From: Acidimicrobiia bacterium
Lineage (GTDB): Bacteria > Actinomycetota > Acidimicrobiia > Acidimicrobiales > VFJN01
Length of the DNA stretch: 37,773 bases
Reading direction: 5' to 3'
Assembly: GCA_050247895.1 (NCBI GenBank)
Contig: JBFWTJ010000002.1
Location: forward strand, 1 to 37,773
Part shown: positions 1 to 37,773 of the stretch, piece by piece
Position numbering within the stretch: position 1 is the first letter of the stretch
Layout of the letters: each line of letters opens with the position of its first letter
Notes under the pieces: model-generated
Database searches by the model: none
Told to the model about the DNA's origin: nothing
What the model saw: only the letters and a program-made list of their open reading frames with translations
Position numbers and translations under genes: made by a program

Positions 1-2
1 TC

Positions 3-305
3 GGCGACGCCGGCTCGGCCCAGCTGCTGATCGACCCGGGCCGGGCCGGCCGCAACCAGATCCACCTCTACACCTACGACGCCACCGGCCGGCCGGCCGC
101 GCTGGGCGAGTCGGTGCGCCTCGAGCTGAGCCAGCCCGAGGCCGGGATCGGACCCCTGACCCGGGAGCCGCTGCGGGCCGGTCCCTCCCACTTCACCCTG
201 CCCGACGCCGACCTCGTGCCCGCCGGGCGCTGGACGGTCGAGGTCCACGTGCGGATCGACCGCTTCACCGAGGCCGAGGGCACCGCCAGCCTGGAGATCC
301 GCTGA
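3..305 (+). CDS. 3' end of a CDS cut by the window edge; C-terminal beta-sandwich (FixH/CopC-CopD-tail-like) domain, tentative
   Basis: Frame 3 is open from nt 3 to TGA 303-305. Translation is ...NQIHLYTYDATGRPAAL...GRWTVEVHVRIDRFTEAEGTASLEIR. The family is assigned from memory of copper-resistance CopD-type C-termini only. Confidence 0.45.
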   Translation, partial: GDAGSAQLLIDPGRAGRNQIHLYTYDATGRPAALGESVRLELSQPEAGIGPLTREPLRAGPSHFTLPDADLVPAGRWTVEVHVRIDRFTEAEGTASLEIR

Positions 306-325
306 GCGCGCCGACGGGCGGCAGG

Positions 326-1486
326 ATGTCCGCCGTGCCCCGTGCCGCCGGCCTGCCGCTCACCGACCCGGGGTGCGGGCCCGGCCACCCGCCCGCCCGG
401 GTGCCCCGGGCCCGGGCGTCGCTCGCCGGGGCCGTGCGGGTCGGGTCGGCCGCGACGGCCCTGGTCGTGGCCACCGCCGCCCTGGTCGTGGCCACCGCGT
501 CGCCGGCCGCCGCCGACCCGGCCGGGCCGTCCGACTTCCGGTCCGAGGTCACCACGGTGGTCCCCGAGGGGGCCGGGGTGCAGGCCGAGGTGCGCGGCGG
601 CGACAGCTTCCTCGAGCTGACCGTGGCCCCGGGCACCACGGTGGTGGTGTTCGGCTACACCGACGGCGCCGACGGCGACGGGCGGGGGAACGACCCCTAC
701 CTGCGCTTCAACCCGGACGGCACCGTCGAGCGGAACCGGATGAGCTCGGCCACCTACCTGAACGAGGACCGCCGGGGGAACGTGGACGTCCCCCCCGAGG
801 CGAACGACCCCACGGCGACGCCGGACTGGGAGCAGGTCGCCACCGGCGGGCGCTACGCCTGGCACGACCACCGCATCCACTGGATGCTCGACGGCCCACC
901 CGAGGGCGTGGGCCGGGGCGAGTCGGTGGGCGGCGACTACGACCCGTGGGTCGTGCCCCTGTCGATCGACGGGCAGGCCGCCCGGGTCGAGGGCACCCTG
1001 ACCTACGAGGAGGCGACGACCCCGCTGCCCTGGATCGTGGGTGGGTTGGTCGGGCTCGGCCTGCTGGCCTGGGCCGGCCGGCGGTCCCCGGTCCCGGTCG
1101 CCTGCGCCGCGCTGACCCTGGCCGGCGCGCTGGCCGTGGTCGCCGGGCGGGCCGAGCTGGCCGAGTCGCCCGCGGGCGTCGGCGCCAACCCGCTCCTGTG
1201 GGTCCTGCCCGCGCTGGCCGCCGTCGCCGCTGCGGTCGGCTCGTTCCTGGCCCGCCGGGTCACCGGTGTGGTCCTGGCCCTCGCCGCGGTCGCGGGCCTG
1301 GCCGGCTGGGGGCTCCTGCGCTTCACGACCCTGCTCCGGCCGGTCCTGCCCACCGACCTCCCTCCCGCGCTGGACCGGCTCTCTGTCACCGCCGCGCTGG
1401 CCGCGGCGGCCGGCGGGGCCGTGCTGGTGGTGGGCAGCGGCGCGCTGCGCCTCCCCGACCTGCCCGACGACGACGAGGCCTCCTGA
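326..1486 (+). CDS. hypothetical exported/integral membrane protein (soluble N-domain with AWHDHRIHWM motif plus several C-terminal TM helices)
   Basis: ATG at 326. N-terminal hydrophobic stretch ALVVATAALVVATASPAAA, a roughly 200-aa soluble part, then 4-5 Ala/Leu/Gly-rich hydrophobic segments and an acidic tail DLPDDDEAS. No family recognised. Confidence 0.6.
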   Translation: MSAVPRAAGLPLTDPGCGPGHPPARVPRARASLAGAVRVGSAATALVVATAALVVATASPAAADPAGPSDFRSEVTTVVPEGAGVQAEVRGGDSFLELTVAPGTTVVVFGYTDGADGDGRGNDPYLRFNPDGTVERNRMSSATYLNEDRRGNVDVPPEANDPTATPDWEQVATGGRYAWHDHRIHWMLDGPPEGVGRGESVGGDYDPWVVPLSIDGQAARVEGTLTYEEATTPLPWIVGGLVGLGLLAWAGRRSPVPVACAALTLAGALAVVAGRAELAESPAGVGANPLLWVLPALAAVAAAVGSFLARRVTGVVLALAAVAGLAGWGLLRFTTLLRPVLPTDLPPALDRLSVTAALAAAAGGAVLVVGSGALRLPDLPDDDEAS

Positions 1487-1525
1487 CCGGCCGCCGACCC
1501 CCACCGGCCCCCGGCTGCCGGCCCG

Positions 1526-2515
1526 TCAGAGCCAGCCGTCGCGGCGGAACCTGCGGTAGAGGACCACGCAGACGACCAGGATGACCGCCAGGGAGAGCGG
1601 GTAGCCGAAGGACCAGCGCAGCTCGGGCATGTGGTCGAAGTTCATCCCGTAGACGGCGCCGACGACCGTGGGGACCGCGGCCACCGCGACCAGCGCCGAG
1701 ATCCGCCGCATGTCGTCGTTCTGGCGCACCGACGCCTGGGCCAGGTTGGCGGTCAGCGCATCGGTGAGGGTGTCCCGGAAGTCGTCGATCTCGGCCACGA
1801 CCCGCAGCAGGTGGTCGAGCACGTCGCGGAAGTAGCTGCGCAGCTCGGGGCCGCAGCCCGGGATGGCCCCGGCGGCCAGCCGGCCCAGGGGTTCGACGAG
1901 CGGCTTGGCGAAGCGCTGGAAGTCGAGCACCTCGCGCTTGAGCTTGTAGATGCGCCGGACGGGGTCGGTCCGGTGGGACCGCTCGGCGTCGAACACCTCG
2001 GCCTCGATCTCGTGGATGTCGTTGTCGAGGCCCTCGATCACCGGCTCGTAGTCGTCGACGACCCGGTCGAGCACGGCGTGGAGGATCGCCATCGGCCCCA
2101 GGGCCAGCCGGTCCGGGTCGTCCTCGAGCGCGTGGCGGACCTCGGCCAGCGCCGAGCCGTGCCCGTGGCGCACGGTCACGACGTAGTCGGCGCCCACGAA
2201 GAGCTGGATCTCGGCGAACTCCACCGTCTCGAGGTCGTCCACGTAGCGGGCCGTCCGCAGGACGACGAAGAGGTCGCCGTCGTACACCTCGAGCTTGGGC
2301 CGCTGGTGGGCCAGCACGGCGTCCTCGACGGCGAGGTCGTGGAGGCCGAACTCGGCCCGCACCGCGGTGAACTCCTCGGGGGTGGGCTCGAACAGGCCGA
2401 GCCACACGAACGAGTCCGGCTCGCGGGCCGCCTCGAGGGCCTGCTCCAGGGGCACCGGCACCGTTCGCCGCTTGCCCTGCGTGTAGACCGCGAGGTCGAC
2501 GATCACGCCGACCAT
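1526..2515 (-). CDS. corA: CorA magnesium/cobalt transporter
   Basis: 329 aa from ATG at 2513-2515 (MVGVIVDLAVY...). Carries the signature YGMNF motif followed by two C-terminal TM helices. The ORF-track extension up to 3298 is Arg/Gly-rich and overlaps the divergent gene. Confidence 0.9.
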   Translation of the reverse strand: MVGVIVDLAVYTQGKRRTVPVPLEQALEAAREPDSFVWLGLFEPTPEEFTAVRAEFGLHDLAVEDAVLAHQRPKLEVYDGDLFVVLRTARYVDDLETVEFAEIQLFVGADYVVTVRHGHGSALAEVRHALEDDPDRLALGPMAILHAVLDRVVDDYEPVIEGLDNDIHEIEAEVFDAERSHRTDPVRRIYKLKREVLDFQRFAKPLVEPLGRLAAGAIPGCGPELRSYFRDVLDHLLRVVAEIDDFRDTLTDALTANLAQASVRQNDDMRRISALVAVAAVPTVVGAVYGMNFDHMPELRWSFGYPLSLAVILVVCVVLYRRFRRDGWL

Positions 2516-2545
2516 GATCGTCCACACGTGCCAGGCTCGGGCGCG

Positions 2546-3310
2546 ATGGACCCTGCCACGCACCTCTCCCACCTGCGCCTGCACGGCGACCGGCTCGCCG
2601 CCGCGGCCGCGCTGGCCGGTGACGACCGGCCCGTCCCCTCGTGCCCCGGCTGGACGATGGGCCAGCTCGTCGCCCACGCCGGAGGCGTCCTGGCCATGTG
2701 GCGGCTCACCGCGCAGCGCCCCCCGGGCTCCGAGCGGGTCCGGTTCCGGGAGGTCCCCCGACCCGCCGAGGGAGAGGACCTGGTGGCGTGGTTCGCCCAG
2801 GGCCTCGACGCCACGATCGCCGCGCTCGGCGCCGTCGACCCGGCCGAGGTGCGCGACACGTTCCTCGGCCCCCGGTCCGGTGCCTTCCTGGCCCGGCGCA
2901 GCGCGCTCGAGATCGCCGTCCACGGCTGGGACGCCCAAGGGGCGGTCGGGCGGCCCGAGCCGTTCGACCCCGCCCTCGCCGCCGACGGGATCGACGAGCT
3001 GCTCGGCGTGCTGGCCGCCGGGATCCCCGGCAAGGCGTTCCCGGCCTCGACCACGATCCACCTCCACGCCACCGACGACGAGCTCGACGGCGACGACGGC
3101 GAGTGGCTCGTGCACCTGGACGCCGACGCGGGCGAGGGTCCCGGCGTGTCCTTCACCCACGGCCACGCCAAGGGCGCGGTGGCGGTGCGGGGGACCGCCT
3201 CGGACCTCTACCTCCTGGCCTGGAACCGGGTCCCGGCCGACGACGGGCGCTTCGCGGTCTTCGGCGACCCCGCCGCGCTCGACCTGTGGCGCACCCACGT
3301 GGCCATCTGA
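2546..3310 (+). CDS. maleylpyruvate isomerase family mycothiol-dependent enzyme (DinB/MDMPI fold)
   Basis: ATG 2546; MDPATHLSHLRLHGDRL...CPGWTMGQLVAHAGGV... is the typical N-terminus of the TIGR03083-type family. An in-frame GTG at 2528 is an alternative start. It lies only 30 nt from divergent corA. Confidence 0.75.
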   Translation: MDPATHLSHLRLHGDRLAAAAALAGDDRPVPSCPGWTMGQLVAHAGGVLAMWRLTAQRPPGSERVRFREVPRPAEGEDLVAWFAQGLDATIAALGAVDPAEVRDTFLGPRSGAFLARRSALEIAVHGWDAQGAVGRPEPFDPALAADGIDELLGVLAAGIPGKAFPASTTIHLHATDDELDGDDGEWLVHLDADAGEGPGVSFTHGHAKGAVAVRGTASDLYLLAWNRVPADDGRFAVFGDPAALDLWRTHVAI

Positions 3311-3385
3311 TCCCGCCGGGCCACGGCGCGAGCCGGCCCGGGCCCGACCGTCAGCCCCGGGGCCGACCCGCCACCGCGGCGTGGC

Positions 3386-4363
3386 TCACCCGGCACCCTC
3401 GAAGACCGCGGCCTTGATCCCCACCACGGCCAGGGCGGCCAGCCAGCTCACCGGGTCCTCGACCCGGGCCAGCCCGCCCGCGCCCGTGGCCAGCTCCCCT
3501 GCCGCGGCCCGGCTCGCGGCCAGGGCTGCCAGGGTCCCCGCCGCCACCGCCGGCCGGTCCAGGGCCCCCAGCACGACGACCTCGCGCGCCGCGCCCGCCG
3601 TGCCCCGCAGCTCGACCCGCAGTGCCCCGACCAGGCCCTCGGGGTGGGGACGGCGCAGCATCGGCAGGCGGGCCGTCAGCCGGTCCCGCCGGTTGGCGGC
3701 CAACCGGGCGGTCACCCGCGACACCCCGGGGAACTCGGGGACCAGCAGCAGGGCATCGGGCAGCTCGGCCCGGTAGCAGTCGCGACCGCCGACCGGGTCG
3801 GGGAACCAGCACAGCTCGCGCCCCGACCCCGCCGGGCGGCGCAACCAGCCGTGGTCGCGCCAGTCCAGGGCCGTGCCGGCCAGGGCCCGGTGGTGGTGCC
3901 GGGCGCAGGCCGGGCCCCCGGTGCCCACCCGGGCCACGTGGACCTCGTCGACGGTCTCGAACCGCTCGGCGGCGTGGCGGACCAGCAGGCAGCTCAGCCC
4001 GGGGGAGAACCCGGTGCCCACGACCACGCTGCGCTCCCGGACCGTGGCCTCGGCGTCCAGGTCGAGCAGGGCCTGCACGTCGACGAGGTCGTCGGAGGTC
4101 GACACGACGTGGCGGCCCCGGGCGAGGTGGTCGCGCGCCGGACCGGCGTGGGTCCCCGACGGTCCGGCCAGCACGACCACGTCGACCTCGGCGTCCAGCG
4201 GCTCGTCGACCGCGGTCACGTCGGCACCGATGCGGGCGGCCACGGCCCGGGCCCGGTCCGGCGAGCCACCGGCCAGCAGCACCGCCTCGACGTCGTCCGA
4301 CTCGGCCAGCTGGCGGGCGGCCCGGGCACCCACCGCGCCGGGGCCGACGACGAGCGCCCTCAC
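3386..4363 (-). CDS. saccharopine dehydrogenase-like NAD(P)-binding protein
   Basis: The GTG at 4361-4363 gives VRALVVGPGAVGARAARQL (Rossmann GxGxxG). The longer ORF (to 4594) would run through the tRNA gene. The GTG overlaps the TGA of the upstream small ORF (GTGA). Confidence 0.65.
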   Translation of the reverse strand: MRALVVGPGAVGARAARQLAESDDVEAVLLAGGSPDRARAVAARIGADVTAVDEPLDAEVDVVVLAGPSGTHAGPARDHLARGRHVVSTSDDLVDVQALLDLDAEATVRERSVVVGTGFSPGLSCLLVRHAAERFETVDEVHVARVGTGGPACARHHHRALAGTALDWRDHGWLRRPAGSGRELCWFPDPVGGRDCYRAELPDALLLVPEFPGVSRVTARLAANRRDRLTARLPMLRRPHPEGLVGALRVELRGTAGAAREVVVLGALDRPAVAAGTLAALAASRAAAGELATGAGGLARVEDPVSWLAALAVVGIKAAVFEGAG

Positions 4364-4497
4364 CGGAGGTCGGGGCCGGACAGCTCGCGCCAGCCGCCGT
4401 CCTGCGGGGGCGTGCCGCCGCTGCCTCGGGCCCGGAGCACGGCAGCGATCAGGCCGGCCACCCCGAGGGCGACCAGGGCTCGTCGGAGCAGGGCCAT
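4360..4497 (-). CDS. small single-pass membrane protein (45 aa), not in the supplied ORF track
   Basis: Hand translation: MALLRRALVALGVAGLIAAVLRARGSGGTPPQDGGWRELSGPDLR*. Third codon positions are almost all G/C. GGGAG sits 9 nt upstream of the ATG, and the stop overlaps the next gene's GTG by 4 nt. Confidence 0.45.
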   Translation of the reverse strand: MALLRRALVALGVAGLIAAVLRARGSGGTPPQDGGWRELSGPDLR

Positions 4498-4561
4498 GTG
4501 GGGTGACTCCCGGAGGGCAGAGGGACGACCGACCCCGGCGCCCCGAGGCGCCGGCGTCGAG

Positions 4562-4635
<74 letters not shown>

Positions 4636-4649
4636 GGGACCCGGTGAGG

Positions 4650-5477
4650 CTAGCGGCTCGCTCGCGACGGCGGCGAGCCCGCCCGGTCCGGGGGCCGTGG
4701 CCCTCCGGGGCGAGGCGGCGTCTCGGGCTCCAGGACCGTGAAGCGGACCCCGCCGGTCAGGTCGCTGATCAGGTTGAACAGCAGGGCGAGGATGGCGTTG
4801 AAGGCCGAACCGGCCACCACGAGGATCAACCCGCCCAGCACCGCGGCCTCGAAGATCCGGTCGTCCTCGAACTGGAACTCCCCGACCAGCTCCTGGCCGG
4901 CGGGGCAGTCGTCGCCGTCCGAGTCGTCGGCGTCGGGCTCGGCCGCCGAGGGCGCCAGGGTCGTCGCGGCCGGGTCGGCGGGCGCCTCGACCGGCAGGCT
5001 GGTCGAGGTCGACGGGTCGCCGGCCGCGGCGTCGGGCTGGTCGACGGGCTGGCAGTTGCCGAAGCCGAGGGAGGTGACGAAGTCCTCGACCTGGTCGATC
5101 GTGCCGGCGTTGCGGGCCGTGCGCCACAGCAGCGTCGACGCGACGCAGACCATGAGGAACACGGCCAGGTAGAACAGGACCGAGATCTTCAGCACCGACC
5201 AGGGGTCGACGTGGCGGACGATCCGCTTGACCCGCCGGGCCCGGGTCCGCCGGCGACGGCCCAGGCGCCGGGACCGGTGCGGCTCCGGCGTCGCCTCGGC
5301 GGCTCGTGCCGCCTCGGCCGGGCGGCGACGGGGCGTCACCGGGCGCGACGGTGTCGGGGAGGGGCCCGGCGTGACGGGCGAGGCGGTGGGGACACCGACC
5401 TCGGTCCGTGGCTCACCCGACCCCAGCCGGGGGCTGGGCACGTCGGGGGCGCTGAGCCCCGGCTTCTCGGGCGCCAT
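4650..5477 (-). CDS. DUF3566 domain-containing membrane protein (Rv0007-like position downstream of gyrA)
   Basis: VKRIVRHVDPWSVLKISVLFYLAVFLMVCV... and ...GGLILVVAGSAFNAILALLFNLISDLTGGVRFTV match the two-TM DUF3566 pattern. The N-terminus is Pro/Arg-rich and disordered. Start taken at ATG 5475-5477 (MAPEKPG); the start is uncertain. Confidence 0.75.
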   Translation of the reverse strand: MAPEKPGLSAPDVPSPRLGSGEPRTEVGVPTASPVTPGPSPTPSRPVTPRRRPAEAARAAEATPEPHRSRRLGRRRRTRARRVKRIVRHVDPWSVLKISVLFYLAVFLMVCVASTLLWRTARNAGTIDQVEDFVTSLGFGNCQPVDQPDAAAGDPSTSTSLPVEAPADPAATTLAPSAAEPDADDSDGDDCPAGQELVGEFQFEDDRIFEAAVLGGLILVVAGSAFNAILALLFNLISDLTGGVRFTVLEPETPPRPGGPRPPDRAGSPPSRASR

Positions 5478-5514
5478 CGGAGCGAGACTAGTGGCGGCTC
5501 TCCCTGCACCGGGG

Positions 5515-5832
5515 TCACCGGCCCCGGCGGGCACGGGCCTCGGCCCGCGCCCCGCCCACCTCGACCTCCACGACCACGTCGGGCCCGGCGGCTGCGAAGT
5601 CGACCAGCCGGCCGCCGTTGGCCGCAGCCACCTCACGGGCCGCTCCCTCCCCCTCGGCCGCGCCGGCCAGGGCGGACAGGTCGGCCGCGGTGCGAGCGGC
5701 GGAGCGGGCCGACGCCGCCCGGGCCAGGGGCACCAGCGCGATGAGCAGCAGCCCGGTGATCGCGATCAGGGCGACGGCCAGGGGCAGGGCCTGCCCGGAC
5801 GAGTGGTGGTGAGCAGATCGATCGACGGGCAC
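5515..5832 (-). CDS. Rv3654c-family TadE-like (pilin-like) small membrane protein, tentative
   Basis: GTG start preceded by GGAGG (4-nt spacer). One TM helix (LPLAVALIAITGLLLIALV), then RTAADLSALAGAA...AAANGGRLVDF...DVVVEVEV...ARARRG, which resembles the TIGR03816-type TadE-like signature (AADxAALAAA ... NGA ... V.V.V). Confidence 0.5.
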   Translation of the reverse strand: MPVDRSAHHHSSGQALPLAVALIAITGLLLIALVPLARAASARSAARTAADLSALAGAAEGEGAAREVAAANGGRLVDFAAAGPDVVVEVEVGGARAEARARRGR

Positions 5833-5944
5833 GGGGCCTCCGAGCGGTGGTGCGGTCGGGGGCGCTCACGCCGGAGTCGCCGAGGGAGGTCCGGACCCTA
5901 GCCCGACCCGGTCACGGCGGGGCAGGGCCGGTGGGGACGCTGCG

Positions 5945-8388
5945 TCAGGCGGTGTCCTCGACGGCCAGGACCGGGGCCACCGCGGCGACCGCCTGGCCGG
6001 CTTCGAGGTCCATCACCTTCACGCCCGTGGCGTCGCGGCCCTGGGACGAGACGCCACGCACCTCGGTGCGGATGACCGTCCCGGACGAGTTGATGACGAA
6101 GATCTCGTCGTCGATCCCGACCATGAAGGCGGCCACGACCCGGCCCTTCTTCGCCGTGAGCTTGATGCCCCGCACGCCCTGGCCGCCCCGGCCCTGCCGG
6201 TTGAAGTGCTCGAGCTGGGTCCGCTTGCCGTAGCCGGCGTCGGTCACGATGAGCATGGCCACGTCGTCGCGGCACGTGTCGCAGGAGACGACCTGGTCGT
6301 CGCCCCGCAGCTTCATGCCCCGCACGCCGGCCGCGGCCCGGCCCATCGGGCGCACCTCGTCCTCGTTGAAGCGGATGGCCTGGCCGAGCTGGGAGATCAT
6401 GAGGATGTCGTCGCCGCCGTTGGTCGGGATGACCTTCACCAGCTCGTCGCCGTCGCGCAGGTTGATGGCGATGAGCCCGGTGCGCAGCGACGAGTCGTAC
6501 TCGTTGAACTTCGTCTTCTTGACCTGGCCCTGCTTGGTCGCGAAGAAGAGGTACCGGCTGGTCTCGTAGTCGCGGGTGTCGATGATGGCCTGGATCTGCT
6601 CGCCCGGCTGGAGCTGGAGCAGGTTCGGCATGGCGGTGCCCCGGGCGGTCCGGTCCTTCTTGGGGATCTCGTGGGCCTTGAGCCGGTAGACGCGGCCCAG
6701 GTTCGAGAAGAAGAGCAGGTAGGCGTGGGCGGTGGTGGTGAGGATGTGGGTGACGTAGTCCTCGTCACGGAGCTTGGCCCCCGCGACGCCCCGCCCGCCC
6801 CGGCCCTGGGCCCGGAACGTGTCGGCCGCGACCGTCTTCGTGTAGCCCTTGGCCGACAGGGTGACGACCAGCTCCTCGTCGTCGATCAGGTCCTCGATGT
6901 CCATGTCGCCGGAGTCGAGGGTGATGCGCGACCGGCGCGCGGTGGCGAACTTCTCCTTGATCTCAGCCAGCTCGTCCTTGATGACGGTGCGGAGCCGGCC
7001 CTCGTCGGCGAGGATCGCCTCGAGCTCGGCCACCTCGGCCCGCAGCTCGTCGATGCGGGTCTCGATGTCGATCCGGGCCAGGCGGGTCAGCCGGCCGAGC
7101 TGCATGTCGAGGATGTGCTCGGCCTGCACGTCGGAGAACTCGAACGGCTCGGCCATGAGCCGCTCGCGGGCGTCGGTCCGGCTCTCGGAGGCGCGGATGG
7201 TGGCGATCACCTCGTCGATGACGTTGATCGCCTTGAGGTAGCCCTCCTGGATGTGGAGGTCCCGCTGGGCCTTCTCCAGGCGGAACTCGGAGCGCCGGCG
7301 GATGACCTCGACCTGGTGGCCGACGTAGGCGCCGAGCGCCTGGGCCAGGTTGAGCGTCCGCGGCACCCCGTCGACCAGGGCCACGGTGTTCACCGCGAAG
7401 TTCGTCTGGAGCGGCGTGTGCTTGTAGAGGTTGTTGAGGATGACGAGGCCAGCGGCGTCCTTCTTCAGCTTGATGACCAGCCGGGTCTTGCCCTTGGCCG
7501 ACTCGTCGTTGACGTCGGCGATCCCGTCGATCTGGCGGGTCTGCACCAGCTCCTTGATCTTGGCCGCGGTGGCCGAGATCGACGTCTGGTAGGGCATCTC
7601 GGTGACAACGATGATGTCGTTGCCCTTGGTCTCCTCGATCTCGGCCACGGCGCGGATCCGGATCGAGCCCTTCCCGGTGCGGTAGGCGTCGAGGATCCCC
7701 TGGCGGCCCATGATCAGCCCGCCGGTCGGGAAGTCCGGGCCCTTCACGAAGGCCATGAGGTCGTCGGAGGTGGCGTCGGGGTGGTCGATCAGGTGGACCG
7801 TGGCGTCGATGACCTCGCCCAGGTTGTGGGGCGGGATGTTGGTGGCCATCCCCACCGCGATGCCCTGGCTGCCGTTGACCAGCAGGTTGGGGAACCGGGA
7901 CGGGAGGACGACGGGCTCGGTCTCGTCGCCCGAGTAGTTGTCCCGGAAGTCGACGGTGCGCTCGTCGATCCCGTCGAGCATCCGCAGCGAGAGCGGGTTC
8001 AGGCGGCACTCGGTGTAGCGGGCCGCGGCCGGGCCGAAGTCGGGGGACCCGAAGTTGCCGTGTCCGTCGATGAGCGGGTGGCGCAGCGAGAAGTCCTGGG
8101 CCAGGCGGACCAGGGCGTCGTAGATGGCACCGTCGCCGTGGGGATGGAACTTGCCCATCACCTCGCCGGTGACCTTGGCGCACTTCACGTGGGCCCGCTC
8201 GGGACGCGCGCCGAGGACCGACATGCCGTAGAGGATCCGCCGGTGCACCGGCTTGAGCCCGTCGCGGGCGTCGGGCAGGGCCCGCGCCGTGATGACCGAC
8301 ATCGCGTAGTCGAGGAAGGAGCGCTCCATCTCCTCCTGGATCTCGACCGGTTCGATGGGAGGGATCTCGTCGGCAGGTGCGTCGGTCA

Positions 8389-8389
<1 letters not shown>
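5945..8389 (-). CDS. gyrA: DNA gyrase subunit A
   Basis: 814 aa; [35 protein letters not shown], and the AAARYTE motif with the active-site Tyr. The ATG shares one nt with the gyrB TGA. Confidence 0.97.
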
Positions 8390-10314
<1,925 letters not shown>

Positions 10315-10479
10315 GGCGCGCCTCTCTAGGACTGATCAGGGGGTCGGGCGATGGACCGGCGCGGGGAGCGTTTTTCCTGGTCAGCACCGCGAATCACAGC
10401 CTTGGGAGTTTACCAGCCAGGGTCCCGGACCAGGGACCTCCCCCACTTCATCTGACGGGTGGTCACCTCGAGGCTCCGC

Positions 10480-10809
10480 TCAGCGCTTCGGGCCCACCCT
10501 GAGCTCGATCGAGCGGACCCTGCCCTCGCCGAGCAGCTCCCCCAGCCGCTCGAGGAGCTGGGGCTCCAGGAACCGGACGTGGGTGGCCACGGCCGGCTCG
10601 TCCACCCCCAGGACCAGCGTGCCCCCCTGCAGGCGCAGCGGTCGCGTCCGGGCCGCCATCGACTCGCCCACCACCTCGGCCCAGCGCTCGAAGACCTGGG
10701 AGACCCCCCGGGTCTCGGGCGCGCCCAGGCCCCGCAGGACCCGGTCGACGCCCTCCCGCAGGGGCCGGGGTCCGGGACCGTCGCCCGGCAGGGGCCGGAT
10801 GCGCGCCAT
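10480..10809 (-). CDS. DUF721 domain protein (DciA-family, Rv0004 position)
   Basis: 109 aa from ATG 10807-10809; ...VFERWAEVVGESMAARTRPLRLQGGTLVLGVDEPAVATHVRFLEPQLLERL... fits the DUF721 pattern. The ATG shares one nt with the recF TGA. The longer ORF (to 11349) overlaps recF. Confidence 0.8.
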   Translation of the reverse strand: MARIRPLPGDGPGPRPLREGVDRVLRGLGAPETRGVSQVFERWAEVVGESMAARTRPLRLQGGTLVLGVDEPAVATHVRFLEPQLLERLGELLGEGRVRSIELRVGPKR

Positions 10810-11894
10810 CAGGAGGAGGCTACGTCGATCGTCCCGCCGGCCACCCGCAGGATCCGCTCGGGCCGGGCCCGCGGCGGCAGCCCGCCGGCGCTGGTCAGCA
10901 GGGCCTGCCCGGGCGGGAGGTTGGCCAGCAGGGCGTCGGCCCGATCGGGGTCGAGCTCGGAGAACACGTCGTCGAGCAGCAGCACGGGCGAGGTGCCCGT
11001 CCGCTCGGTCACCAGCTGGTGGGACGCCAGCCGCAGGGCCAGCGACAGCGAGCGCTGCTCGCCCTGGGAGGCGTGCGTGCGAGCCGGCATGCCGGCGATG
11101 CGCAGCTCGACCTCGTCCCGGTGGGGCCCCACGGTGGACACGCCCCGGCGCAGGTCGTCGCCCCTGGCCGCGGCGAGGGCCTCGGCCAGCCCCGTCGCCT
11201 CGTAGGCGCTCAGGTAGGTCGCGGTGACCTCCCCGGGCCGGCCGGCCACCGCGTCGTAGGTGCCGTCCACGAGCGGGCCGAGCCGCTCCAGGACCTCGCG
11301 CCGGGCCCCGGCCAGCTCGTCGCCGGCCTGGGCCAGCTTGGCGTCCCACACCTCCAGCGTGGTCACCACGTCGTCGGTGGCCCGGCCGCCCGCCTGCTTG
11401 AGCAGGGCGTTGCGCTGGCGCAGCACCCGCTCCACCTCGCCCTGGAGGGCGTCGTTGCGGGGGTGCAGCGCCACCAGCACGCCGTCGAGGTAGCCGCGCC
11501 GCAGCGCCGGCCCGCCCTTGACCAGCTCGAGGTCGTCGGGCGAGAAGACCGTCACCCGCAGCACGCCCAGCAGGTCCTTGGCCCGCTTGAGGGGCTGGCG
11601 GTTGACCAGGACCCGGTTGCGGCCCGCGGTCACGATCTGGGCCTCGACCAGCACGGCCCGCTGCTCGACGTGGCCCTCGGCCCGGACCACGGCGTGGGGC
11701 GTGCCGGCGCGGACCAGCGCCTCGTTGGGCGCGCCCCGGAACGACGCGGTCGACGCGAGCCAGGCCACGGCCTCGAGCAGGTTCGTCTTGCCCTGCCCGT
11801 TGTCGCCCAGGACCGCGGTCAGGCCGGGCGCGAGCGAGACCTCGGCCTGCTCGTAGGACCGGAAGTCGCGGAGCCAGAGGCGCTCGAGCCTCAT
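10809..11894 (-). CDS. recF: DNA replication/repair protein RecF
   Basis: MRLERLWLRDFRSY..., Walker A GDNGQGKTNLLEA, signature SQGEQRSLSLALRLA, Walker B LLLDDVFSELD. Confidence 0.95.
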   Translation of the reverse strand: MRLERLWLRDFRSYEQAEVSLAPGLTAVLGDNGQGKTNLLEAVAWLASTASFRGAPNEALVRAGTPHAVVRAEGHVEQRAVLVEAQIVTAGRNRVLVNRQPLKRAKDLLGVLRVTVFSPDDLELVKGGPALRRGYLDGVLVALHPRNDALQGEVERVLRQRNALLKQAGGRATDDVVTTLEVWDAKLAQAGDELAGARREVLERLGPLVDGTYDAVAGRPGEVTATYLSAYEATGLAEALAAARGDDLRRGVSTVGPHRDEVELRIAGMPARTHASQGEQRSLSLALRLASHQLVTERTGTSPVLLLDDVFSELDPDRADALLANLPPGQALLTSAGGLPPRARPERILRVAGGTIDVASS

Positions 11895-11919
11895 CGGGCG
11901 CGGCCCGGCCGGGACCGGC

Positions 11920-13017
11920 TCAGGACACCCGGACGGGCATCAGCAGGTAGAGGAACTCCGGGTGCTCGGGGCTGCGGACGAGGGCCGGCTTGAGCGCGTC
12001 CACGGTCTCGAGGGTCACCTCGTCGCCCGGGGCGACCTCGATGCCCTGGAGCAGGTAGTCGGGGTTGAAGGCCACCGTGAGCTCGGTGCCCTCGTACTTC
12101 GCGTCGAGCGTCTCGTGGGCCTGGCCGACGTCCTGGGTGACCGCGATCAGCTCCAGGCTCCCGGCCGACATGGCCAGGCGCACCGGCGTCGCCTCCCGGG
12201 CCAGGAGCTTGACCCGTCGCACCGCCTCGAGCAGCGCCTCGCGGCCCACGGTGAGCCGGTTGGGGTGCGACTGGGGGATCAGGCCCCGGTAGTTCGGGAA
12301 CTCGCCCTCGATCAGCACGGTCGTGAGCCGGGTCGAGCCGAGCTCGAACGCCGCGTCGCGCTCGCCCAGGCGGACGGTGAGGGAGCCGTCGGTGCCCCCC
12401 AGCAGCCGGGAGAGCTCGCCCAGGGCCCGCGACGGGACGAGCACGTGCTGGCCCTCGGCGAGCACGGAGGTGCCGGGCAGGTCGCGCACCGCGAGGCGGA
12501 AGCTGTCGGTCGCCACCAGGCGGAGGCCCTCGGGCTCGGCGGCGACCAGCACGCCGGTGAGGATGGGCCGGGCGTCGTCACGCGACGCGGCCGGCACGAC
12601 CTGGGCCAGCGCGGCGGCCAGCTCCGTGCTGGCCAGCGACACCGGCTCGCCGGTCGGCTCGGCGACGCGGGGGAACTCGTCGGCGGGCAGCACCCGGAGG
12701 CTGAACTCCGAGCGGCCGGCCGAGATGCGGGCCTCGTCGTCGTCGACCGCGACGTCGACCGCGCCCGGGGGCAGGGCCCGCACGATCTCCGACGCCAGCC
12801 GGGCCGGCAGCACCGCGACCCCGTCCTGCTCGCCGGCGACCTCGGCGCCCACCGAGATCGTCAGCTCGAGGTCGGTGCCGGTCAGCCGGAGCTGCGAGCC
12901 GGTGAGCTCCGCCCGCACGCCGGACAGGACCGGGAGCGAACCGCCCCGGGCCATCGTGGCGCGCCCGGCGCTGCCCAGGGCCTCGACGAGGACATCGCGC
13001 TCGCATCGGAACTTCAC
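11920..13017 (-). CDS. dnaN: DNA polymerase III beta sliding clamp
   Basis: 365 aa, GTG start; MKFRCERDVLVEAL...LPVLSGV...LTGTDLEL, with the typical three-domain length and C-terminus LLMPVRV. Confidence 0.95.
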   Translation of the reverse strand: MKFRCERDVLVEALGSAGRATMARGGSLPVLSGVRAELTGSQLRLTGTDLELTISVGAEVAGEQDGVAVLPARLASEIVRALPPGAVDVAVDDDEARISAGRSEFSLRVLPADEFPRVAEPTGEPVSLASTELAAALAQVVPAASRDDARPILTGVLVAAEPEGLRLVATDSFRLAVRDLPGTSVLAEGQHVLVPSRALGELSRLLGGTDGSLTVRLGERDAAFELGSTRLTTVLIEGEFPNYRGLIPQSHPNRLTVGREALLEAVRRVKLLAREATPVRLAMSAGSLELIAVTQDVGQAHETLDAKYEGTELTVAFNPDYLLQGIEVAPGDEVTLETVDALKPALVRSPEHPEFLYLLMPVRVS

Positions 13018-13264
13018 CGGCCTGCTCGCTTTCTACCTAGATCCTTTGAATTCTCGAAGGGAAGTGGTGGTAGGGGCTGTGGATTGTGGACGGATCCGCA
13101 TCGGGCCAGGTCAGCACCGTCGCGGCGATCCACGCCACGTCCCCAGGCTCCCACAGGGTCGCGCCGGTCGCGGGGTTCGCGGCCCGGTGCGGGCCAGGTT
13201 GCCCACAGGGGGCCGACAGGCCGTCCCCGTGAGATCCGGGCCGGTCCACAGGCGTTGTGGAACA
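13018..13264. other. candidate oriC (dnaA-dnaN intergenic DnaA-box cluster plus AT-rich element)
   Basis: Seven DnaA-box-like 9-mers against TTGTCCACA/TTATCCACA: TGTGGATTG 13078-86, TGTGGACGG 13085-93, ATCCACG 13128-34, GCTCCCACA 13147-55, TTGCCCACA 13199-207, CGGTCCACA 13242-50, TGTGGAACA 13256-64. A 36-nt stretch at 13028-13063 is about 42% GC by hand count. Confidence 0.6.
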
Positions 13265-14665
13265 TCACGCCGACCTGATCGTCTGGACCAGCTCGGTGAC
13301 CTGGTCGTAGATGGCGCGCTGGGTCCGCATCTGGGTCGAGATCTTCTCCACGGCGTGGATGACCGTCGTGTGGTCGCGCCCGCCGAACTCCCGGGCGATG
13401 GCCGGGTAGCTGAGGTCGGTGAGCTCCCGGAAGACGTACATGGCGATCTGCCGGGCCGTGACCAGGGGTCGCTGGCGCTTCTTGCCCATGATCTCGTCGA
13501 TCTCGAAGCCGAACATCTCGGCCGTGGCGGCGAGGATGACCTTGGGGGTGATCGGCCGGGGCTGGCGGTCGGTCAGCAGGTCGGACAGGACCCGGGCCGC
13601 GGTGTCGTCGGTCAGCTTCTCGTCGGTGAGGTTGGCGAACGCCGCCACCCGGATGAGCGCGCCCTCCAGCACCCGGATGTTGTCGGTGATGTTGGCCGCG
13701 ATGTACTCGAGGACCTCGGGCGGGATGCTGGTGGTCTCCCGCTCGGCCTTGTTGCGCAGGATGGCGAGGCGGGTCTCGAGGTCGGGTGGTTGGATGTCGG
13801 TGATCAGGCCCATCTTGAACCGGCTGCGGAGCCTGTCCTCCAGGGTCCCGATGGCGTCGGGCGGGCGGTCCGAGGAGAGCACGATCTGGCGGTTCGCCTG
13901 GTGGAGGTGGTTGAAGGTGTGGAAGAACTCCTCCTGGGTCTCCTTCTTCCCCTCGATGAACTGGATGTCGTCGACCAGCAGCACGTCGATGTCCCGGTAG
14001 CGGCGCTTGAAGGCGTCGTTGGTCTGGGTGCGGACGGCGTCGATGAACTCGTTCAGGAACGTCTCGGATGTGACGTACCGGACGCGGTACGTCGGGTAGT
14101 TCTCCCGGACGTAGTGGCTGATGGCCTGGAGCAGGTGCGTCTTGCCCAGGCCGGCGTCGCCGTAGACGAACAGCGGGTTGTACTTGCGGGCCGGCGTCTC
14201 GGCCACGGCCAGGGCGGCGGCGTGGGCGAAGCGGTTCGAGGCGCCGATGACGAAGGTGTCGAAGGTGTAGCGGGGAGCCCCGTCCAACCCGCCGTCGGCG
14301 CTGCCCGGCGCGGGTTCGGCACCGTTGGCGCTGGGTGCGGCGGGTTCGGCCGCCGTGGTGTTGGGGCTGTCCCAGGCCGGTTGGGCGTCGGCGACGTTGA
14401 TCTCCAGGACCAGCTCCAGGTCACCGGCCCCGATCTCCTCCAGGGCGTCGCGGACCAGGGAGAGGTACCGCCCCTCGATCCGCTCCTTGGCCAGGAACGA
14501 CGGGACCGACAGCGTGAGCGAGTCCTCGGTCAGCGCCACCGGGACCGCCGACTCGAACGAGGTGAGCCACACCGGCTCGGAGACCTGCGCCCGGAGCAGC
14601 CCGGCGCACTCGTCCCACAGCCGTTGCGCGTCGCTCACAGTCGGCCGTCGCCTCCGCTGATCCAT
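13265..14665 (-). CDS. dnaA: chromosomal replication initiator DnaA
   Basis: AAA+ core GDAGLGKTHLLQAI, DIDVLLVDDIQF, and C-terminal DNA-binding domain ...REFGGRDHTTVIHA. The start is ambiguous: ATG 14665 (used here), GTG 14638 (GGAGG 12 nt upstream, VSDAQRLWDEC), or GTG 14686 (longest ORF). Confidence 0.93.
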   Translation of the reverse strand: MDQRRRRPTVSDAQRLWDECAGLLRAQVSEPVWLTSFESAVPVALTEDSLTLSVPSFLAKERIEGRYLSLVRDALEEIGAGDLELVLEINVADAQPAWDSPNTTAAEPAAPSANGAEPAPGSADGGLDGAPRYTFDTFVIGASNRFAHAAALAVAETPARKYNPLFVYGDAGLGKTHLLQAISHYVRENYPTYRVRYVTSETFLNEFIDAVRTQTNDAFKRRYRDIDVLLVDDIQFIEGKKETQEEFFHTFNHLHQANRQIVLSSDRPPDAIGTLEDRLRSRFKMGLITDIQPPDLETRLAILRNKAERETTSIPPEVLEYIAANITDNIRVLEGALIRVAAFANLTDEKLTDDTAARVLSDLLTDRQPRPITPKVILAATAEMFGFEIDEIMGKKRQRPLVTARQIAMYVFRELTDLSYPAIAREFGGRDHTTVIHAVEKISTQMRTQRAIYDQVTELVQTIRSA

Positions 14666-14666
14666 G

Positions 14667-14698
14667 GCGTCCACAAGGACGTCCACACCTGTGGAAAA
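14667..14698. promoter_or_regulatory. three clustered DnaA-box-like sites at the dnaA 5' end
   Basis: GCGTCCACA 14667-75 and ACGTCCACA 14679-87 on plus, TGTGGAAAA 14690-98 (= TTTTCCACA on minus). The last two form TCCACAcctGTGGA. Position fits dnaA autoregulation or a second origin module. Confidence 0.5.
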
Positions 14699-15131
14699 GA
14701 GAAAAGTGGTGGGCGGCTCGACAGGCGCTCACCACGGGTACCGGGGTCGCCGCCAACGCTTCGGGTGATCGACAGCGAGCCGCTCCCCACGCCGACGGTC
14801 GGAGCACCGTAGCACCCGGATTCCCCCGCTCTGCAAGGGTCGGGACGGGCCAGGTGGCGTTTCCCCACGTCAGGCGGCATGGGAGATCCACCACCGGAGT
14901 CACGTGGCCTGCTACGAGCGGTGGCCGGCCCGGGTTGCCCCGACCAGCCCGTCACATCTAGCGTTTCCGGGCACCCGACGTGCGGGACACCGTCGCGTCG
15001 TGAGCTCGAAGCAGTGATCTGTCGACACCCCGCTCGACCCGCCTCGTGAGGTCGGGACGTCGCCGGTCGGCCAACCCCCTCGGTTGGCCGGGAGCAGCCC
15101 CGGCGGGATCGGCCAGCAGGAGGCCCGAGAA

Positions 15132-15266
15132 GTGAAGCGCACGTTCCAGCCCAACAACCGCCGCAGGGCCTCGCGCCACGGCTTCCGCCACCGCATGGCC
15201 GACCGCGCCGGTCGGGCCATCCTGCGGGCGCGCCGGCTCAAGGGCCGCAAGCGCCTGTCGGCGTGA
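15132..15266 (+). CDS. rpmH: 50S ribosomal protein L34
   Basis: GTG 15132 preceded by AGGAGG (8-nt spacer). [44 protein letters not shown] is 44 aa and canonical L34. Confidence 0.92.
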
Positions 15267-15310
15267 CCTCGCCGCCGGAGGCACGAGACGGCCGGTCGTA
15301 GCGGCACGCC

Positions 15311-15712
15311 ATGGTCGACGGGTCAGCGCTGTTGATGGCTGCCCCCGAGGTCTCCCCCGGCCCGGGTGCCGCCGTGTGGCGCGTCCGGGACCGGGCGTCG
15401 CTGGCCGCCCTGCGTCGCACCGGCGCGCGGGCCCGGCGCGGTCCGCTTGCCGTCAGCTGGATCCCGGCCCCGGCCGACGTGCCACCCCGGGTGGCCTTCG
15501 CGATCCCGCGGCGGTCCGGTGGGGCCGTGGTCCGCAACCGCATCCGCCGGCGCCTGCGCGCCGCCTGCGCGGCGCTGCGTCGCGACGGCCGGCTCGCAGC
15601 GGGGACCTACCTGCTGGTCGGCGAGGGCGAGCTGGCCCGGCTGCCCTGGGTCGAGCTGGTCGAGCTGGTCGAGCGCACGACGCGGGCCGCCATCGCCCGG
15701 GGGACCCCGTGA
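15311..15712 (+). CDS. rnpA: ribonuclease P protein component
   Basis: RNR motif [14 protein letters not shown]; position directly after rpmH. The start (ATG 15311) is uncertain. The TGA overlaps the yidD GTG (GTGA). Confidence 0.85.
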
Positions 15713-15963
15713 CGCCGCCGGCACGGCTGCTGCACCTCGGCGTCAGGGGCTACCGGGCCGCCACCCGGGGACGCCCCTCGCCCTGCCGCTTCGACCCGTC
15801 GTGCTCCACCTACGCCCTGGAGGCGCTCGAGGTGCACGGTGCCCTGCGCGGTTCGTGGCTGACCATCCGGCGGCTGGGCCGCTGCCACCCGTGGGGGGGC
15901 TCGGGGTGGGACCCCGTGCCTGCCGGCCCCCACCCCACGGCGAACGATCGAAAGGCGAACTGA
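15709..15963 (+). CDS. yidD: membrane protein insertion efficiency factor YidD
   Basis: 84 aa; [17 protein letters not shown]...[23 protein letters not shown] is the YidD signature. The start overlaps the rnpA stop, and the TGA shares one nt with the yidC ATG. Confidence 0.85.
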
Positions 15964-16973
15964 TGTTCGATTGGCTCTTCGAGGCCATCGCCAAGACCCT
16001 GAGCTTCTTCTACGAGCTCATCCCCAACTACGCGATCGCCATCGCGCTCCTGACCGTGACGATCATGATCGTCACCACGCCGTTCACCCTCAAGGGGACC
16101 CGGAGCATGATCCAGCTCCAGATCCTCCAGCCCGAGATGCGGCGCCTCCAGGTCAAGTACAAGGACGACCGGGCCAAGCTCAACGAAGAGCTGATGGCCT
16201 TCTACAAGGAGAACAACCTCAACCCCCTGGGCGGTTGCCTCCCCATGCTGCTCCAGGCCCCCATCTTCCTGGTGCTCTACCGGGTCATCAGCGGGCTGAC
16301 GAACCGGGTCGACGGGGTCTTCGAGCCCAGGTACCTCGACGACGGCAGCGCCCTGAACGTGGCCCTGAGCGGGGCCCGGGAGATGATGTCCTTCGGCGTC
16401 GACCTTGCCGAGAGCGCCGGGGACTCCCTGGCCGACGGCTTCGTGCACGGCCTCCCCCACCTGGTGCTGGTGGCCATCGTGGCCGTCACGTCCTACTTCC
16501 AGCAGCGCCAGATCCAGTCCCGCAACCCCAACGCCGAGATCCCGCCCCAGCAGAAGATGCTGATGCGGATCTTCCCGGCGATGTTCGTCTTCATCTCGTT
16601 CTTCGCCCCGTCGGCGATCGTCGTGTACTTCGTGGTGTCGAACCTGTTCCGGATCGGCATCCAGGCCTACATCACGCGCAGCCTGTACCACGGGGAGAAC
16701 TCGCTCGGCGCCCGGGCCCAGGCCGCGGCGGCCGAGGCCCGCAAGATCAACAAGGACAGCGGTCAGCGCTCCGAGGTGCTGCCCCGGCTGTCCAAGGCCG
16801 ACCGGGAGGAGCGGGCCCGGGCCGCGGCCGAGCGCCGGGCGGCCAAGGACGTCGAGGGTGACGACGAGGACGACGACGCCAGGTCGAACGGGTCGGGAGG
16901 CGCTCCCCCACCGACACGGCGCACGTCGGGCGCGGCGCAGAACCGGTCCAAGAAGAAGAAGCGGCGGAGGTAG
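15963..16973 (+). CDS. yidC: membrane protein insertase YidC (short actinobacterial form)
   Basis: [37 protein letters not shown]..., LQPEMRRLQVKYKDDRAKLNEELMAFYKENNLNPLGGCLPMLLQAPIF. Ends in a basic C-terminal tail. Confidence 0.9.
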   Translation: MFDWLFEAIAKTLSFFYELIPNYAIAIALLTVTIMIVTTPFTLKGTRSMIQLQILQPEMRRLQVKYKDDRAKLNEELMAFYKENNLNPLGGCLPMLLQAPIFLVLYRVISGLTNRVDGVFEPRYLDDGSALNVALSGAREMMSFGVDLAESAGDSLADGFVHGLPHLVLVAIVAVTSYFQQRQIQSRNPNAEIPPQQKMLMRIFPAMFVFISFFAPSAIVVYFVVSNLFRIGIQAYITRSLYHGENSLGARAQAAAAEARKINKDSGQRSEVLPRLSKADREERARAAAERRAAKDVEGDDEDDDARSNGSGGAPPPTRRTSGAAQNRSKKKKRRR

Positions 16974-16977
16974 CCCC

Positions 16978-17955
16978 GTGGAGTGGGTCGAGACCACGGC
17001 CAAGACGCTCGAGGAAGCCAAGGAGCTCGCCCTCGATCAGCTCGGCATCGACGACGACGACGCCGAGTTCGAGGTCGTCGAGGAGCCGCGCCCCGGCCTG
17101 TTCGGCCGGATGCGGGGCGAGGCCCGGGTCAGGGCGCGGGTGCGCCCGGTCCTGGCTCGACCCAAGGTCGAGCGACGCGACCGGCGCAAGGGGCGTGACG
17201 GCCGGGGCCGCGAGGGACGGTCGCACAAGAAGGACGACCGGCCCGGCGGCCGCCAGGAGGCGTCCCCCGGCGACGACACGGCGCCCGACAGCGCCGTCGA
17301 CACCGCCGACAACACGGTTGCGGAGACGCCGACCGCTGCCGACGAGGACCGTGGCCCGGACCGAGCCAGGACGTCCGAGCCCGTGGCGCGCGCCGGGCGC
17401 AAGGCCGCCCGCGCGCCCCGGGGCCGGGACCGCACCGGCGCCAGTCGCACCGCACACGAGGAAGAAGGATCGGAGGAGCCCGTGACCGAGCTCGAGCTAG
17501 CGGCGCAGGGGGAGGTCGTCCGGAACTTCCTGGGCGACCTCCTGGACGCCTTCGACGTGGATGGTGAGGTGACCCTGACCAACCCCGACGACCAGACGAT
17601 CGAGGCGGCGGTGACCGGGTCGGACCTGGGCCTGCTCATCGGGCCCAAGGGCCAGACGCTCCAGGCCGTCCAAGAGCTGTGCCGCAGCGTGGTCCAGCGC
17701 CAGCGGCCGGGCGAGAACCACGCCCGCCTGAGGGTGGACGTGGCCGGCTACCGGGAGCGGCGCCGTGAGGCCCTCGAGCGCTTCGCCCGGGACGTGGCGC
17801 AGCAGGTGAGGGACTCGGGCCAGCCCCGGGCCCTGGAGGCCATGCCGCCGCCGGATCGCAAGATCGTGCACGACGCCCTGAACGACGTGGAGGGCGTGGT
17901 GACCTCGTCGGAGGGCGAGGAGCCCCGCCGTCGGGTGGTGGTCTCCCCCGCGTGA
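16978..17955 (+). CDS. jag: Jag/KhpB-type RNA-binding protein (Jag_N, KH, R3H)
   Basis: GTG 16978 with GGAGG 7 nt upstream. VEWVETTAKTLEEAKELALDQLGI (Jag_N), LIGPKGQTLQAVQ (KH GxxG), DRKIVHDALNDVEGVVTSSEGEEPRRRVVV (R3H). Confidence 0.87.
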   Translation: MEWVETTAKTLEEAKELALDQLGIDDDDAEFEVVEEPRPGLFGRMRGEARVRARVRPVLARPKVERRDRRKGRDGRGREGRSHKKDDRPGGRQEASPGDDTAPDSAVDTADNTVAETPTAADEDRGPDRARTSEPVARAGRKAARAPRGRDRTGASRTAHEEEGSEEPVTELELAAQGEVVRNFLGDLLDAFDVDGEVTLTNPDDQTIEAAVTGSDLGLLIGPKGQTLQAVQELCRSVVQRQRPGENHARLRVDVAGYRERRREALERFARDVAQQVRDSGQPRALEAMPPPDRKIVHDALNDVEGVVTSSEGEEPRRRVVVSPA

Positions 17956-17966
17956 GGCAGGTGTCC

Positions 17967-17999
17967 GCAGGGATGCGCCGGTGAGCGGCGCATCCCTGC
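17967..17999 (+). promoter_or_regulatory. perfect 14-bp hairpin enclosing the rsmG start codon in its 5-nt loop
   Basis: GCAGGGATGCGCCG (17967-80) / GTGAG / CGGCGCATCCCTGC (17986-99). The loop GTG (17981-83) is the only in-frame start for rsmG. The weak SD AGGGA lies in the left arm. The jag stop is 12 nt upstream. Confidence 0.55.
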
Positions 18000-18583
18000 T
18001 CGAGGTGCTGGCGACCGGCCGCGAGCGGGGCTTCGTCGGTCCCACACCGTTCGAGGACCAGGTCGCCCACGCCGAGGGCTTCGTCGCCGCCCTCGAAGGC
18101 GTGGTCGGGAGGGTGGTCGACCTGGGCAGCGGTGGCGGCCTGCCCGGGCTCGTGGTTGCCGTGCGGCGACCCGACCTCGACGTGGTGCTGGTGGATGCCG
18201 TCGAGCGCCGCTGCACCTTCCTGGCCGAGGCGATCGAACGGCTGGGCCTGATCCGGGCGTCGACCTGGCACGGCCGGGCCGAGGACCTGGGCCGAGGTCC
18301 GCTCCGGGGTTCGGCCGGTGCGGTGACGGCACGGTCGTTCGGCCCACCGGCGGCCACCGCCGAGTGCGCTGCACCCCTCCTGCAGGTCGGTGGCGTGCTG
18401 GTGGTCAGCGAGCCGCCGGACGAGCGGGAGCGGTGGCCGGGCGAGGGCCTGGCCCTGCTCGGCCTCGAGCCCCGGTCGACGGTTGCCGAACCGTTCCACT
18501 ACCGGGTGCTCGTGCAGCGGGAGCTCTGCCCCGAGCGGTTCCCCCGGCGACCCGGTCTCCCCTTCCGCCGCCCGCTCTTCTGA
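17981..18583 (+). CDS. rsmG: 16S rRNA (guanine527-N7)-methyltransferase RsmG (GidB)
   Basis: 200 aa; SAM motif VVDLGSGGGLPGLVVA, plus the conserved position after jag. Confidence 0.87.
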   Translation: MSGASLLEVLATGRERGFVGPTPFEDQVAHAEGFVAALEGVVGRVVDLGSGGGLPGLVVAVRRPDLDVVLVDAVERRCTFLAEAIERLGLIRASTWHGRAEDLGRGPLRGSAGAVTARSFGPPAATAECAAPLLQVGGVLVVSEPPDERERWPGEGLALLGLEPRSTVAEPFHYRVLVQRELCPERFPRRPGLPFRRPLF

Positions 18584-18597
18584 TCCCCCGCTCGTCC

Positions 18598-18613
18598 TGT
18601 TCCACGTGGAACG
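18598..18613. promoter_or_regulatory. parS-like site 1 (TGTTCCACGTGGAACG)
   Basis: Perfect 14-bp palindrome GTTCCACGTGGAAC at 18599-18612; 14/16 to canonical tGTTTCACGTGAAACa, with symmetric T>C / A>G changes. It lies in the 34-nt convergent gap and is embedded in an outer inverted repeat CGTCCTG...CAGGACG. Confidence 0.6.
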
Positions 18614-18617
18614 TCGG

Positions 18618-20318
18618 TCAGGACGGGCGGAGCTGCCGGGCGATCTCGACCAGGATCGCCGGGTCGGATCCGCTGAGTCGGAAGGTGAGACCGGCTCGGT
18701 TCCACGTGACGTAGGCGGCGCGGGGGGCGGGCACGGGCGTGACGCCACGGAGCGGGTCGGAGGCACCGGGCTCGTTGGTCCAGGTGATGATGCCGGTGTC
18801 CGGTCCCCCGGTGGTCACCACCAGGGCGGTGGCCGTCGGCAGGTCGAGGGTTCGGGCCGGGCCGACCTCGTTGACGGACACGTCGTCCCAGGTCGTCACG
18901 GCCAGCTCGACGTCGGCGGTGGGATCCCCGTTGGTGAAGGTCGCCCCGAAGTAGGTGACCGTCCGGTCGTCGGTCGGGGTCCGGGAGGTGCGGTCGACCT
19001 CGTGCATGCCGGGGGGCGGCTCCAGGGCCAGGTCGGTGCCGTCGAAGGTCACGGATGCCGCCGCAGCGGCCAGGACCTCGGTGGTGAGGCCGTGGGCTGA
19101 CACGGTGACGAGGTCACCATCGGAGGAGACCCAGGCCAGGGTGGCGCGGCGACCCTCGTGGGTCAGCCCCGCGGGCCGGCCCGCCACCACGGTGCACTCC
19201 ACGGGTCGGTAGCCGTCGGGGACCTGGCAGTCGGGCTGGACCTCACCGCCCTGGCGGCCGACCGTGACGGCCAGGAGATGGCCTTCGACGGGGTCGATGT
19301 AGGTCACGTCGGCCGTCCAGCACGCTGATCCGGCCGGCTGGCGCTCCTGCACCGTGGTCGTGGCCGGCGCGGCCAGCCGGTAGCCGGCGGGCAACGATGC
19401 CGGGAGCTGCACCACCTGAGCCGCCTCCTCGGGTGTGGCGGGCCGGCTGGCCACCGCGCCGCAACCCTCACCGCCGTCGATGGTCGGGACCCGGATGAGG
19501 GCCAGGGCGGGGTCTCCCGATCCGCCGCCCCGGGATGCCACGACGACCACCGAGGTGACGACGACCGCCGCGGTGGCGACCAGCGCGACCACGAGGGGTC
19601 GCCGAGGAGGAGGGTTCTCGGCCGCCTGGTCCTCCCGCTCGCCGCTCGACCGTGGTCGGACAGTCGGGGACGGAGCCTGACGGGCCGATCCGGATGCAGC
19701 CAGGCGGAAGCGAGGGCGTGGAACGGGCCGTCCGGCGTCCACCCGGCCTCGGACGACCTCGCCGCCGGGGTCCTGGGCATCGTCGGACGGGTTGGACCGG
19801 TGTTCGGGCTTCGCTGGGAGACCGGTCTCGGTGTCGGGGGCCGGCCCGCGCCCGGACAGCGGTTCGACGTGGCGGCTCCGTGCGGCGGTCGTGGGGTTCG
19901 ACCCGTGGTCGACGGTCGTCTGGAGACGAGCCGGGTCGTTGTCGGGGGCGTCGCCGTCGTCCGGCTCCCCTGACTGGAGCGCGGCGGTCATGGGGCGACG
20001 GGTTGCTTCGGCATCGGGGTGGTGGGCATCGGGGGAGGGGCTCGACCGGTGCTCGGGGGTCGCGTGTCGTGGACGGGTCGAGGGTTCCGGGCGGTCCGGC
20101 GCGCTCGAGCTGGGGAGGGCCGCACGGGAGGAGCGGCGGCCCGTCTCGGATGGGTCCTGGAGGGGACGCTCGGTGCGCCGGGTTCCTCGGCGACGTCGAT
20201 GGCCGGCCGGCGTGCCGGCCTGTCGGATGATGGCATCGAGGGCGTCGGGGCGGGTCGTGGTGGTTCGGGCGGCGTCGGCGAGGGCCGCCGCCAGCCGTGC
20301 GGTGAGGTCAGTGGTCAT
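18618..20318 (-). CDS. anti-sigma-factor-like single-pass membrane protein with long disordered cytoplasmic region and two DUF4367-like extracytoplasmic repeats
   Basis: ATG 20316-20318 (MTTDLTARLAAALADAA...) overlaps the sigma gene end by 11 nt. TM helix PLVVALVATAAVVVTSVVVVAS. The ectodomain has LPASLPAGYRL...ATLAWVSSDGDLVTVSAHGLTTEVLAAAAASV and ...AAYVTWNRAGLTFRLSGSDPAILVEIARQL, typical of anti-sigma C-terminal domains. Confidence 0.65.
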   Translation of the reverse strand: MTTDLTARLAAALADAARTTTTRPDALDAIIRQAGTPAGHRRRRGTRRTERPLQDPSETGRRSSRAALPSSSAPDRPEPSTRPRHATPEHRSSPSPDAHHPDAEATRRPMTAALQSGEPDDGDAPDNDPARLQTTVDHGSNPTTAARSRHVEPLSGRGPAPDTETGLPAKPEHRSNPSDDAQDPGGEVVRGRVDAGRPVPRPRFRLAASGSARQAPSPTVRPRSSGEREDQAAENPPPRRPLVVALVATAAVVVTSVVVVASRGGGSGDPALALIRVPTIDGGEGCGAVASRPATPEEAAQVVQLPASLPAGYRLAAPATTTVQERQPAGSACWTADVTYIDPVEGHLLAVTVGRQGGEVQPDCQVPDGYRPVECTVVAGRPAGLTHEGRRATLAWVSSDGDLVTVSAHGLTTEVLAAAAASVTFDGTDLALEPPPGMHEVDRTSRTPTDDRTVTYFGATFTNGDPTADVELAVTTWDDVSVNEVGPARTLDLPTATALVVTTGGPDTGIITWTNEPGASDPLRGVTPVPAPRAAYVTWNRAGLTFRLSGSDPAILVEIARQLRPS

Positions 20319-20817
20319 CGGTGAGCTCTCCGGCGAGTTGGGCGCGGGCACGTGACAGCAGGGACTTGACGGTGCCGGGCCGGCAGCCGAGCGCGTAGGC
20401 GATGTCGGCTTCGGACCAGTCGGCGAAGTAGCGGAGGACGATGGCGGCGCGCTGGCGCAGGGGCAGCCGGCCCACCGCATCCATCACCGAGATCGTGTCG
20501 GGATCGGTCCAGGCCGGGGGTTGCGGCGGCAGTCGTTCGGCGTAGCGCCGCTCGGTGGCGCGTCGGCGCACCCAGGAGGTGCACCGACTCATGACGGCCC
20601 GGCTGAGGTAGGCGTCGGGGGACCGGAGGGCGCCGAACCGCCGACAGAGGTCGGCGAACGCGTCCTGCACGAGCTCCTCGGCCAGGGCGTTGGAGCCGGT
20701 CGTGAGGCGGGCGATCTCGACCAGGGACCGGTAGCGGCCCCGGTAGACGTCGACGAAGGTCCGTCCGGTCTCCGGCCCTGCTCCGGGCGGGATCACAGGT
20801 GGGAGGGGCGAGGTCAC
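20308..20817 (-). CDS. ECF-type RNA polymerase sigma-70 family factor
   Basis: Region 2 AEELVQDAFADLCRRFGALRSPDAYLSRAV and region 4 LPLRQRAAIVLRYFADWSEADIAYALGCRPGTVKSLLSRARAQL. Start is either GTG 20817 or GTG 20796. The 477-aa ORF extension is rejected. Confidence 0.85.
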   Translation of the reverse strand: MTSPLPPVIPPGAGPETGRTFVDVYRGRYRSLVEIARLTTGSNALAEELVQDAFADLCRRFGALRSPDAYLSRAVMSRCTSWVRRRATERRYAERLPPQPPAWTDPDTISVMDAVGRLPLRQRAAIVLRYFADWSEADIAYALGCRPGTVKSLLSRARAQLAGELTDDH

Positions 20818-21397
20818 ACCCGGTCTGGCGCCTGTCGCCCGCGATCGGTTCCCTCGGTCGGCCGGATCCCGTCGCGAGTCCGCACGATCTCCCCCGGTGT
20901 GGCGTCGCCCCACGGTCGGGAGCCTCTCAGAGCCCAGGTGTCGCGAGGTCACTCCCATGCGCGGAGGAGCGAACGGCGGGCCGCCCTTGTCGGCGTTGCA
21001 TCCTCCGCCGGAGCCAGCGGCCGTCATCGTGCGGTGACCTGCCGCTCCGGGGTGACGAGGAGGGCCGTGACGCGATCGCGCCGGTCGCTGGGCCGACCAC
21101 CTCACCGCGCCTGCGCCTCTTCGGCCATGCCGGCTCCACGTCACTCGGCGCAGCGGCTCCTTCACGAGGCGGCTGTCGCGACCCATGAGGTCGCGACGTC
21201 CCTGCTGCAGTGGCGTGGAGGGGCGCGTGCACCCCGCGCAACTCCGCGACCTGGTGTTCTCCACCGGTGCACGTGCTGTTGCAGTCGCGCGTGAGCGCCG
21301 GCGCGTGGCCGTCGGGCTGGTCAGCGCCGTGACTGCGGCTGCCCCGCCCTTGGGCACCTGCCGGCCGCCATGGGCCGTGCACGCACCACAGGGGCGA

Positions 21398-21413
21398 CGT
21401 TCCACGTGGAACA
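21398..21413. promoter_or_regulatory. parS-like site 2 (CGTTCCACGTGGAACA)
   Basis: Perfect 14-bp palindrome at 21399-21412. With flanks, 21395-21415 is the exact reverse complement of 18596-18616 (CCTGTTCCACGTGGAACGTCG). Confidence 0.6.
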
Positions 21414-21463
21414 GGGGCCGCCGGGACCTCGGGCACTTGCTTCGGCGCAGCCGGTCAGAGGGA

Positions 21464-21573
21464 TGTGGCAGAGGGCTCCGCTGCAATCCCTGTTGATGCG
21501 TCCAGGCGAAGCGGTCGAGCGCGTTCTCGGCCGACGAGTGTGGCCAGGGCTCCGCTGCAATCCCTGTTGATGC
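21464..21573 (+). repeat. two 36/35-nt direct repeats separated by a 39-nt unique spacer
   Basis: TGTGGCAGAGGGCTCCGCTGCAATCCCTGTTGATGC (21464-21499) and TGTGGCCAGGGCTCCGCTGCAATCCCTGTTGATGC (21539-21573). A 28-nt core is identical (21472-99 = 21546-73). Each has an internal CAGGG/CCCTG pairing potential. Confidence 0.9.
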
Positions 21574-21781
21574 CCCGAACAGGTCAAGACCCGTCCTCGT
21601 TCGATCCGGAGCACGCCGGTGGCTGAGCTCGCTCTCGGTCGATGTCGGCACCGCCGTGACCGGGGCTCGCGGTGCCACTGCACGGGACGGCCCCGGGGAC
21701 CCTGTTGCCGTAGGTCCTGGGCGTGCCCGCTTCGAGAGCACGGCCGGCCGGGGGAGGACGAGGCTCTACCACTCCGGCGGT

Positions 21782-21795
21782 GCTCCACGTGGAAC
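21782..21795. promoter_or_regulatory. parS-like site 3 (GCTCCACGTGGAAC), 66 nt upstream of the proposed parA start
   Basis: 13/14 match to the local palindrome, and shares the right flank GTCG with sites 1 and 2. Confidence 0.5.
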
Positions 21796-21861
21796 GTCGC
21801 GGAGATTCGAGCGGAGGTCAAGGGTTGCTTGCTTGTGGCCGAGCGGGAGGGGCAGGATGCC

Positions 21862-22986
21862 GTGGTGACCGAACCTCCTGACAGTGCGGTCGAGCGGAGC
21901 CACGCGATCTTCGAGCGGATCCGGGCCGACCGTCAGGTGGACGAGCCACCGGCCGCCGGAGCCGCGTCGCCGGCGCCCGGCGAGCAGCACGCGGTGGCCG
22001 AGGCGGGCGACGATCGCCCGGAGTCGGAGACTTCCCCGTCGATCCCCAGCAACGTGCCGCGACCCCTCCCCGGCGCGGCCGATCTCCCGGCCTCCCTGGT
22101 CGCAGAGCCCGAAGTGCCTGCCGCCGACGCCTCGGACGAGGTCGACGAGCCGGCCGAGGTCGAGTCCATGGAGGCCACGGGCACGGGTGCTTCGCACTTC
22201 GCCCGTCCGCTGCCCCGGATCCTGGCCATCGCCAACCAGAAGGGCGGGGTGGGCAAGACGACCACCGCCGTGAACCTCGGCGCATCGCTGGCTGACCTCG
22301 GCTACCGGGTCCTCGTCGTCGACCTCGATCCCCAGGGCAACGCCAGCACCGGGCTGGGCATCAACATCCGCGACCTCCACGGGTCGATGTACGACGTCAT
22401 CCTCCACGACCTGCCCATCGAGGACTGCATCGAGGCGACCTCGGTCCGGAACCTGTTCGTGGCCCCTTCGTCCCTCGACCTCGCCGGCGCCGAGATCGAG
22501 CTCGTGCCGGCCTTCAGCCGGGAGCAGCGGCTCAAGCGGGCGCTGGAGGAGGTCCGTGACGACTACGACTTCGTCCTGATCGACTGCCCGCCGTCCCTGG
22601 GCCTGCTGACCGTCAACGCCCTGGCCGCGGCGACCGAGATCGTGGTGCCGATCCAGTGCGAGTACTACGCCCTCGAAGGTCTGGGCCAGCTCCTGCGCAA
22701 CGTCGGGCTGGTCCAGAAGAACCTCAACTCCACCCTCGAGGTCAGCGCCATCGTCCTGGTCATGTACGACGCCCGGACCAAGCTGGCCGACCAGGTCGTG
22801 CAGGAGGTCCGGGGCCACTTCGGTGACAAGGTGTGCCGGAACGTCATCCCTCGGACGGTCCGCCTCTCCGAGGCGCCGTCCTTCGGGCAGCCGATCATCG
22901 CGTTCGATTCGTCCTCCCGAGGCGCCATCGCCTACCGGGAGCTGGCCAAGGAGGTGAGCGGTGGTCCGCCGCAGCGGGTTGGGTAG
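21862..22986 (+). CDS. parA: ParA/Soj chromosome-partitioning ATPase with acidic N-terminal extension
   Basis: Deviant Walker A AIANQKGGVGKTTTAVNL, VLVVDLDPQGN, DFVLIDCPPSLG. Start proposed at GTG 21862 (GGGAGG 11 nt upstream). GTG 21835 or other in-frame starts are possible; the ORF is open from 21619. Confidence 0.92.
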   Translation: MVTEPPDSAVERSHAIFERIRADRQVDEPPAAGAASPAPGEQHAVAEAGDDRPESETSPSIPSNVPRPLPGAADLPASLVAEPEVPAADASDEVDEPAEVESMEATGTGASHFARPLPRILAIANQKGGVGKTTTAVNLGASLADLGYRVLVVDLDPQGNASTGLGINIRDLHGSMYDVILHDLPIEDCIEATSVRNLFVAPSSLDLAGAEIELVPAFSREQRLKRALEEVRDDYDFVLIDCPPSLGLLTVNALAAATEIVVPIQCEYYALEGLGQLLRNVGLVQKNLNSTLEVSAIVLVMYDARTKLADQVVQEVRGHFGDKVCRNVIPRTVRLSEAPSFGQPIIAFDSSSRGAIAYRELAKEVSGGPPQRVG

Positions 22987-23860
22987 AGGCCTGGGGGCGC
23001 TGATCCCGACCGAGACGACGGGATCGGCGCCCTCGGCGCTGCGCGAGGTCCCGGTCAACGCCATCGTGCCCAACCCCCACCAGCCTCGGAGCTACTTCGA
23101 CGAGGAGTCCCTGGCCGGGCTCACGGCGTCGATCGCCGAGCTGGGCGTGCTCCAGCCCCTGCTGGTCCAGGCGGCCGACGACGACCGCTACGAGCTCATC
23201 GCGGGGGAGCGGCGCTGGCGAGCGGCCAAGCGGGCCGGCCTCCAGGTCGTGCCGGTCGTGGTGCGCGACCTCAGCGCGGAGGGCTCGCTCGAGGTCGCGC
23301 TGGTCGAGAACCTCCACCGCGACGACCTGAACCCCCTGGAGGAGGCGGCGGCCTACCAGCAGCTCGTCGAGGACTTCGAGCTGACCCAGGAGCAGGTCGC
23401 CCGGCGGGTGGGCAAGTCACGCTCGGCGGTGGCCAACGTGCTGCGACTGCTCCAGCTCCCGCCGGCCATCCAGAAGATGCTGGCCGAGGGCCAGTTGACG
23501 GCCGGGCACGCCAAGGCCCTGCTCGGCACGCCGGACCGCGCCTTCCAGGAGGCCCTCGCGCGTCGCGTGGTGGGCGAGGGACTTTCCGTGCGGGACGTGG
23601 AGGAGGCGGTCCGGCTCCGAGGCGGGCTGGCCGACGCCGATGGGGCGCAGGCCGCACCGTCCGTCCCGGCAGAGGGCGGCGCAACCCGCCGCTTGCGGCC
23701 TCCGGGCCTGCTGGAGCTGGAGGAGCTCCTGGCCGAGCACCTGGCCACCCGGGTCAAGGTCGAGATGGGGGCCAGCCGGGGCAAGGTCACCGTCGACTTC
23801 GCCACCCTCGAGGATCTGGAGCGGATCTACCGGGCCATGACCGAGGGCCGCCCGACCTGA
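22961..23860 (+). CDS. parB: ParB/Spo0J partition protein
   Basis: GTG 22961 with AGGAGG 6 nt upstream, overlapping the parA end by 26 nt. [10 protein letters not shown], arginine patch [39 protein letters not shown]. Confidence 0.93.
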
Positions 23861-23867
23861 GAACCTG

Positions 23868-23898
23868 GACGACCCTCGACGTGCTGTCGAGGGTCGTC
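23868..23898. terminator. 13-bp perfect hairpin between convergent parB and trxA
   Basis: GACGACCCTCGAC (23868-80) / GTGCT / GTCGAGGGTCGTC (23886-98), 8 nt after the parB stop. The following sequence is only weakly T-rich (CTTGTTG). Confidence 0.55.
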
Positions 23899-24006
23899 GG
23901 GCTCAAGGTCTTGTTGACGCCGTCCACAAGCTGTGTAGAAAGCTGTGGAGAATCCTTGTCCTCGGGCTGAGGTGCGCGCCCTCGGCCTGCGGTCGAGGGT
24001 CGAGGG

Positions 24007-24333
24007 CTAGATGAACTCGCCCAGCTCTTCGAGGAGCTGGCCCTTGCCCTTGGCGCCGACCATGCGCTTGGCCGGCTGACCGTCCTTGAAGACGATGAGC
24101 GTGGGGATGCTCATCACGCCGAAGCGCTGGGCGCTGGCCGGGTTCTCGTCGACGTTGAGCTTGGCGATGTTCAGCTTGCCCGCCTGCTCGGTGGCGATCT
24201 CGTCGAGGATGGGGGCGATCATCTTGCAGGGCCCGCACCACTCGGCCCAGAAGTCGACGATGACGGGCTCGCTCGAGCCCGCGACGACCTCGTCGAAGGT
24301 CGCGTCGGTGAGCTTGGTGATCGCTTCGGCCAT
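24007..24333 (-). CDS. trxA: thioredoxin
   Basis: 108 aa from ATG 24331-24333 ([17 protein letters not shown]...), with active site WAEWCGPCK. Confidence 0.93.
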
Positions 24334-24420
24334 TGGGGGAGTCCCTTCTTCTTCGTTGCCTGGACCTTCCAACACCGGGAGGTCGGCGTGGATTCCGCCG
24401 GCCGTCGTGGCCGGGTTCGG

Positions 24421-25407
24421 TCAGCCGTGCTGGGCTTCCAGCCAGCGCTCGGCGTCGATGGCGGCCTGGCAGCCCGAGCCCGCCGCCGTGATGGCCTGGC
24501 GGTAGGTGTGGTCCTGGACGTCGCCGCAGGCGAACACGCCCTCGACGTTGGTCGTCGACGCGCCGCCCCAGCGCCCGGTCACGAGGTAGCCGGAGTCCTC
24601 CATCTCGAGCTGTCCCTTGAACAGGTCGGTGTTGGGCTTGTGCCCGATGGCCACGAACAGGCCGTTGACGGCCAGGTCGGTCACCTCGTCGGTCGTCACG
24701 TCACGGAGGCGGATCCCGGTCACCCGGTCCTCGCCCAGGATCTCCTCGACCACGCTGTTCCAGCGGAACTCGATGCGCTCGTTGGCGTAGGCCCGCTCCT
24801 GCATGATCTTCGAGGCCCGCAGCTCGTCGCGGCGGTGGACCACCACCACCTTGGACGCGAACTTCGTGAGGAACAGGGCCTCCTCCAGCGCCGAGTCGCC
24901 CCCGCCGACCACCGCGATCTCCTGGTCCCGGAAGAAGAAGCCGTCGCAGGTGGCGCAGGTCGACAGGCCGTGGCCGATCAGCTCGCTCTCGTTGGGCAGG
25001 CCCAGCATCAGCGACTGGGCGCCGGTCGACACGATCACGGCCTGGGCCCGGTAGGTGGGCTCGGCCGTGTCGGGATCGCCGACCCACACGCCGAAGGGCC
25101 GGGCCGACAGGTCGACCCGGGTGACGCGCTGGGTGCGGATGTCGGCCCCGAAGCGCAGGGCCTGCTCCCTCACCCGGGTCATGAGCTCGGGGCCCATGAC
25201 CCCCTCGGGGAAGCCGGGGAAGTTCTCGACCTCGGTCGTCAGCATGAGCTGGCCGCCGGGCTGGTCCGAGGTCGAGGACGGCTCGCCCTCGATCACCAGC
25301 GGGTGCAGGTTGGCCCGCGCGGTGTAGACCGCCGCGGTCAGGCCGGCGGGGCCCGAACCGATGATGATCACGTCGCGGATCTCGTCCGCCGAGGTCGTCT
25401 CGTCCAT
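24421..25407 (-). CDS. trxB: thioredoxin-disulfide reductase
   Basis: FAD motif IIIGSGPAGLTAAVY, redox-active CATCDG, NADPH motif VVGGGDSALEEA, C-terminal FACGDV. Confidence 0.95.
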   Translation of the reverse strand: MDETTSADEIRDVIIIGSGPAGLTAAVYTARANLHPLVIEGEPSSTSDQPGGQLMLTTEVENFPGFPEGVMGPELMTRVREQALRFGADIRTQRVTRVDLSARPFGVWVGDPDTAEPTYRAQAVIVSTGAQSLMLGLPNESELIGHGLSTCATCDGFFFRDQEIAVVGGGDSALEEALFLTKFASKVVVVHRRDELRASKIMQERAYANERIEFRWNSVVEEILGEDRVTGIRLRDVTTDEVTDLAVNGLFVAIGHKPNTDLFKGQLEMEDSGYLVTGRWGGASTTNVEGVFACGDVQDHTYRQAITAAGSGCQAAIDAERWLEAQHG

Positions 25408-25453
25408 CGTCCCTTTGCCTTCGATGCCGGTCGAGCTGGTGAACAGGATACCC

Positions 25454-25825
25454 CTACGGGGTATTCCCGGGAGCCTTCCGCCGTGACCAGAGCACCATGC
25501 CGCCGATGGTGAAGACCAGCCCGACCAGGAGGTGGGCGGCCCACGTGTGCCGCTCGCCGAACCAGGCGTCGGGCAGGTAGGCGTCGACGAAGCGGACGGC
25601 GGCGATGGCGCTCAGGATCGCCACGGCCAGCCCGACGACCCCGGCGAACAGCCCGTACACGGCCACCCGGGCCACCTTGATCGCCGGTCCGGTGGTCTTG
25701 TCGCGGACCGTGCCCACCAGCCGCTCGATCGTGTCGGCGGCCTGGGCCGGCCAGTCACCGGTCGGTTCCGCCGCCGTCGTGCCGGGACGGCCTTGGCTCT
25801 TGGCGCCGGAGCGCTGCCTGGGCAT
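25454..25825 (-). CDS. small membrane protein of unknown function (two predicted TM helices)
   Basis: ATG 25825. VAVYGLFAGVVGLAVAILSAIAAV and HLLVGLVFTIGGMVLW are hydrophobic segments; third codon positions look G/C-rich. No family recognised. Confidence 0.6.
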   Translation of the reverse strand: MPRQRSGAKSQGRPGTTAAEPTGDWPAQAADTIERLVGTVRDKTTGPAIKVARVAVYGLFAGVVGLAVAILSAIAAVRFVDAYLPDAWFGERHTWAAHLLVGLVFTIGGMVLWSRRKAPGNTP

Positions 25826-25918
25826 GGGGCGACAGGGTACCCAGGTGCCGTCCGCCGCTGGGGATCCACGCCGGCCCGAGCTGGGCCCGGCCCGGCGATC
25901 CCGGCCCGTCGCGCCCGC

Positions 25919-26977
25919 TCAGAGCGTGCGTCGGGCCACCGTCGCGCAGGTCAGCGCGTCGAGCACCAGGACCTGGCGCGCCGACGTGCCCGTCGACAGG
26001 TGCACCTCCACCGCGACCCCGTCGAGGTCGGCCCGGCCGAGCAGCGTCCAGCCCGATCCGACACGAGCGGCGCATGCAGCCGCCGCCGTGGAGGTGAGGG
26101 CCTCGCCGTCCTCGGAGGCCACGCCGCCGGCGCCGGTCGCGGCATCGGGTGGGACGGCCCCGACCGCGTCGAGCAGGTCGTCGGCGTCGGCGAAGGTCCC
26201 CAGCGCCGCTGCGCCGTCGTCGTTCGAGGACGCCTCGCCCGTGCTGCCCTCCGGGGCCGCCGCGGTGGCGTCGAGGGCCTCCTCCCGCGCCGCGCCGCCG
26301 GCAGCCGAGCCACCGCTGGCCGAGTCAGCCGCGGCCCCGGCCGACTCGGCGGCGGTCTCGCGCCCGTCGCCGCCGCGGTCGAGCAGCGGCACGGCCAGGG
26401 CCACGAGGGCCAGCACCGCGGCGACGCCCGCCACCCAGCGCAGGTCGAGGCTCCCGGGCCACCCCCGCCGGGCCAGCGGGACGACGACGCCGTCGCCGGC
26501 CTCCTGGCCGGAGGTGCCGACCGCGCCGATGGTCGTGCCGGGCGCACCCGCACCGGTCGTGGCGCCGGACCCGTCCAGGTCGGCGGGAGCGTCCCCCGCC
26601 GGTGCACCGCGGTGCGACCGGGTGGCCGGAGCGTCGGTCCCGGGGATGCCGTCGCCCGCGTCGGCTCGGGCGGTCCGGAGCTTCCCGTCGCCCGCGTCGG
26701 CCGGCACGGGCGCGGGGGAGGTCCTGCCGTCCGAGCCGGTCCGGCCGTCGACCGGACCCGCCGTCGCGGCCAGCGCGGCGGCGATGGCCTGCTCGCGGGC
26801 GCTGTCGTCGTGGTCGACCGGCGGCAGCGAGCGCAGGGCCGCGGCGACCGCCCGCATCGCCGCGACGCGGGCGAGCAGGTCGTCGTCGGCTTCCACCGCG
26901 GCCGCCTCCTCCGCGCTCAGCGCGCCGTCGAGGTAGGCCGAGGCGAGCTCGTCTCTCGGGTCGAGGTCGTCGTTCAT
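25919..26977 (-). CDS. anti-sigma factor (single-pass, Ala/Gly/Asp-rich), partner of the upstream ECF sigma
   Basis: ATG 26975-26977 overlaps the sigma TGA (ATGA). MNDDLDPRDELASAYLDGALSAEEAAAVEADDDLLARVAAMRAV is a typical anti-sigma N-terminal helix region. TM helix WVAGVAAVLALVALAVPLL. Confidence 0.7.
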   Translation of the reverse strand: MNDDLDPRDELASAYLDGALSAEEAAAVEADDDLLARVAAMRAVAAALRSLPPVDHDDSAREQAIAAALAATAGPVDGRTGSDGRTSPAPVPADAGDGKLRTARADAGDGIPGTDAPATRSHRGAPAGDAPADLDGSGATTGAGAPGTTIGAVGTSGQEAGDGVVVPLARRGWPGSLDLRWVAGVAAVLALVALAVPLLDRGGDGRETAAESAGAAADSASGGSAAGGAAREEALDATAAAPEGSTGEASSNDDGAAALGTFADADDLLDAVGAVPPDAATGAGGVASEDGEALTSTAAAACAARVGSGWTLLGRADLDGVAVEVHLSTGTSARQVLVLDALTCATVARRTL

Positions 26978-27563
26978 GGGCGTTCGTTCTGACGTCGGGG
27001 AGGGGTCGGCGGGTTCCCGGCGGCCAGGTGCCGGGACAGCTGGGCCCGGCCCCGGGCGATGCGCGACCGCACGGTGCCGGGCGGGATGTCCAGGACCTCG
27101 CCGATCTCGGCGTAGTCGAGGTCGCACAGGTCGCGCAGCACCACCGCGACCCGGAAGTCGTCGGGCAGCTCGGCCAGCGCCCGCCGCACGTCGATCCGGT
27201 CGGCGACCCCGTCGGGCCCCGGCGCCACCCCGGACGGTCCCACGAGCGGCCAGTCCTCGGTGGCCCGGGGCTCGGGCCGCCGTCGCCGGCGGCGCAGCTC
27301 GTCGAGGCAGGCGTTGGTCGCGATCCGGTAGGTCCAGGTGGAGAAGGCCGAGCGCCCGTCGAAGCGGTCCAGGCCGCGCACGATGGCCACCAGGGCGTCC
27401 TGGGTCGCGTCGTCGGCGTCGGCGTCGTTGCCGCACACCCGCCGGCACAGGGCGCGGATGCGGTCGTGGTGCCGCCGCAGCAGCACTTCGAGGGCACGGC
27501 GGTCGCCCTGGCGCGCCGCGGCCACCAGGGCGCGGTCGTCCAGGGCCGAGGTCCGCGGGTCGG

Positions 27564-27567
<4 letters not shown>
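26974..27567 (-). CDS. ECF RNA polymerase sigma factor (SigM-like by position next to trxB/trxA)
   Basis: 197 aa from GTG 27565-27567. Region 2 DDATQDALVAIVRGLDRFDGRSAFSTWTYRIATNACLDELRRR; region 4 LPDDFRVAVVLRDLCDLDYAEIGEVLDIPPGTVRSRIARGRAQL. The GTG overlaps the kinase TGA (GTGA). Confidence 0.9.
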
Positions 27568-29216
<1,649 letters not shown>

Positions 29217-29252
29217 CCGGCCCGCCGGCCGGTCCCGCCGCTCGGGACGGGC

Positions 29253-30095
29253 TCAGGGGCCGGCGAGCCAGGTGACGCCCATGACCCGGGGACCGCCGTG
29301 GGTGGCGATGACCGGCCCGATCGTGGCCACGCGGACCTGGTCGGGCCCGACGCGGGGCGAGAGCAGCTCGAGCATCTCGTCGGCGTCGGGGGCAAGGCCG
29401 TGGGCCAGGCACACCTCGTCCAGGACGGGCTCGGCGAACACCCGGTCGCGCAGGGCCTCGAGCGCCTTGCGCCGGGTGCGGGCCTTGCCCGCCTCGCGGA
29501 CCGTGCCGTCGGACAGGTCGAGGATCGGCTTGATCGACAGGAGCGACCCGAGCAGTGCCTGGGCGCCACCGATCCGCCCGCCCTTCTTCAGGTTGTCCAG
29601 CGTGTCCAGGGCCCCGAACACCCGGGTCCGGGCGACCAGGCCCTCGACCAGGGCGACGACCTCGTCGGCGCTGGCCCCGTCGGCCGCGGCCCGTGCCGCC
29701 CGCAGGACCTGGGTGCCCAGGCCGGTGGTGATGGAGCGGGAGTCGACGACCCGGACGTCGAGGGTGCCCTCCAGGGCCCGGGCCGCGTTGCGCGCCGACT
29801 GCATCGTGGCCGACAGGTCCGACGAGATGTCGATGCAGACGACGGCGTCGGCACCCGCCTCGGCCTGCCGGCGGAAGGCGGCCTCGAACTTCCCCGGCGC
29901 CGGTGCGGCGGTCTCGGGCAGGTCGGGGGAGCCGGCCATGCGCCGGTAGAACTCGGCCGGGCTCAGCTCGGTGCGGTCCTCGAGCTCGTCGGCCCCGAAG
30001 CGGATGGTCAGCGGCACGACCTCGATGCCGTGCTCGGCGGCGACGGCCTCGTCGATGTCGCTCGAGCTGTCGGTGACGATCCTGACCCCGGCCAT
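29253..30095 (-). CDS. DegV family fatty-acid-binding protein
   Basis: 280 aa; RIVTDSSSDI, TAAPAPGKF, CIDISSDLSATMQSA, GRIGGAQALLGSLLSIKPIL. Confidence 0.9.
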   Translation of the reverse strand: MAGVRIVTDSSSDIDEAVAAEHGIEVVPLTIRFGADELEDRTELSPAEFYRRMAGSPDLPETAAPAPGKFEAAFRRQAEAGADAVVCIDISSDLSATMQSARNAARALEGTLDVRVVDSRSITTGLGTQVLRAARAAADGASADEVVALVEGLVARTRVFGALDTLDNLKKGGRIGGAQALLGSLLSIKPILDLSDGTVREAGKARTRRKALEALRDRVFAEPVLDEVCLAHGLAPDADEMLELLSPRVGPDQVRVATIGPVIATHGGPRVMGVTWLAGP

Positions 30096-30177
30096 CGGCG
30101 GACCCTACAACCCGGCGGCATCCGGCTCGTGGCTCCCGGACCCGTCCCCGGCGGGCGCGCCGCAGCGTCGCCGAGGC

Positions 30178-32322
30178 TCAGTCCTGGCTGGCGTGGCGGG
30201 GGACCAGGCGCCGGCTGCGGCGGGCCCGGCGCCAGTGCGCGGCCCACCAAAGGGCGAGGAAGGCGCCGGCACCGATGGACAGGACCAGGCCGACCCCCGA
30301 CACCGCGGTGGACTGGACGGTGAAGCGCGTCCGGTCCAGGGCCAGGCTCCCGTCGGGGGAGGTGACCGACACGTCCAGCGGGAACGCCCCCGAGCCGAAG
30401 ACCCGCACCGCGATGTCGATCCGGGTGATCTCCTCGTCGAGGACCACGGTCAGGTCGTGGCCGTCAGGGAACTCCAGGCGCGAGCTCTCGAGCTCGACGC
30501 GCACCGTGACGGGGTGGTCGGTGGTGCGGCGCAGGGTGAGCGGCACCGTGCCCGACCTCGCCGTCAGCGTGACGCGGCCGCCCTCGGGCAGCTCGACGGT
30601 GGAGGCCAGGCGCTCCGACTCGGCCAGCACGACGTCGAGGTGGGCCTGGCGGGTCCGCGCTCCGAGGCCGTCGGCCAGGGCCACGGCCAGGTGCCGGCCG
30701 TAGGGGTGGACCCGTGGGTCGTCGGGGCCGACCATCGAGGTGAACCCGGCCAGCGCGTCCTGGGCCGAGCCGAGGCGGGCCGCGAGCCGCAGGCCGATGG
30801 GGTCGGAGACCTGGGCCGGGGCGAGCTCGGCGGGGATGGGCTCGCCCGACGGGTCGGTGTCGACCTCGACGGTGTCCAACAGGTCGCCCAACGTCGTCGG
30901 GCGGAGGATGCCGGGCGCGTCGAGCTGGTCGAGCAGGGCCGTGACGACCTCGGGGTCGTCCCGCGGGTCGACGACCAGGACCACGCCGCGGCCCGCCGCG
31001 GCCCGGTCCCGCCAGGTCACCGCCAGCGAGGCGACGGCCCGCTGGGCCCGCAGCGCGGGCTCGTCGTCGCCCTCGAGCAGGGCGGTCACCTCGGTGGCGG
31101 GCACCGCCGCCTCGACGGTGGCGTCGCTGCCGTCGTCCACCTCCAGGGAGAGCGTGCGGGTCGGGTCGACCTGGCGCGCCGACGTGACCAGGTCCTCGGC
31201 CGCCACGACCAGGCCGGTGGTGCCCTCGGCCCGCAGCAGGCGCAGGCCCGAGGCCGACAGGGAGCCGGGCCGGGCCAGCCAGGCGCCGTGGTCGGGGGGC
31301 AGGCCGAGCTCGGAGCCGAGCAGGTCGTCGCCCCGGTCGAGCAGGGCGGTCAGCTCGTGGCCCAGCCCGGCCGCGGCCAGCGCCGCCGGCGACACGTCGA
31401 CGTAGGGGCGCGACAGGACCTCGCGACCCTGGGCCGCGCCGCGCAGGGCGTCGAGCGCGGCCAGGCCGGCCTGGCTGGTGGGCAGCACCTCGAGGAGCTC
31501 GGGCGTGACGGCGAGCGTGGCGGGGGTCGACGACGCGGCGAGCGCCCCGGCCGCGGCGGCGGTGGCCGAGACCTCGGCGTCGGTCAGGCGGACCTGGCCG
31601 TCGGGCTCGAGGTGGGGGGCCGAGGACAGGTCGGCCACCACGGCGACGGCCAGGGGCGCGCCGGTGGCCGGGTCGTCGGGCAGGACCACCATGTAGGTCA
31701 ACAGCGAGGCCAGCACCGCGCTGGCCGTCTCGACGCGGACCTCGACCGGGTACGTGCGCCCCGGCGTGAGGGCGATGGCGCCGGCGACCTCGGGCGACCC
31801 GCCCGCCCGGGCCAGGGTCAGCGAGGCGGTGCGGGCTCCCGTGGCGTCGGTGGCCAGCGTGGAGAGGACCACGCCCGAGCTCGAGAAGATGGCGTTGCCC
31901 AGGGATCCGCCGTCCAGCGTCGCGGCGAACGCCGGGGCCGAGGCGATCCGGGGGTGCACGACGAAGCGCAGGTAGCTGTCGGTCGGGACCCCCTCGGTGC
32001 GGACCCGGACCGACCACGTGCCGCCGCGGCCCACCGCCGGGGTCTGGCCGGCGAGCTCGATCGACGGCGCCGCCTGCGCGGCCCGGTCGACCGATCCCGT
32101 CACCGGACCGGGGGCGGCGCGGTCGGCGGCCGCGGTCGGTCCGGTCACGGCCACGAGCAGGACGGCCAGCAGCGCGGCGATCCACCCGCGCCGGGGAGCC
32201 CGACGAGCTCGGGCCGTCGGGGGCGTCCGGCGGGCGGGCCACCCGGCCGGTGCCGGGGACCCGTGGGGCGGCGGGCCGAGGCCGGTGGTGCCGCGGCCGG
32301 GCGGTCGTGACGCGCCCGTCAC
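30178..32322 (-). CDS. large exported protein with N-terminal signal and C-terminal TM anchor (Rv3909-like / DUF6049-type, tentative)
   Basis: Signal-like RRGWIAALLAVLLVAVTGPTAAAD, about 650 aa Ala/Leu/Val-rich, then C-terminal TM GVGLVLSIGAGAFLALWWAAHW plus a basic tail. Start set at GTG 32320-32322, the only start downstream of the GNAT stop. Family assigned by architecture and synteny only. Confidence 0.65.
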   Translation of the reverse strand: MTGASRPPGRGTTGLGPPPHGSPAPAGWPARRTPPTARARRAPRRGWIAALLAVLLVAVTGPTAAADRAAPGPVTGSVDRAAQAAPSIELAGQTPAVGRGGTWSVRVRTEGVPTDSYLRFVVHPRIASAPAFAATLDGGSLGNAIFSSSGVVLSTLATDATGARTASLTLARAGGSPEVAGAIALTPGRTYPVEVRVETASAVLASLLTYMVVLPDDPATGAPLAVAVVADLSSAPHLEPDGQVRLTDAEVSATAAAAGALAASSTPATLAVTPELLEVLPTSQAGLAALDALRGAAQGREVLSRPYVDVSPAALAAAGLGHELTALLDRGDDLLGSELGLPPDHGAWLARPGSLSASGLRLLRAEGTTGLVVAAEDLVTSARQVDPTRTLSLEVDDGSDATVEAAVPATEVTALLEGDDEPALRAQRAVASLAVTWRDRAAAGRGVVLVVDPRDDPEVVTALLDQLDAPGILRPTTLGDLLDTVEVDTDPSGEPIPAELAPAQVSDPIGLRLAARLGSAQDALAGFTSMVGPDDPRVHPYGRHLAVALADGLGARTRQAHLDVVLAESERLASTVELPEGGRVTLTARSGTVPLTLRRTTDHPVTVRVELESSRLEFPDGHDLTVVLDEEITRIDIAVRVFGSGAFPLDVSVTSPDGSLALDRTRFTVQSTAVSGVGLVLSIGAGAFLALWWAAHWRRARRSRRLVPRHASQD

Positions 32323-32347
32323 GGCGAGCGCGGGGGTCCGGTCCGGG

Positions 32348-33064
32348 TCACCGCCCCACGGACCCCAGGGTCCGGCGCAGCACCGCGAGCCCGCCGGGCC
32401 GGAGCACGAAGCCGAGTCGCTGGTAGAGCTGGACCGCCCCGTCGTTGCCGACCTGGGTGTTGACCAGCACCTCATCGGCGCCGCGGCGCCGGAGCCAGCG
32501 CAGGCCGTCGAGGACCAGGGCCGCGCCCAGGCCCCGGCGCTGGGTGGCGGGGTCGACGGCCAGGCGTTGGAGGTAGCCGCGGCCCGCGGCCCGCCCGGTC
32601 ACGGCGAAGCCCTGGACCGTGCCGTCGATCTCGGCGACGCGGAACCGCGTCGCCGGGGTGGCGGCCACGGCGTCGTCCAGCCCGGCCTCGTCGAGGTGCC
32701 AGAACGGGGAGAAGGCGGCCTGGTCGACCTCGAGCACCCGGGGCCGGTCGGCCCGCCGGGCGCGGCGCAGCTCCGCCGGCGGTCCCTCGGGCACGGGGTC
32801 GGCCAGCGACCGTGCCAGCAGGTGGAGCCGCTCGTGGACGGCGAAGCCGCACTCGAGGAACGGCGCCTGCTCGGCCGGCGCCAGCGCGGCGGTGAGGACC
32901 TCGCGGTACCCGCCGCCGGCCAGGCGGTCGCAGCACCGCTGGACGGTCGACAGCGACAGGGGCCGGCCGGCCAGGGGGACGACCTGGGCCACGGTCGGGT
33001 CGCCGTGCCAGTCGCTGATCCTCAGCCGGTCGTCGGCGGGGTGTCGGGCTCGGAGACTGCTCAT
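32348..33064 (-). CDS. GNAT family N-acetyltransferase
   Basis: 238 aa from ATG 33062-33064. Acetyl-CoA motif LQRLAVDPATQRRGLGAALVLDGLRWLRRRG, then NDGAVQLYQRLGF. Confidence 0.8.
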   Translation of the reverse strand: MSSLRARHPADDRLRISDWHGDPTVAQVVPLAGRPLSLSTVQRCCDRLAGGGYREVLTAALAPAEQAPFLECGFAVHERLHLLARSLADPVPEGPPAELRRARRADRPRVLEVDQAAFSPFWHLDEAGLDDAVAATPATRFRVAEIDGTVQGFAVTGRAAGRGYLQRLAVDPATQRRGLGAALVLDGLRWLRRRGADEVLVNTQVGNDGAVQLYQRLGFVLRPGGLAVLRRTLGSVGR

Positions 33065-33245
33065 GCCGGCGCGCACCCCCTCCTTCCCTGACAGGCGACC
33101 GCCACAACGGTACTGAGCGGGGGTGCCGGCACCGGACTCCGCCCTGCCGCGCCCTGCCGCGCCGTCCGGACCCGCCCGGGTGCTGAAGTCGGCGCCGCGA
33201 TCGGCCGATGAGGAGAGGTCGGACCGAACGGAGGAGACCGCCGCC

Positions 33246-34310
33246 GTGGTCGAGCTCGAACAGCTCCTCAAGCACCTGGCCGCCGAGGGTGGCTCGGACC
33301 TGCACATCAAGCCCGGTTCCGCGCCCCGGATCCGGGTCGGGGGCCAGCTCTGCGCCACGCCGTTCCCGGCCCCCCGGCCCGAGGAGGTCGAGCCGCTGGC
33401 CCACGACGTGCTGCCCGCCGACCGCCGGGCCGAGCTGGAGCGCAACGGCCAGGCCGAGGTGGGCGTCAGCGTCCCGGGGCTGGGCCGCTTCCGGGTCCAC
33501 GTGCACCGTCAGCGCGGCTCGCTGGCGGTGAGCATCCGCCTCGTCGCCCCGGGGATCGTCGGCCTCGACGACCTGGGCCTGCCCCCCCAGGTGGCCCGCT
33601 TCGCCGACGAGGAGCGGGGCCTGGTCCTGGTCAGCGGGGGCAGCGGGTCCGGACGGTCGACCACCGTCGCCGGGCTGGTCGACCGCATCAACGAGCGCCG
33701 GGCCTGCCACATCCTGACCGTCGAGGACCCGATCGAGGTCCTGCACGCCGACAAGCTGGCGATCGTCACCCAGCGCGAGGTGGGCAGCGACACGCCGTCC
33801 TACGCCGAGGCCCTGCGGGGCGCGACCCGGGCCGACGCCGACGTGGTGGTCGTGGGCGACCTGCCCGACGAGGCGACCGCGGTGGCCGCGCTGGCGGTGG
33901 CCGAGGCCGGCCGGCTGGTCGTGGCCAGCATGCGGGGGGCCGGCGCGGCCGAGACGATCCACCGGCTGGTCGGCGTCTTCCCCGTCGACCGCCAGGCCCA
34001 GGCCCGCCAGCTCCTGGCCGGGGTCCTGCGCGGGGTGGTGAACCAGCGGCTGCTCGACCGGGCCGACGGCCGGGGCCGGGTCGCCGCGGTGGAGGTGCTC
34101 GTGGCCACGAGCAAGGTCGTCGACTGCGTGGCGGACGAGTCCCGCCACGGCGAGATCGACCGGCTCATCGCCGAGGGCCAGTACAACGGGATGCGGAGCA
34201 TGGACGACGCCCTGGTCGACCTGGTCCGCGACGGCGTGGTGGCCAGCCGGGACGCGCTCGCCGCGGCCGGGTCCTCCGAGGACCTCCGCTTCCGGCTCAG
34301 CGTGCTCTGA
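33246..34310 (+). CDS. PilT-like type IV pilus retraction ATPase homologue with degenerate catalytic motifs
   Basis: N-domain LLKHLAAEGGSDLHIKPGSAPRIRV; GRFRVHVHRQRGSLAVSIRL; Asp box ILTVEDPIE. Walker A reads GGSGSGRST. Start proposed at GTG 33246 (GGAGGAG 9 nt upstream); the ORF is open from 33123. Confidence 0.8.
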   Translation: MVELEQLLKHLAAEGGSDLHIKPGSAPRIRVGGQLCATPFPAPRPEEVEPLAHDVLPADRRAELERNGQAEVGVSVPGLGRFRVHVHRQRGSLAVSIRLVAPGIVGLDDLGLPPQVARFADEERGLVLVSGGSGSGRSTTVAGLVDRINERRACHILTVEDPIEVLHADKLAIVTQREVGSDTPSYAEALRGATRADADVVVVGDLPDEATAVAALAVAEAGRLVVASMRGAGAAETIHRLVGVFPVDRQAQARQLLAGVLRGVVNQRLLDRADGRGRVAAVEVLVATSKVVDCVADESRHGEIDRLIAEGQYNGMRSMDDALVDLVRDGVVASRDALAAAGSSEDLRFRLSVL

Positions 34311-34446
34311 GCCCGGCCGGCGCCGCGGGGCCCGGGCCGCACGCCGTGCGGCCGGCCCGGCTCCGTCGGCCCGCCACCCGGCAGGGCGCCGCGCCGCCGT
34401 GGGAACCGAGGTCCGTCCGGCACCGACCGCTCACTAGCCTCGCGCG

Positions 34447-35847
34447 GTGCTCCCCGAGCGGCTCACGCCGATCCTCGACGTCGTCCGGCCGCTGGCCGGG
34501 GCCCTCGACCGCCGCGGCCACCGGACCTACCTGGTCGGCGGCATCGTGCGGGACCTGGTCCTGGGTCGCCCGCTGTCGGGCGACCTGGACCTGACCACCG
34601 ACGCCCGGCCCGACCAGGTCAAGGCCGCGCTGGCCGGCTGGGCCGACGCCGTGTGGGACCAGGGCGAGCGCTTCGGCACCGTGGGCGCCCGCCGGGGCGA
34701 CGCCATCGTGGAGATCACCACCCACCGCAGCGAGGCCTACGCGCCCGGGTCGCGCAAGCCCGAGGTCGCCTACTCCGAGCGGATCGAGGACGACCTGTCC
34801 CGGCGCGACTTCACCGTCAACGCCATGGCCCTGCGGGTGACCGGCGAGGCGGCGGGGGATCCGGAGCTGATCGACCCCTACGACGGGGTGGGCGACCTCG
34901 CCACGGGCGTGCTGCGCACCCCGTCGGGCCCCGAGGTCTCCTTCGGCGACGACCCCCTGCGGATGCTGCGCGCGGCCCGCTTCATCGCCGGCTACGGGTT
35001 GGCCCCCACGCCCGACCTGGTCGCCGCGGTGGAGGCGATGGCCCCCCGGCTGGAGATCGTGTCGGCCGAGCGTATCCGCGACGAGCTGTCCAAGCTCATG
35101 GTCGTGGCCGACCCCAGCCCGGGCCTCTGGTTCCTGGTCGACACCGGCCTGGCCGAGCTGTTCCTGCCCGAGCTCCCGGCCATGCGGGTCGAGCAGGACC
35201 CCATCCACCGCCACAAGGACGTGCTGGCCCACACGGTGGCCGTGGTGGCCAAGACCGGGCCCGACCTGGTGCTGCGCCTCGCCGCGCTGCTCCACGACGT
35301 GGGCAAGCCCAAGACGCGCTCGATCGGTCCCCGGGGCGTCTCGTTCCACCACCACGAGGTGGTCGGCGCCCGGATGGCCCGCGACCGGCTGCGGGCGCTG
35401 CGGTTCCCCAACGACCAGGTGGAGGACGTCACCGCGCTCGTGTACCTGCACCTGCGGTTCCACGGCTACGGCGACGACGTGTGGACCGACGCGGCCGTGC
35501 GGCGCTACGTGCGCGACGCCGGCCCGCTCTTGGACCGGCTCAACGAGCTGACCCGGTGCGACTGCACCACCCGCAACGAGCGCAAGGCCCGGCAGCTGGC
35601 CGCCCGCATGGACGCCCTGGAGGGTCGCATCGCCGAGCTCCAGGCCCAGGAGGAGCTCGACGCCATCCGGGCCGACCTGGACGGCCGCCGGATCATGGAC
35701 CACCTCGGCGTCCCGCCCGGGCCGGTGGTCGGCGAGGCGCTGGCCATGCTGCTCGAGGCCCGGCTGGACGAGGGCCCGCTGGGCGAGGAGGAGGCCCTGC
35801 GCCGGCTCGACGCCTGGTGGGCCGCCCGGACCCGGTCCGGTTCGTGA
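34447..35847 (+). CDS. cca: CCA tRNA nucleotidyltransferase / PcnA-type with HD domain
   Basis: LVGGIVRDLVLGRPLSGDLDLTT, RRDFTVNAMAL, HRHKDVLAHT, LLHDVGKP. GTG start. Confidence 0.9.
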   Translation: MLPERLTPILDVVRPLAGALDRRGHRTYLVGGIVRDLVLGRPLSGDLDLTTDARPDQVKAALAGWADAVWDQGERFGTVGARRGDAIVEITTHRSEAYAPGSRKPEVAYSERIEDDLSRRDFTVNAMALRVTGEAAGDPELIDPYDGVGDLATGVLRTPSGPEVSFGDDPLRMLRAARFIAGYGLAPTPDLVAAVEAMAPRLEIVSAERIRDELSKLMVVADPSPGLWFLVDTGLAELFLPELPAMRVEQDPIHRHKDVLAHTVAVVAKTGPDLVLRLAALLHDVGKPKTRSIGPRGVSFHHHEVVGARMARDRLRALRFPNDQVEDVTALVYLHLRFHGYGDDVWTDAAVRRYVRDAGPLLDRLNELTRCDCTTRNERKARQLAARMDALEGRIAELQAQEELDAIRADLDGRRIMDHLGVPPGPVVGEALAMLLEARLDEGPLGEEEALRRLDAWWAARTRSGS

Positions 35848-35887
35848 CAGGATCGCCGGATCCAACCGTGCGCGAGGAGGCCCCGCC

Positions 35888-36370
35888 ATGCCCCTGTCCG
35901 TGGGTGACCGCATCCCCGACGTCCCGCTGACCAAGGCCACGCCCGACGGCCCCAAGCCGGTGTCGAGCACCGAGGCGCTGGGCTCGGGCAAGGTCGTGCT
36001 GTTCGCCGTCCCCGGCGCCTTCACGCCGACCTGCAGCGACCACCACCTCCCCGGCTTCGTGCTCCGCCACGACGAGATCCTGGCCAAGGGCGTCGACAAG
36101 ATCGCCTGCGTGTCGGTCAACGACGCCTTCGTGATGGGGGCCTGGGGCGCGTCGCAGGAGGTGGGCGACGCGGTCGAGCTGCTCGCCGACGGCAGCGGCG
36201 AGTTCGCCCGGGCGGCCGACCTGGTGCTGGACCTGAGCGGCGCCGGGCTGGGCCTGCGCTCGCGGCGCTACGCCGCGATCCTCGAGGGCGGCGTGGTCAC
36301 CTCGCTGTTCCTGGAGGAGGGCGGCCAGCTGGAGAACAGCTCGGCCGACAAGGTGTTGGCCGCCCTGTAG
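35888..36370 (+). CDS. peroxiredoxin (Prx5 subfamily)
   Basis: ATG 35888 with GAGGAGG upstream. VLFAVPGAFTPTCS carries the peroxidatic Cys motif; 160 aa. Confidence 0.9.
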   Translation: MPLSVGDRIPDVPLTKATPDGPKPVSSTEALGSGKVVLFAVPGAFTPTCSDHHLPGFVLRHDEILAKGVDKIACVSVNDAFVMGAWGASQEVGDAVELLADGSGEFARAADLVLDLSGAGLGLRSRRYAAILEGGVVTSLFLEEGGQLENSSADKVLAAL

Positions 36371-36386
36371 GCCCGGCCGGCCGGGC
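36371..36386. terminator. 16-nt GC palindrome in the 19-nt gap between convergent peroxiredoxin and lipase genes
   Basis: GCCCGGCCGGCCGGGC is self-complementary (6-bp stem, CCGG loop). There is no T-tract. Confidence 0.35.
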
Positions 36387-36389
36387 GGC

Positions 36390-37619
36390 TCAGCAGCTCG
36401 TCGCCGGCGCGTCGCCGGCCAGCCGGGCGTCGATCCAGGCCAGCACGTCGGCCATCGACGGCCCGATGACCCCGGCGTGGTCCTGGCCGGGGTAGGTCCG
36501 GCGCTCGACGACCTGGCCGGTGGTGCACATCCGCTCGAGCAGCAGCTGCGAGGACACGACGGGGATCTGCTCGTCGGCCTCGCCGTGCACGATGAGCACC
36601 GGTGACGACCCCGGCTCGTGGCCGGGGTCGTTCGCGTCCAGGAGGCCGGCCCACGGCTCGACGTCGCCGGGGTGGGCGGCGATGAGCTCCTCGTAGGCCA
36701 GGTCGGAGAAGTCGTCGGCCAGGGCCCGCCCGCACTCCCGGTCCACGACGTCGAGGCGGGCCATGCCCTCCGCGGTGAGCAGGTCGGCCGGGTCGGCGTC
36801 GGGGTAGGCCTCGCCCCACCCGGCGGCCACCAGGGCCAGGTAGAAGCGGAACGGGCTGTCGCGCAGGGCGTCGGCGATGAGGGGCAGCTGCGAGGGCGGC
36901 GCGCCGGCGACGGTGCCGACCAGGTCGAGCTCGGGGGCCCAGTCGGCCGCGACCTGGTTGGCGAACAGGGCGGCGTGCCCGCCCTGGGAGTGGCCCCAGA
37001 CCACGACCCGCTCGGACGCCCCGACCTCGTCGCCGAGGCGCCGGGCCGCCCGCACGACGTCCAGGACGCCCCGGCCCTCGCTCTCGCCGACCATGTAGGG
37101 GTGGCGGCCGGGGGTGCCCATGCCCTCGTAGTCGGTCGCGGTCACGACCATGCCCCGCTCCAGGAACGGGGCGGCCAGGCCCAGCTCGCCCGCGGGCAGG
37201 GTGACGCTGGGGGCGCAGGCGTCGGCGAGCCCGGTGGTGCCGTGGGCCCAGCTCAGCACGGCCCGGCCCTCGGGCGGCACGGGACCGTCCGGGTAGGCGA
37301 TCAGGCCGCTGACGACCACGTCGTCGCCCTGCACGGACTCGGAGTGGTAGAGGACGCGCCGCACCGTGGCGTCCTCGAGGCCGGGGATCTCGACCTCCTG
37401 GACGGCGATCGGGTCGCCGGGCTCGCCGGGCGTGCTCCACGAGGCGGCCAGCGCGTAGAGGTCCTCGTCGGGGCCGAGCTCGACGGGCAGGACCGGCGGG
37501 GCCTCGGTGGTCGTGGTGGTCGAGGTCGGGTCCCCGTCACCGGTCGGTGCGGCCTCGTCGTCGGCGCAGGCGGCGGTGCCGGCCAGCGCGAGGGCGAGCA
37601 GGGCAGCGGTCAGGCGCAT
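36390..37619 (-). CDS. secreted lipase-family alpha/beta hydrolase (probable lipoprotein)
   Basis: MRLTAALLALALAGTAAC is a signal with a lipobox-like Cys. Nucleophile elbow VVWGHSQGGHAALF, and a later VHGEADE. GAAGGA upstream of the ATG. Confidence 0.8.
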   Translation of the reverse strand: MRLTAALLALALAGTAACADDEAAPTGDGDPTSTTTTTEAPPVLPVELGPDEDLYALAASWSTPGEPGDPIAVQEVEIPGLEDATVRRVLYHSESVQGDDVVVSGLIAYPDGPVPPEGRAVLSWAHGTTGLADACAPSVTLPAGELGLAAPFLERGMVVTATDYEGMGTPGRHPYMVGESEGRGVLDVVRAARRLGDEVGASERVVVWGHSQGGHAALFANQVAADWAPELDLVGTVAGAPPSQLPLIADALRDSPFRFYLALVAAGWGEAYPDADPADLLTAEGMARLDVVDRECGRALADDFSDLAYEELIAAHPGDVEPWAGLLDANDPGHEPGSSPVLIVHGEADEQIPVVSSQLLLERMCTTGQVVERRTYPGQDHAGVIGPSMADVLAWIDARLAGDAPATSC

Positions 37620-37773
37620 CGGTGTTCCTTCTGCCCGCGATCTCGGTGCCCGGCGGAGCGGGAGGGATTCCGCTGGAGACGGTCGTCCAGTGCTCCGCCC
37701 CAGGTCAGTGCGTGTGTGAGGTGGCGGACCGGGAGTAACCCCGGGAGTAACGCAGCGGTGTAAACGCGAACCG

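What the first reader, a model, noticed from the sequence alone, without database searches (positions are those of the whole stretch)
20818..21861. About 1 kb with no credible CDS between the inserted ECF sigma gene and parA
Most adjacent gene pairs in this window are separated by under 100 nt or overlap by a few nt, apart from the two origin-region gaps. This 1,044-nt stretch has only Arg/Pro/Ser/Cys-rich six-frame ORFs. In a 60-nt sample of the frame continuing the sigma ORF, 15/20 third positions were G/C, and a 76-codon plus-strand candidate (GTG 21067) had about 77% GC3. Three 60-nt lines counted by hand are 62-65% GC, against about 70% in a parA line. The stretch is dense in structure: two parS-like palindromes, the 35/36-nt direct repeats, GTCGCGAC x2 (21175-82 / 21190-97), and GCGCGTGCACC (21223-33) pairing with GGTGCACGTGC (21266-76). 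It could be a ParB nucleation zone, one or more structured ncRNAs, or a decayed gene.
Basis: partly seen in the sequence, partly recalled or inferred. Interest (0 to 1): 0.7.

Follow-up and report, generated by a model that had tools for sequence, protein, structure and literature searches.

The report
Non-coding parS spacer upstream of parA
The 1-kb stretch is a real gene-free spacer in front of the chromosome-partition genes; it holds two ParB docking sites (parS) and the parA promoter, while the rest is unconserved filler, so it is largely ordinary.

Summary
Window 20818-21864 is the longest stretch of the contig without codon periodicity, and no protein, Pfam, NCBIfam or Rfam match was found in it.

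The window is the oriC-side region of a 74% GC Acidimicrobiia genome (Aquihabitans/Iamia-like). Most relatives have rsmG about 110-450 nt from parA. Here an extra ECF sigma/anti-sigma pair sits between them.

Three things in the gap can be read:
- **Two parS sites.** They are at 21398-21413 and 21781-21796, with a third at 18598-18613. They are the GTTCCACGTGGAAC variant. In 69 related loci, 91% of such sites lie in the rsmG-parA interval.
- **A clade-conserved promoter.** It lies just downstream of the proximal parS: TTGCTT, 18 nt, CAGGAT, 6 nt, then GTG 21865. This implies a leaderless parA mRNA.
- **A pair of perfect 28-nt direct repeats** (36/35 nt extended, 74 nt apart). They have no other copy anywhere searched and no explanation.

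The remaining ~850 nt is not conserved and is not more structured than coding DNA. The one exception is a candidate element at 21095-21290 (z = -3.06), which is within the background range.

The "ParB nucleation zone" reading is partly right. The "decayed gene" and "dense structured RNA" readings are unsupported. Several relatives also carry 1-2 kb repeat-rich, gene-free parS regions upstream of parA.

The parts
20818..21864 (.). Gene-free divergent intergenic interval between the ECF sigma gene (minus strand) and parA (plus strand)
   Evidence: No codon periodicity. No Pfam or NCBIfam hit. No protein homologue. No Rfam family.
21398..21413 (.). parS2, CGTTCCACGTGGAACA (the 14-nt palindrome is exact)
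   Evidence: It is the commonest parS variant in the rsmG-parA intervals of 69 Acidimicrobiia loci.
21781..21796 (.). parS3, TGCTCCACGTGGAACG (one mismatch in the 14-mer). It is the parA-proximal site, 32 nt upstream of the -35 hexamer
18598..18613 (.). parS1, TGTTCCACGTGGAACG. It lies 15 nt after the rsmG stop, outside the finding, on the far side of the inserted sigma cassette
   Evidence: It is identical to the Myxococcus xanthus parS listed in PMC7022226 Table 1. It is in the same position as the first parS of L001, L002 and L082.
21829..21834 (+). -35 hexamer TTGCTT of the parA promoter
   Evidence: The pattern TTGNNN-N16-19-NANNAT-N5-8-start lies downstream of the proximal parS in 29 of 68 loci, against 0.3 in shuffles.
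21853..21858 (+). -10 hexamer CAGGAT, 6 nt before the GTG start codon. This implies a leaderless parA transcript
   Evidence: CAGGAT-N6-GTGAC is identical in L001, L082 and L083.
21865..22986 (+). parA, with a conserved N-terminal extension of about 115 aa
   Evidence: Pfam AAA_31/CbiA. The N-terminus MTEPxD...AIF.R is shared with P0007 and P0012.
21464..21499 (+). Direct repeat copy 1 (36 nt; the perfect 28-mer is 21472-21499). Function unknown
21539..21573 (+). Direct repeat copy 2 (35 nt; the perfect 28-mer is 21546-21573). Function unknown
   Evidence: The flanks are unrelated.
21095..21290 (+). Candidate folded element. It includes the hairpin GTCGCGACC-CATGA-GGTCGCGAC (21175-21197) and the stem GCGCGTGCACC/GGTGCACGTGC. 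Low confidence
   Evidence: MFE -101.6 kcal/mol, z = -3.06, matched by 1 of 200 shuffles. The coding background minimum is z = -3.18. No relatives are available for a covariation test.
20308..20817 (-). Inserted ECF sigma factor gene. Its best family match is the SigE family (TIGR02983), below the cutoff
18618..20318 (-). 566-aa membrane protein gene downstream of the sigma gene, overlapping its stop. A putative anti-sigma or partner protein with no family match
22961..23860 (+). parB
   Evidence: Pfam ParB_N, HTH_ParB and ParB_C.

Best explanation
The interval is a genuinely non-coding, divergent intergenic region.

Its recognisable functional content is the chromosomal centromere and the parA control region. 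Two parS palindromes (21398-21413 and 21781-21796, plus a third at 18598-18613) are the loading sites where ParB dimers nucleate the partition complex. Immediately downstream of the proximal parS lies a sigma-70-type promoter (TTGCTT, 18 nt, CAGGAT). Its -10 hexamer ends 6 nt before GTG 21865, so parA is most likely transcribed as a leaderless mRNA. ParB bound at parS3 sits just upstream of the -35 hexamer.

The ancestral rsmG-parS-parS-promoter-parA spacer of about 110-450 nt was split by insertion of an ECF sigma/membrane-protein cassette between parS sites. It was further expanded by lineage-specific DNA. That DNA is not conserved, not coding and not unusually structured. It presumably also carries the promoter of the sigma operon near 20818-20860.

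Status of each step:
- Shown: absence of coding signal and homologues, identity and positional conservation of parS, conservation of the promoter pattern, and the insertion.
- Inferred: ParB binding, the transcription start, and lack of function of the filler.
For: - No periodicity, and the longest non-periodic run of the contig.
- ORFs have non-coding composition.
- The open frame is no longer than chance allows.
- No hit in Pfam or NCBIfam, in 5.8 billion proteins with a six-frame query, in 1.84 billion representatives with the 308-aa frame, in 80 relatives' loci by translated search, or in plasmids and phages by blastn.
- parS: three sites, all in the rsmG-parA interval.
- In 69 related loci, 121 of 133 parS-like sites lie in that interval, which is 4.5% of the bases. 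GTTCCACGTGGAAC is the commonest form, at 53 of 121.
- The same 16-mer is the documented M. xanthus parS (PMC7022226).
- Blastn of the gap against relatives recovers only the two parS sites.
- Promoter: 29 of 68 loci carry TTGNNN-N16-19-NANNAT-N5-8-start within 110 nt after the proximal parS, against 0.3 in shuffles. The window matches with GTG 21865, in frame with parA.
- The ParA N-terminus is conserved.
- Insertion: rsmG abuts parA in L001, L002 and L082-L084 and in most other loci. The conserved SigM-like sigma is still present elsewhere in the window.
Against: - About 850 nt have no assigned role, and bacteria rarely keep 1 kb of functionless DNA.
- The perfect 28-nt repeats with unrelated flanks suggest some constraint or a recent event that this account does not explain.
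- One 196-nt segment folds better than 199 of 200 shuffles.
- No relative is close enough to test conservation of the filler: the best ParA match is 74% identical. 'Not conserved' therefore rests on distant genomes.
- ParB binding and the transcription start are not measured.
- The -35 hexamer TTGCTT is weaker than the clade's usual TTGACC.
Confidence: 0.7

Rival explanations
1. Decayed gene(s). The gap would be the eroded remnant of one or more genes that arrived with the sigma cassette or preceded it.
For: - GC of the gap (72%) is close to the coding average rather than to the lower values of short intergenic spacers, which are 64-68%.
- One frame stays open for 316 codons.
- The adjacent 566-aa gene also has a long stretch of flat periodicity. 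Flat periodicity alone therefore does not exclude coding for disordered protein.
Against: - No homologue at any threshold.
- The open frame is matched in 19% of shuffles, and the total stop count equals expectation (22 against 23.0).
- No local phase-switching periodicity.
- Arg/Pro/Ser/Cys content is twice that of real proteins.
Confidence: 0.1
2. One or more structured non-coding RNAs are transcribed from the gap. An example would be a ~190-nt element at 21095-21290 on the plus strand.
For: - 21095-21290(+) has an MFE of -101.6 kcal/mol and z = -3.06, with three nested or adjacent stems including a perfect 9-bp hairpin.
- The minus strand has z = -2.17.
Against: - No Rfam family, even at E up to 10.
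- Gap-wide z-scores are not lower than those of coding DNA, and the background minimum is -3.18 in 46 windows.
- No promoter- or terminator-like sites.
- The region with the 28-nt repeats folds no better than shuffles, z = +0.35 and +0.43.
- No homologous sequences, so no covariation test is possible.
Confidence: 0.1
3. The two 28-nt (36/35-nt) perfect repeats are functional cis elements. They could be binding sites for an unidentified DNA-binding protein acting on parA or on segregation. Alternatively they form a two-repeat orphan CRISPR-like unit (repeat-spacer-repeat, 39-nt spacer).
For: - Perfect identity over 28 nt with unrelated flanks.
- The 74-nt spacing is about 7 helical turns.
- The geometry is compatible with repeat-spacer-repeat.
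- rsmG-parA intervals of relatives are about 10-fold enriched for local exact repeats: roughly 19 of 41 pairs fall in 4% of the sequence.
Against: - There are only two copies, and no further copy in the window at up to 9 mismatches.
- No copy in 84 loci of relatives.
- No array in JGI metagenomes. The single 24-nt hit, L081, overlaps an FNR-type box TTGATGCGGATCAA in an unrelated 64% GC contig and is probably chance.
- The repeat is absent from IMG/VR and so is the spacer.
- No cas genes in 37.8 kb.
- No palindrome or stable hairpin in the repeat.
Confidence: 0.12

Closest known systems
Chromosomal ParABS centromere sites (parS) near oriC. Examples: B. subtilis and C. glutamicum TGTTNCACGTGAAACA; M. 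smegmatis, 3 sites; M. xanthus TGTTCCACGTGGAACG (PMC7022226 Table 1; PMC7083940)
   Same: - The 16-bp palindrome is of the same consensus. parS1 is identical to the M. xanthus sequence.
- The sites are origin-proximal and intergenic.
- They lie next to parAB, with a canonical ParB (ParB_N, HTH_ParB, ParB_C).
- There are several sites per cluster.
   Different: - Binding is not shown for this organism.
- The sites are separated by an inserted sigma cassette and by several hundred nt of unconserved DNA.
- Close relatives have a compact spacer of about 110 nt.
Leaderless sigma-70-type promoters of Actinobacteria
   Same: A -35 TTGNNN hexamer, a 17-18-nt spacer and a -10 NANNAT hexamer, with the start codon 6-7 nt after the -10, so that transcription would begin at the A/GTG.
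   Different: It is inferred from sequence conservation only. Here the promoter is coupled to an immediately upstream parS, an arrangement conserved across the clade.
Streptomyces coelicolor parAB upstream region with two promoters and nearby parS sites
   Same: A long regulatory region upstream of parA in the rsmG(gidB)-parA interval of a high-GC actinobacterium, with parS sites nearby.
   Different: No evidence here for a second promoter or developmental control. The length arises from an insertion and from unconserved filler.
Iterated plasmid centromeres, such as F sopC with 43-bp repeats (recalled)
   Same: Some relatives carry 6-7 parS copies, in L010 embedded in repeat units of roughly 70-300 nt start-to-start (often ~140) and in L017 as scattered sites. 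L008 has three such units spaced 137-140 nt.
   Different: The window itself has only two isolated parS sites in the gap, and its 28-nt repeats contain no parS.

Membership tests
Chromosomal parS (ParB-binding centromere site) | 16-bp palindrome matching TGTTNCACGTGAAACA or its GC-rich variant TGTTCCACGTGGAACG | tested here: met
   21398 CGTTCCACGTGGAACA has 1 mismatch, 21781 TGCTCCACGTGGAACG has 2, and 18598 TGTTCCACGTGGAACG has 1, counted against TGTTCCACGTGGAACA. The consensus is taken from PMC7022226.
Chromosomal parS (ParB-binding centromere site) | Origin-proximal location next to parAB, with a canonical ParB encoded nearby | tested here: met
   dnaA lies 7 kb away. ParB has ParB_N, HTH_ParB and ParB_C domains. 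ParA has AAA_31.
Chromosomal parS (ParB-binding centromere site) | Site conserved at the orthologous position in related genomes | tested here: met
   121 of 133 parS-like sites in 69 loci lie in the rsmG-parA interval. The only blastn matches of the gap to relatives are the parS sites.
Chromosomal parS (ParB-binding centromere site) | ParB occupancy and spreading in vivo or in vitro | not testable with these tools
   Needs ChIP-seq or EMSA.
Protein-coding gene or recent pseudogene | Codon-position GC periodicity typical of this genome (GC3 of at least 0.85, GC2 of at most 0.6) | tested here: not met
Protein-coding gene or recent pseudogene | Detectable homologue or domain in any frame | tested here: not met
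Known structured RNA family (Rfam 15) | Covariance-model match at or near the gathering score | tested here: not met
   Only a tRNA at 4562 matches in the whole window. Within 20600-22000 the best matches have E of 1.8-7.2, far below gathering scores.
Novel structured RNA | Folding energy significantly below shuffles, and covariation in relatives | tested here: inconclusive
   One segment reaches z = -3.06, but this is within the background range. Covariation cannot be tested because no homologues were found.
CRISPR array | Three or more regularly spaced repeats with unique spacers | tested here: not met
   Only two copies.
CRISPR array | cas genes nearby, or the same repeat in other arrays | tested here: not met
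   No cas domain in the window. The repeat is absent from metagenome and viral collections except for one unrelated hit.
Sigma-70-type leaderless promoter | -35 and -10 hexamers at 16-19-nt spacing, with the start codon 5-8 nt after the -10, conserved in relatives | tested here: met
   29 of 68 loci against 0.3 in shuffles. The window has TTGCTT-18-CAGGAT-6-GTG. The generic consensus scan found nothing, because the -10 hexamer is CAGGAT.
Sigma-70-type leaderless promoter | Mapped transcription start at the start codon | not testable with these tools
   Needs dRNA-seq or 5' RACE.

The most novel reading that the evidence does not exclude
Part of the Acidimicrobiia may have evolved enlarged, gene-free, repeat-rich 'regional centromeres' upstream of parA. 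Examples are Aquihabitans sp. G128, with more than 2 kb without coding signal and 99-nt tandem repeats, and L010, L008 and L017, with 5-7 parS sites in 1.2-1.7 kb.

On this reading the window's 1-kb gap is such a region. The perfect 28-nt repeats, and possibly the folded 21095-21290 segment, would be lineage-specific cis elements that recruit a second factor. An untranscribed platform for sliding ParB clamps is another possibility. The neighbouring ECF sigma might couple the region to envelope stress.
Probability: 0.08. Interest if true: 0.55.

Novelty: new member of a known kind. Interest (0 to 1): 0.25.

Why it matters
The result gives a correct annotation of this locus.
- parA starts at GTG 21865, not at position 22210 where the protein collection's entry for this contig (P0008) begins.
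- parA has a conserved N-terminal extension of about 115 aa and a leaderless promoter tied to the proximal parS.
- There are three parS sites.
- The sigma cassette is an extra insertion.

The result also shows that parS followed by a leaderless parA promoter is a conserved module across Acidimicrobiia, a class with almost no experimental genetics. The rsmG-parA interval there is a hotspot for insertions and repeat expansion. For the gap itself the message is mostly negative: there is no hidden gene and no known RNA.

Tried and rejected
- **Hidden or decayed gene.** Tested with a frame plot, ORF composition, a stop-codon shuffle test, Pfam, NCBIfam, translated search against 80 relatives' loci, a six-frame query against 5.8 billion proteins, and exhaustive phmmer of the 308-aa frame. 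All were negative. The first homologue search, with the 477-aa sigma-plus-extension ORF, returned only sigma-domain hits at about 30% coverage.
- **Known RNA.** Rfam at gathering scores and at E up to 10, plus ARAGORN, gave nothing in the gap.
- **General structure excess.** Rejected by a z-score scan against the coding background.
- **Generic promoter and terminator scan, and TRF.** Nothing found.
- **Mobile-element, plasmid or phage origin.** Blastn 'distant' gave one 52-nt chance hit in plasmids and none in phages.
- **CRISPR reading of the 28-nt repeats.** No third copy, no cas genes, no array elsewhere, and no protospacer in IMG/VR.
- **The single metagenome hit, L081.** It is an unrelated 64% GC contig where the match overlaps an FNR-type box, so I treat it as chance.
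- **Tandem-duplication origin of the 74-nt unit.** The flanks are not similar, P = 0.07 and 0.39.
- **parS2 module as a duplicate of the parS3-promoter module.** The flanks are not similar, P = 0.6 and 0.8.
- **Nucleotide alignment of the gap with relatives.** Impossible. The closest ParA is 74% identical, and the expanded intervals of L003, L004 and L009 share no similarity with the window or with each other.
- **Looking up the contig's own gene calls.** This failed, because P0008 is not on record.
Full report
**Context**

The window is a whole 37,773-nt contig with 74.1% GC. Its gene order is typical of an actinobacterial origin region:
- gyrA, gyrB, recF, dnaN and dnaA on the minus strand
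- yidC, jag and rsmG (17903-18583) on the plus strand
- a 566-aa membrane-protein ORF (18618-20318, minus strand)
- an ECF sigma gene (20308-20817, minus strand)
- the gap
- parA and parB (plus strand)
- trxA and trxB (minus strand)

ParA relatives in GTDB representative genomes are all Acidimicrobiia. They include Aquihabitans, Iamia and many MAGs. The best matches are 68% identical over the full length and 87% in the core. In a 5.8-billion-protein collection the best full-length match is 74%. No genome close enough for nucleotide alignment of non-coding DNA is therefore available.

**Check of the observation**

A frame plot shows strong codon periodicity in the sigma gene (GC3 0.88-0.97) and in parA. 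Between about 20820 and 21780 the three phases are flat, at 0.63-0.80. Scanned over the whole contig, this is the longest non-periodic run.

All ORFs of at least 25 codons in the gap have non-coding-like codon-position GC. They are 29-58% Arg+Pro+Ser+Cys, against 17-20% in gyrA, parB and dnaA. The frame that continues the sigma ORF stays open for 316 codons. An open stretch that long occurs in 19% of dinucleotide shuffles, and the total stop count (22) equals expectation (23.0).

Three details need correction:
- The gap is 72.1% GC, and only three 60-nt lines are at 62-65%.
- The GTG-21067 ORF has GC3 of 0.68, not 0.77.
- The gap is not 'dense in structure'. In 120-nt windows on both strands its mean folding z-score is -0.11, against -0.47 for coding controls.

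**Is anything encoded?**

Every protein search was negative:
- Pfam and NCBIfam on every sizeable ORF hit only the sigma and ParA parts.
- A translated search of all six frames against 80 relatives' loci gave nothing below E = 0.26.
- A concatenated six-frame query against 5.8 billion proteins gave no hit at E up to 10 among 8,000 word-sharing candidates. That collection holds at least one protein of this contig (P0008). An ORF from the gap held there should have matched, which suggests that none was called in the gap.
- Exhaustive phmmer of the 308-aa sigma-continuing frame against 1.84 billion representatives gave one low-complexity hit at E = 1.3e-4.

The RNA and DNA searches were also negative:
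- Rfam finds only a tRNA elsewhere, and nothing credible in the gap even at E up to 10.
- ARAGORN finds no tRNA or tmRNA in the gap, and the consensus scans find no promoter- or terminator-like site and no tandem repeat.
- Blastn against plasmids and phages is empty apart from one 52-nt chance match.

**What can be read: parS**

GTTCCACGTGGAAC occurs exactly at 18599 and 21399, and with one mismatch at 21782. These are the only such sites in the contig, apart from one 2-mismatch match (33494) that the consensus scan also lists; that scan found four against 0.46 expected.

In 69 related loci that contain both rsmG and parA, 121 of 133 parS-like sites lie in the rsmG-parA interval, which is 4.5% of the bases. 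GTTCCACGTGGAAC is the commonest variant, at 53 of 121. Blastn of the gap against all relatives recovers essentially only these two sites, at positions 100-500 nt upstream of their parA.

The 16-mer at 18598 is identical to the parS listed for Myxococcus xanthus. The general consensus is TGTTNCACGTGAAACA (PMC7022226). C. glutamicum parS sites are likewise mostly intergenic (PMC7083940).

**What can be read: the parA promoter and start**

Homologues that cover 99-100% of my 374-aa ParA begin MTEPSDD...AIFKRL or MTDPSDD...AIFQRL, matching V/M-TEPPDS...AIFERI from GTG 21865. The N-terminal extension of about 115 aa is therefore real. The contig's own automatic call (P0008, 258 aa, starting at 22210) is truncated.

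In L001, L002 and L082 the whole rsmG-parA spacer is only about 110-120 nt. Its order is rsmG stop, parS, about 30 nt, parS, about 15 nt, TTGNNN, 17 nt, CAGGAT/CATGAT, 6-9 nt, GTG.

Across 68 loci with a proximal parS, 29 contain TTGNNN-N16-19-NANNAT-N5-8-start within 110 nt. Shuffles give 0.3 (maximum 3). The window matches as follows:
- TTGCTT at 21829-21834
- an 18-nt spacer
- CAGGAT at 21853-21858
- 6 nt
- GTG at 21865, in frame with parA

With the start codon 6-7 nt after the -10 hexamer, the transcript would begin at the start codon, giving a leaderless mRNA. This step is inferred from general knowledge of actinobacterial promoters, not measured. ParB bound at parS3 would sit 32 nt upstream of the -35 hexamer, so autoregulation is possible but untested.

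**The insertion**

In most relatives rsmG is followed directly by parA. The window still has the clade's conserved SigM-like sigma (26974-27560, minus strand) with a zf-HC2 anti-sigma downstream of trxB (compare L082). The sigma/566-aa pair between rsmG and parA is therefore an additional insertion.

The cassette lies between parS1 and parS2. Relatives with two parS about 35-45 nt apart suggest that it landed between pre-existing sites. The sigma profile match starts at residue 19, so GTG 20817 is a sensible start. A GGAAC at 20852-20848 (minus strand), 17 nt upstream of CGCC and about 30 nt from the start codon, is a weak candidate ECF-type promoter. This last point is my reading and has low confidence.

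**What remains unexplained**

The perfect 28-mer AGGGCTCCGCTGCAATCCCTGTTGATGC occurs at 21472 and 21546. With one indel it extends to 36 and 35 nt. The evidence on it is as follows:
- The flanks are unrelated.
- There is no third copy in the window, even at 9 mismatches, and none in 84 fetched loci.
- There is none in IMG/VR.
- JGI metagenomes give one 24-nt hit, in an unrelated 64% GC contig. There it overlaps a perfect FNR-type box TTGATGCGGATCAA that the window copies lack. I treat this as chance.
- The intervening 'spacer' has no match in IMG/VR.
- No cas gene is in the contig.
- The repeat region folds no better than shuffles.

One segment, 21095-21290 on the plus strand, folds with z = -3.06. 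However, the minimum among 46 coding control windows was -3.18, and covariation cannot be tested.

**Clade-level pattern**

Expanded, gene-free rsmG-parA intervals recur in this class:
- Aquihabitans sp. G128 (L004) has about 2.2 kb without periodicity or Pfam hits. It has parS pairs at both ends, a 99-nt tandem repeat and seven copies of a 23-mer containing GACGCGTCCGCGGACGCG.
- L003 and L009 have 3.4-4 kb intervals with weak or patchy periodicity.
- L008, L020, L017 and L038 have 1.2-1.7 kb non-periodic runs.
- L008 and L010 carry 5-7 parS copies in repeat units — spaced 137-140 nt in L008 and about 70-300 nt (often ~140) in L010 — and L017 has 6 parS sites in ~1.25 kb.
- These intervals share no sequence with one another or with the window beyond parS.
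- Of 41 exact direct-repeat pairs of at least 20 nt within 400 nt of each other, found in 1.47 Mb, about 19 lie in these intervals.

The window's gap and its 28-nt repeats therefore fit a pattern of insertion- and duplication-prone centromere-proximal DNA. They are not a singular oddity.

**Verdict**

The gap is real and non-coding. About 190 nt of it is accounted for: two parS sites, the parA promoter, and probably the sigma promoter. The rest has no detectable conservation, homology or significant structure. One unexplained repeat pair and one marginal folded segment remain.

The finding is a new member of a known kind, namely a parS-bearing regulatory spacer upstream of parAB that has been enlarged by an insertion. 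Interest is low to moderate.

Noticed in passing
window 21865-22209 (parA 5' part); collection entry P0008 starts at 22210: The protein collection's entry for this contig's ParA is 258 aa and starts at CTG 22210. Homologues show a conserved N-terminal extension of about 115 aa (MTEPxD...AIFxRL) starting at GTG 21865. The automatic call is therefore truncated, and an annotation based on it would show a 1.4-kb gap.
   Followed up: yes
L026, L033, L034, L036, L038, L042, L044, L047, L048, L049, L058, L061, L065, about 60-90 nt after the parA-proximal parS: In 13 related loci the leaderless start after the conserved promoter opens a mini-ORF of exactly 9 codons. Its peptide is not conserved. Its stop overlaps the ATG of the next ORF (TGATG or TAATG), which begins MRIRRRD, MRGRRRG or MAIFKK. 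This looks like termination-reinitiation coupling of a leaderless mini-ORF to the following ORF, which I presume to be parA although I did not check its frame against the ParA core. The window lacks it.
   Followed up: partly
L004 7160-9990 (Aquihabitans sp. G128, NZ_CP077604.1): This is a 2.8-kb rsmG-parA interval, of which a 2.2-kb run lacks codon periodicity, with no Pfam hit. It has parS pairs at both ends (7503/7566 and 9730/9801). It also has a 99-nt tandem repeat (8442-8813) and seven copies of GGTGACGCGTCCGCGGACGCGCC.
   Followed up: partly
L010 8504-9680; L008 8368-9670; L017 about 500-1200: These loci carry 5-7 parS copies upstream of parA. In L010 they sit in repeat units spaced about 70-300 nt (several near 140), and in L008 three units are spaced 137-140 nt, resembling an iterated centromere. 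L017 has 6 scattered sites that were not tested for units.
   Followed up: partly
window 25919-27560 (minus strand): A second ECF sigma (Sigma70_r2/r4_2; about 26974-27560) lies here with a zf-HC2 anti-sigma (25919 to about 27000) downstream of trxB. This is the position conserved in relatives such as L082. The window therefore has two ECF sigma cassettes within 7 kb.
   Followed up: yes
window 19531-20430 (N-terminal half of the 566-aa ORF, minus strand): About 290 residues before the single transmembrane helix are Arg/Pro/Ser-rich and show almost no codon periodicity, although the ORF is probably real. The protein has no Pfam or NCBIfam match.
   Followed up: partly
window 5203-5298: ARAGORN calls a 96-nt 'tRNA-Pro (ggg)' here. 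Rfam does not support it, and it lies inside a DUF3566-family ORF (4650-5765, minus strand). It is probably a false positive.
   Followed up: partly
L081 4409-4450 (Ga0207640_10000009): This is the only database match to the 28-nt repeat (24 nt exact). It lies in the intergenic region of an unrelated 64% GC contig and overlaps a perfect FNR/CRP-type box TTGATGCGGATCAA. By my reading of the sequence, a minus-strand gene that appears to encode a CBS-domain protein starts just to its left (not checked against Pfam). It is probably a coincidence.
   Followed up: partly
window 21132-21145 and 21211-21222; 18698-18713: These are half-parS-like sequences. GCTCCACGTCACT shares 9 nt with the left half of parS3, and its near-inverted partner is AGTGGCGTGGAG. 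Together they form the outer stem of the 21095-21290 fold. GGTTCCACGTGACGTA lies inside the 3' end of the 566-aa ORF. They may be decayed parS copies.
   Followed up: no
window 20943-20952 versus 20808-20817: The 10-mer GCGAGGTCAC is the reverse complement of the sigma start context GTGACCTCGC. It recurs 135 nt upstream in the same frame, giving an alternative in-frame GTG at 20952. The added 45 codons are Arg-rich and lack coding composition.
   Followed up: no
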